From Penicillus capitatus (Eukaryota > Plantae > Chlorophyta): a stretch of DNA of 64,000 bases. Positions 1 to 64,000 of this stretch are shown piece after piece. The stretch is taken from NCBI GenBank assembly GCA_965649825.1, contig OZ287708.1:577411-641410 (forward strand), in the 5' to 3' direction. Under the pieces are notes generated by a model, which did not search any database, was not told the origin of the DNA, and worked only from the letters and a program-made list of their open reading frames with translations. Each line of letters starts with the position of its first letter. Position 1 is the first letter of the stretch. A program made the position numbers and the translations under genes.

Positions 1-225
1 GCCGTCCACCACACGAGCTGCCCCTTCATCATATGGCGCATCCGCTATTAAATCTCTGCCGATCAAGAAACGTCTGTCCGTTCGATGAAGAGCGATCGAC
101 GATACCTGACCCATCGTGGCTTATCTACAGCCGATACACGAACGGGGTGACGAAAGAGAGGGACTAAACGTCGTATACGCACACATCTATATCGCACCGA
201 GGACGTCTGCGAAGGGCACTTCATT

Positions 226-230
226 TTACA
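226..230 (-). terminator. Chlorophyte-type poly(A) signal TGTAA after TGH
   Basis: TGTAA on the minus strand 8 nt after the stop. UGUAA is the established chlorophyte near-upstream element. Confidence 0.6.
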
Positions 231-238
231 GAAATCGA

Positions 239-2781
239 TCACCGTTTCGATTTACCAAGTCGCCTTTCTTTACTTCGACGACGACGTTTAGATTCTTTCT
301 TAGCCTTCTTTTTCGCCCTTCCTTTCTTCAACGTCTTTAACAGTTTCCTGAACTCGGATGTCGACAGTCCTTTGAGGACTTCTTCATCGAATGTCTCTTC
401 TTTGCGTTCCTTCTTGCTCTTTTTCTTTTTACTGGGCTTCTCTTCTTCCACCTCGGATTCTTCGGAGGAAACGTTTAGGCGCTTTCGATTAGTGCTCGAC
501 GGATCGTTGGTCGTTTCTTTAATCTCTGAAAGATCGATCAAATCGGTTTCTTCCTGCATGTGACGACGATTGTGTTCAGGAGACATCTCTTCCTCTTCCT
601 CTTCCTCTTCATCCTCATCTTCCTCGGAAGCATCGAAAATTGACTTGAAAATATCGAGAGGTGGCTCTGTGTATTCTGGAGGCGGCAAAGAAATCTAAAC
701 GGCATAACATAAAGGGGTGAAGGCAAAGGTCGTGTGATGTGACTGACGTCAATGTCGTCTGCCACAGAGATTGTTGGACCTGCAGTCTCTGCTGAAGCGC
801 GCGGCTCTTCTTCTTGCACTTCATCCAAAGCAGATTCATATGTCATGAACTTGGAGGTGGTTTCTGATTCTCGAGGCATTCCTTTCAACGGATCGAGGAC
901 ATTGAATCGTTTATAGAGTAAAGGAACGGGATGCCAGTCGACAAAAGAACGAACGGGTGTGCATTCTCCTGGCTGAGGTGCTCTGTCAACAGATTTGTCT
1001 GCCTCTGGCTGCTGTTCACTCTTGGGCTTCGGTGCTCTGAGGCCTGCTGTACTCTCTTCCATGTGCAGCGTTCCTTCCGCGCTGCCTTTGACAAAATTCG
1101 ATTTCAATGCCGATCGGACTCTGTCGCGGTCTTCTTCAGGAACACCTCCAATAAAAGGATGCGAGACAGTGCGGCTGGCAATGGGTGTTTCCTGGATTCT
1201 CTCATCGCCCAGCAGAAATCCACGGTCGTCTGCTGTAAGAGGTGCCTCTCTCAGACCGATGCAGTGCACACCGAGTTTCTGAAAAGTCACTTTGACGTCC
1301 AGGAGTTTCCACCTGTAATACTCGGACCCTTCTCCACCGAAGAGAAAACCGAAACCATCCTCTCCCTGATGTTTTTGGCGGACAAATTCTTCGGACATCA
1401 TTCCTCCCTTTGCAACGAATACTGCTAAACTGTCAATCGTTCTTTTGAGATTTTCGTCGACGGGAAGCTTGGGGGCTGGAACAGAAGACTGCATGGATTT
1501 CACAGGATCTCCTTCGTTAGAAGGTTGCATGTCTTCATGCCTCCCTGTGAAATCTGTCGGAACGATGGGAAGCTGAAACGCTTTCTTCTCGTGCAGCACA
1601 GATCCCAGACAAAATCCTGCCACCAAAGATCCCTTCTTCCCTGTGGGCTTCTGTCCGATTCTCTTTGGCCCTCTGTCGCCGTCACATCATCAGACAGAAG
1701 GCCATACTAGACGGACATACTTTTCGATATGCCGTGTGTGTTTGCCTCCGTCGTCGGAATGATCAGACATATCGTAGTAGTTTATGTGATCATGGGCACT
1801 CTCTACGTAGTCTCCGATCTCACCGAACGTGTCTGTCTCTTCCAGTACGCCCACACCAAAAGCAATGCCGCGCGATCTCTTGATCGAAGACTTCGGCGAG
1901 GTGCCTTCTCCTGTCTTGTGTCTTTCGAAGGCACGGGATCCTCGAAACGGATCGAATCCCAATCCTTGGACATTCGTCTAAGAAACATCCATTTCATTTC
2001 TGCTCGGCATTTGAGCGAAGTGGACCTTGGGTTTCTCATTCCAGACATAGTTACTCTGCTGAGACAGTGATGCCTCTGGACCCCATTTGCTCTTCGCACT
2101 TCGCTGGAAACCCTCTCCGATGCCTTTCCCTTGACGCCATCCCATTTTCTGAAGCAATTGCACACCTGTCACATCACGCTGTCATTCCATCATGCATCGG
2201 ACGGAGAACATCTGTCAACCGATCGATTCGGAAACGCCCTCGACAAATTCGCCAATGATCTCTCCCGGAATGATCGGCCGAGCCATCGCTTCACGTTCCG
2301 TCCTCTCTCTTACTCTAGTTTGCTGCGATAAGGCAAATGTATCGTACCCTTCCTGCGCACGTACACTTGCAGACACTCTTCCCGCGAGTGGCAGGCATAC
2401 TTGCGTCGTAATATCCACTTGAGCCATCTCCTCCAATTCGTCTTTATCATAGAAATCTTGAATTGCCTGGGTTCTTTCTTCGGCGCGTTGTGACCGCGAT
2501 GTTCGAAAGCTCTTCGGAACAAATCCTTCCTGTACACCATTGTGTATCGAAAAACTTCGAAGTCAATCACTCTTTGTTACTTTGGTATCGACGGTGTTGA
2601 AGTAACCCGCCGAGAATCCTCCCGTAAAGGCACCATGGAGGCGTCGCCGACCGCGCTCATCGGTGACGATTTGCTCCCATACTCGCGGCGCACGAGACGC
2701 TTTCGATTGTTTTCGACTGAGCAGAGCGCTCTCTGCCGATTCGATCGGCGTTCCTAAGAATCCACGCCGTGTTTCGCCCAT
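239..2781 (-). CDS. TGH: G-patch/SURP(SWAP) protein, TOUGH/GPATCH1 family (multi-exon)
   Basis: N-terminus [14 protein letters not shown]...[25 protein letters not shown] matches the GPATCH1/TGH N-terminal motif. G-patch [18 protein letters not shown]-like [12 protein letters not shown]...YYRWKL and a Lys-rich tail ending at TGA 239-241 are present. Confidence 0.9.
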
Positions 2782-2822
2782 CGCTTAAATAGAGATTCCG
2801 CCCTTCACATCAATATGTCCAA

Positions 2823-3642
2823 TCAAGTGGCTTTAATCTCTCCAGAATTGGCGATGACGATCGTCTTCTTAGGCTTTCCAGAAGAAGTCCCTTGAGCTTC
2901 AATCTGCATAACCAGATCCATTCCCTCCAAAACTGCCGCCACACAACAATGCAATTCTTAAGTGACAGTTGCAGAAGATCAGAAGCGAAAAACCTTCTCC
3001 AAAGACGACGTGACGTCCATTGAGCCATCCTGTCACCACGGTTGTAATGAAGAACTGAGAACCATTGGTGTTGGGTCCGGCATTAGCCATACTGAGCAAT
3101 CCTGGAGTTGTATGCTGGAGATCAAAATTCTCATCCTGCAAAAACACAGGATGGCGTCTTGAGGAGCACGGGAAAGGCGACCTCGAATTTTGTGCCATAG
3201 ATCGATTCCCCTCCTGTCCCATCACCCCTCGTGAAATCGCCTCCCTGAATCATGAACTGGGGGATGATGCGATGAAAAGAGGAGCCCTTGTAATGCAAAG
3301 GTTTTCCCGATTTCCCCTTTCCTTTCTCTCCGGTGCACAAAGCACGAAAATTCTCAACCGTCTTGGGCACGGTATCGCCATACAATCCGAAAACAATGCG
3401 GCCTGATCACCACCACCAACTCCGCATAGATTGACATGAAAGCCGCGTGCTGTGTCCCTTACCAGCGTGTTTCCCATCGATTTCGATATCGAAGAAGGTC
3501 TAGTGACGTGACATCTCATCTTGTGGCTTTGTGTGATGGAGGGAGGTACTTTGTGCGTGATTTTTTTCTGAGGTTCGGCAGATACGTGCACCAAACACGT
3601 CAACGCGATGAAGAGCGCAGTTATTCTGCCGAACGTCATCAT
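2823..3642 (-). CDS. Secretory-pathway cyclophilin (cyclophilin-B-like PPIase), multi-exon
   Basis: Signal peptide [22 protein letters not shown], then [63 protein letters not shown] and HVVFGEVLEGMD. TGA at 2823-2825. A further in-frame ATG lies at 3741. Confidence 0.95.
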
Positions 3643-3784
3643 CTCAGCGAGGTTCGATGAAAAACGGCGATTGAGCTCGACACGCGTGACGGCGCAAATC
3701 ATAATAGACGCAACATAGATCGTTTTTATCGACACTGTCATTTCACACGATTCACAACGATATCAGAAACAAAAGAAAGCGAGA

Positions 3785-6700
3785 TCAAGAAAGATGAGAT
3801 GTTCCATTTGCATCGAAGTGTGGAAGCAAGTCAGCAATCTCTTCATCAATTTTCGTTTTGGGTCCATCCAAGAGGGCGACACGATTATTGAAGATATTGG
3901 GTCCGCACTCAACACTGAGCTTCTGAATCATCGCCTCATCCAGTTTGTCCTCGGGCACCCGGACCTCATCATTACAGACACTCACTCCGGTGCAAGATCG
4001 GCCTGAATGCTCTCTACCTTATTCTTGTCCGTGGGAGGAACGATGATGACGCGTTGAGCGCCTCCGATCAGCGCCTCTGCATCGGAGGTGACAAATCCGA
4101 CATTCATGGATTGCTCCGAATTCTGCTGATGCGCACAGGACTGCAGCAAAGTCGATGAGTGATCAAGAGATGGGACAAAGGGCGCACATGAATGGATGAG
4201 GCAATGCAGAGCATCACAACATTCTCCATGCTGATCCCGAGTCGTTGGACAAGGAATCGGATGGCCAGTGAACGCGATGCACGTATTGGAGTGATGTGCA
4301 GCAACGGGGAGACGCCAAATCCCTTCTTCGTTTTATCCACCTATGACCATTATGCACACACTCACTCACACGTCATCTCATCTCTTCTTGAGAGAAAGGA
4401 CCTGTAAGATGCATCCAACCCGGATACCCGCTTTCCTCAGCTGCGCATGGACGCGATCCACTACGCTGACGTCATCCAGTTTCTCCACGGGTTGTTTGGC
4501 AACTTCTTTCACGATGTGGAAAGGACCGGCCGAGATCTTGATGGGATTCAATAGGTATTTTTTTCTGTGTCGATCGGCCCACATTCTCTCGAGGATGTGC
4601 TCGATCGCCACCTTGCTCCATCGTTCATCGATGTGAATATCATATGGTTCATAAGAAGTCATCTCATCAGCACCTTGCCATACAAATAAATCTGCCCCAC
4701 TGTTGCAAATAATGAAGTCAATGTCCAGCAACTGGAGGCAACAAACACAGATTCAGCTGTTTGTCATGTAGAGAGATGAAGAGGGAGGCGTGGAGCACGA
4801 ACTTTCAGTTTTATCTTCTCGACGACATTGCAGGTGGCGTCAAAACAAAGCATGCTGGCAATGCCAAATCCGACTTGACTCGTTCTTCTGCGTTCCGAAC
4901 GGCGTCCGTATGCAGCAGTAACAACACTCTTGAGAAGGCTAATCGCCTGATGCGCTAAAGGAGAATTGTCCAGCGCCGCCACAATCAGACGCTTTCTCAG
5001 AGCCAGTCGTGGACGGCCAGCATCTCTTTCTTCCTCCGCCAGTCGAGATTCGGGATCAAATTTCATCGAATGGTCATCCATCGATGGAAAATCGGCAAGA
5101 TTCTTGAGATTCGTGTCTTGTATGGGACCTTCGTCAAGTCTTTCCTTGTAGTAGCGATCGTCCCAGCTGTTTCCCAATGGGGTAATGTACTTAATACTCT
5201 GAACATATTTCTTCTCCTGTTCTAAAAAGATCAGAACTTTCTTACAGTGTGCCGTCCATGAGTAAGCGCCGATATTGGCCAAGCCATTCCTGCTGAATTC
5301 TTCCCAGAGGTTCTTTTCCGTGAGTATTCGGACGAGAGCATCGCCGATCTCCTTCTCATTCAACGGATCGATAAGCAATCCGTTCTTGAGCTCTGCCACG
5401 ATATCGATCGGTCCACCATTCTTCGTGGCGACGATGGGAGCGCCGTGCGCCGCCGCTTCGATCAGTGTCAAGCCAAACGGCTCCTGCAAAGCAGGATTGA
5501 TAAAAATACCTCTTGTCCGCTCAACCAGACGGTAAATATCTTTGACTTGATCTTGCCGATGCTGTTTGGGATAGGCAACCATTCCATAGAGATCATACGC
5601 ATCGATCAGCTTTAACACATCCAACAACACTGATTTGCTACTCTTAGGCAAAGAATCAATGACATCTCTGTTGCCCATGACGAGCACCAAATTCGCCAGC
5701 TCACGCAATGTCTCATTCTGACCAAATGCCCGAACAAGTGTCGTGATATTTTTCTTGGCATCTGGACGGCTCAATGCCAAGATCACTGGCTTCCGCGGAT
5801 TCGACAGAAATCGAAAGATTTCTTTCCAGATGAGGGGCTCTGGTCTGTCGTGAAGCGGCGAAATTCCCCAATCCGCCGTCGCATCGTGCTCATCTACAGC
5901 CTCCGTCGATGTCTTTTTCGATTTGAGATTGTGAAAATCGAGTCCGGGTGGCACGACGCGCATGAGTGGCATGTGATAAGCACCCTTGTGCCTCCGGCGT
6001 ATCGTATGAAGGATGGATCCATTGTATCCATGATACAATCCCCACTGCTCATGCACTTCCTGTCTTGTACTTGTGAACACCATGATCGCTTCATCCAATG
6101 CCCTTTCTTCAGCTTCGATGCGTCTTCCAATAGAGTACGTCTTCTCAATATCTGCCAGACTTTGCTTCCCTGCTGCCAGCAGATGTTCACGTTTGTTGCG
6201 TCCGAGGGAGTGTCCAGTGAGAACCATATTGACACTGAGTGTCTGAGCCATAAGGGCTGCCACTTCACCTGCATCTGCATAGTGGCCATGTATGTAATAC
6301 AGCTCACAGGGTTCTCCAGCCTCGGCCAAACTGTTCAGCATTTTCTTCGCATGGGTCAGTCCACGGTCCGCGAATTCGCGAATGTGTGGCCATAGTTCCT
6401 CTTTGCGCATGTACGTTTCTGTCGGACCGCATGGCAGCCGGATAATAAAAGATCCCCCCAATTTCCCTTCGCTTTTCTGCAGGCATTCCTCCGGCAGCCC
6501 ATACGATGCATGAACACTCGGATCGCAAATCTGTCGCGTCAAGAGGTCTACTCGATGCACAGCAGGATGACGGCTGAGTTCTCGGGCCAACTCGACCACA
6601 TACTTCACCTATCCCACGCGTTCCATCTCTTCGATCAAAATGATCATAACAGCGCCTCACCTGTCCTCCAGTATCCGCATCGACTCCCAATTCCATCGCC

Positions 6701-7221
6701 TCCCCTCGGATGAGTCCGTGAATACTGATCAAGATGATGTAGAGCTTGTCAACACGCGTTTCGAAACTCTCTCCTGCATCCGCTGGCAGATTCTCAGACA
6801 CGTGTCTCATGAAATCAAACTCCCCAAGAGGCGTCAAAGCTTCATCACCCGAATGCTCTCCGTCTGACGAGGCAACACTCAATGTTGTATCGTCGGGAAC
6901 TTCGTCGCGAAGACGTGCATGCTCTTCAGAGAATACACGAAATTTCTTCTGCTTCATGAACCAGACCCTCCAGACGAGGAATTCGAGTCGGGCATCTTTC
7001 TCATCCGTATGCCTTGTGGTATGAATGCGACTCCACGCTTGCCAGAGACTCACTTCGTCCATGTCCAGAATCTGTTGAAGATAGTACTTGGCGGCAATGT
7101 TTTTGTCGGCATTCACGGCATCGTCGTTCGGCGTCTCTCGGACATGACGGTTCAGGTGTTCTGTCGAGAGACCCTGATGCAGCAATGCATCCAAATAGGA
7201 TTCGATCCAGCTATTCTCCAT
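3785..7221 (-). CDS. SPS: Sucrose-phosphate synthase (GT4 domain plus C-terminal SPP-like HAD domain), multi-exon
   Basis: MENSWIESYLDALL start; SIHGLIRGEAMELGVDADTGGQ(V)KYVVELA; HGHYADAG; SRPDAKKNITTL; NPALQEPFGLTLIEAAAHG; C-terminal FIICNSGADL and ITPIRASRSLAIRFL. Confidence 0.95.
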
Positions 7222-7337
7222 CCACAACAGTCCAGCGTACCGTATCTATTCGTTGTGTCCTTTTATGCATTAACGGTGTCATTAGGCAAAAATGCGGAGG
7301 AGTTCAGGTAAGGCTTAGAGTACGGGCATGTGCAGAG

Positions 7338-10291
7338 ATGCAACGCGATACGATTGCAGCGAGTCCATCGACAAGCCCTCCGGCCAAAAAAGCGAAGAAA
7401 CAAGAGCCGAAAGAGACGAAAAAACGCACACGGAAACAAGTTGTCAAGAAATGACAGGTGTGATGACGACGTGATGTGTGATTTGGCTATTCCAGGAGCC
7501 ATCTCTGTCGAGATTGACAGCGAGACAGCTGACGGTTGCACGACTGGTGTCCTCATACAAGTGCGTCTGCTGTTTAGTGATTGTGTGATGGCAGAGTGAG
7601 ATTAGGTATGAGTGTAAGAAGATGCTACAGTCGATAGGGGAGAGGCAGAGACGATGGAAACGTGAATTAGAGACCGAATCTCAGACGCCTCCGATGCCTT
7701 GTACAAAGCCAGAGCCCCTGAACGAACCTACAGCGATCGAGTTTGGCGAACCGTCGCCAGCAGCAACGCCTCAACGCACATCACCCCATGCTAACACTGT
7801 ACCGTCCTGTCTCGACAGGAAGCTGCAAAGAAGGTGTGAAGCAGATCGAGGAGGGAATTCCTTGGAAACAGGCAGAACGCGATACGTTAAGAAAATGGTT
7901 CTTGGCTTTTGGATTTGATCGATGGGAGGATGTGCGTCACCTCTTCATAAAGAAACAGTTATTGACGAACTGCTTTCCCTGCCGATCAGGTAGAGGAGGC
8001 CGTGCGGGAGACACAGAAGACAAACCGCCACACACGGGAAGAAATGGAGATGGCCTGTTGGGAATTGCTGGCCGAGGTGGAAGATGGATTGGATGGAGAA
8101 GAGAAGACGTATCTTTCGCACAAGCTCGACGCCGTCCGTCATCGAATGCCGTTCAAAACACCCGGAATCCCTTGGTCCAGAGTCCAGAAGGTGACAACAC
8201 ATGGTTATTGACAGGCACTGAGTGACATCACCCTTTGATGGTGGTTCAGTTCCAAGCATCTGGAAGGACTTGGATTCGTCGACTGCAGTTTCTGGACAGT
8301 ATAGCACAGATCGACAAGCAGTTGGCTGATCCAGAGAAGCGTGCCTTTTTCAAAGAATGCATCAAAGATATCTCGGAGACGTTTCTTCCAGCGCCATGGT
8401 GGAATGCAGAATTGGATCTCCTATTCATTGCAGGCGTCTATGACTGTGGCTACGGAAACCACGAACCCATTCGCCACGATCCGATCTTCTGCAGGACATA
8501 CAAGAAATCCTGCATTGAGCTGGGATTGCGAACGGACTCCAAGTTTAAGAAATTCAAGTGCGAGATGGTGATGGATTGGCCAACGACGGAGCAGCTGAAC
8601 AGAAGACTGAAGAAAGTGGTGGATACACTGATAAAGGCAGAGAACCATCCAAAGCTTCCACCACCAGGAGAGATCCAGGTGGAATGGAGAACGCATGCAG
8701 ATCGCGGCATCACGCATTTCTGTAGTGGAATCGACAAGAGAAGCTGCGTATGTTGAAGAGTCTGATGACGTTTGGATTGCCTCAAGATTTCGAATATCCA
8801 GACGCCACTCCCCAAACCCAGAACGTAACGGATGCCTATCATCAGCGATGACGCCTCATCATCATGTGCGATGTGTTTGTTAGCGGTTCTTGGTGGAAAT
8901 GGGAATGCTTTTGAAGCATGCAGAAATGGGCGGTCTGTGTGTGCTAGACGGCAGGAGTCTTTGTCGGGAATTACTGGAAGAGATGGAGACGGTTATGTCT
9001 CAGAGAACGATACAAGTGAGCAGAGCAGACAGTGGCATTGACTCCGAGAGAGTGACTGTTTGTTTTCCTGTCAGAGATCTGCTGAGAGCTCAGATCTACA
9101 CGAGGAAGGAAAAGGCATCGATGGGAACAGGTGCGTGAGTGCAAGACACTGAGATTACATGGTCTATTGCTGGTTGGTGTTCAAGGACGGATGCGTTTGT
9201 TTTGGTGCCCTACAGCGCTGTCCATCTCAAAGAACAGCTAGAACTGTTGGGCGTGCTCAAATCACACATGCATCTGCTGAAACATGCAGAATTCGTCGAA
9301 GCCTTGGGACAGAACTCCAGAGACATCCCTGCTTGGTATCTGCCCCTTCTGTGTGATCATATGCGTGAACGGTCTGTCGCATTTAGGTGGGCGAATGGCG
9401 TGCATGACCATGAGATGTTGATGGGGACATTTTTTCATGGCTTCGGTGCGAGGAATGCCATCTTCTACAGTGCTTCTTTCTCATTCACACGTTGTGTCTC
9501 TCTTTTTGAGCAAACACAGAAGAGCATCTCTTTCGAAATGATGATGGAGGCCGGTCCGATCGTCGCCGTCGAGCGGTTCTTGCCAATCTGTGTCATCGGA
9601 TCATCCTCCCGGACATGTTCTTTCTAGATTGGCGGCTGATCTGCATGTCACCCTCAATCCCGAATGCATTCAAGCAGATGACATTCCGAATCCTAGCTGG
9701 CTGATGGATAGGTGCAAATTTCTGCATCATATGATGAAGCAACATACACCTAAGGTGAAAACTGGAGTCCGGTGAAGAGAAAGCATGACATGTCCTGCAC
9801 TGTAGATGGAGAGTCATACCCCTGCCAGAATGGCCCAGTTGAGACACCAACCTGAATGGCTGGCGCGTTTGAGCACAACCTCATCTGTCCTTCGCCCACC
9901 ATTTGTGCCTCAGACCGCGCCATCGATTTCACCTGTCCTACCTCAGAATCTCACTCTGCGCCCAAATGTCCTTTCTGTCCGTCCTGGACTTATTGGCGCT
10001 TCACAGCCGCATGCACTTCTGATGCTCAATACCTCTCAAGGGCTCCCGGCATCCTTGCAGCAATTCCAGCAGCAACTCAGACCAGGCTTCGCCCTTGCGG
10101 TCCGGCCGTATGTCCCCTTAGCCGTGCAGCCATCTGCGCGTGATCTATCTGCAGGACGTTATTCCCAACCGTCGACCAATGCAGGACAAACCATCTTCCA
10201 CAGTGTCCCCCCACAAATCATTCTGGCGTCACAACAGCCACCGACCTCATTGCCTACCGTGAGATTCCCTCGTCCACCTCCGGCACCTTAG
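7338..10291 (+). CDS. Protein with CHD6-9-like SANT/SLIDE modules and Q/P-rich tail, no ATPase seen (multi-exon, start uncertain: 7328 or 7338)
   Basis: WKQAERDTLRKWFLAFGFDRWEDV, GRTWIRRLQFL, PAPWWNAELDLLFIAGVYDCGYGNHEPIRHDPIF and WPTTEQLNRRLKKVV resemble CHD7-type C-terminal motifs. A second copy reads W..HDHEMLMGTFFHGFG. Stop TAG at 10289-10291. Confidence 0.65.
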
Positions 10292-10328
10292 AGCGACGCA
10301 GGAAAGAGCTGTTCTTCTGTTTTATTCA

Positions 10329-10333
10329 TTACA
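10329..10333 (-). terminator. Poly(A) signal TGTAA after SmG
   Basis: TGTAA on the minus strand ~52 nt after the stop. Confidence 0.55.
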
Positions 10334-10385
10334 TATGGACGATGACAGTTGACGGGCGGCTCTCACGCGCAGTTTAAGTCCTTCT

Positions 10386-10659
10386 CTATTCTGCCACTTT
10401 GTCAAGAACTTCGATCGTCACGATACTGTTCCCTCGTATGACCACCATGCCAATATCAATCTTCATTTTCTCGTCGATGGTATTGTCCAACACGATGTTC
10501 ATGAACTGATCGAAGCCACGCAGGACACCAGTGACGTGGCGGTCTCCATTGAGCTTAACTACAAGACCCGCACGTACCAACACGATTCCGCACGTAGGCA
10601 TTACTGCTCAGTTTTCGGTCCATAAAATTCTTGAGCTCTGGCGCCTGAATCTTCGGCAT
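10386..10659 (-). CDS. SNRPG: Small nuclear ribonucleoprotein Sm G (2 exons)
   Basis: MPKIQAPELKNFMDRKLS|IKLNGDRHVTGVLRGFDQFMNIVLD...IGMVVIRGNSIVTIEVL, with a 46-nt GT-AG intron at 10559-10604. Confidence 0.95.
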
Positions 10660-10714
10660 CTTCACTGACGTCGCGCAATCGATCGGCGACGTGTTCAATG
10701 GCGAAGGTCGATAT

Positions 10715-11416
10715 TTAATGAGTGGAACGAACACGTTTATGGGAAGCGTACGACAGACACGTTGTCCACGCCAGTGCGACGATATTGGCAAAGAGCACAC
10801 GCAGATTGGGCGGAATGATCCAAAAATTCACAAGCTGTGCCGGAATCCAGATCTTCCAGTTTAACACAGTCGTCGGCATCCAGTCCTGTTCCAGTTTTGG
10901 CCAGATCTTCTGCACTTGATGCGTCTCTGATACCACAAGAGTCGATAGAATGACGGCGCAGAAGGCAGGGGCAAAGAGAAACTGATCGAACAGTAAGGAC
11001 CCCACGGCGCTGCGAAATCCAGGCGTCACGAAAAATCGCGCCAACATTCCATACCACACATGCAATGTCGGGCCCACCATTAACAATCCCAAGGCTGTGA
11101 ACACTGCCAGGCGTTTCCATCGAAAACGCTCGCCCGTTTCGAAGAAGTGTTGAGCGAGGATATCGCCGAGGGCATTGATCACGCCAGATGTCCACATCTT
11201 GGTGATAACGGGTCGCTTGTTGAGTTCGCGTAGATAGGCGCCCCATATGGCGGACCCCCAACCTCTTTGACCCCCACTGTCGTTTGCCGTCGCTTTAATG
11301 CCACCACGGTTGCCGCCGCCATTACCGCTGATGGAATGCGTGCGTTTGTGCAGACGGCGCAGAGGCGTGAGGCGAAAGAGAGGGCAAGACAGGAAGGATA
11401 AACGCGTCGACCACAT
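10715..11416 (-). CDS. Mpv17/PMP22 family membrane protein with transit-peptide-like N-terminus (single exon)
   Basis: YLRELNKRPVITKMWTSG, GDILAQ, GPTLHVWY, DQFLFAPAF, NWKIWIPAQLVNFWIIPPNLRVLFANIVALAWTTCLS. First ATG at 11416 (the ORF-track start at 11458 is TTG). Confidence 0.92.
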   Translation of the reverse strand: MWSTRLSFLSCPLFRLTPLRRLHKRTHSISGNGGGNRGGIKATANDSGGQRGWGSAIWGAYLRELNKRPVITKMWTSGVINALGDILAQHFFETGERFRWKRLAVFTALGLLMVGPTLHVWYGMLARFFVTPGFRSAVGSLLFDQFLFAPAFCAVILSTLVVSETHQVQKIWPKLEQDWMPTTVLNWKIWIPAQLVNFWIIPPNLRVLFANIVALAWTTCLSYASHKRVRSTH

Positions 11417-11486
11417 CGAAGACTGTTTCGCTCGACAACGTGATGCGACCGACGTCAACGACGATGTCGCCGTTATCTAAAAAACA

Positions 11487-13242
11487 ATGTATCGACACGT
11501 GGGACTGCGAACGTGGCGTCCGGGTCGTGGACGCGTCCTTCGTCGCCCTCGGGGCGAAAACCGAAAAACACTTCGCACGGAGATCGGTGTCGTGCGGACC
11601 GGGCCTGTCCGTCGCGCCCTCCCAAACGTAAAAGGACGGCTTTCTGGGAGAGGAGCTTCTGTCGATGCGACGGTCGGGGAGCAGTATGACGTCTACGTCG
11701 CTGAGCCTGTTCCGCTGCAAGAAGGCGAATCGAAGCACACGATCTCGGTGTTTGTCGGTGACGAACCGGGTCTCATTAATCGCGTTGCTGGGGTGTTTGG
11801 TCGAAGAGGTCGACTTTAATTGCCTGGTGTGAGGCGACCGACGTGTCTGCATGTAGGGTCCAATATCGAATCGCTCGCGGTGGGACTGAACAATGAACGT
11901 GCGCTGTTCACCATTGTTGCCAATGGTTCGGCTGCAACGATTGTGAGTGTTGGATGATTGAATATGTGAGATGTTGTGTGAGATGGATGGATATAGAACA
12001 ATTTGACCAAGCAACTATCAAAGCTGGTGAAAGTGCGATACGTGGAAGATATCACGAATTCGAAACGGGTGGATCGGGAGCTGGTGATGCTCAAAGTTGC
12101 TGCTGCGGCCGGGGAACAGCGCACAGAGGTGATGCAGTTCTGTGACATTTTTCGAGCCAGAGTGGTGGACGTTGCCGACGACAAAATCACTGTCTCCGTG
12201 GTGGGCGATCCAGGAAAAGTGAGAAAACCTCTACTTGTAGAGAAGTGTGATGGATGGATGCTGCTTGCAAACAGATCGCCGCATTCGAATCGAGTTTGAG
12301 TAAATTCGGCATCTGTGAGTTGGTGCGGACGGGCACCATATCTCTGAAAAGAGGAGAGCATTTGCTCGAACCCCTTCGGAATGACAACAAACGCCCAGAG
12401 CGCAAGAAAGCGCAGAAAACGACCAAGTGCGTACATGATCTCCATCATAATCGTGTGCCGATCGCAGTGCATGGACTGAAGGACAGAGAAGGAGAGCAAA
12501 GGAAACAGCACGAGTGCCGATGTGTACATTGTCGAAGACGATGTCGGCGGCGTGTGGGAAGTGGAAGACGTGTTGGACAACATGGAGAAAAAGGAAGCAT
12601 CTGGATACGAACCCTACACACTCCAGATTGAAGTGGACAACAGTCCCGGTGTGCTGAACCAGGTCTATCGCCAATTCTCTCTGCGTCTCTGAAGGCATGG
12701 TCTATGTCCAGGTGACCGGAATGTTTGCGCGTCGAGGGTACAATGTCCAGAGTCTTGCAGTGGGTCCTAGTGAAGCAGAGGGCCGATCACGTATCTGCAT
12801 GGTCGTGCCTGGAGATGTCGACTCGATCAACAAGCTCGTCAAACAGCTCTACAGACTGGTGAATGTACAGAACATTACGAACATGACGAAACTGCCCTTC
12901 GTTGCACGGGAGCTCATGATGATCAAGGTGTGTGGATCCACCATCGTGCTGTCTCCTCAGATCCTAGGCGAGTGGATGTCTCTGCAGGTTCGGTGCTCTT
13001 CTGACAAGAGAACGGAATTGGAGACGCTGGTGACGATCTTCAGGGGTACATTCTGTGACATTTCCTTCACCACCGTGACAGTTCAGATGCAAGGGAAGCC
13101 TAAAAAGCTTCGAGCCTTTCTCGACATGGTTGAGCCTTATGGCATTTTGGAAGTTGCCCGAACGGGCTGCATCGCTCTGACACGCGAGTCAAACGTCAGT
13201 TCAGACACACTGAAATATGTCCAACGGTCGAAAATCTTTTAA
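11487..13242 (+). CDS. ilvH: Acetolactate synthase (AHAS) small/regulatory subunit, plastid, duplicated ACT modules (multi-exon)
   Basis: HTISVFVGDEPGLINRVAGVFGRRG, NIESLAVGL, ELVRTGTISLKRG; second unit DNSPGVLNQ|VTGMFARRGYNVQSLAVG...ILEVARTGCIALTRES. Confidence 0.93.
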
Positions 13243-13305
13243 ATGGTGATGGTCTCATGATGCGCGATCGACAGCCATTGAGTTCAGTCCTTGTCTACTG
13301 TCGCC

Positions 13306-13618
13306 ATGAGCGAAGCGTTGTTCGAAAATGCCCAAGCGATTCTGACAGGATGCGATACGGCAATGTCACAATGATGGCCAGAAGAGGACCGCCAGTGGCG
13401 CGAGGACCTCGACTGGCGAAAGCGAGAGGAGAAGAAGATGGAAAGCGACTATGAATGCATGTAGAGCATCTCTCACACTCTCTTGCATTATGATGAGGTA
13501 TACACAGGGCAACAAAGAAACGCTGGAGGGCTCAGAACGTCGAACAACGCGCGTTGGACAACGCCCGGCTGATGTGGACCGTTCGGTGGAGAAGAATCGA
13601 CGCGCCGTGGACATTTAA
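13306..13618 (+). pseudogene. Disrupted, 3'-truncated ORAI/CRAC-channel-like gene (N-terminal part only)
   Basis: MSEALFENAQAILTGCDTAMSQ*WPEEDRQWREDLDWRK..|ATKKRWRAQNVEQRALDNARLMWT, then after a 1-nt shift RSVEKNRRAVD. In-frame TGA at 13372-13374 and frameshift at ~13580; no transmembrane part follows. The family call is from recall of algal/plant Orai-like N-termini. Confidence 0.6.
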
Positions 13619-13703
13619 ATACCTCTTTGCAGCGTTTCGCCATCATCAGCGCCACCGTTATGGTTCCTCCTCCTACTCCGCCGACCTTCTGGCACATGCT
13701 AAC

Positions 13704-14105
13704 TTACGGCAGAATCGATCTCGGATCCGAGATAGAATCTGAGAAGGAAAAGCGGCCGCGATGCTGAGAGGAGGTAAAATGCGAGGATGGGTGCTGGTCA
13801 AATTCGAGGTCATTCGTCTCCTGTTTTCCCTGCTTTTGCAATCGTTGTTTTGCCAAGGCGATAGTATTGACGCTGCGCTCGGCGCGAAGACCCCAGACGC
13901 TGGGTTTTACATCATGAAATGTCTGAAGATCGTCGAATTCCAGACACACGGAGCGGTCGATGTCTTCTTGGCATCGCCCAGCCGGCGATGCATGTAGCCT
14001 GTTCATTCTGTCGATCTTCCTTTTCGTTCGCTGCGATCGAAGCGCGATAGGCTGCAAAAACGTTTTTACTGATGCTGAATGCACATCATGTCGGCGAACG
14101 AACAT
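13704..14105 (-). CDS. Hypothetical 133-aa protein, possible transit peptide
   Basis: Open frame from ATG 14105 (MFVRRHDVHSASVKTFLQPIALRSQRTKRK...) lying head-to-head with ATG 14251. No family recognised. Confidence 0.3.
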   Translation of the reverse strand: MFVRRHDVHSASVKTFLQPIALRSQRTKRKIDRMNRLHASPAGRCQEDIDRSVCLEFDDLQTFHDVKPSVWGLRAERSVNTIALAKQRLQKQGKQETNDLEFDQHPSSHFTSSQHRGRFSFSDSISDPRSILP

Positions 14106-14776
14106 GGAGAAAATTACATCTATTGTGATATTTAAGCCACTGTTGGTTCGTGCGTTTCGTTCGTTCTTTCTTCTGACTGCGAACTGCGTTTTCTGCGAAC
14201 TCGCGAACTCGCCAACTGCGACCTTGCGCACGTTTTCCTGTCTTCCGCCGATGAATCGTAACGATTCAGCAGGTAAACGAAAATGTTCACCTCGGGGGGA
14301 CAGCATTCAGCCGACGAACCGCCGTCGACGCAACCCAATCGAGATGCCGCCAGTGCTGCATCGGCGACCCCCCCCCCCACTACCTGGCGCCGAGATCCCT
14401 GTCCTCTACTGCACCTGCCGTGACTCGGCCTCATCAGATCGCTGCAACACTTACGGGGAATTCTGCAGTCAATCAAAGCAGGAAGAGATCGAGAAACGAT
14501 GCTTTGGCATCGAATTCCGATACGATTCTTTGTGGAGGAAACGAGGGAACTGAGGATCGTCGCGTGGCACCGAGATCCCTGTCCTTGTCTGCACCTACCG
14601 TGTCATCTAACGCAGAAGGACAGCCGCCAGCACCAGGAGATGATATCGAATGCCCAAACTCTGCTCCAGAAGTAGCTCCTTCTCAGTCTGCACCTACCGT
14701 GTCCACCGACGCAGAAGAGAAGTCACCAGCACCAGGAGACGATGTCCAATGCCCGAGCTCTGCTCCAGAAGTGGCT

Positions 14777-15778
14777 GTCGAGCCTTCATCTGTCTTACCG
14801 ACTGATCTGGAGCAACAACAAACAGTAGATGTCGAAGATCACAATCCAAGCCCTAGCGAAGGCCTCGCTGTCGAGCCTTCATCTCTCTCATCGACTGATC
14901 TGGAGCAACAACAAACATTAGATGTCGAAGATCTTAATCCAAGCCCTAGCGAAGGCCTCGCTGTCGAGCCTTCATCTGTCTCATCGACTGATCTGGAGCA
15001 ACAACAAACATTAGATGCAAGCCCTAGCGAATGCCTCGCTGTCGAGCCTTCATCTGTTTCATCGACTGATCTGGAGCAACAACAAACATTAGATGCAAGC
15101 CCTAGCGAAGGCCTCGCTGTCGAGCCTTCATCTGTCTCATCGACTGATCTGGAGCAACAACAAACATTAGATGCAAGCCCTAGCGAAGGCCTCGCTGTCG
15201 AGCCTTCATCTGTCTCATCGACTGATCTGGAGCAACAACAAACATTAGATGTCGAAGATCTCAATCCAAGCCCTAGCGAAGGCCTCGCTGTCGAGCCTTC
15301 ATCTGTCTCATCGACTGATCTGGAGCAACAACAAACAGTAGATGTCGAAGATCTCAATCCAAGCCCTAGCGAAGGCCTCGCTGTCGAGCCTTCATCTGTC
15401 TCATCGACTGATCTGGAGCAACAACAAACATTAGATGCAAGCCCTAGCGAAGGCCTCGCTGTCGAGCCTTCATCTGTCTCATCGACTGATCTGGAGCAAC
15501 AACAAACAGTAGATGTCGAAGATCACAATCCAAGCCCTAGCGAAGGCCTCGCTGTCGAGCCTTCATCTGTCTCATCGACTGATCTGGAGCAACAACAAAC
15601 ATTAGATGTCGAAGATCTCAATCCAAGCCCTAGCGAAGGCCTCGCTGTCGAGCCTTCATCTCTCTCATCGACTGATCTGGAGCAACAACAAACATTAGAT
15701 GTCGAAGATCTCAATCCAAGCCCTAGCGAAGGCCTCGCTGTCGAGCCTTCATCTGTCTCATCGACTGATCTAGAGCAA
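14777..15778 (+). repeat. Coding minisatellite: 11 full units plus a partial unit, 93-nt (x7) and 78-nt (x4) variants
   Basis: Units encode VEPSSVSSTDLEQQQTLDVEDLNPSPSEGLA (31 aa) or VEPSSVSSTDLEQQQTLDASPSEGLA (26 aa). Unit starts at 14777, 14870 ... 15740. Confidence 0.97.
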
Positions 15779-15959
15779 AACAACACCACAGATGACATCA
15801 ACAAATCAAGTCGTAGTGAAAAACACATTCTGGAGTCTCCAAGCATCCCGCAGAAGGACACAGAGGAACAGGCTGCAGATGGAGAAGGTTATGCCTGCCC
15901 AGGTCTTAACGATGTACACATGCTGGAGGCTTGTCCAGCTACAGTAACCGAAGGAGATG

Positions 15960-18480
15960 AGCATCAGCAGCAGCCAGTGTGGACTGGAGATGTTCACTGT
16001 CAGATGCCCAGAGTGCAGCTGCCGACCGAGCCGATGCCGGCCGACTCAGTCAATGAGCAGCAGCAGGAGGAGGAGACTGGAGATGTCCCCTGCCCGGTGC
16101 CCAGAATCCACCTAACGACAGAGCCACGTCCATCAGCCGATGTGCAGCAGCAGGAGACTAGAGATGTCCACTGTCCGACCGAGCTGATGCCAACAGCCAA
16201 CGAGCAGCATCAGCATCATCAGCTAGGGACTGGATTTGTCCCCCGTCCGATGCCCAGTGTCGACTTGCCGACCGAGCCTAGGCCTTCAGCCAATGAGCAG
16301 CAGCAGCAGGAGACTAGAGATGTCCCCTGCCCGGTGCCCAGAGTCCACCTACCGACAGAGCCGATGCCATCATCCCATGAGCATCAGCAGCAGCCACTGT
16401 GGACTAGAGATGTCCCCTACCCGGTGCCCAGAGTCCACTCGCCGACAGAGCCGACTCCGATTGACTATATGGAGGTGGATGAGCAGCCAGTGAGGACTGG
16501 AGATGTCAACCGTCAGATGCCTAGTGTCGACTTGCCAACGGAGCCGACGCCTTCAGCCAATGAGCATCATCAGCATCAGCTGGGGACTGGAGATGTTAAC
16601 CGTCCGATGCCAAGAGTCCACCAGCCGACAGAGCCGACGCCTTTAGCCGATGAGCAGCAGCAGGGGACTAGAGATGTCCACTGTCCGACCGAGCCGAGGC
16701 CTTCAGCCAATGAGCATCAGCATCAGCATCAGCATCAGCATCAGCATCACCAGCTGGGGACTGGATTTGTCCCCCGTCCGATGCCCAGTGTCGACTTGCC
16801 GACCGAGCCTAGGCCTTCAGCCAATGAGCAACAGCAGCTGAAAACTGGAGATGTCGACTGTCAGATGCCCAGAGTCGACTTGCCAACCAAGCCGACTGAC
16901 TCAGCCAATAAGCAGCATCAGCATCAGCATCAGCTGGGGACTGGAGATGTTCACCGTCAGATGCCCAGAGTGCAGTTGCCGACTGAGCCGATTCCGACCG
17001 ACTCAATGGAGGTAGATGAGCAGCCATTGGGGACTGGAGATGTCCACCGTCAGATGCCTAGTGTCGACTTGCCAACGGAGCCGACGCCTTCAGCCAATGA
17101 GCAGCAGCATCAGCATCAGCTGGGGACTGGAGATGTCTCCCGCCCGGATCCTAGAGTCCACTTGCCGCGCGAGCCCAGACCTTCAGCCAACGAGCAGCAT
17201 CAGCATCATCAGCTAGGGACTGGAGATGTCCACTGTCCGACCGAGCCGACGCCAACAGCCAACGAGCAGCATCAGCAGCATCAGCTGGGGACTGGATTTG
17301 TCCCCCGCCCGGAGCCCAGAGTCGACTCGCCGACCTACTCAATGGAGGTGGATGAGCAGCCATTGAGGACTGGAGATGTCCACCGTCAGATGCCCAGAGT
17401 CGACTTGCCAACCGAGCCGACGCCTTCAGCCAATGAGCATCATTAGCATCAGCATCACCAGCTGGGGACTGGATTTGTCCCCCGTCCGATGCCCAGTGTC
17501 GACTTGCCGACCGAGCCTAAGCCTTCAGCCAATGAGCAACAGCAGCTGAAAACTGGAGATGTCCACTGTCAGATGCCCAGAGTCGACTTGCCAACCAAGC
17601 CGACTGACTCAGCCGATGAGCAGCAGCAGCAGCAGGGGACTGGAGATGTCCACCGTCAGATGCCCAGAGTGCAGTTGCCGACTGAGCCGATTCCGACCGA
17701 CTCAATGGAGGTAGATGAGCAGCCATTGAGGACTGGAGATGTCCACCGTCAGATGCCCAGAGTCGACTTGCCAACGGAGCCGACGCCTTCAGCCAATGAG
17801 CATCATCAGCATCAGCTAGGGACTGGATTTGTCCACCGCCCGGAGCCCAGGGTCGACTCGCCGACAGAGCCCTCGCCGACCCACTCAATGGAGGTGGATG
17901 AGCAGTCATTGGGGACTGGATTTGTCCCCCGTCCGATGCCCAGAGTCGACTTGCCAACCAAGCCGACTGACTCAGCCGATGAGCAGCATCAGCACAAGCT
18001 GAGGACTGGAGATGTCCACTGTCCGACCGAGCCGACGCCAACAGCCAACGAGCAGCATCAGCAGCATCAGCTGGGGACTGGATTTGTCCCCCGCCCGGAG
18101 CCCAGAGTCGACTCGCCGACCTACTCAATGGAGGTGGATGAGCAGCCATTGAGGACTGGAGATGTCCACCGTCAGATGCCCAGAGTCGACTTGCCAACCG
18201 AGCCGACTGACTCAGCCGATGAGCAGCATCAGCAGCTAGGGACTGGACATGTAGAGCGTCCGGTGCCCAGAGTCCACCTGCCAACCGAGCCCAGACCTTC
18301 AGCCAACGAGCAGCAGCAGCAGCAGCTGGGGACTGGATTTGTTCACCGTCCGGTGCCCAGACCTTCAGCCGACGAACATCATCATCAGCTGGGGACTGGA
18401 CATGTCCACCGTCCGGTGCCCAGCGTCCACCTGCCAACCGAGCCCAGACCTTTAGCCAACGAGCAGCAGCAGCAGCCGGC
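15960..18480 (+). repeat. Degenerate modular repeats (LGTGDVHRQMPRVDLPTEPTPSANE-type) joined by (CAG/CAT)n microsatellite linkers
   Basis: Dozens of similar GGGACTGGA(GAT/TTT)GT...GACTTGCC.ACCGAGCC units with variable His/Gln runs, e.g. 16704-16750. Confidence 0.93.
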
Positions 18481-19298
18481 GCCTGACAATGACCCCTCGT
18501 TCTTACTCATTGAAGAACTTTTAGGGGGATTGTCATTGACAGAAGCCTTGCCAGCCGGGGAAGAGCAGCAGCCACTGAGGACTGGAGATGTCCCCCGCCC
18601 GACTACTAGACACGAGGTGCCATCCGAGCCCTCGTTGACTCTGGCAGCCAACACGGAGCAGCAGCAACAGCAGCCGATGCCTGACAATGACCCCTCGTTC
18701 TTCCACATTGAAGAACTTTTAGGGGGATTGTCATTGACAGAAGCCTTGCCAGCCGGGGAAGAGCATTGCCCTTCGAATGAAACCCCGCCAGATGAGTCTA
18801 GATCGCCAGAGACTCTGCCAGACGAGTCCGGCTTTGTGACTCCAGAGCCCGCAAGAAGATTCTCTGGCCATCACCGCGATCACCTTGCTGGATCGCCAGA
18901 GATGCCGCCAGAGATCCCGCCAGACGAGTGGGGCTTTGTCACCCCAGAGCCTACCATGTTCTTCTCGCGGCGTCATCGTCTTCCTGACCCAGGTTCGCCA
19001 TAAATCCCTCCAGACGAGTGGAGCTTTGTCCCCCAGAGCCTACCATGTTCTTCTCGCGTCGTCATGCCTTCTGATGCAGATCGACGCAGACCTGCACATG
19101 GAAACAACCGTCCAAGCCTGGGAACAACGCTTCTACCCTAGCCGCTTTCTTTATCTCGTTCCTGCTTCGGAATCGAGGTTCACAGAACTGGGTGACATAG
19201 AGGATCCAATGAACGCCCTTAGCCTGTTTCTTGATTGTGACATGATGTGTGTTAAACATGTTGTCTTTGATGTGACAGCTCTTTACAAACATCATCCA

Positions 19299-19303
19299 TT
19301 GTA
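19299..19303 (+). terminator. Poly(A) signal TGTAA downstream of the repeat gene
   Basis: ccatTGTAAatc about 300 nt after the repeat ORF. Confidence 0.4.
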
Positions 19304-19529
19304 AATCAATTTTCAACTCAGCACATGCGTCCCGCAACCATGTCGAGCGATAGCGTTGCAGCAAAGGTCATCGACACACTCTTCTCTTGCATCCCTATTG
19401 GGATTTCTCTCAATCAGGCGTGATAGAGGGGTCTGTTTGATAAGTCCTCACCGAGGCCTTTAGTGTGGCTCACTTGTGACAGACTACGCTCAGGCATGTC
19501 TGTCTCTTTGCCCTCACGCAATAACTCTT

Positions 19530-20008
19530 TCATGTGTCTAGGAACTCAAAGAAGTCTTCTCGAGATGCTGCACTTGACAGCGTCAACATTGAGAAGTTCA
19601 TGGGACCTGCAGAATTGGCAGATCTCCATTCACAGACAAGACTCAACGTTCATCCATGCAACTGAGACGCCTATGGTATGACCGTCGGCGAAGCCGCTTC
19701 ACAGGTGGGATGGAAGAGGCGCATAGTGCTCTATTCGGATGCTAGACTTCTGCCTGTAGGAGGCGCCATCGATCGTGCAGAAGGGTGGCAGTGTGGGTGC
19801 ATCTGAATTTCTCAGATCTCACTATTCAGAACTGTTTGAAGTGAACTACGAGAAGGAGTCTCTGCTCGAAAACGATCACAGACTGAATGATGTGTGAAAG
19901 AGAGCGTCTCAAAAGGGCCGTCAGTACAATGCTGTCAAGAACGCTAAACAGCTACAACAGATCCTCGCACATGTCGTTCAGCAACAGTCAAGACAGCTCT
20001 CTGTCTAA
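19530..20008 (+). pseudogene. 5'-truncated GT4-like (group 1) glycosyltransferase pseudogene
   Basis: IEKFMGPAELADLHSQTRLNVHPCN*DAYGMTVGEAASQ|EAPSIVQKGGSVGASEFL...NDV*KRASQKGRQYNAVKNAKQL. In-frame TGA at 19663-19665 and 19895-19897; intron 19705-19759; TAA 20006-20008. Confidence 0.7.
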
Positions 20009-20030
20009 TCCTCTTCCTCCATCCGCTATT

Positions 20031-21820
20031 TCATAGTATTGTTGTGATCTAAGACACGAAATGCTGTTCATTGTAGAGGACAACGAACGGACCTTGTAAA
20101 CTCGTGAACTCGCAGCGAATCGGATTCTGCTACCGGGACGCAGCACCTTTGGCTGATGAGGTCGAATCCAGACGTCGTTCAGATTCGTTCCGTGACCTTA
20201 TATAATTACAGTGAGCACGGTTGTCTGATGGGCATGTATCTCTTACCAGAGCCCAGATCTGTGATCAGCATGTGGCCCGTCTCATCGATGTCGATCTTCG
20301 CATGCTGCCGCGAGATGGATGCATGTTCTAGGCGGACATCTGCATTGGGTGCTCTTCCAAAGACGCAACGTTGGTGCCGACGCAAGGGACCAATCGCCAA
20401 CACGCCCAGACAGGCATCTTGTCGCCACACCTCCATCTCCACCTCACTCTCTCCCTGAGATTCACCTTCTTTCTTTTCTTCGGTCTTTGGCTTCTTAGCA
20501 GGAAGCAAAAACAGAGGATCGGATCTTTCCCTTTTCGATCCGGCCTTCTCTTTCCCTTCCATCTCGGTAAACGTGATGGGGACGGCAATACCCGCTGCCT
20601 GATCGCTGATCTTGACCTGTTCCTCAATCTCTTCAGGAACATCGTCATTTTCGCTGCATGCATGGCGCATAAGGGTACAGTGCAGCATGTATTGGCGTGC
20701 TTACATGACTTCGTCGATGCCTAGAGCTTTCTGCAGCTGAATGAGCAATGCCCAAAATCCTTGATTGATGGAGACACGTTTTCTTTTTTCGAGTACAAAC
20801 TTCTGCGCACGGGTGGCTCCCCAACTGAAACGTCGCATCAGGTAGGCAATGCACAGTGTGGCCGAACGACTCACACCAGCACCGCAATGCACCAATACAG
20901 CTGCACAGCCAAAACTTCCACCATCTCATACCCATCCCTCAGACGACATGACGGACCGTGCTTTTGATCTCGTGCGGCCTCGATATGTTCGTACACATCG
21001 TTGAAGTGTTTTGAGATGTCTGCCGTGGGAATATCGGGTAACTCAATCCTCAAGTGCTTGAAACTGACAGGCAGCTTCATTTCTTCAGGATTGTTATGAA
21101 TTGTCACCACACTAAGACATCAAGCAATCTCAGAATACAGCCTGTTCATATTCGAAATGCCTCTTGATGTTGATCTCCCTAACTCTTTCCAGATTACATG
21201 CATCTTCCCAACTCCCAAGGTACAGAAGGCCATGAATCAGCACCGAAGGATACACTTTCTTTCCGCCTGCACGGACAGAAGCGGTGCAGAGATATGGAAA
21301 CTTATTCTGGAAGTCTTCGAATCTCAAGGACACATTTTCTCTCAGTTTCAAACGCAAGCCAAAATCCGGAGGTACCCTTCTTTGTAGTAATACAAGGACT
21401 TTGCTTTGCCCTCCCTGGAGAGAAAATCCAACACAGCATTTGTCTTCTTTAAATCTGCTTCGCCGTAGACGAACACATCTCGTCCCCACCTAATCCCCAT
21501 AAATCCTCTATCCCCTCAGATGTTACCATCGTCCATTACCAAACTCTCTGTCCCCATCGTAAGTCGTACTGAGATCTGGAGTAATCCTGAATAGCCAAGC
21601 CACAAAGAAATCACGTTAGTGATGCAATTGACAGTCAGGGTTCTTTGACCGCCAACGCTTCTTTGTCGGCCGTGCAGCGGACACAGAAAGATTGCTGAAT
21701 ATGCTGTCTCTTAAAGAGTTTGTAGGGACGGATGTCTAGGAGAAACACCTCCGTCTCGCGGTTTCCCCGCGTGAAGATCTCGAACACCCAATTCGCATCG
21801 ACGGCAACACATTCCAGCAT
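20031..21820 (-). CDS. Dual-specificity (MAPK-type) phosphatase with N-terminal rhodanese-like and C-terminal FHA domain (multi-exon)
   Basis: FLLDIRPYKLFKRQHIQQS (rhodanese); LYLGSWEDA, VHCGAGVSRSATLCIAYLM (DSP); after a 51-nt GTAAGC intron, FGRAPNADVRLEHASISRQHA..ITDLGS(G)HGTNLN (FHA). Confidence 0.85.
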
Positions 21821-22370
21821 GGTGGTCTGTTTTGATTTGACGTTTGTTCTGTGACACCTCCCTCTTAGAAGATAGAATGGTGCTCTTCGCTGGAGAGAGG
21901 CCAGCAAATGTTGTGAAAAGACAGGATGGAATTCCTCGCCGTACGCAACACACCTCTGTTTGGTGACTGGAGAGCGGCAGGCTATCCAGTCTATTGTTGC
22001 TCTTGTGTGGAGACAGATGTCAAACAACGAATTTGCGACGTCAATAACCCCAATCTTTAAAGGTGTCATAACAAATATCACACTTCGACAAACAAATGGC
22101 TCTGCTGAGATGTTTCATAAATGGGAAGGTTTCACAAATACCACACACTTCAGTGATTGACTCGACAAATGTACTCTCGCACAACATCTATCTTTCATAA
22201 TTCTTGTGCACACGTTAGGAGGTGCACGTCAATGATTATACTTCAACAGATTTCCGATTCCGACTCCGATCATTACCACCAAACAGATTCTCACACAAAT
22301 ATTTAGAATCGTATAAAAACACCTGGTCGTCTTTTCACCCATTCATGTGTTGTGTCCACCGTTGTTTGTT

Positions 22371-23402
22371 CTAAGCAACGGCAACGCGCTTGCTTTTTTG
22401 CTGTATGAAGGCGCGGAACATCTCGAAGAAACAGAAAAATACAGCAGAGTTCATGCCATTGCTTAGTGCCCGTGGACCTACTCCTTGGAAAAAACCTCTG
22501 ACACCTTTGGTACGGACGATCTGATTGGCAACAGAAATCATCGACGGACGACTGGCGGCTGCGCACATCATATTCGTCTTGACAACATCCAGTGGTGTGC
22601 TGCAGGCAGCAGCCAGTGCTCCACTCATGGCTCCCATCACAAAATCTTCTTGAATGCTTGGCTGTCGGTCCGTGACGATGGACTGATGGACAGATCTCAA
22701 CGTTTCGTATGCAGCAAACTTGACAGCCATATCTGGAACATCTTCCAGCATCGTCGGCAGATATCCAGTGAAGAGACCACGCACACCAGCAGCTTTGGTG
22801 ATGGACACAGCAGCGGCGACAAAGTTGGGATAGACTCCAGCTTGGACGGAACGGATGCAGACTGCTAAAGGCACTTTCAGTACACTGCTTCCCACGGCAG
22901 CCGACCCGCCGCTAACGAACGCCACGGCTCCGGTGTTGAGACGCGTTCGTCGAGTCAGAACGTTTTTGGCTACGGTGTAGAAAGCAAAGTAGACTCCAAT
23001 AGCAAAGCCAGCCCCAGTTGTCGCCCCAATCACACCTTTATAGAGTGAGGATACAGTATTGGCCATGCGCCACAGAGGTGGGAGATTCTTTCCAATTCCT
23101 TTCACATTTTTCACATTTTTGGCAGATGTTTGCAATCGGACTTTCAATGTATCCAGCGGATGAATCGTTGCTTGAGATGCTGCTCGCGCTGTGGCTCCGG
23201 CCAAAACTTCACTGACAGGTTTAGAAGGAGGCGGTGGTGGTGGTGGGGCAACTGGAGCCACAGTGTCTGGAACAGTCAACGTTGTTGTGGTACGCATAGA
23301 AGCAGTTGTAGAAGCGAAGCATTTTTGGTGCATCTGCCGACCAGGTCTCATATTCCCACGACGAGGTCTTGCGGCCAAAAAACCGATGGAACCAGAATTC
23401 AT
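22371..23402 (-). CDS. Mitochondrial carrier family protein (SAM-carrier/MITOFERRINLIKE-type) with N-terminal extension, single exon
   Basis: Three carrier signatures: HPLDTLKVRLQ, VPLAVCIRSVQ (degenerate) and TPLDVVKTNMM. First ATG at 23402. Confidence 0.9.
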   Translation of the reverse strand: MNSGSIGFLAARPRRGNMRPGRQMHQKCFASTTASMRTTTTLTVPDTVAPVAPPPPPPPSKPVSEVLAGATARAASQATIHPLDTLKVRLQTSAKNVKNVKGIGKNLPPLWRMANTVSSLYKGVIGATTGAGFAIGVYFAFYTVAKNVLTRRTRLNTGAVAFVSGGSAAVGSSVLKVPLAVCIRSVQAGVYPNFVAAAVSITKAAGVRGLFTGYLPTMLEDVPDMAVKFAAYETLRSVHQSIVTDRQPSIQEDFVMGAMSGALAAACSTPLDVVKTNMMCAAASRPSMISVANQIVRTKGVRGFFQGVGPRALSNGMNSAVFFCFFEMFRAFIQQKSKRVAVA

Positions 23403-23727
23403 GATGGATGAACGGACAGTGAGGAAGAACCACAGCAACAAAAACAGGAACGATGGATGCTGAGCAGATCTTTCAGATAATAGCCTTCACGGCAGTGTAC
23501 GGTGCTGGTAGTCCTCGTTGAACCTACATGAAGACCGCGCCAATCTCACTTTCTCACTTATTGGTGTGCACAGGAGTCGTACTTCAATGTTGCAGAGTGA
23601 TGACCCTCTTAGAGGTAGTTGTAAGCTATTTTGAATGAGACAGGTCGAATGATGGTGACTGGTTTTGGACCAGGCACGAAACACTCGGATGAGGAGTTTC
23701 AACAAGAAACGCACACGACTGAAGACG

Positions 23728-24061
23728 CTATTCCACTTTGCGTTTCTGCAGTTTCTGGGTTGCGTCCGTGCCCCAAGACACTCCAAGTTCACCTACGCCA
23801 TGCACGACCGTCGTCTGTTATGTATCCGCAACACGAAGCCGTCGATGCAAGGGGCTTACAGTTTCCCGTCGTAAGTAGTTTTGACTGTCAATGGACTCGA
23901 CGCTCGTCGAAGATAGCAAGCTCACAATAAGGCAGGAGCTCCAGAGAACGACCTTGAAAACACCGAGCGCAGTCAGAGGAGTCGCCTGGATAGTCAAGCA
24001 TCGCGATGACCTCCAAATATGACAGCGCGAGTAACGAATAGTAGACTTTGCACTTAAGCAT
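23728..24061 (-). CDS. Possible small secreted protein (~75 aa, 3 exons)
   Basis: Manual model MLKCK|ATPLTALGVFKVVLWSSCLIVSLLSSTSVESIDSQNYLRRET|TTVVHGVGELGVSWGTDATQKLQKRKVE*, with one strong GTAAGC donor. No homology recognised. Confidence 0.25.
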
Positions 24062-24346
24062 TGACACCACCACGCATGCTTCTCTGTGCAGTAAAAGAAC
24101 GGCGGATGAAGAATTCAACAACGGCGATAATGCTCGGCGGCGGACGATTTCAATCGACCGGCTCAAAATACGTGTTCATGATCATGCATTAAACAACGAC
24201 AAATGGTGTCGACGGCATCGTGGCTGACGTATCTATCTATCTCTCTATTGTCAGTAGCAGCCGCTTTGTTTGATCGTTCGAGCGTCCTTACCGTATTGAA
24301 CTCCGTGGTCACTTGAGAAAACACAACGCTCTCCGTCTATAGCATC

Positions 24347-25406
24347 ATGGAAACAATGTCACGATTGGATATCGCCAAAGCAAATCGCATGGAACTCCGT
24401 GCTGGCGATGAGGACCGTATGGGATCGCGTCTGACAGAAAACGTGCGTTTCTGCGTTCTGGCCGAGCGACGTGAGCTGCGGGATTTGATGAATTCGCATG
24501 TGGCTGCGTAGACACTTTCGCGGGCGAGAACAGCGACGAGGCGGCTTGGTGCGTTGCGTAAATCGGTAGGGTTTGAAGGCGGGAGAGAGGCGCGTGTGAA
24601 TATGCTACTGTGTGTTTAGCAGCACGCTCCGGATGACTTCGGCAGTTTGGTGCAAGCATTGCCTGAAGTTCCGAATCGTGACGGTGGAGCCTCTCCTAGT
24701 AAATTCCAGGAAGTCCACACAAGTATCTGTCACGTGAGTCAAGCAAATGCGATTCTGAGAAAAAAACTGGAAGCCAAAAGCCAAAGGGCAAAACTCACGA
24801 GAGAGAATCTTATGCATCTCGAAGAAATCTACGAAACGAACCGACCTGCCGTAAGACACAATGGCTCAAAAGGATCAAAGTGTGAGATGGTATGGATGAT
24901 GGCGATGATGTGACAGATACAACGGCAGAGAAAGCAAGAATTCATTCGAAAAGAGATGGAGAAGGGGCGTCGAAGTGTGGCATCTCAGGAAGACAAATTA
25001 GCCCTTCTCAAGAAGATCGACGAAAGAGAAGAGAAGACGGATGTTGAGAGAAAGATTCGAGCGGACTCTGTCCTTGGGGACCTGCGCAAAGCAAAATTCC
25101 GTCATCTGGCGTTGATGGCCCAGAAGAGGCTACAATCCGTCAGACCACTTACCCACCCATCATGCTCTCTGCCTTGACATGACGTTCTGTTGCAGGTTTC
25201 GCCAGATGTCCTCAAAATGGAAGAAGAGAAAGGCGCATTGGCATCTCAAATCGATTGGTAATGATCTGCCTGATCTCTCGCAGCTGTGTGTGTGCCTTTG
25301 TGTACTGAAGTGGGTTTGTGTCTTTGTGTGGAGGTACTTGAGATTCTGTGGGGAGGGCGAGGAATTGCCAGAGGAGAGCCACAGTGGAACTGCCTCCCCT
25401 ATCTAA
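24347..25406 (+). CDS. Hypothetical coiled-coil protein (multi-exon)
   Basis: Exons splice in frame through GT-AG introns: METMSRLDIAK..|..ANAILRKKLEAKSQRAKLTRE..|IQRQRKQEFIRKEMEK..|..GTASPI*. Confidence 0.55.
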
Positions 25407-26389
25407 TCCCAGCCCATCCATCTTTCAGAACAATGATCCTAGCTTCTCTTAGAGTGTCAGAACGAAATCTCTATTCTTGTTCGCTGCCGATAGAGAACAG
25501 ACATGACTTTCGCTGTCTGATATCAAGGGGAGAGATTATATGTTCGTCGTCCATCCGTCCGTCCGGGTTGGGGTTTTAGTTGCCCCCACTTAAAATCTCT
25601 TGAATGACGCCAACACCATTTCTTCGACGTCATCGAACCCAGCCAAACTATGCAATCTCCAATTGGTCTATCTATCATGTCTATTACCACCTTCCTATAC
25701 ATAAGAAATGTCGTACGTAGTATGATGCATTCATGGGTCTCCTATAGATGGTCTCAGATCGTCCTACATTCCTTCATTTTTGTTCATGAGCGTTTCTAAA
25801 TGATGGTGGCACAAGTGGCTCTGCAGGAATGAAGAGTGTGAGATGGGGCGGATATCCTCTTAGCATGGGCTTATTTCTGAAGAAAATTTTGCGACCTGAC
25901 CCTTCATAGCGAAAGCGAAGTTCGTTCGACTTTTACTCCTGATATCAATAAGGGAAGACTCTGAACAATATCGACATGTACACTACCATCCAATTAACAG
26001 ACAGTAGGCCGAAATCTGCAAGGGATCTGTGGACCGATGAATGGATGGATATATGCAGAAGACACTGCTACCAAGTCGCCAACAGCGAATATCGGGAAAT
26101 ATACCGTTACCCGTTTGCTAACGCTGAAAAATAAAGATTGTTGATTGATTTAAGATCAGTATTTGAGTTTGATCTGCTCCTGTCACTTTTGCACCAGAAT
26201 TGCAGGTTCCACTACACGGCATTGTTTTCATGCAGAGCCATGGATGATGGGAATCTATAGAACTCGGGCAAAGAAGGCATCAACAAAACAGCATAGACAT
26301 GTATTTACAACCTCCTGTTCCATCGTCTGGTGAGAGTTTCTACGTCGAACGGTCCACGATCACGAATCCTGCACCGCGATGCGGACGGA

Positions 26390-27956
26390 CTAATAGTAGT
26401 ACTCGGTATGTCTGATGGCCTGGTGCAACTGGACGGCAGCAGTGACCGCTTCTCGTAATGAACTGCATGGAAAGGTATGCATGTATTCATCGGCACAGTT
26501 TTCTGAGACCGATCGACGGACATCATGTACGCGTCCGATCTTTCCTCCAACCGTATCCACCACAAAAATATACCTTCCAACCAAAGACCCGACGATACTG
26601 CCATGCAACCTGAACTGGAAATGTCATGTCAGGTGGTGGGTGCAGTAAAGATGCCTGTTGGTAATGAGGATACGTCCTTCGGAAACCAAATCGATGGCTG
26701 CATTGAGTCGAACATCGGCAAAGACAGAAGGGACAGCTTTGGAGACCTCTTCTTCATGTTCATTGGCATGGTACCACCAATCTCGATACTCAAAGGTCAT
26801 GTTGGCATCATCGAATTGCTCCTTGATCCATCCATATTGATTTTCATCCGACTTCACAACTTCGATGTCTTGACGCATCTGAATGAGCACATCGTAGCTG
26901 GGTCTCTTTGAGGCTGTCTGAGGACCCAGTATATAAGCAATATCGAGAGTGAGCAATGAAGAGAGATGTGGGTAGTGCCTCTGGGCAAATGAGAGGATTC
27001 AGGATCGAGAGGGACAAGCGTCACACACTTTGGCAAAATCGTAACTGTCCCGTTGCCGGGTCATGAGGACAAAGCTCCCAGGATCGATCTTCATCATGTA
27101 CGCATCATCCTCCTTCAGACTTTTTTCGCCCTCATGGTAATCGATGCTCTGTGGAAGCTGAATGACAGTGAAGTTCTTCGTGTTTCCAGCTTGGGTCAAA
27201 TCCTTTAGGTACTCTAATCTCTGTTTATGTACAAACCTACGCACGATCTTCATCACCACACTCATTTCTGCTCGACAGGATGGCGCACCGATACAGATCA
27301 CCCCAGTTTCCTCCTGCATGCAGCAGGACGAGTCCACCGCCTTTGACCAGTGCCTTGATCTTGGTCATGTCACAAGCCTGAAAGGCCTTGTCGATATGAT
27401 CCATGAATCCTTTCTGAGAAACGTAGCAAATGAGTTTGGGCGACACGCCAAATCGTGCAATCAGTTGGACAGCCGCTTTCCACAGAATATTATCTCCGAG
27501 GTTCGAATGCAGAGCGACGTCCATGAGCACCACACGTCCATTCGAGGCCTCAAAGAAAGGTGTGAAATCATGTATCAGTCGCTGCTGCAGATCTCTCAGA
27601 CATCTTAGTCTGTGCACTTCTTGCATAGCAAAGAGGCCCTCAGTGTCATTTGTTTGAAGCAGAGATGGTGTGGATCCTATGGCCATGGACAGATGCGTCT
27701 CTGCTGTGTTTGGTCCCAGGTATGTCTCTATAACCGTCGTCTCTGGGGTACTTCTCAGCAGAAACACCATTAGAAAGGCAATGCAGCAAAACGTCAGCAA
27801 CTGTAGCACAGTAATATGACTCCTCCTATTAAACAACGCGTTATATTTCTAAGGAGAGTGATGTGTGGGATGGATGGAATAGAGAGAAGAGGTGTCAGAT
27901 AGACGCACTCACTTTTCGAGAAGAGGACGCGATGACTGGGAACGGGGAAGCGACAT
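26390..27956 (-). CDS. Polysaccharide (ketal) pyruvyltransferase family, type II membrane protein (multi-exon, start approximate)
   Basis: N-terminal TM (LQLLTFCCIAFLMVFLL); HSNLGDNILW, LLHAGGNWGDLY, IQLPQSI, LMTRQRDSYDFA, DIAYILG and ILITNRH match EpsI/Pvg1-type motifs. TGTAA at 26305-26309. Confidence 0.85.
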
Positions 27957-28251
27957 TGAGATATCGAATGAAACGAAAGTGAGAAGAATCCAAGACAGTT
28001 GGAAGATGATATGGGTCCGTCAGACGTGAGCGGCAATTCTCTGTGACGCGACGTTTCGCGGTCGTGGCGCGAGCTTTCTTTGCTCTTCAACCGATTCTCA
28101 CTCATGTACGTCCGTTCTTGCGCTATTGGTACAAAGATTACGTGGTTTTGGAGCGGTTCCCCGCGAAATGGTCTTTTGTTCTCTGCGCCTCTTGCCATTC
28201 TCGTGCGTTCCTCCTACTCGATAAAGAATGAAGCACATCATCCTTCTCTTA

Positions 28252-30830
28252 TCATAAGTTACCTGAATCTTCGTCGTCATCTTCATCCGATCGCGCTCTT
28301 TTCTTCTCAGCTGCTGTCTCTTGGTCATCCTTCAGCCGCATTTTTCGCATTTTCTACCAAAAATCTGTCAGACAGCAGAGGGATAGTACGAGTGATTGAC
28401 CTCGAGGTAAGAGATGACTTCCTCCGTGTCGTTTCCTTGATCTTCCATAAGGCTTTGGATGACATCCCTTGCGAATTCGGGATAGTCCAGACAGAGAGAC
28501 TCCAGTTGATGCTGCAGCATCTGTTCAACCTTGGGAGTGTGTTCTTTGAGCCGGGCAATGGGCTTTTTGGATTCAGGTTTGGGCACAGGTTCGCCGTTGG
28601 TGTCACTCTCAGAATCATCGCTCCCATGGACAGCATTCTGCAGCTTCGTTTCCTTCTCTGTCTCTTCCCCACTCTGGTTCAACTTCCTAATGAGCTCTTC
28701 CAATTCCCTATGGGCACTAGAAAGAGTGAGATCCATAAAGAGTGAGAATGGAAGACCGGTTAATCAGTGCTGTCTTGAGAAAATCGGCGATGTCGGTTTG
28801 GCAGACCGGACAGGGCTTCACCACCTGCAGCAAAACAGATATAGATGTACCCGCTCTTTCCTTAAGAATCGTCATCACACTTTTCGAACACGTAGTGTTC
28901 TTCCCGTCATCTCTGTCCTGTTGATGACATCTTCCATGGAACTGAATTTTGCATCCAAGCACGATTTGCAGAAAGAGTGACCACAGGGTGTGCTGACAGG
29001 ACATCTCAATGTCTCTTGGCACATGCGGCATGTGAATTTCTTGAGAAGGCGTTGTGGATCAGGGGCCTACATTTTCTTATCCACTGCTGACCTAACTACT
29101 TTGCGAGTAGACCATTACTTTTCTGGGTTTGCCTTTTTTAGGAGCTGCATGGGGTGGCTGTTCGCGGGTAAACTCCCACAAGCCTGTGGCTTTGTTAAAG
29201 TCCCTTCCACAATGATACAGGCAATGAAGGGCACTGCATCCTCTGAATGTTCGCACCAGTAAGGGGTGTCACACATTCCGTACACCTTCCCAGAAGCTTC
29301 TTTGATTTCCCTTGTGGCATCGGACGGAACTTCGAGATTCGGAGCGTCTCCAATATCTAAGAGACATTCACAAAGTGTCGCCACTGTGCCGATAAAGCGG
29401 ACCTGTAGAGGACCAAGGCGCTGGGGCATTGTCGCAACGCACAAAGAGATACCTATGCATCACACTTTTGTTCGATGATAGGACCAACGAGAGAGATCAC
29501 CTGCACATGAGAAATTTCTGTTTGCCTGGTTTCCTCCAGCATCTCAAAATCCTGTAGATGCCGTCGTAACGCACCGGCATCTCAGGAGGAGGAGCATAGG
29601 CTGATCGCTTTTCCTGTATAACCCATTACTGTTACCGAAGCACATGTGCGATCTCGATGCACTGGACCTTGTGTGACCGAACGACACGGATCGGCAGTCC
29701 TTTGATGCAAGAGACTCGCAATGCCTCATTATACGATTTGAATTCTTGTTCGAATGATTGCGTCTGCACACCGTTTTCGGCATTGTTGAGATTGAGGAGG
29801 ATAACAGGGAATGGGTGTGACTTTGTTCGTTCGTCTGTTTCCGCTGAGATCACGTCCACCACTTCCGGTATACAGAAACCAGTCTCCGTTGTCCAAGTCA
29901 TCCTCGTATCCGCCAGACAACACAACGGACTGTGCCCCTGAATGAAGCATGTGCTCTTGATAAAGGCACAGAGATGCTCTCCTTAGCCGAACCTCGGTTC
30001 GCTTGTCCAGCAATTCCGGCAACGTGTGGAAAATGCGCACCATACTGACGGCAATCCATTCGATCCGCCCACCAGTCTCCAACACAGACACCCTGATCAG
30101 ACAGTCCTTTATGTAGGCCGTAGCCAAAGAGAACGAACTCTGTTGTTTTCTGGATCGTGTTCTGGGAGAATGGGTCCAAACCAATCATTCGGAACGTTTA
30201 CCATGATGCGTCCACTGGCAGCATTGGCTCTTCCATTTCGTCGAGCTCTCTCTGTGATGAAGGCTTTCTCTGGTCGGGAATCATTATCCATACGCACAAA
30301 TGGCTTGACTTCCCGCTTCTTCTGGCCCTTCTCCTGTGCCTTTGCCAATCGAATGGCTGTCACCAGCAGCGTATTGACACGCGGATTTGTCGAGAATTTT
30401 TTGGAGTAAGGTGCCCGGCAGGTCGGGCATCTCTCATTTCCTTTGCTCGCCCAGCGATTGAAACACGCTAAACAGAAGTTGTGTTGACAGGGTGCCTGGG
30501 TAGCAGCACTTTTCTCAGGCATAGTGATCTAAAAGCAATGGCGGCGCTCACTGTCACTGGCCGATCGCACACCGACAGACAGATCGTGCACTTGAGGGTC
30601 TCTTCCACGGGATCTTCTTCGGTTTCGCTCTCTATAATGGCCCATGTGCAAACAATCGGCCGAGGATCTACAGATCGATCAGTACTGTGATGTTCAGAGG
30701 CGTCGTCTGGTGCCGTCTTGGCAGCGTCTGGCATCATGAGCTTCTGACGAGCTTCCGATTTCTCCGTCTCACTCAATGACGCGTCCTGCATGATCGCAAG
30801 GATGCGTGTACGCAGCTCTATGTCGTCCAT
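28252..30830 (-). CDS. ORTH: ORTHRUS/VIM (UHRF1-like) RING-SRA-RING E3 ligase with C-terminal CUE-like segment (multi-exon)
   Basis: CTICLSVCDRPVT|APCQHNFCLACF..CPTCR; SRA HFPHVAGIAG, SVVLSGGYEDDLDNGDWFLYTGSGGRDLSGN, RYDGIY; second RING CPVCQTDI. Confidence 0.92.
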
Positions 30831-31029
30831 TTCGAACGAGAGTCGTCACGTCGCGCCGCCGCGTCGACTGTCAGTTGCGCGTTGTGATTCTTATTCGACG
30901 TCGATGCTGACAGAAACGTCAAAATCACGCGCAGCGAACTGCTTCGTCGGAAACGACGAAGAAAACGTCTTAGCCAAATGTTCGTTAACAAAATGGTCGT
31001 CATTAAGAGATTCTCGTCATTCGACGATC

Positions 31030-34000
31030 ATGAGATCGCAGGTGCGACGTCGAATCGCAACGGCGCTGCAGCAAGGCGCCGCTTTCAGATGTATGTCTTC
31101 CGATGCGAAAGGAAATGGACACGGTACACCACTGGAAACACTGCCGCCGATGGTGGCGCCAAAAGCGGCGGGGAGAGGACGGTCGAGTCAGTTAGCTGAA
31201 GATCTAGGGCTCAAACTTGATCCGGCAAAAGAAGCGCAGAAGCTTGCCAAATCTATGCCGCAAGTCACGCAATCGATGCCTGGGCTGCGAGGCGGAACGA
31301 GAGATCAGGTGAAAGAAACACGATCGACTATCCGTGTCGTAGAAGGCCAAAGCTCAAGCGGGCAATACAACTTTGAGCGTCTCTCAGGTCCTCAAAGACA
31401 GGGACCTCCGCCGATCACACACCTAGGCGACAAAAAGGCAGCGAAGAAACTCTCACCAGAGACAGCAGATACGCTACAAATCCGGCAGGAGCATCCTAAA
31501 ATGCAACAAGAACGCACACAAGTGAAGCAGGATCCTCCCCGGACACAGCATGATCGCACACAAGTCCGGCAAAAGCAACAACAAGTGGAGCAAGATCATC
31601 CGCAAACGCAGCACGATCGTTCACAGATAGAACAAGAGCAGCCGGTCGTGCAGCAGGATCGCAAACAAGCGCGACGAAAGCGACGACAAGTGAAGCAGGA
31701 TCCTCCCCAGACGCAGCATGAGCGTCAGGAAATACAGCAAGAGCGTTTGCGGGTGGAACAAGAGCGCCTGGAACTACAGCAAGAACGTCTGCGAGTGGAA
31801 CAAGAGCGCCAGAAAATTCAACAAGAGCGTCTGCAAATACAGCAACAGCGACAGGAACTTCAGCAAGAGCAACCACAAGTGCAACAAGCACATCATTTGT
31901 CAGAGTTTCGCTCTCAGAAGAAGGTGCAGAGAAGAGACGACGATAAATCTACATTGGTCGAAAAGGTTGCTTTATCAGATACTTCTCCTCAGTCCAGTCG
32001 CATAGCGTGTTGTACAGGATCAAGTTAGACTTGCACTGCCACTCAAAAAACAGCCACCCTCAAAAGCAACTGTCAGAAGAGCAACAGACACGAATATAAC
32101 ACAGGAAGAACGACCAATCGTGGCTAGGAAGGTTTATTTTTAAACGTTGTCTCCCTTAGCACATAACGTGCATTGCAGAGGGCACCAAAGACGAGTGCTG
32201 CTGCCGTCCCCTCTGTCGCTGCACTACAGAAGAAACCTAAACGCCAGTCAGTAGCTCGGCGTGTTCAGGCAGAGTTAGAGTGGGCAGAAGAGTTGATGCC
32301 AAGAAAGGAACAACTGATAGCAGCAGAGGAGCTATGGGCTGCGGAACTGGTTCCCCGCGCAGAACCAGAAATTCCAAAATCTCCCGTCGAGGATTGGCTG
32401 GACGAATTGTCACCTGCTGCAGCCATTGCTGCTGTGAGAAATGTCTCATTGGATGTCGTTAAGCTCGAATCGCGCATGCCTCATTCAATAACGCCAAAGG
32501 TTACATTGCAATAATTGGAAGACGGTAAAGGGGATGATTAGTCACTTTAGGTCACTCCATCTATTAGAGTACCTACAGCTCCAGTGCACAAAGGGTACCA
32601 AGAGGAGATGGAGGAGGTTGAGGAGACGATTCCAATGAGAGATATCGCCGCGCGAGTGGTTGTCGATGAGATTTCTAGAGAAGATGACATCGGCGAAGAG
32701 ACAGAGGGCATACCTGAACGTCATTGATCTGCTCATAGAATCCAGCTGATATCTTCTCTTTTGAAGGAGGCGTCACTGAATCAAGAACGGAAGAGGTGGA
32801 TGAAAGTGACATATCAACGGAGACTGATGAAGAGATCTTGTCGAAGATGGACTCAGAAACGGACCTAGAACCAATATCAGAGGGTGTGTGCAGATAGATC
32901 AGCCTTTCCAAACAAATGCTGCATTCGAACAGGTGAAGTGACAGATGAAGAAAGAAATGTGTCACAGGAACAAGACATCGTTGCCGAAACCATTGACAAA
33001 GAGACCACAGTCGAAGAAGTGGAAGAAGACACCTTGTCCGAAAGTGCGCGACTCCGAGAGGGTCTTCTTGGCATCATTTCTTTCATACAGGAGAAGTGGG
33101 GGAAGAAAAGACACTATTTGATCAAGGCATGACCACTGAAACAGTTGCAGCTACAGAAGAAACACTTCCAGAAGTGACAGAAGAGGCCGAAGTGGAAAAG
33201 ACAGAGATTTCTGACAGTATCTTCGATGCGAGAAGCAATTCGCAGAGATCATTTCTATTCATCCAGGAGTTGCCATGACAGACAGCTTCACGGTTCAAGA
33301 AACGAGACCACATGAAAAACGACATCATCATGTTCCTGACCAGACTCCATCTGCACAGATATTGGGCGGCGCGGTTGAGGAATATGTCATTGACGATCCT
33401 ACGTCGAAGACAGGAAAAGTGTGGTTGATAACTTCAGAGACTCGAAAATGCAAATCATTCAAATTCTCCGTGCGTTGTAGGTTATCGTTCAGTTCGATGA
33501 AGAAGAGCCATTCGATGAAGAACTGGAAAAATCAAGTCCACCATCTCCTCCTGAGGTAGGATCACTGCTATCGTCTATCATCACAGCGATCGTGCCGTTA
33601 AGGTGGCCAAGAAAATGCCAGATGAAGATGGCCTTTCAGTTTCTCCGGCAACACCGCAAGTGAATGAAGATGAACGTCCATTTCAAGTCAGTGGGGATGC
33701 AAAAAGAGACGACCCTGTAGCCTGGCGTTGATCTTATATCTAACTAAGCTGAATTGTGTGACTGTTTTTGTTAGATGGAGCACTTAGAGGATGACACAAC
33801 ACAATTCGACTCGACTCCATTTCCTGAGAAAGAAGTTCTGAAAGACGAGTCTATACCTTCAGAACCCGTTTCAGTTCCCGCGGAGATGCCAAAGGACAGG
33901 TCTTTTCAATTAAATTCAGCAGAAACGACGACAGAGGTATTGGAAGATAGCACCGCGCCATTCGACTCAAGTCCATTGCCCAAGGAGGAGGTTTTGAAGG

Positions 34001-36173
34001 ACGAGTCCGTCCCAGCAGAACGGGCTCCGCTTCCCACAGAGATCTTAAGAGACGAGTCCGTCCCAGCAGAATCGGCCCCCGTTCCCACAGAGATCTTAAG
34101 AGACGAGTCCGTCCCAGCAGAATCGGCCCCCGTTTCCACAGAGATCTTAAGAGACGAGTCCGTTCCATCAGACTCGATAGAAATGACTGCAGAAACATTG
34201 AAAGACGATACAATACATTCAGACGCAGCACCAGTCCTTGAAGACAAATCCTTGCCAGAGCATCAGATTCCTGTATTTCCAGTAGCTGCTGTTTGCGACT
34301 TCTATCGTCGACTGCGGGATTTTAGGAACAGACAGGCATAAAAGAGGAAAGAATGGCGAAAGAACTGCCGACTGCTGAAGACATTCCTGTGCAGTCTGCT
34401 GCTGGTCTTGATCCAGTGATCCTCATATCCCATTCTCAACACTCTGTGTGTAGGGTGGTGGCTTGAGATACGCGACATTATCAGCAAACAGAAAGACATT
34501 CCGCCTCCAACAGAAATGTCCATGGAGAAGACACACGAGCAACCGGAACAGACCCAACCATTTCCCTCTGTTCCGCAAATCCAAACCCGTAACAACCTCG
34601 CAGCTATGCATTGCTGCCTTTTCTGAATCTAAGCTTTTTTAGCAACAACTGGCATAACTGTCGATTCTGGTCTAGCGTCCATGCTGCAAGGTCTCATGCG
34701 AGATGACGAAGAAAAGAAAAAGAGCACTCCTGTGATCATTTTCGCATATCCATTCACTCTTCATTTGTACTCCTAGACGATGACTGGCATGGCGTTGATG
34801 GAGAATCTGGGATGGAAGAAGCCGGAAGGTAGAAATCAGCCAACGGTATCTGTGTCAATTGTGAAGCATTCCTCTAGAAGAAACAAAGCCACCTCCACCT
34901 GGTGTACCTGTTCCTGGATCGCCCTCTGTTGGATGGTGGAAAACGAAGGGACCTATTCAGAGTGCACTCGCCGAACGTCTTGGATGGGCAGAGCAACCCG
35001 AACAATCGCAGTCGTATTTTGACACTATGGAGGTCTCTCCTACTTCATAACCCGAGAGACTCCTTACCATTTCTCTTCAGGATGACGAGCGCGGCAGTGA
35101 CCGACAAAGGCGTCAGAGAGGAGGTTCTCTGCGCACAAAGGATGCCTATGGCCGTCTAAAAGTGCGCACAGCTGAAGATCGGCGACAACGCGCCATGGTT
35201 TATTCGCCAACAACCTTCTGCATCTCTTCTCATCTCCTTTGCTTCAGATGAGTGGGCGTGCCATGGAGATGGCGCTCGAAGGTCGATTGGACGAGTTTGA
35301 TCCTGAGAGCTATACAGAACCTGAAATCGAAACATTCGTTGTGGCGGCACCTTTCCGGCCAAGACGTGGCAGAGGTTCTCACTCTTTTTCGGCAGTCAAG
35401 GGATGCGAATGTGGCGTGCAGTGCGTGGCGGATTCCGAGGGAGAGGTCGAGGGCGAAGGAGCCGTGAAAGACAGGGTGTTCCCAACCTCTTTAAACAGGA
35501 AGAGATCTCCCAGAAGCCCGAAGTTATGGCCGCTCCACATCAGGAAGAGGATTACTATCATCCCGATGTCCTCTCTCGTCTGGGTATAAAACTAACACAG
35601 CATGAACTGATGGACCTCGAGACTACGATACAGGTCACTCTATTTCGCAGCACTGTATAGAGATGTCACACTTTTGCATGTTTAGTCTCTTGTGGCACCG
35701 TCAATGAATTTCCAAACGACAGAACCCACTCCTTGGTCACAGCTGAACAGCGTCTCTCGCCTTCAGTACTTGGAGAAGAACAAAGGCCGTATTCGTGCAG
35801 TGATGGAGGCATCTGGTTTTGCCTTTCCCGAAGAGAGATGGGAACAGATCAAGAGAAATGCCGTTCGAGATATGCACGACTACACTCGTAAAGAACAACG
35901 GCGTCAATCACATTTCGGTGTATCCACCTTCAAGAATGTCAAGGTATCTTGCCGACCCTCACACGCTCTCCCTTCCCTCCAGCAATTCTCTTTCAGAAGG
36001 AAGAAGCCTTTCTGATGGGACTGCTCGATGCTCAAGTTTCGAAGGAGAGTCCACTGCATTCACACATGATGATGGCTATGTCAACATTGCAGTCGAACCC
36101 TGATTGGTCTTTCGCCGAGAAGAAGAAGTTCATCGAGCTAGCTCAGGCGTTTCAGCAATCGGGCGATGTGTGA
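31030..36173 (+). CDS. Very long, probably mitochondrion-targeted low-complexity protein with a conserved-looking C-terminal domain (many exons)
   Basis: Presequence-like MRSQVRRRIATALQQGAAFRCMSS; Q/E/R heptads; acidic exons that can be chained in frame; C-terminus MAMSTLQSNPDWSFAEKKKFIE. Confidence 0.55.
34000..34176 (+). repeat. Coding tandem repeat, 51-nt unit x ~3.5 (DESVPAESAPVPTEILR)
   Basis: Units start at 34000, 34051, 34102 and 34153. Confidence 0.95.
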
Positions 36174-36242
36174 CAAGACGTCTTTGAATCGCGACGTGAC
36201 AACGAAGCCGTTCGCAACGCAAACGGCAGAGCCTCGACCGCG

Positions 36243-37744
36243 ATGAGCGCCGCCGAATCGCTGTCGGTTGGAAGTGTCGCATCTATCGCCAGTCAGGTGC
36301 AATACGTTTCCGCTTTTCTGTGGCGCAGTACTCTCTCATTCGACCGCATTCGACGCGAGAAGTGTCTTCTTCTGAGCTCTGTTCACTGTCACAGGAAGGT
36401 GGTTTGAGTCAGACGTCAGCCGCCTTGTCACACCATGGTGCTTTTGGTGCAGCAGCTGCCCTATCGACGACACAACCTTCTGTCGTCTCTAACGCCAATG
36501 AAACAGCCCTCTCTGCTGTACACGAAGGTCACACTGCTGTAGAATGGACGTTTTCTCACACCTTTTGCATTCCAGATGCGAGTCCGGACCACAATTCTGG
36601 ACAACAACACCAGACACTGAATGTACGTATGTATTGACGACATCCAACAGGGATGATGTTGGTGGTGATGCGAGTAGGGGCTGGGAGGGAGAGGTCGTCA
36701 AGGGGAGAGTCGTGATGTGACGTATGATATTCAAGCAGCTGTTCGTCCAGTGGGGGGACCAGGCGTCGTGGGACTAGAGTCCAACATAGCTGCGATACTT
36801 TCCTCGGTGGGCAATGACGGAGCATCAACTGTCTCCCAAGTACTCACCCACCACGTGTCATCCGAAGCTGTCTATTTCTAATAAAGTGCGATTTCTGTGT
36901 TTAGATCTTACAGGGAGAAAGCGCGATTTCCGAGAGGTCCGTAAATAAAACAGTACATCAGAGCGCACAGAGACCACGCAATCATCATATGGAAACCCGA
37001 CTCATGACACGGGCATTGCTGGCACCAACTGTCGTCCTGAATCCCCTGCGACAAGGCCAACCAACGCAGGCACCCGATGCCCTTGCTGACCAGGTGATCT
37101 CTCTTTAATGCTGTATCTGCAAATAGATGGAATGCAGAACGGGTCATTGTGCTCCTTGGCGCAGTCGAACTCCATCACTACCCTGACATCATTAGAGGTA
37201 TGGCATTCGATGATGGGTAAGATTTGGTTGAGAGATGGGTGCTTTGTGCTTAGGGATTCGATGATGAAGTAGAAAGCCGTTCAGGAGCAGTGGTGACATC
37301 CGGAGTGCTTTCTGGACCGCCGGTCTCTCAATTGAACCTCACTGAGATTCCGATGCATCCCGCTGTCTGTCTACGCATCCATTCTTGATCTCTCTCACTC
37401 GATGTCCGTGTGCATCTCAGATTCAGCACAGCAATTCTGCCGCATCGGCACTGGAACATCCACAGAGAGGGCATACATGGCCACGGGCGGGAGATATGAA
37501 TGGCATGACTCGACAGAATACAGCAAATGAGATCAGCGATGCGTCTCCGATGCATGAAGCTGGACAGACATCCGTCGGTGTACTGCCATCCGAAAGCATC
37601 ACTGTTGCACATAGTGGATCTGTTCATTACCAACAGGGCTCTCTTGTTGGGTCCAATGAAGCCGTCGAGTCATCTCCGGCGCGACAAGTGAAAGCATCAC
37701 GGACGACAGACACATGTCTGCTCAACACATGGTGTGCATGGTAG
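36243..37744 (+). CDS. Hypothetical Ser/Ala/Gly-rich protein (multi-exon, structure uncertain)
   Basis: MSAAESLSVGSVASIASQ followed by a GT donor; several in-frame low-complexity exons; last ORF ends at 37744. Confidence 0.45.
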
Positions 37745-38075
37745 GCTTCTCTATCTGTCCATCAGCCACTGGAACCTGTGTCAGAGATGGACCGACAGGA
37801 TCATCATCACTTCGGTACGATCCATCAACACGTGCGATGTCGTCCGCTGTTGTATGAAGTGATGATGTAGCAGGTATGAAGCGCAAAGACGTGCCATTTG
37901 ATGGAAATCATTCGGGAAAGAGGCGTCACTAGCATAAGATGTCGTCTCATTCTTAGTACCTTGAGTTTCAAGATTGCTTCTATCAATTGAGTTCCTTATG
38001 AAAAGAATGGATTTGTTAAGAGGTAACGACAACTGGGTGTATGGATCGCTTAACATGAGCATCCAACAATCGCTT

Positions 38076-39784
<1,709 letters not shown>

Positions 39785-39859
39785 ATTGGAGAACAATGAA
39801 TGAGTCAGACAACTCCAATCAACAAAGAGCGGATTTTGGCAAAGTGTCGCTGTCAAGTC

Positions 39860-40999
39860 ATGCGCATTGCAACGTCGTCCGCCGCGGCTCTGGTGACCTT
39901 CTCTGTCCTCTTGCCGATTCTGCCCATTGCAACCTTCTACACCATTTACTACGGTGCACTAGACGGCAAGGATTCCTGCACGCACACTTCCTAGCGAACG
40001 AACAAACACAGGGGTGTTAGCGACGTTACCTATTCCACCATTAACACCCTCGGTCCGTGGTCTCGTCAGCGCATTATCGGCCGTCGGCGTTGTTAATCTG
40101 GTGAGATGTCGGGTTGGTGCACACGAGATGTTAACGTGGTTCGTGTGCAGATCGTGTGTGCGTTCGTTTGTGTTGCCTATACAGAAAGAGCTCCATCCGA
40201 AAGCGTCGCTGTCGAAGACCCCGACAAAAAACGCGATTGAGAATGGATCGGAACGACCTCACACAGCGTCGCGGATTCTTGGAACAACGTCTCTCGACCC
40301 TACTGCAAGAAGAGGAGCCGTTAGATGAATATCAACAAGAAGAGGTAGTACAGACAATGGCCACCCTGCAATCCTATCACGATGTATGGTGGACGGTAAG
40401 ATCCTCGTCTGCGATCTCTGCGTGGTATGGAGGGCGATGCTGTGGGCAGAGATCCTTCTCAATCTTATCCTTAGCAATGAGTGTGGCGTTCTTTGCAGAT
40501 GCTGTCTATCAACTCTGCTTCCCCTTCACAACGGTAAGTGTCGGATGCCAGCGACATGCACTGAGATGATCTGCAGAAGCGGCATGGAGTGTGGGAACCT
40601 TTTCTCTCTCCGTTGGCATTGGCTGTATGTGAAGGGACATTTGCACTCTGTCTGCTTTTCTGTGGCATTGCTGTCTTGCTGAGAGGGCGAAAGAAAAAAG
40701 AAGGCATGGTCATCGATGACATTGCCTGAATACAACTCATGTATGTCTTAGGTTTCTTGTGGACGCCTATGAGTGTCGTCCTGATCTGCTGCAGTTTCTT
40801 CTCGCTGTACATGATCAGCTGTGCTGTGGGAGAGAGTCGAGTTCGCAATCTGAGTTGGTTGCGTATGGAGTTGCTTTGGCTGCCTGTGCTGCCAACGTGC
40901 TATTGCCTGTTGATCTATTACGTCATCAGCTTACTTGATCATACCTTCAAAGGCGTCGAAAAACTTCGAGAAACAAAATACGTATTTAAAGCAGTGTAA
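39860..40999 (+). CDS. Hypothetical multi-pass membrane protein (multi-exon, start may be 39800)
   Basis: Several hydrophobic segments (ALVTFSVLLPILPIATFYTIYY; VLGFLWTPMSVVLICCSFFSLY; LLWLPVLPTCYCLLIYYV). Ends KYVFKAV*. Confidence 0.55.
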
Positions 41000-41498
41000 A
41001 ACCCTACAGAACGGCGGCGCACAGAAAGCTTGAGCCTTATTTGACAGGACAATTAGTCGTCGACCTGAAGCGCGCTGACGTGCACGCCGTCGTGTCGATT
41101 CCCATCAGCCGCGGCGAATCTACTAACCGATGACGCGTTGTTGTGGGCGGATCCAATGAGCGCGGACAATAAACGGAACCGCGTCCGCGTCTGATTCAGA
41201 ACGCTAAGCGAAAGACAACGCAAGGCAGGGAATATCGTGACGGTACATGCCATGCATGTGTACCCTCTTGTTGCGTGGTCCCCTTCGTCCGGACGGTTCC
41301 GTCGATTTAGCGCGTATAATTTTGCTGTGTTGGACGTGTTCGCTTTGTGCGCTGAAACGATGAACTCTGCAAACAGCAAGGGTGAGTAAAGAATAAACAG
41401 TTTCGTGTTTAGCGAGACGGGACCGAGGCCCGTTGCCTCGTAGACTTTCGGATAAGGCCACGAACCATTATACTACGCGATATGTCTAGGAACGAGAC

Positions 41499-42149
41499 AT
41501 GTTCTTTTTTGTAGGAGATTCGGAAATGCAACTGCAAGAGGCGATGACCGAATCACCGGCGGCCAGAAGAAAGCGCATGAATATGGAGCGAATGCGTCGC
41601 AACAGAAGAAATCCCATTTACAGAGCAGAAGAACAACGCCGACAAAGAGAACGTCGTAGACAAAGACTTGGCGTAACCAAATCCCCTCAACGATCCGTTT
41701 GTCGTCCAGCAGCCGTCGCTCCTATTCGTGCTGATGGAATTTCGAACGCGGCACTCGAAAATATGGCATGGGCGACGGCGCAAGTGCGCCCGGTTCGCGA
41801 GGTGGATGCAAGAACAGTGTTTACACCGCAAGAAACGGCAGTCGTGGAAATTCCAACAGTCGATGGCTATCCAGTGTTGCCATTCGTCGTGACACTCTCC
41901 GTTTTTGCTCCCGTACCATCGAATATCACCTTAGTTGTCGTCGCGGGCGACACAGTCAAGCCGCCGAGCACTACAGTGCCTGTTATCCCACCTGGGGGAC
42001 ACGTTTCGAATATTGAGAGAACCACTGTACAGATGGGGAGGAATCTTAATCTCGGAACGCAGGGGGAGTTCTGGTATTCTAATGACATCTGTCCGCTGCC
42101 ACCAATTAATGCTGTCAGTAATGGCGCTATCGTAAAGAGAGAGATGTAG
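41499..42149 (+). CDS. Hypothetical nuclear protein with strongly basic helical segment (single ORF; start may be the second Met)
   Basis: 216-codon ORF containing ARRKRMNMERMRRNRRNPIYRAEEQRRQRERRRQR. Confidence 0.6.
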   Translation: MFFFVGDSEMQLQEAMTESPAARRKRMNMERMRRNRRNPIYRAEEQRRQRERRRQRLGVTKSPQRSVCRPAAVAPIRADGISNAALENMAWATAQVRPVREVDARTVFTPQETAVVEIPTVDGYPVLPFVVTLSVFAPVPSNITLVVVAGDTVKPPSTTVPVIPPGGHVSNIERTTVQMGRNLNLGTQGEFWYSNDICPLPPINAVSNGAIVKREM

Positions 42150-42448
42150 TAGCTGTCCAACTTAGACATTCATTCCCGTCTACACCTAGATCGTTTCCTT
42201 TAGAACTGCTTTCATTCCATTTTGCACCAAGAAATCTCACTTGGATACCATGTCGAACGTTTGCCCTAGTCCGTGGGGATGAACCCTACTGTAGATCCCG
42301 CGTTTAGGCGAACGACCCAAAAGTTCGCGTTGCATGCAGAGTTGAAAGTTGCTGTCTTTAATGATTTTTTGTTTCATTATGTATTACGCACGATAAGCAT
42401 ATATAGCAGGTGCTTACAAAATCCATTTCGTGACGACCCTGAGATCCT

Positions 42449-44344
42449 TTAAAACGGACAGACAAAGGAAGCCATCTTCGCCAAAAATTCAGGGACCAAT
42501 GGCTTCTGGTCGATGGAATTATCCGTCTTCAGTACCTACGTATGCACATTTATTGCAGGACAGTGCACATCTGAAAAAAGCAGTACGATGTTCAAGATAT
42601 CTTCCATGAGGCAATCGCGACCACCACGCATAGGGTCTTCGATCAATGGTTGAGTGTGAGACTTGCCTTCGTAGAGCTTACAACGGCACTGCACTCCCGA
42701 TTCCTATCGAGACACAAAAAAACGATAGACTAAGGCAATCTGAATGCAAAGTGTACAGAAAGGACGGCGGCGAAGCTTTCGGTTCCTTCATATGGGACGG
42801 ATTTATCCAACTTGCCATGCAACAGAAGGACTTCTGGTAAATTCTCACTGGGGATGGAATTCGACAAGAAGAGTGAGTGAGAGAGTGATATCGTTTGTGT
42901 CTTTCATCACACCTTAGAAATGGTTTGAGCTCTTTGGCGATATGAACAGGCGATAGGGTTTCAAGCATGGTCTGGCCATCAATCGACATGATGCTTCGAA
43001 ACATTCTGGTGCCACACATCCATCAGCTAGAAAGCGCGCAACGATTTTACGGCATTCGACGATTTGTACAGTCCTCTTCTGTCTAGATGATCGGCTAAAT
43101 CAGGAAGTGCATAGGGACTAGAGACCCCCACGAAAGCACAGAGCTGAGTAGGATCCCATGGACGTCCTCTCGCCAACAATGAGTTTCCATAAGTCCTTCT
43201 TTCGACCTTTGTGTGCATGGGATATAGATGCTGAACGGTGTAGAATGTCTTGCCTGAGTCAGCATTGCGGTGGCAGTTAGGTGGCCACCAGCTGATTGAC
43301 CACAGAGGTACACTTTTTTCGGATCGCCTCCAAACCGATGAATACAACGCAGTACCCAAGCTATTCCGTTATTGACATCTTCCAGCATATCTTGACAGCT
43401 CCCCTGCACAAGTTTGGATAGAGGTTGGGAAGGCAGAGACATCACTTGTGGAAAATTACGGTAGTCCATAGACGCAACAAGAATCCCCCCTTCGCTCAAT
43501 CGTCGGCCCAAGAGAGCGCCCCATGCTTTGTATCCGATTGTCCAAGCCCCTCCTGTTGTCGCCATCGAACGTCATTCGCACAGAGTACCCGTCATACCTG
43601 TAACGAAGATCACAACTGGCCACCCTCCGTTTGTAGACGAATTTGTCGGGTAATAGATATCCAGTCGATTTCTTGGCTGCAAAAAACCAACGGATCGAGA
43701 GAGCGTCTAACGACGAGGCGCATGTCATACTTTTCTTCCGTATACAACACTCCGTTCGACTTGTGGAGAAAAGAAATAATAATACACCATCTGGCCAATG
43801 GCACACCGCTCTGGGGGCTCTCAATCGAGTTTGTCCACTTACTTGAAGAAATCCCGGCATCAGTATGAAAGCGTAGAGAAACAGTCTTATGCAATTCCAT
43901 GTCCATCGCCATCCTTAGAACAGTACTTTGATGTAAGCGACATCCTCTTCACAACAAGACCGTACCCAGTCCCAGATACGACCACAGAGTGATTGCCAGT
44001 CGCGCAACGAGGAGCACTTCACAGGTGAAGCGACCCACTTTCGCCTTAGGCGAGAGAGGCGCCCTTAAATCAGCTAAGGAGTCACTCTGCTTCATACAGG
44101 GAACGGCAGGAGAAGCAGTTTCGGAGAGATTCTCGCACTCCGACGGCTGCGATGTCGAACCCTGTTCTTCGAGGTGCGATTCGGAATACGTCGCAGAGGA
44201 CGGCTTCTTCGAATTGCGCTTGAGCGTCAGGACATGCGTTGACGAAGAAACTCCGCTGCATGCACGCCTTTCAGACAAAGGATCCTGCACTTGGACGTTC
44301 TGGGATGGATCTATATCCCGGGCCCGTCGTTCGGCGGAGCCCAT
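42449..44344 (-). CDS. ICME: Isoprenylcysteine alpha-carbonyl methylesterase (alpha/beta hydrolase), multi-exon
   Basis: TGGAWTIGYKAWG, DYRNFPQ, IHRFGGDPKKVYLCGQSAGGHL, PLVPEFLAKMASFVCPF* end. TGTAA at 42414-42418. Confidence 0.92.
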
Positions 44345-44502
44345 TGTGAAGAAATGATAAAGAACTCTACGCAACGCTGGCAGTGGGCACGCTTTACGAC
44401 GTGATGTGACAAGGTAAGCACGAAAACACACGATATGTCGACACAGAAGCCGCATGTGACGGGACATCCGTCGATTGAAGGGATAAAGCGAAGCAATCGT
44501 TT

Positions 44503-44899
44503 TCATGAATGTAGCCCTCCATCGTCCTTGTCCAACTCTCTCTGGGTGGATCGTTCCCTCGCATGGCTCTCATTGGACGAGCTGTCCTTCGACGAAAGGA
44601 TTGGTGCCTTCTTTTCACCGATAACGTCGGCGATTTTCCCCTGTTAGACGCCATGTTCTTCGTTAGCAATGATGTGACGTCTTACGAATTGTTGCATAGC
44701 AGCGATGCGCTGCATTTCTTTTTCTGTCTCCCTTTCGATTTCCTTCATCCGAGATACAGTCTGCGCCAAACAGCGGCAGAAAGTTAACATGACGCCATTC
44801 CTGGCGGCATACCTCATTCATCTTTTCGTGTTGCTTGTCGAAAGCTCGGTGAAATTGATCAGCTTCGTGCCGTACGAAACGGCGCAGAATCGCTCGCAT
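44503..44899 (-). CDS. Small hypothetical coiled-coil protein (~99 aa, 3 exons); not in the ORF track as one ORF
   Basis: MRAILRRF..HEKMNE|TVSRMKEIERETEKEMQRIAAMQQF|GKIADVIGEKK..LHS*. Donors GTATGC and GTAAGA; the second intron has a GCTAAC branch site. Confidence 0.65.
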
Positions 44900-45180
44900 C
44901 TCCGCGTCGACTCTCTTGAGCTCCTCGAGCTAAGTAAGCAGCATCGACCAACCTCATTTCGAAGCGCAAAACGCGCACAGATAGATACACCTCTTTGAGT
45001 TGAGCCCGAAGTTGTCTCTCCGTCGCCTCGAGCACTTCTCGCTCCTGTCGCGCAGTTGTCCGTTGCGAAATCGATGATCTTTACTTACGCTCCAGTATCG
45101 GTCTCGCAAAGACAAACCCTCCTTCAAAACTGCAAAAAATTTTCGCACAAATCGATTCATGGTAATGTGAGATATATCCT

Positions 45181-45978
45181 TCACATCACATTTTGATTGT
45201 CGATTAGATCTGAACGTCCACCCACCATGCGTTCAGCTACGGCACCTGTCTCTCCCGTACGGCTACACAGAGAAAGGCATTGCATCCAAAACGAGGTAAG
45301 GGAAGAGGCACATGCGGACGACATCGGCGATGGGATGTACGAAGATCTTTCCGTCTCCCACTTCTCCTGTTCGTGCAGCTTCGATGATGATGTGGACAAT
45401 GTCATCGATCTGGGCACGTTCGCAAACGATATCCAATCGCTTCTTCTCCACGAGGACATCGGAACCAAATTCCCGACCAGCGTAGCGCTCGAGGTTGCCG
45501 GATTGACTGCCGACGCCCGATACAGAAGTGGCAGTAAGACCACGGACACCTCCTGCAAATAGCGCCTTGACTACTGTCTCCAATCTCCATGGACGCACAA
45601 TGGCCTGATCAGAACAGCGATCGAGGTGTACGATCGATACGAAGCGATCGAAACCTCGATTTTGAAAAACTGACAATCGGGAAAGGCGCTGATATCGCAC
45701 ACGGGTTTAGAAATGCCATTGTTCTTTTCCCCATCCGCTACAGACTTCACAGCACAATGCACTGTACATCCACCAACGTTGCCTTGATGAATGGTTTGAG
45801 TGTTTCGACTACCCGAATGCCGTCTACAGTGACGACGCTTCTGTCGACAAAGCTCTTCGAAAAGGACCTTCCGCCTCGATCGCCGAATGCCACTGGCCTA
45901 CACTGTAGCGCTCGCCTTGTTTGCCTCGTGGACGCGCCTTTTCATGGGTACAGGACCGCGTGCTGCTGCTGCGTACAT
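45181..45978 (-). CDS. GLB1: Chloroplast PII nitrogen-signalling protein with C-terminal Q-loop (multi-exon)
   Basis: FFKIE|AIVRPWRL, ERYAGREF, ARTGEVGDGKIFVHP, VR(I)RTGETGAVAERMVGG. Confidence 0.95.
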
Positions 45979-46080
45979 TCGAGAAATTAGAGCGGGTCGG
46001 TTTATCAAAACGATCCGCTGAGTATTGCCCAACATGGTCCCACAACGAAAGGAGCAGAAGGCAGATGGTATGTATTGTCA

Positions 46081-47729
46081 TTAATCGCGTTCTTGACGTC
46101 CCTTGAATCGCAGATACTCTTCGATGAATGGTTGAATTTCGCCATTGAGTACACTATCGACCTGCGTTGTCTCGTAGCCCGTCCGGACATCTTTCACGAG
46201 GCGATAGGGATGGAGAACGTAGTTTCGAATTTGCTGTCCCCATTCAGCACGGACCATATCGCCTCGAATATCTGCGATCTCTTTGGCCTGCTGTTCCAGA
46301 GCAATGACAAGCAGCTTGGCTTTTAACCTCTCCAAAGCCTGTTTCTTATTCATCCCCTGTGTTCGCTCTTCAGAACATCTGCGAGTACGGTCCAGTCCGT
46401 GGAGAAATGATCATGGGACAGAGATACCTGATGGCGATTCCAGTCGGGAGATGTTTGATTCGCACTGCCGTTTCGACTTTGTTCACATTCTGCCCTCCTT
46501 TGCCTCCAGCTCGCATCGTCGTGATTTCCAAATCTGCATCGTTGATGACAACAGCATCCACCTTCTCGCCTAATCCATGGCAATGTCAAACGGCGGTCTG
46601 TGGAGAAAGCGCAAGGTAGGGAGTAACCAAGAATCGGCATGACTTCGACAGCAGCAAAGCTCGTTTGTCGCATATTGACTGAATTGAAAGGTGATTGACG
46701 GACCAAGCGATGCGTGCCTTTCTCCCCATATAGATAGCCATATGCATTTCTAGAACACATCTGCAATCTGTTGAAGGCAGTCTCTTGGATGGCAACAAAC
46801 CTTCCTTCAATTTTCAAGTTACTGGATTTGATTCCTGCCCACTCTCCAGATACTCTTTCTTCCACTTGGCATTTGAATCCTCGAAGCTGCGATCGCTCTA
46901 GTCATAACAGGAAGCAGTCCATGGACGCAAACCTGAGCCCATCGCACATACATTCGCTCGAGCATCTCAGCCCAGTCTTGTGCATCTGTTCCTCCTGCTC
47001 CTGACTGTATCGTCACGAAGGCATTGCACGCATCATATGGACCCGAGAACAATTTCAGCAAATCCCAACTATCAAACATTTTCTCCAGTTTCGTCACATG
47101 TCCCATTATCTCTTCCTGTTATTCATGAGCTTCACGAGTCGAAAATGTGAGCAGTCGACAACTTGAAAGGGGATCAACTCTTCTTCTGTCATCTCTGTCT
47201 CGGAAAGCATCTCATATCCAAATCGGATGTCTTCCAAGAGAGATTCCATTTCGGCGATCACTTGAGCATCGTCTCTAACTGTTTTCAATTCAGATAAAAC
47301 TTCCTCTGCTGATGCAGGATCCTTCCAGAAAGCAGGGGCAGCTGCGCTCTCTTCCAGATCAGCGATGTGTTGCGCCAGGGCATCTGGGTTCGATACCTTT
47401 CGAACATTGCCAAGTCTCTGCGTGAACTGCTGAATCGTTTTCTTCATCGATGTCGGAGAAATGAAGAGATCAGGCGTCAGACTTGAACACAGCAGAATCT
47501 GGCCTCGATCTGAGCAGTCACATCCTTGAAGCAATGAACGGTTTACCTGTCGCCATCGAACAGAATGTCCCATATTCTCTCCTGTCCATCGTAAGGCCCA
47601 TCTTCGCCCGTTGCTACAGATTGACCGAGCATCGTCACTCGATCGCATTCGAAAAGACGCAACGGGTCGAAGAACATCATGCGTCGCATAGCGTAGCTTC
47701 ATCGCTTCCTTTGCCAAGAGGCGCTGCAT
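46081..47729 (-). CDS. prfB: Peptide chain release factor 2, organellar (probably plastid), multi-exon
   Basis: [25 protein letters not shown] (SPF motif), [18 protein letters not shown] (GGQ), [13 protein letters not shown]. Confidence 0.95.
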
Positions 47730-47761
47730 CGTCGACCTGTCTTTTCACTTCTTCCTTTACA

Positions 47762-48064
47762 ATGTCAACATATCGCTCCTCTGCATCTGGCAACACCTTC
47801 GACGTCAAGATCCGCAGTTGGCACGGCGTTGCATCGTGGACCTGGGGCGGCGACGATGTCTGTGCTATTTGCCACGGCTCCTTCGACCAGAGCAGTCCAG
47901 ATGCAAAGTATCCAGGCGACGATAGCGCTGTGGCATGGGGCAAATGCAAGCACGCCTTTCACATCTCCTGCATTCAGAAGCACTTGATGCAAGACCGCGA
48001 CAACCCGACCAAGAGATGCCCCGTTTGTCGTCAAGACTGGGAGTATTTTATGGGAAATGCATAG
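47762..48064 (+). CDS. APC11: Anaphase-promoting complex subunit 11 (RING-H2), single exon
   Basis: VKIRSWHGVASWTW, CAIC, KYPGDD, WGKCKHAFHISCI, CPVCRQDWEY. Confidence 0.88.
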   Translation: MSTYRSSASGNTFDVKIRSWHGVASWTWGGDDVCAICHGSFDQSSPDAKYPGDDSAVAWGKCKHAFHISCIQKHLMQDRDNPTKRCPVCRQDWEYFMGNA

Positions 48065-48175
48065 TTCGTACGTTCGGCCATCGATGTGCCATGATCGTTT
48101 GCATTTAAGTGTCGAAAAAGTCTTCGCTGTGTCGCCATCTTAATCGCGTGCGCTTCTGACTCGGAACCTCATTCG

Positions 48176-49165
48176 ATGTGCAGCATCGCGACACCAAAAC
48201 CTCATTACTCGTTGAACACGGTTCCTGCCTGTTGCAATAGCTTTTGGAAGTACGTGGACTCTCTCAAAGGAGGTTTCCAGCGTCATCACCATGTCTACTG
48301 CGCTATAGTTATCCGTTTCATGCCCACTCAGTTCCCTCCGACGACGCCGAGGATCCAACCGTTGAGCGCGTAAGGCTAGACAGAGAGCGTGTGGACAACA
48401 CGACTGGAGGGCCCATAGGTGCGGCGCGAGATTTACGAGTTGCTGTCGGTTGAGTTTGTGCTGGAGTTTGTGTCATACTACCGACGGCGCTTATCGTCGT
48501 TGCTGAAGCTGACTCGAAAACTCGAAAACCTACACATCGCTTACCTGATAAGTGTTCTTGGATGCAAACTTAATGCACTTGACTTACACCATGATGCCGA
48601 GAAACTCCATCGCCGTGCCTTGTGCATCGGTAGGTCAAAGATACAAGATATTTAAGCGATGACGATGGTGATGAGGAGATATGTGGGTGATGTAGGTGTG
48701 AAAGGGCTGGGGAGTGATCATCCAGATTTGACAGGCTCTATGGAATGGCTTGCCTTTTCCTTGTATCGACAAGGACACTTCAAAGAAGCTGTGCTGTTGT
48801 GCTACAGCATGATTGTTTTGGTACACCAGTCTGTGGGTTCCTCTCATCCAGACCTGGCCAATTGTTACTTTAACCTGGCAATGATTGTCGAGGCCATGGG
48901 TTTGGGAGATCATGCGGCTGTCCTCAGAGAAAAGGGTCTTTCATTGTTGAAGCTCTTTTTTCCGATGCAAGGGTGTCAGTACTGGTGGCCAGAAAACAAA
49001 ACAGAAACGGACAAAGCCGTCGACAGTTGCTGGAATTACGACGCATTCTTTCAGGGATTCTATACTGTGCCACCCATGCAACCTTCAGGAATCTGGGTTC
49101 CTGCGGGTTATCATCACTACGGAGGGAACAGTTATGTGATGGCAGGTCCGGTTCACAGTTTCTGA
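48176..49165 (+). CDS. TPR (kinesin-light-chain-like) repeat protein (multi-exon)
   Basis: AEKLHRRALCI(G)VKGLGSDHPDLTGSMEWLA and VGSSHPDLANCYFNLA repeats. Confidence 0.75.
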
Positions 49166-50079
49166 CCTCCGCCGTGCAGAAAGGACCCTGACAAGATGCG
49201 TGGAGAACCAAACGATAACTGCCATTTGACCGTTATAGCATATTTATACGGACGACTCTCATTTTCACATCACAAGTCAATCTAGAGATGAGTTCACTAA
49301 CTAACTAAAACCGTGAAGTTGTGTGACGTCACATCGTCACAATCAAAATCTCCTTACTAACCAAGGGATTACGCAATGTGGTGGGTGAGGAGAGCGCCAT
49401 TCACTGAACTGCTACCCTTTTTGAACATGGTTCACGTTTTTCTTGGTCCAAGATGGGAGTCTGGACTCCTATAGACACACAAGGATTTGTCGTATAGGAA
49501 CAGACCGCTTGATCATATTTTCACGCTCCTCGGATTCATCATCTAATAGACAATATCTCGAGTCTCTGTCAACTATGATGATAGGTCCTGAAGCATCTGG
49601 GAATGGATCCGTATCTTCGTGGCGAGAACAGACGGTGGGACAGATTCCTTTCGTGTGCTATCATGATTTGAACCCGAGTAGCGTTTGCTTGGACGAGGAA
49701 TTGTTGGCGTCTGTCTGTGATCGATCGATTCAATGAGGGAATGAAATTTCATTCTAGTGACATGACTGCCACACCGGACGATCTGCTTGTTGTATATTTT
49801 ATCGGACGATCTCTAGAAAGGCCATTCTTTAAGAACGCGTTCTTGACTTTTGCGATCCGATGCTTAACAATAAACCTCATCGTCCATCAACAGCAAAAAA
49901 AGACAACAAGAATCCAGCTCTGGTGTATAACAGGGTTCATCTGCTGCAGAGATAACAGTTTTTAGGTAATCACTAGTGGAGAAGATTTTCCAAAACCCTG
50001 TCGAGATTGACGGACTGCCTTCAACGGCATGTAAATACAGTACCATGCGTTTTTTACAACAAGGAAAGGCATCGATCCG

Positions 50080-52031
50080 TCAATGGCTCAAGGAAGTAAT
50101 GGTGTTTAGCAAGTCTTCGTACTCGCCTTCTTCGTTGTCTGTATCACTCGTTTGATCGAATTCCTCCTCAGAATACTCCGCGTTTGGATCCTCGATCAGA
50201 GCATCCAGTAGGATAAATGCTAATCTGGCAATGTCCTGATCTGGATTCTCTCTGAGCTTTGTCAAACGATAAAACCCCTACAGATGGGAAGGACAGATTT
50301 TGAAGCACGACAGAAATGCAATGGATCTCACTCCTGCGTTAGAAAGCCAATCGGCATGTTCCCAAAAATCTTCGTCGTTCTCTGAATCCCAGGACGCGAG
50401 ATCAAAGTTGGGGTTCTCTCCAAAGTCACCACACCATAAAAAATTACGAATTGCTTCTAGAGCCAACTTGACGATATCCGGATTCTTCAACGTGAGAGCG
50501 GTACTCAAGACCTGTGTCCGACACGAGTGCATATTCAGCGATGCGATCGTTCTCCCAAGGAGAGTGAGTACCTTTATGCAATCGGGGGAAAGAAACTCTC
50601 GTATAAGAGCGTGTCCAGATCCGACAATAGCGTTCCCGATGGCCCACGTTGCCTCTATTCGAACATCCATAGGAGCATGCCGTGCTGCGTGAATGAGGTC
50701 CTTAATAAGATCCTCTTCAACGATCTTTGAAATGTCGTGTTGTGATCCAGCAGCAATATTTGAAAGCGCCATACAAGCTTCCTTGATCATACGTCGTTCT
50801 TTGTGTCTCTTGAGAATGTGGCCCAAATGTGCAGTGGCATCCAAACTGATCATCTCCTCGAGCTGCTCATCGGATCCCGACAAGAAATTCGAGACCGCTC
50901 TGAGAGCAGAGAAGACAACGAGGGGATCCTCATGCCTAGACACACACCAATGGCTCATGCGATATTCATGACGGCCTGGTTGTCACTTTATAAGATTTAT
51001 GATTGGTTTACAAACATCTCCGTCCAAAAACATCTGAATGCGATCGCTCGGTCCATCCGTCAAGTACGCCGATGCCGCACAAGCACTGCGAAGAACGTCG
51101 GGATCGTCGGAATCCACGAGATTCCGTATTGTTGCAACGCAAGACTCCAACATGTCCAGAGAGATTAGCGTGCGACTGCGGCACATATTGCTGAACGCCC
51201 AGACGCCGGAGTTCAGTTGTTCTGGGTCCAGATTTTCCCGGTTGAGGAACCGGACAACAGCGTGTAGCCCACCATTTTCATATAGTACCCTTCTATTAAA
51301 GGCATCGTCACAAGCTATATTTCCAACACATATGATTGCCTACAGAGATCAGAAATGTGCTATGTCTCAAGGCAGGTCGTGCGTGGAGATTCGGATCACC
51401 TGTTCGGCAATTGTGACACGTGGAGAGTCCACCAATCGAATGAATGGCATCACGGCTCCACTGTTCACCACAGCCTGACTCTGATCCTTTGTTCCAGATG
51501 TTAGATTTGCAAAAATCATTAACGCCGCAAACTGCAAACGGCAGCAGAGAAATGCCTTAACACCATTTCAGCGCCATTAAGAGTCGAACTTGTGTTGGAG
51601 GATCGCTATCCTCATCAAGACAGTCCAACAACGCAGACAGACTCCCGTAGGCTATCAAAGCTTCCACTAGACCTTCTTTTTCTGCTAGCAAGTGTCATGC
51701 GACACAGAGAGGGCTCAGAGGAACAGGACCTTTTTCAAACAGCTCTTGCAATGTGCTAAAGGCGATTGTCCTTTCCTGCACTGAGCCTTCGCGAATCTGG
51801 CTGATCAAGTTATCAACGTGGTACTCTTCTTCTTTCTGCAGAAACAAGATTTCGGTGCGTCCTGTAGAGAGGCGGCGGCGGCAGCACTGTCAAACCTCGT
51901 TGTTTATCCCGAGTCGTGCCGTTGCTTGTTTCCCACAATCGTCGCTGGAAGGATGAACGATGCACACTACAAGGCATGCGTACTAAGCATCAAAAGGAAG
52001 AAGCATAGTCGTTTGAAGCACTGGAAGACAT
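50080..52031 (-). CDS. Divergent importin-alpha-like armadillo protein (multi-exon, start approximate)
   Basis: ARM repeats ANLTSGTKDQ, GNIACDD, WAFSNMCR, AYLTDGPSDRIQ, ALRAVSNFLSG, KEACMALSNIAAG, EATWAIGN; acidic tail. TGTAA at 50054-50058. Confidence 0.8.
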
Positions 52032-52302
52032 CAGAGAGTATGTCCACTTGGAAAGAAAAACAGAAGAAAAATCTGTCGTCGTCGCTTCGGCAAAACACTT
52101 TTGTCAGTCGAGGCCAAAACAGCAAATGTGTCTAAACGTATCGTGTTTGTTTGTGAGATCAGCGGGAACGGGTACTGTGAAATGGACAGGAACGCCGGGC
52201 GGCAGAATCTCGACGGATAGAGAAACAACGGTTGTTATCCATGGTGAAAACGTAACGAAGGTCAATATTCGGAACCTCAACAACATTTGTTCTCAAAAAT
52301 CT

Positions 52303-54397
52303 TCATATCTCTTCAGAAGGATGGATGCCCGAGTCGGGAACGGCGTCAAGAATGTCGGAGAACTCTTTTTCGAAGAGAACGCCGGCTCTGTGGCTTTTTC
52401 CTGCGACGTGAAGATCGCGCCCCACCTGAAGTGCCCATACCTGAGCGTGTGACTGATAGCTTAAGAACGTGGTGATCATCAAAAAAGCAAAACCTGAGAA
52501 ACAGAGAGTGTGGTAAGGGGAGATGACAAGGAGAGCTTTGTGGTACCTGTGTAGACGAGGGGCACGCCTGGATCGTATTTGATCTCTAGTCCAGTGCTTC
52601 CGCCGATATCATCGATCGTCAGCTTCATGTCCGAAACTTCGATTGGAGTACCAGACCCTGGCCGTCGAACGCCTGCAAACTGCCCGGCGCTGTCGTAAAG
52701 GATGACGCTTTGAAAATCGTTTGCCAGAACTGCAGGAGAGATGCGTATGAAGTCGGTCGGAAACGGGAGGCGTACGCTTACCGGAGATGCCTTTCGGGAC
52801 AGAGCTGTCGTCTTGCGCGGCACCGGGTGTCGGAATAAACGTGGCGAAGACCTTATCGTTTTTGTTCTGGCGAGATTTGAGTGTTGCCATAGGAAAACGC
52901 ACAGAGCGCTTTCCCTCTGGAAAGAAACTCGACTCGACAGTTACTGCCAAGGAAGACATTCCCCAGTCTGTCTATGCAACAGACACCACGTGCATCTCCG
53001 TCTACGAATGGCGAGATCGTACTTGATACATTGTGATACCCTCAAACCGCAAAGGATGGTTGACGGAAATGCGTCTTTTATCAATGACTCGGTTGCTGCC
53101 GCTGCCATCGAGAACAGAGAGATCGGAATAAAACTGATTGATGCCGCCATCAGAACGATAGTCGATGGTGAAATCTTCCAATCGTAGAGATCGGAACGCT
53201 CCGGAGGGTGGAACGGCGAAAAAGGAATTTGGACGGATGTGTTGCTGCACCTCGATCGCTCTTCCCTTCAAAACAATCAATCGCCTGCTGATCGGGATCG
53301 AAAGCGAATAATCTACTCACCTCAGGAATCATAACTGTTCCCTTGAATCCTCCAAGAACGCCCCACATGATGCCGGCAATCGTGACGAGCAAGGCGGCAT
53401 GTACACCGATCGGCGCAAGACGTGCGACAAGGGACTTGAAGCCGTAAAGACTGCCGTTCTTCAAAAATACCTGGATATGAAGAAACGGGTTGTTTCTTCT
53501 CGATCGAATAGGTCGATCGTCACTTCGTATCCACGTTTGGAGAGGACAACGCCTAGATCTTTGATGTTGCCGTCCGGTAGTACTTCTGCGTTCTCTTTCA
53601 ATGCGATGCCGTTTGGTGTCTTGGCAAACCTCCACCTTTTAGCTACCTAAAGAACAGGTGTCTGGCATCCAGTATCGAAAAAGATTCTTGGCAGATATCT
53701 CCTTGCCTTAGCAATGGGCCACTGACGCGTATGGGTACAAGCAATCAGCTGGGCTACTAACAATCCAAGCAAGCCATAGAAATAAGGCGCCGTGTAAATA
53801 TGATCCAGCTGCAGAAAGAGAATGATCTTATAAGTCAAGAATCCAAACATTTTTGATTTGCCATCCGGGTAGCTGTCCACATAAAACTGAAAACTCTACA
53901 CACATTGCATCATCGCTTCTGTAAGCAGTCTGCACGTTCTCGACGATCAGCCAACCTTTCCCTGCTCGATGACGGTACCCAAGGCTGAGAGCACAGATAT
54001 GGTAAACAAGACAGCCATGGAACGTGGCAGAGACGACAGCTCCAGCAAGATTCGACGATATGCTGTCCGCATCGCCCGCTGTACCACAAAAGAGTTCTCT
54101 GGCACAGACGTCCATTCCACCCGCGTTCCCGTTTTTCCTCCCATCTCCGGGGCATCACGCAATGATGGGTTCGCGTTTGCACGATCTACGAAGTACGATC
54201 GAGAATGGGATATCTGTGATGATTTCCATGCCTTGGGTCGAGGGTTCGGCATCGTCCGTATCTTGTGTTCGAATCGCTCTTACTTGGACGATGCGTGGTG
54301 CCCTCGCGCGCTGTTCTTTCGGAAGAGCTTTTCGGTTCGATCGGACGCCGATCGTCGCTTTCGCCTTCATCGCCACACATCGCAGTTCGATCGGCAT
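52303..54397 (-). CDS. CCS1: Cytochrome c biogenesis protein CCS1/ResB, plastid-targeted (multi-exon)
   Basis: ELSSLPRSMAVLFTISVLSALGTVIEQ, LQLDHIYTAPYF, ACTHTRQWP, RLAPIGVHAALL, ISVNHPLRFEGITMYQ, IKYDPGVPLVYTG. Confidence 0.95.
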
Positions 54398-54456
54398 CGT
54401 TATTGGAACGCGTCATCAAACGCGGCTTTTTTGATCAACTCTGCTTTGTCGGAAAC

Positions 54457-55476
54457 ATGACGATGTTGATGTGCCACGGTCCGAGTCTGCGTCCTCCGTT
54501 TCGCATTAGCTCTCGTAAACCGCAAGACAAGTGCCGAACCATGCATTCGACTCTGCGCATTTCTCTGCGCCAATCGCGTTTCTGTTGGTCGCAAACGCAC
54601 ATCCGCCAGCGTCTATTTACCAAAGCCGCCTTGGGACAGACCAAGACGTCGGGAGATGACGGTGGGTCAGGAGACGGCGGCGGTGGACGGAATTTGGGTG
54701 GGTCAGGTGGAGGAGGCGAAGAAGAAAACGACAACAGCAAATCGAAAAGGTTCACTCTATGGAAAGGCTGGGAAGAACGCGTGCAGTGCGACCCCGCATT
54801 CCCGAGCAAAGTTCTCATTGAGCAGATTATCGGTGTCGGCGCCGCCGTAGTGGGAGACATGTCATCGCGTCCACACTGGGGACTCTATGAACTGGATTTC
54901 GTTTTCTCGACGCTCATCGTCGGCAGCATCGTTAATTTTGCCTTGATGTACTGCCTGGCGGCGACACCTGCCTCATCTGCTGCGGCAAAGGGATCGTTAC
55001 TACAAAAGCTCTTCTCGGAACAGACGCTAAAAAACATGGGTGCACCTGGAGGACACATGTTTGAGAGAGGCTATTCACTGGGGGCACGTCTAACCAATCT
55101 GGCATACAAAGGATTTCTGTTCGGGCTCGTCGGCGTTGCATCGGGCCTTATAGGGACGGCCACGTCGAATGGACTCATTCTCATTCGAAAACGTGTGGAT
55201 CCAGATTTTGAACCGCAGAATAAGGCACCCAATGTAGCGATGAATGCCTTGGCCTGGGGTGCCCATATGGGTCTCTCAGCCAACACACGTTATCAGATGC
55301 TCTATGGTTTGGATACCGTCGTGATGCCGGCATTAGGCCATCAATGGTTTTTGGTTTACTCGGCCGTGATTCGAACATTGAACAATGCTTTCGGTGGCAC
55401 ATCCTTTGTCTTTTTTGCCAGACTGTTTGGCGTGCAGAAAGTGAACCCCGAAGGATTGGACACAGAAGGAAAATGA
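54457..55476 (+). CDS. RER: RETICULATA-related (DUF3411) plastid membrane protein, single exon
   Basis: Transit peptide and Gly-rich linker; WEERVQCDPAFPSKVLIEQ, ELDFVF, MGLSANTRYQ, NNAFGGTSFV. Confidence 0.92.
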   Translation: MTMLMCHGPSLRPPFRISSRKPQDKCRTMHSTLRISLRQSRFCWSQTHIRQRLFTKAALGQTKTSGDDGGSGDGGGGRNLGGSGGGGEEENDNSKSKRFTLWKGWEERVQCDPAFPSKVLIEQIIGVGAAVVGDMSSRPHWGLYELDFVFSTLIVGSIVNFALMYCLAATPASSAAAKGSLLQKLFSEQTLKNMGAPGGHMFERGYSLGARLTNLAYKGFLFGLVGVASGLIGTATSNGLILIRKRVDPDFEPQNKAPNVAMNALAWGAHMGLSANTRYQMLYGLDTVVMPALGHQWFLVYSAVIRTLNNAFGGTSFVFFARLFGVQKVNPEGLDTEGK

Positions 55477-55584
55477 GGACGACTTGGACACGTCATCGAA
55501 TCGTGTCACGCATCAAAATTCATCTAACGGCCCGTGCAGGACTTATTTAACGTCGTCTGACTCATTGCTGTCTTTTCACACGTC

Positions 55585-56267
55585 ATGTTGAAAACGCTCT
55601 CCCTACGTTTGTGGCAAACATGTCCGTCTCTGGGGCACCGTCAATGGATCCCTCTTCGAGACGCGGCCCTCTGCCGGTTCGTTCAGTCGACAGGATCATA
55701 ACGATCTCGACCTGTTACGCAGATACCTGTCGAAGAAAACAGAGTTGGACGAATTCTCTATCCTCTCAGAAGAAACCGACGTCATCCAGATCGACGGGTC
55801 TCTCTTCGTGATCTCGCGTTTTGTCGAAGGGGATGGACGGACGGCCGTAGGTATCATAAAACGGGATTCAAGGTTAGAGGGATTCTGGTCGAGGGGGCTG
55901 TCATTTGTTTTCAAGACCTGTGGCTTCAATGGAAAGTACAGACGATGGAAGATCTGACACCAGAAAGCCTCTGCTTACTGCGTCTCTTTCGGCCATTACC
56001 CGATCTCCTGGTCCTCGGGTGTGGACCTCGAATACTTCCCTTGCCACCAGACGTGGCTTCCATGCTTAAGGAACTGCATATTCGTATTGAGTGCATCGAT
56101 TCCGTGCTATGACCTCGTGATAAAGGGTATCGCTGAAGTTGTGTGGTTGGCAGGTTAACGCAACGTCGACCTTCAATTTGCTGAATCAAGAAGGCAGAAG
56201 CGTGGTCGGTGCTCTACTTCCCCTGTCGACAGAGACAGAGGAGGAGGATGGCGGGATGGAGCGTTAA
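55585..56267 (+). CDS. NDUFAF3: Complex I assembly factor 3 (Mth938/AAMDC domain), 4 exons; missed by the ORF track
   Basis: Spliced: QIDG|YHKTGFKVRGILVEGAVICF..WKVQTMEDLTPESL..PDLLVLGCG..IECIDS|VNATSTFNLLNQEGRSVVGALLP. TAA at 56265-56267. Confidence 0.88.
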
Positions 56268-56677
56268 ATAATGGGAAAGCGTTGGACAGCCAATTCCGTG
56301 TGCTGATCAAAGAGTTCACAGCGAATAGGCATTTCCACTTCGTAGAAAGGATTCTTCAAAACATAGTCCGAATAGAGTTCATAGAGCTTGTTTAAGAAAG
56401 CAGGAATGTTTGGTGTTTTGGGTTTCACCACGAGACAGAACTTCGTCCCTGTTGACGCCTGAAAGCAATGCAAGTCGAAAGTGTCTGCTTCGAGAAGGTG
56501 TATCCCGGAACAGTCGGCAACGGGCGAGAGCTGACTGGCGATAGCGCAGACAGAGTGCCAGATACTGGCGATGCGTAGACGGTCGTTCAAGTCGACAACG
56601 GCCTGTCCAGCAAAGCTCTTTTGGTAAATCAGTCCACCGGACTTGTTGATAATGTACAGCGAACAAATCTGCGCCAT
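56264..56677 (-). CDS. TRAPPC4: TRAPP complex subunit 4 (Trs23), single exon
   Basis: LYIINKSGGLIY, NDRLRIASIWHS, FDLHCFQASTGTKF, YELYSDYVLKNPFYEVEMPIRCELFD. Confidence 0.95.
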   Translation of the reverse strand: MAQICSLYIINKSGGLIYQKSFAGQAVVDLNDRLRIASIWHSVCAIASQLSPVADCSGIHLLEADTFDLHCFQASTGTKFCLVVKPKTPNIPAFLNKLYELYSDYVLKNPFYEVEMPIRCELFDQHTELAVQRFPII

Positions 56678-56757
56678 CGCTACCGAATCCGACGCGATGC
56701 ATGACGCCTCATCATTTCATTTCGCTCTTTGACCGAAGTGAACGATACCATCGGGCG

Positions 56758-57427
56758 ATGACACAGGTGCGCCGTTTTAGAAGTGGAAAAGGACTCCGTG
56801 CCGATCGGTGCGTGCGATATAGACATTGCGTGATCTTTTTGATCGATTCTGCAACTACGGCACGCGAGAAGTAACGATATCGGCGCCATCATTCGATGCG
56901 ATTGTCGGCCACGTGATGTGCAGACAAAGGTCGAATTGGATGGAGCCAAATTCACGAAACTCTGTCGCGATTGCAAACTGATCGATCGATCGACACTGAC
57001 GACGACGGACATCGATATCGTCTTTGCAAAAGTCCTTCATCTCCTTGCGTGATCCACGTATCGAATCGCCGCGCAAAGTAGGTAAAAACAAAAGGAATGC
57101 GCCGAATCAACTATCCACAATTCGAGAGGGCGCTGGATCTCATTGCCGACAAGAAAGTCACACTCTGCGATGTGACCGATCGAAGGCGGTGAGTGAACAA
57201 TGCTTGTCTAGGGAATGGAATCTGAGGCTTTGGTAAACATGCTGTGTACATCGGAAGGGCCGAAAACGAACGCCACGAAAGCCAACTATGTAAAGTTCTA
57301 CGATGACAAGAGCCTGTATACGGGTGTCCACAAATGCAAATCGGAAGAAGGGAAGAACGAAGAGCACGCTACGGCCACGATTGACACACAAATAGCGATG
57401 AGACCAAGTCTCAAATCCTTTCGCTGA
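56758..57427 (+). CDS. TPPP: p25-alpha/TPPP tubulin-binding protein (FAP265-like), 5 exons
   Basis: LRDLFDRFCNYG, ELDGAKFTKLCRDCKLID, TTTDIDIVFAK|VKTKG.RRINYPQF, KFYDDKSLYTGVHK. TGTAA at ~57528. Confidence 0.9.
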
Positions 57428-57711
57428 TGGTCCTGACCGATGACGAAACGATCTCACTCTTCTTGGCCGAAATGACATACATCGAAAGCGATCGCCTTTC
57501 GTGCCATCGATACATATATTTGATCGCATGTAAGAAAACCGGCAACAGTTTTGCCGTCGCGTCTTGGCCTGCTAGAGTCGCCTTGACCTTAAGGTCGAAA
57601 TCTCTTCAGCGTTCTGGCCTCCTCGCTCATTTCGTAAAAAGCCAAAAGTCGCATCACATGATCCGGTACGCGCCTCAATCCAGATTTCCATCACTTGTCC
57701 GATTTCTTGCC

Positions 57712-60246
57712 ATGGGAAGTTCGACGGAACGCAATTGGTCGAAGGCATGTTACCCTGAGTACGATAGGAATATTCTTGAGTGCTTATCTGTTCTCAGGCT
57801 TTGATTGTGTCCTCCGTCTGTGCCATCGGTACCGGACTGGTCGTTGCGATCTGTATACGTCAGCGTCGTCGTCGTGAAAAGCCGCAGTATCGATTCCGCC
57901 ACGTTCTGGCCGACAATACGGACACACCTTTTCTACATCTGGGCCGAGTACCGGAACGGAGCAGCAGTCCAGACTATGAGGTTCATCCGTACGTACATGA
58001 AATCCTTGCACTCAAAGGAGCCGACGTCCAACACACACCTCCAGTACAGCAAGACGATCCGTCGTTTGTCCCGAGCGTCTTCTGGGTCAATACGCGATCG
58101 CAGCTGGAAACGGTCATCGAAGAGCTTAAAGTCGGCATTCGTCTAAATTTATCGCAGAGCATCGTGACCTGCGTTTAGGGTCTAGAATGCTTTGCCCTTG
58201 ATACTGAGCATCATAAACAGCGATCTTACCATGGATTCGTCTGCTTAGTCCAGATCTTCACTGGGAAGTCTGTTTACCTGATCGATGCCCTAGCTTTGCA
58301 CGATGAGCTCCATGCGCTAAACAGTGTTACGTCTGATCACAGAATCCGCAAAGTCCTACACGGTTGCCACAATGATATCATTTGGCTGCAACGCGATTTC
58401 AGAGTGTACGTGGTCAATGTCTTTGATACGGAGAAAGCTTGTCAAGTACGTCCGTCCGTCACATCACACACCTACACCGGAAGGGACACATGCCTTGTAG
58501 GTCTTAAAGAAGCCAAAGAGTAACTTAGCACACTTGCTGGAACATTACTTTGGAGTGCAGACAGACAAGTCGATGCAGCAGGCCGATTGGCGAGCGCGTC
58601 CTCTATCTGAGGAACAGTTGCTTTATGCCAAGCTAGACGTCTGTTATCTTCTGAGTCTGGAAGGAGTTCTAAAGGAGGAACTACTATCATCTGAGAAGCT
58701 CTATGCAAACGCCGTGCAAAAATCTCATGACCTCAGTTTGAGTCTCTTTCACAAAATGACGTCCTCCGAGGCTGCCACCTCAGCTGCACTGCATCTGATC
58801 CGTCGTTACTTTGACATGGCTGGAAAGAGTTTGCACCAAGGAGATTATGATCTTGCTCAAGAACGCCCTTTCATGACGTGCATCTATCGACTGTGCATCT
58901 GGAGAGATGCTGTTGCACGTGTCGAAGATGAAAGTCCAGAGTACATACTCAAAAGCAAGCTTCTGTCTCTTCTTGCCAGAGAACTCCCTGCGACAGAAGT
59001 TGAACTATTGGATTGTGTCCAAGAGACACCTCTGTACGATTATTCAAGCGACGGCGATGGTCCTACGTACTGGATACCTCCGTCCGCATTTCTGAAGCGA
59101 GCGCATGAGGTGATTGACGCGATTGAGGAGGTCAAGAGCGGACGCTTTGTGTGGAATGATGGGCCAGCGCTGCTTGATCCATCACGCAAAACCGGAAAAC
59201 AGCGATCGAAGAAAGCAGCAGACGCTGCTGCTCGTGAACGAACTGTCGAAATCTATTGTGCCAAATCGAAAGTAGACATCTTCTACCGATGCGCAAGCCT
59301 GATGCCAAAACAATGACGTTTTTATCAGGTGTACGATAACTGTAAGATGTTGTCATTGGATGGGGAACTGTTGTGTTACTGCGATCGACGAAATCTGGAA
59401 TGGTATGTCCGAAAAAAGATTGCCAAAGTCGAGTCGGAAGATCCCTTTGTCATTCGCCTTCTCTTCCAACACCGAATGGAAGACGAAGCCAATGGATCAC
59501 ATGACTTCTATGTGCAGTCCCGTGTGAACTGTTGCGTTTCTTGTGGCGAAGAAGGGCATTATTTGAGGTACAAGATTGTTCCTGCCTGTTACCGAAAGCA
59601 TTTTCCAATACCTCTGAAGAGTCATAGAAGTCATGATGTGGTGCTGCTGTGCATTGACTGCCATCACATCGCACAGACGGCGGCTGACAGACTCAAGAGG
59701 AAATTGGCAGACGAGTATGACGTGCCATTGGCATGTTCTCTAAAAGGAGATGAAGAGAAAGGGACTGTTCATCCTTGTAGAGTCCGGGCTGCCGCTCTGG
59801 CCTTGCAGAACAGCAGAGACCAGATTCCGCCTCAAAGACTGGCCGAACTCGAGCAAACTATTCATCTCTACTTCGGAAGAGATCCAAAGAGACATGGCCC
59901 TGTCTCTCCAGAGGACTTGAAACTGGCACTCCTAGTTGGAATGAACAAAAGGGAGCTGAAGAAGACGATTAAACATGAGAATGGGTCTGGATTAGAGATC
60001 CGTCTATCCAGTCTACCAAAGTGTCCTTTGGATTCCGGAGAACAGATTCATGGAGAGCAGGTGGTGAAGAAAGCGATTGAGAATGGAGGAGACCCAGAAT
60101 TGTATAGTATTATTCGAAGATTCCGCGAAGTATTTGTTGAAGCTCTTCAGCCAAAGTACTTGCCAACGAAATGGGATATCGATCATTTTGCACCAAGAAG
60201 ATTTGGAGAGCATTCGGTTTTTTACCAGAGCGATGACAGAGTGTAG
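57712..60246 (+). CDS. RRP6L3: RRP6-like 3 exoribonuclease (DEDD exonuclease, HRDC and C-terminal domain), multi-exon
   Basis: N-terminal hydrophobic anchor; ALDTEH..RSYHGFVCLVQI; KVLHGCHNDIIWLQRDF; QADWRARPLSEEQLLYA; YDNCKM..LLCYCD; KSHRSHDVVLLCIDCH. Confidence 0.92.
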
Positions 60247-60624
60247 GATATATCGGCGGGAGCTGAGAGTTCACTTGGAAATTCTTTTTGTCGAGTGTTA
60301 TGAAAACCGTAGCACAAGTGGAGTGCCGTTACTCCATTCGAAGATGACTTGTACATGTGAATTGCGCGAATAAAAGTTGCCTGGGATTGTGGAGAACAGA
60401 ACGTTTAGATCATCGAATTTAAGAACATTATAAGCTATCATGACGTCATTGTGCATCATCGACAATACACATCGTCGATAAGGTTTGATGTCGAAGCTAC
60501 AAATAGTACGTAGTTGACGGCGAGCGACAATGTGTTCTTCGACTCAGAACACAAACATCAATTCTTCTTCGCATGTCTAATTGATCGATCGCTCATGACA
60601 GAATAACCGCGATGAATCGCTGCA

Positions 60625-60730
60625 GATCGAAATCGGACCGATCGATCGCTCTACACAGAAGCAAGCTGATCGATTGTTTCTGATCGAAATCGGACCGATC
60701 GATCGCTCTACATAGAAGTCAGCAGATTGA
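60625..60730 (+). repeat. 57-nt direct tandem duplication rich in GATC/CGATCG
   Basis: gatcgaaatcggaccgatcgatcgctctaca.agaag at 60625 and 60682. Confidence 0.9.
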
Positions 60731-60848
60731 TTAATGTTCGAAGTCAATGCATTAAAACGACAAATCATGTCACCGACAAAGGACCATCGATACGACGAGT
60801 ACGGCAATCGATTTGTCTAACATCGAACGATCAGTCGCAAACCATCGA

Positions 60849-60882
60849 CAATTGCAGTTCAATTGCAGTTCAATTGCAGTTC
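60849..60882 (+). repeat. 11-nt tandem repeat x3 (CAATTGCAGTT)
   Basis: Three perfect copies read directly. Confidence 0.95.
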
Positions 60883-61957
60883 GACAAATATCATGACGCC
60901 GTCCTCCGGATCAATCGATTGTGAAAGCTCGGAAATCGAATAGCTGTAGTCGGACTGATGATCGCATATCCATTGGTCGGATCAGAAAAAAATGGCATTA
61001 ACGGTCGTGGTTTAGGCATACCAAGGCGTCGCGTACCACAGTCGTTGTAAAAATTATCAGTCTGTTTCTTCTGGAAGTACGCTTCGCCGAACTCAGACCA
61101 AGCTGTAACACTGGAGCCTCAACTTATCGAATCGTGATTATCTTCTAGCATGATAAGTGCGTATTCATCGCAAGTGCGACATTAATGTCGATGTAGGCGA
61201 TCTACGCATTCGGCCGTGTTTTGCACTTCCTATATAGTATCTATCATATATCGGAAAGGTGGCCGATCGATGATTAGTCTCGATCTCAACTGCAACGTTC
61301 CCGCAGTGACGCAATTTCGGCCATCTTTCTATCCTCCTTTGCCTTCTCTTTCGTGTCACTGACAGTCTCCGCCAGTCGACATTTTTTAGAATTTGACGCA
61401 GTTCTATGTATATTGTTGTTGCCCGTTCGTTACAACGAATTTCGATCAAAAGTGCCATGTGATTGCAGAAATCGCTCTTCATCTTCGATTGTTTTCTGAT
61501 TGTCAGAGAAAAACTGTAAAATCCTCTCTTCGATTGATCGCTTTCATTGGACATCCCTGTCTTATCTGAACAAAGTAGACGAATACACGAGAACCGCCGT
61601 AGAGGCACGTCGGTTGTGAAAGTAGCCATTCGTCTGTTGAAACACTCTGTGATTGTCAAATCTTATCATCGATTTTATGTCGAGGGCTTGAATTATCGAT
61701 TCCTTCGACATTTGCCAAAAATACGCCGAAAACAAGACAATCGACACATCTTTACGTTCGAGGCTATTTTGCAAATCGGAATGTTAGGCTATTTCAAACG
61801 CTAATGCTCATGATTTGCCAAAAATACTCTGAAAGCAGGCGGCCCGTTTGTACGTTTATACGTCCGGGACTATTTTCCGAGTCGGAGAATTGGAATTGGG
61901 CTCGATTAAACACCATTGCCTTCTGTGACTGTTCTCTGTCCGATTTCGCATTCTGTC

Positions 61958-63566
61958 ATGACGAAACTATGTGAATACTTGCGAGAAGAGAGGGTCATTC
62001 CCGAAGGACTGATGAGAGACACGCTGCTGCTAGCTCCAATCGATGTTTATAACCCAATTGTACAGACCTGTTTCACGTGGCCACTGTTCTTTAATGCCGA
62101 CCTCGACGCCAATCGACTCATCGCAGCGCTGAAAGCTCTTTTACGAAAATACCCCTGTCTCTGTGGAAGACTCCGCCCCCATAACGATTTGCGTTTCGTC
62201 GTTGAGGTCTTTTCAAAAAGTCAGTGACGCCTTGGATGATTTGCTTTTGGTTAGATCGATCCGGAAGGAGAGACCCCTTGTTGGGTTCCGTTTATGGAAC
62301 TGCAGTCGAACATGTCGATAACGAAAGCAATCACGAAACATAGCAAGCTCCGAAGCAAAACAGCAGATTTTCCAGTTCTTCCTGATGTGCAGTTCACGAT
62401 GGACACAATCATAGATCATGAAAAACAGATCATGTATCAGTGGTCACTCTGTATCTTTATCCTGAGTTGTGAAGTTGTGCAGAGAAGAAGTTCCGATGGG
62501 AAAGTTCCGATTAATACACTTTGCAGATGGCTGTTCATTGACGATAACGATTTCTCACGTTTTGATCGACGCCCAGCGCTGCATCGAAATGATGATCGAT
62601 CTAGGCCGTGCTTACAGAGGCCTAGACGTCCCGGATCGCAATCACGATCGCTCTTGTTTATGGCCAGATCAATTAGCAAAGCATTACACTATCCCGGGAA
62701 AAGAGATTGCCAATTTACCACGAGTCGCCTCTCGAAACAGAGAAAAGATTGTCTCTCATCAAAATCCCCAAGAAGGCTGCGTACAGGAGGCTCTTTATTT
62801 CAGCAAGGTCATACAAGTGTGATATCAATTTGCCTTTCAATGGGTTGCGTAGGAGGTCGTGAACAAGATGAAGTCCATTGCCAGACCCTTTCTCGCAGAA
62901 GGCGAATATCTCTCCACTAATGACGTACTTTCTGCTTTTGTACTGTTGCTCAAGTATGAAGTGAATGGAAGAATGAGTGAGGATGGGTCGCTTGATGTGA
63001 CAGATACTGTGGCCGCATGCTCAGTTGAGTGTCTCAAGAACGGCGTGCGTATTTTTCCAGAGAATTTTCTCGGTAACGGTTCGGTAGCTATACTCTTTTC
63101 CACACGGAGACTGGAAATCGAAGGCAGATCTCTATCCGAGATTTTTGTCGCTTTTGCCAAGATGGTGCGAAAAGGCATCACAGATTATAGACAACAGCCA
63201 GAGCTCCAGATTAATACGTTCTTAAGAACATACCACATGATTACGACAGGAAAGATGTCTTCGGCGATGGAATCGATTGTGTCTTTTGTGTCCAACGTGT
63301 CTCGTACACCGTGGAACGCTATCGATTTCGGCACAGGACCTCCAAGAATGGCAAAACTTACAAACCTGTTGCCGTTCAACGGCGTTCAGACAACAATTGG
63401 ACCTGCTCCTGGAGAAGACAATGGAGTCCTTGTGTACATGGTGTTCACTGAAAGCCAGTACGCTAAGTTCAAGAAATCGAGAGTGGTACAGACAATTGCC
63501 CCTGACATGAAGCTCTTCTACTCCGAAATCACCGCGGAGGAAGTGGATGCCATGCTCAACTCCTGA
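61958..63566 (+). CDS. BAHD-family acyl-CoA acyltransferase (multi-exon)
   Basis: ALLRKYPCLCGRL, HXXXD motif HVLID, LSTNDVLSA, DFGWG-like DFGTG. TGTAA at ~63725. Confidence 0.88.
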
Positions 63567-64000
63567 CGTCTGGCGAATGCAATATCTCTTTCTTGATCAT
63601 CCCTTTATTTCATTCTTTCTGTCGAAAGATTACCAAACAATCATCGCTCGTGGACGTGTTGGATCAAGAAACGTCACTGTCGAATGACAGGACGTTCACC
63701 CTATAAAACAACGTACTGATCGTCCTGTAAGAATACCCGTCTGGCTCTCCTCGCATCGCGGCCTCTAAGCGCGGACCAATCGCCGACCCTATCGGTCCTA
63801 ACAGACGATCGCACAATTGTGCCTGCGATTCGTGTGATGAATAAACATCTTATTGGACATCCACCATAAGTCACATCGTGCATCAGGTTGTCTTGTCATC
63901 ATTAGACATCTTGTAAACACAAAACGCATATGTCTTCGCCGAGTGTGCTTTGCTCGTGCGCCTCGATATCAGTCTTGGGTCCCGTTAGGGTCAGACAGTG

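Follow-up and report, generated by a model that had tools for sequence, protein, structure and literature searches.

Polycistronic mRNAs are established in green algae (PMC7896298, PMC11291117), and the classical form, as in Chlamydomonas, Chromochloris and Auxenochlorella, is a bicistron in which the downstream ORF is reached by leaky scanning. In the curated sets of these reports the upstream ORF (ORF1) has a median length of 291–357 nt and a weak start context, and the sequence upstream of ORF2 holds ATG triplets at an observed/expected ratio of only about 0.43–0.49. The median distances between both ORFs go from 40 to 260 nt, with bicistronic spacers having medians of 183 nt in Chlamydomonas and 40 nt in Auxenochlorella as against 2.5–3.4 kb between colinear monocistronic genes (PMC7896298, PMC11291117). 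The main text of this work (Gallaher 2021; Duenas 2024; PMC7896298, PMC11291117) does not mention the pair formed by a cyclophilin and TGH, and no ulvophyte figures among the species studied in it. Our search of the literature on nuclear polycistrons in Bryopsidales found nothing.

Polycistronic transcripts of agaricomycete fungi were reportedly detected by long-read cDNA sequencing (Gordon et al. 2015), and their spacers are reportedly longer in general. Compacted eukaryotic genomes, for their part, reportedly combine very short spacers with transcripts that carry more than one gene, oppositely oriented neighbours included. Overlapping gene expression in genomes of this kind was treated by Williams et al. 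(2005), cited in PMC6009652.

The locus studied here belongs to a 64-kb stretch of DNA (the window, by which the whole analysed stretch is meant) and consists of a cyclophilin gene followed on the minus strand by a TOUGH/GPATCH1-like gene, TGH (Table 1). The splice model of the cyclophilin gene has five exons encoding 200 aa, with GT..AG introns of 46–61 nt and a C-terminus ending in ...SGEIKAT. A Pro_isomerase domain was found in its exons (Pfam), and the product was 70–83% identical to ER-type cyclophilins, the best named matches being CYP19-4, CYP20-1 and cyclophilin B. In addition, the N-terminus presents a hydrophobic signal-like segment (a putative signal peptide, judged by eye). The domain and the N-terminal signal sequence place the predicted protein in the ER/secretory subgroup (CYP19-4/CYP20-1 or cyclophilin B type). 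The TGH splice model has seven exons encoding 746 aa and introns of 48–54 nt. These exons carry the DUF1604, G-patch and Surp domains (Pfam), which is the architecture of the TGH/GPATCH1 family, and homologs are named TGH or TOUGH. The best protein match (P0001, from a JGI environmental contig) was 68% identical and the nearest named one, from Ostreobium quekettii, 40%. At the N-terminus, the alignment with TGH proteins of close relatives, other green algae, Klebsormidium, Selaginella and Arabidopsis begins at about residue 1. An in-frame TAA is present in the window 6 nt 5' of the TGH ATG and, as a consequence, the TGH ORF cannot extend further upstream. Cyclophilin (ER-type) and TGH (nuclear RNA-processing) are separate and functionally unrelated genes, placed head to tail in a compact genome. 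Upstream of both, a sucrose-phosphate synthase (SPS) gene was identified by the Glycos_transf_1 and sucrose synthase GT-B domains of the ORF at 4764–6608 (Pfam).

Table 1. Positions and spacings of the features of the cyclophilin–TGH locus in the window and of its counterparts in related contigs (CYP, cyclophilin).
Feature	Sequence	Positions (strand)	Details
DUF3531-like gene, start	Window	1..114 (-)	ATG at 114-112, 124 nt past the TGH stop; translation resembles the DUF3531 gene following TGH in L003
TGTAA	Window	226..230 (-)	8 nt past the TGH stop; same layout in L003, 9 nt past its TGH stop
TGH (TOUGH/GPATCH1-like) gene	Window	239..2781 (-)	Splice model; exons 2781-2581, 2529-2401, 2352-2220, 2165-2026, 1977-1721, 1672-748, 694-239; ATG at 2781, TGA at 241-239
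Gap, cyclophilin stop to TGH start	Window	2782..2822 (-)	41 nt: TTGGACATATTGATGTGAAGGGCGGAATCTCTATTTAAGCG
ATG-TGA minimal start-stop inside the gap	Window	2805..2810 (-)	ATG at gap offset 12, TGA directly after
Cyclophilin gene	Window	2823..3642 (-)	Splice model; exons 3642-3550, 3499-3463, 3402-3182, 3135-2994, 2932-2823; TGA at 2825-2823
SPS-to-cyclophilin spacer	Window	3643..3784 (-)	142 nt, without TGTAA
SPS stop TGA	Window	3785..3787 (-)	ORF 3785..3985 is the C-terminal end of SPS
Mpv17/PMP22 to SmG/LSM junction	Window	10660..10714 (-)	55 nt; stop TAA at 10717-10715, ATG at 10659
Tandem spacers, stop to next ATG	Window		SPS-CYP 142, CYP-TGH 41, TGH-DUF3531-like 124 nt
RETICULATA to next ORF	Window		109 nt
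CYP-TGH locus L001	JGI 3300008031, taken to be a spliced RNA contig		Gap 22 nt
CYP-TGH locus L008	JGI Ga0099821, taken to be a spliced RNA contig		Gap 36 nt
CYP-TGH locus L003	Logan SRR33785046, genomic		Gap 35 nt; Mpv17-SmG 30, SPS-CYP 221, TGH-DUF3531 109 nt; DUF3531-ECH -4 nt (ATGA overlap)
CYP-TGH locus L002	Logan SRR2835676, genomic		Gap 38 nt; TGH to UGGT-type gene (Thioredoxin_12) 28 nt

An earlier reading of the same DNA, made from the sequence only, had described the gap between both genes as 41 nt long and well anchored at its two ends, and had argued that such a length is too short for a 3'UTR, a poly(A) site, a promoter and a 5'UTR. The splice models, the Pfam domains and the TGH N-terminal alignment confirmed the gap and both anchors, all coordinates being correct, and the argument also holds since the gap cannot accommodate two UTRs plus a promoter. 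The minimal start-stop found inside the gap is specific to the window, being absent in all four of the relatives described below.

A synteny comparison in related algae had been proposed by the sequence-only reading, and it showed that the pair and its tiny gap are kept in four relatives. In these further loci the cyclophilin lies directly 5' of TGH on the same strand, at 22, 36, 35 and 38 nt (41 nt in the window). Retention of the pair at these distances in four related taxa indicates that the spacing is more than chance. The sequences of the gaps do not align among the five taxa, and an ATTTAA just before the ATG is common to the three closest taxa only. The gene structure is also shared: L002 and L003 have the four cyclophilin introns at the positions of the window (intron 3 being GC-AG in both), and the first TGH introns are common to the window, L002 and L003. 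In the synteny check, a cyclophilin beside TGH was not found in Ostreobium, an ENA eukaryote or Trebouxia. As the pair is present in five taxa and missing in distant green algae, the adjacency is derived and was afterwards conserved within one clade. The cyclophilin is too conserved a protein for its homolog search to have added further loci.

Short distances are not restricted to this pair. The eleven tandem spacers measured in the window, L002, L003 and L008 go from −4 to 221 nt in a graded series, without falling into two classes (−4, 22–41, 28, 30, 55, 109, 109, 124, 142, 175 and 221 nt). The usual colinear distance here is only about 100–220 nt, and other pairs are separated by −4 to 55 nt. 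Among the five spacers measured in the window the cyclophilin–TGH gap is the shortest. The size of the gaps is pair-specific and conserved, with 22–41 nt for cyclophilin–TGH, 30–55 nt for Mpv17–SmG, 142–221 nt for SPS–cyclophilin and 109–124 nt for TGH–DUF3531. In the tight pairs the upstream gene has a long ORF (200 aa for the cyclophilin, about 230 aa for Mpv17 and about 740 aa for TGH). The cyclophilin–TGH pair is one instance of a lineage-wide packing of tandem genes within tens of bases. This tight tandem spacing, as a general property of the genome and its relatives, had been missed by the earlier reading. The 64-kb window also holds long stretches of low gene density.

Other genes of the window were examined as well. 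For the RETICULATA-like protein encoded at 54463–55473, a relative with 93% identity is encoded on an ENA metagenome contig of 520 kb that is syntenic with the window between 45 and 64 kb; among named proteins the nearest are two from Caulerpa lentillifera, with 69–79% identity. The ORF at 53969–54460, directly 5' of this gene, was considered as a candidate for a short ORF1 and rejected as a gene, as it is 73% conserved against 93% of its neighbour and does not look protein-like. Plastid-type genes are also present in the window, namely those of the acetolactate synthase small subunit, PII, RF2, ResB and RETICULATA. Along with the protein matches, these genes suggest that the DNA comes from an ulvophycean, Bryopsidales-like green alga whose introns are very short.

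Two of the related contigs inform on transcription across the junction. L001 contains a complete cyclophilin ORF (74–664) and a complete TGH ORF (687–2903), and all ten introns are missing. L008 contains the 3' end of SPS, from which the last intron has been removed, followed by 175 nt of spacer, the entire cyclophilin, the gap and the 5' end of TGH spliced across intron 1, so that six introns are missing. In both cases these are positions at which the window has introns. Intron positions were cross-checked in L002 and L003 (both for the four cyclophilin introns and TGH introns 1–2, L003 also for the last SPS intron); for TGH introns 3–6 the only model is that of the window. The window is nearer to L001 and L008 than to L002 and L003, yet it is the latter, more distant loci that share its introns. 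Loss of every intron would thus be very unlikely, and L001 and L008 were taken to be spliced RNA. Their JGI samples are presumably coral metatranscriptomes. RNA runs unbroken across the cyclophilin–TGH gap in two related taxa, as seen in short-read assembled contigs of these relatives. The counterpart of the 41-nt gap is kept intact in both spliced contigs. All the cyclophilin-bearing RNA contigs of the collection (n = 2, in the 90% cluster) extend into TGH; none of them is a monocistronic cyclophilin contig.

However, the same assemblies join other neighbours. L008 connects SPS to the cyclophilin across 175 nt that hold two TGTAA, and L010, from the same sample and on that basis inferred to be RNA, joins the 3' ends of the convergent RETICULATA and riboflavin kinase genes, whose stops are separated by 102 nt. 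Convergent genes cannot form a polycistron, which indicates that overlapping transcripts are usual in this lineage. Since neighbours that are convergent or separated by TGTAA are joined too, the continuity of the contigs reveals overlapping or read-through RNA and is not proof of a functional dicistron.

The pentamer TGTAA was considered in relation to the 3' ends. The minus strand is devoid of it from 3976, in an SPS intron, down to the copy that follows TGH, which is probably the poly(A) signal of this gene given its position. Another copy lies about 50 nt past the SmG stop. TGTAA is rarer than expected in the window, whose strands hold 27 and 24 copies against an expectation of about 62, and this scarcity, together with its location 8–9 nt past the TGH stop and about 50 nt past that of SmG, fits a role as poly(A) signal. 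Nevertheless, only about 5 of the approximately 17 genes identified in the window have a TGTAA within 200 nt past the stop, for which reason it was rejected as a universal poly(A) marker, and its absence after the cyclophilin is weak evidence. The earlier statement that the gap has no TGTAA and that the first one follows TGH is correct, but the argument built on it loses force accordingly. In L001 no TGTAA for the cyclophilin appears before 1.5 kb downstream. In L003 a TGTAA is located 12 nt past the DUF3531 stop, within the first codons of ECH, and is a candidate for a poly(A) signal embedded in a downstream gene. AATAAA-like or ATTTAA elements are present in several of the cyclophilin–TGH gaps.

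The ways in which TGH could be translated from a shared RNA were then compared with the features of the five loci. The cyclophilin ORF1 measures 591–603 nt in the five taxa and contains 15 ATGs in the window and 9–16 in the relatives, 4–6 of them in frame. There was no depletion of ATG in this ORF, as the observed/expected ratios were 0.96–1.46 and not below those of synonymous-codon shuffles. Four of the five taxa have A or G at −3 of the cyclophilin AUG, so the start context is not obviously weak, this comparison being only indicative. A run of 121–137 nt free of ATG precedes the TGH ATG in four taxa; it was rejected as a signal because the amino-acid sequence predicts it. Fusion of both products by readthrough or frameshift was excluded by the variable stop-to-ATG frame offset (2, 1, 0, 2 and 2) and by in-frame stops. 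Concerning reinitiation, the TURBS-like motif TGGGA was present in only one of the five taxa and no conserved motif was found, and the junction showed no conserved RNA structure, with fold z-scores of −2.2, −0.4, +0.2, +1.0 and −0.9 in the five taxa. Finally, the 3' end of the cyclophilin revealed no conserved promoter-like or IRES-like element: synonymous-site identity there (0.42–0.48, the mean being 0.44) shows no excess and stays level along the ORF, in a test of low power.

These data bear differently on the possible explanations. The classical green-algal bicistron would have the advantages of a green alga, same-strand ORFs, a short distance between them and RNA contigs spanning both. 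However, leaky scanning does not fit a long, AUG-rich ORF1 of about twice the curated median length, with several in-frame Met codons and with an observed/expected ATG ratio far from the approximately 0.43–0.49 of the curated sets; we regard it as highly improbable, and the earlier opinion that the many upstream ATGs suit this mechanism poorly is upheld. A second proposal of the sequence-only reading was that SPS, cyclophilin and TGH form one unit. The SPS stop does lie 142 nt 5' of the cyclophilin with no TGTAA in between, and the spliced contig L008 runs from the 3' end of SPS through the cyclophilin into the 5' end of TGH. Nonetheless, the SPS–cyclophilin spacer contains TGTAA in L001, L003 and L008 (its length being 221 nt in L003 and 175 nt in L008), the 142–221 nt of this spacer are of ordinary size for the lineage, and in L002 the neighbour 5' of the cyclophilin is not SPS but a divergent ORF on the minus strand, at a distance of about 125 nt, so the cyclophilin must have its own promoter there. 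The tricistron was rejected on these grounds and keeps a very small probability. The least probable explanation is that one precursor gives rise to separate monocistronic mRNAs through trans- or cis-splicing at the acceptor-like TTTAAG just 5' of the TGH ATG. Although in the window an AG preceded by a T-rich run lies 2 nt from the ATG, its position is not conserved: AG is lacking altogether from the L002 gap, and in L008 the single AG is part of the stop codon. In addition, the gap is intact in the spliced contigs L001 and L008, the whole window gave no match to a spliced leader or any other RNA family (Rfam), and Gallaher et al. report no evidence for such processing in green algae (PMC7896298). 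Processing at this site, as had been suggested, is thus not supported by the data.

A more serious competitor is an obligate bicistronic mRNA, that is, one capped and polyadenylated cyclophilin–TGH transcript which would end at the TGTAA after TGH and from which TGH would be translated by means other than plain leaky scanning. The candidate mechanisms would be termination-reinitiation over the 22–41-nt spacer or, on a cyclophilin mRNA that is abundant, a low flux through short out-of-frame ORFs inside it. This possibility is favoured by the facts that polycistronic mRNAs are established in green algae and that the gap length matches the 40-nt median of the Auxenochlorella bicistrons (PMC7896298, PMC11291117). 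It also agrees with the spliced contigs, which hold both complete ORFs (L001) or the cyclophilin with the TGH 5' end (L008), with the continuation into TGH of every cyclophilin contig of the clade (n = 2), and with the lack of TGTAA between the cyclophilin and TGH stops in the window. The TGH AUG is, moreover, the first AUG after the cyclophilin stop in four of the five taxa, and the ATGA stop/start overlap of DUF3531/ECH in L003 resembles coupled translation. Against it stand the 600-nt ORF1 with 9–16 undepleted AUGs and mostly A or G at −3, the absence of a conserved frame relation, of a shared TGGGA and of conserved RNA structure, and the fact that the same assemblies join neighbours that are not polycistronic, convergent ones included. 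Reinitiation after an ORF of 200 codons is, besides, normally very inefficient. We consider this obligate form rather unlikely, and a true bicistron using any mechanism other than leaky scanning, in all, somewhat unlikely. The broader possibility was also contemplated that true polycistronic mRNAs arise in siphonous (Bryopsidales-like) green algae from many closely spaced tandem genes whose upstream ORF is long, for example cyclophilin–TGH, Mpv17–SmG, TGH–UGGT and DUF3531–ECH, the downstream ORF being translated not by leaky scanning but, for instance, by an efficient termination-reinitiation after full-length ORFs; as a general statement it is distinctly doubtful.

The best explanation, to which we give an about even chance of being right, is that cyclophilin and TGH are interlocked monocistronic transcription units of a compact genome. 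The promoter and transcription start of TGH would be inside the 3' part of the cyclophilin gene, and the 3' end of the cyclophilin mRNA would be formed at or past the TGH start codon. The two RNAs would therefore overlap, some transcripts would read through both genes as by-products, and each protein would be made from a capped mRNA of its own. That the five taxa keep the pair and its tiny gap, though the sequence of the gap is not conserved, speaks for interlocked units, and we propose that the genes stay linked in evolution because the TGH control region is embedded in the cyclophilin gene. Further points in favour are the spliced RNA that crosses the gap in L001 and L008, the joining of convergent and TGTAA-separated neighbours by the same data set, the graded tandem spacers, the TGTAA within ECH, the long upstream ORFs with no ATG depletion in the cyclophilin, and the separate cyclophilin promoter implied by L002. 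The absence of a cyclophilin TGTAA before the end of TGH, the continuation of both RNA contigs into TGH and the failure to detect a promoter-like element in the 3' part of the cyclophilin weigh against it, and the consistently tiny pair-specific gap, together with the ATGA overlap of DUF3531–ECH, would also fit coupled translation.

Compared with the described systems, the locus resembles the green-algal bicistrons in having nuclear same-strand genes, an inter-ORF distance within the known range, colinearity kept in relatives and, in assembled contigs of these, RNA over both ORFs. It differs from them in its 600-nt ORF1, in the lack of ATG depletion and of an obviously weak start context, and in that short spacers are the norm in this lineage and not a separate class. 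The evidence is also of another kind, coming here from short-read assembled contigs of relatives and not from full-length reads. With the compacted genomes it would share start and end signals placed inside neighbouring genes; short spacers are a general property of the genome, and in relatives transcripts extend over pieces of adjacent genes in either orientation (tandem SPS–cyclophilin–TGH in L008, convergent genes in L010). Unlike those, this is a free-living, photosynthetic and intron-rich nuclear genome with only moderate compaction, in which the tightness is pair-specific and conserved. The agaricomycete polycistrons, belonging to a different kingdom, are reportedly similar in their spliced read-through RNA over adjacent same-strand genes of normal length, with translation of the downstream ORF being unproven. 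The spliced-leader operons of nematodes and kinetoplastids also have close, co-transcribed same-strand genes, but neither a conserved acceptor nor a leader RNA was found here and the gap is retained in mature RNA. Finally, viral termination-reinitiation (calicivirus TURBS, influenza B M1/BM2) has a long ORF1 and an ORF2 start within tens of nt or overlapping, to which the ATGA of L003 is similar; in contrast, no conserved 18S-complementary motif or RNA structure is present 5' of the cyclophilin stop.

If the pair were truly bicistronic, nuclear polycistrony would extend to ulvophycean seaweeds, in a case that leaky scanning cannot explain given a 600-nt AUG-rich ORF1 and that would suggest another way for eukaryotes to translate downstream ORFs. 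A genuine bicistron without leaky scanning would be a new variant of the green-algal polycistron as described so far (PMC7896298, PMC11291117), and it would provide a compact co-expression cassette for algal engineering. If, as we judge more likely, the units are interlocked and monocistronic, the locus would be a clear and conserved example, in a free-living alga, of a promoter and a poly(A) site within neighbouring coding sequence. Such an arrangement would entail an annotation risk, as gene finders and transcript assemblers will fuse genes of this kind, and it would explain why some gene pairs stay linked in evolution.

A second tight tandem pair was identified in the window, in which the stop codon of the Mpv17/PMP22 gene (TAA, 10717-10715) is separated by 55 nt from the SmG/LSM ATG at 10659. 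In L003, a genomic contig of a relative (Logan SRR33785046), the spacing of these two genes is 30 nt. The sole TGTAA, the candidate poly(A) signal, near the window pair was found downstream of SmG, at 10333. Other tight junctions were present in the relatives. At the overlapping DUF3531 and enoyl-CoA hydratase genes of L003, TGTAA is placed 12 nt past the DUF3531 stop, within the first codons of the hydratase. In L002, another such contig (Logan SRR2835676), the gene downstream of TGH encodes a protein that has a signal peptide and a Thioredoxin_12 domain of the UGGT type, and the gap between both genes is occupied by an 8-codon mini-ORF.

Coordinates of the features in the window and in contigs of relatives
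Feature	Sequence	Position	Strand
Minimal start-stop ATG TGA in the cyclophilin-TGH gap	window	2805-2810	minus
Second tight tandem pair, Mpv17/PMP22 then SmG/LSM	window	10657-10717	minus
Two adjoining long ORFs, ~1,060 and ~520 codons	window	14255-19000	plus
163-codon ORF ending 2 nt ahead of the RETICULATA-like ATG	window	53969-54460	plus
TGH stop to ATG of the next gene, 28 nt apart	L002	3554-3587	
DUF3531 stop and enoyl-CoA hydratase start, ATGA overlap	L003	12520-12545	
Convergent RETICULATA-like and riboflavin kinase genes, 3' ends joined on one JGI contig	L010	1022-1130	

The start-stop of the cyclophilin-TGH gap is unique to the organism of the window. Concerning the cyclophilin gene itself, intron 3 is of the GC-AG type in both L002 (about 780-830) and L003 (about 8580-8620), whereas in the window it starts with GT at the equivalent site.

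The metagenome contig L009 (ENA ERZ26696514 ctg303635; 520 kb, ~168x coverage) was colinear with window 45-64 kb, with ~93% protein identity. Since no near-identical TGH fragment from L009 was found among the matches of the TGH search, the locus may be rearranged or uncalled in this contig. The ORF preceding the RETICULATA-like gene stays open in L009, with an amino-acid identity of 73%, compared with 93% for the neighbouring protein. This ORF is probably not a gene, and it could correspond to a leader or promoter region or to part of the first exon of the opposite-strand ResB gene. On the JGI contig L010, the stops of the RETICULATA-like and riboflavin kinase genes are 102 nt apart, with a minus-strand TGTAA and a plus-strand AATAAA in the spacer.

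The two long ORFs are built of in-frame tandem repeats with periods of 78/93 and 93/183 nt, P, Q, E and H being abundant and the G+C content of the region reaching 59%. They gave no match in Pfam, and the region either encodes a repetitive protein or represents a satellite in which the frame is open by chance.

Throughout the window, TGTAA was rarer than expected on each strand (27 and 24 copies versus ~62). Where found, it tends to be located just past stop codons, as in TGH, SmG, the FHA gene and the Arm gene.
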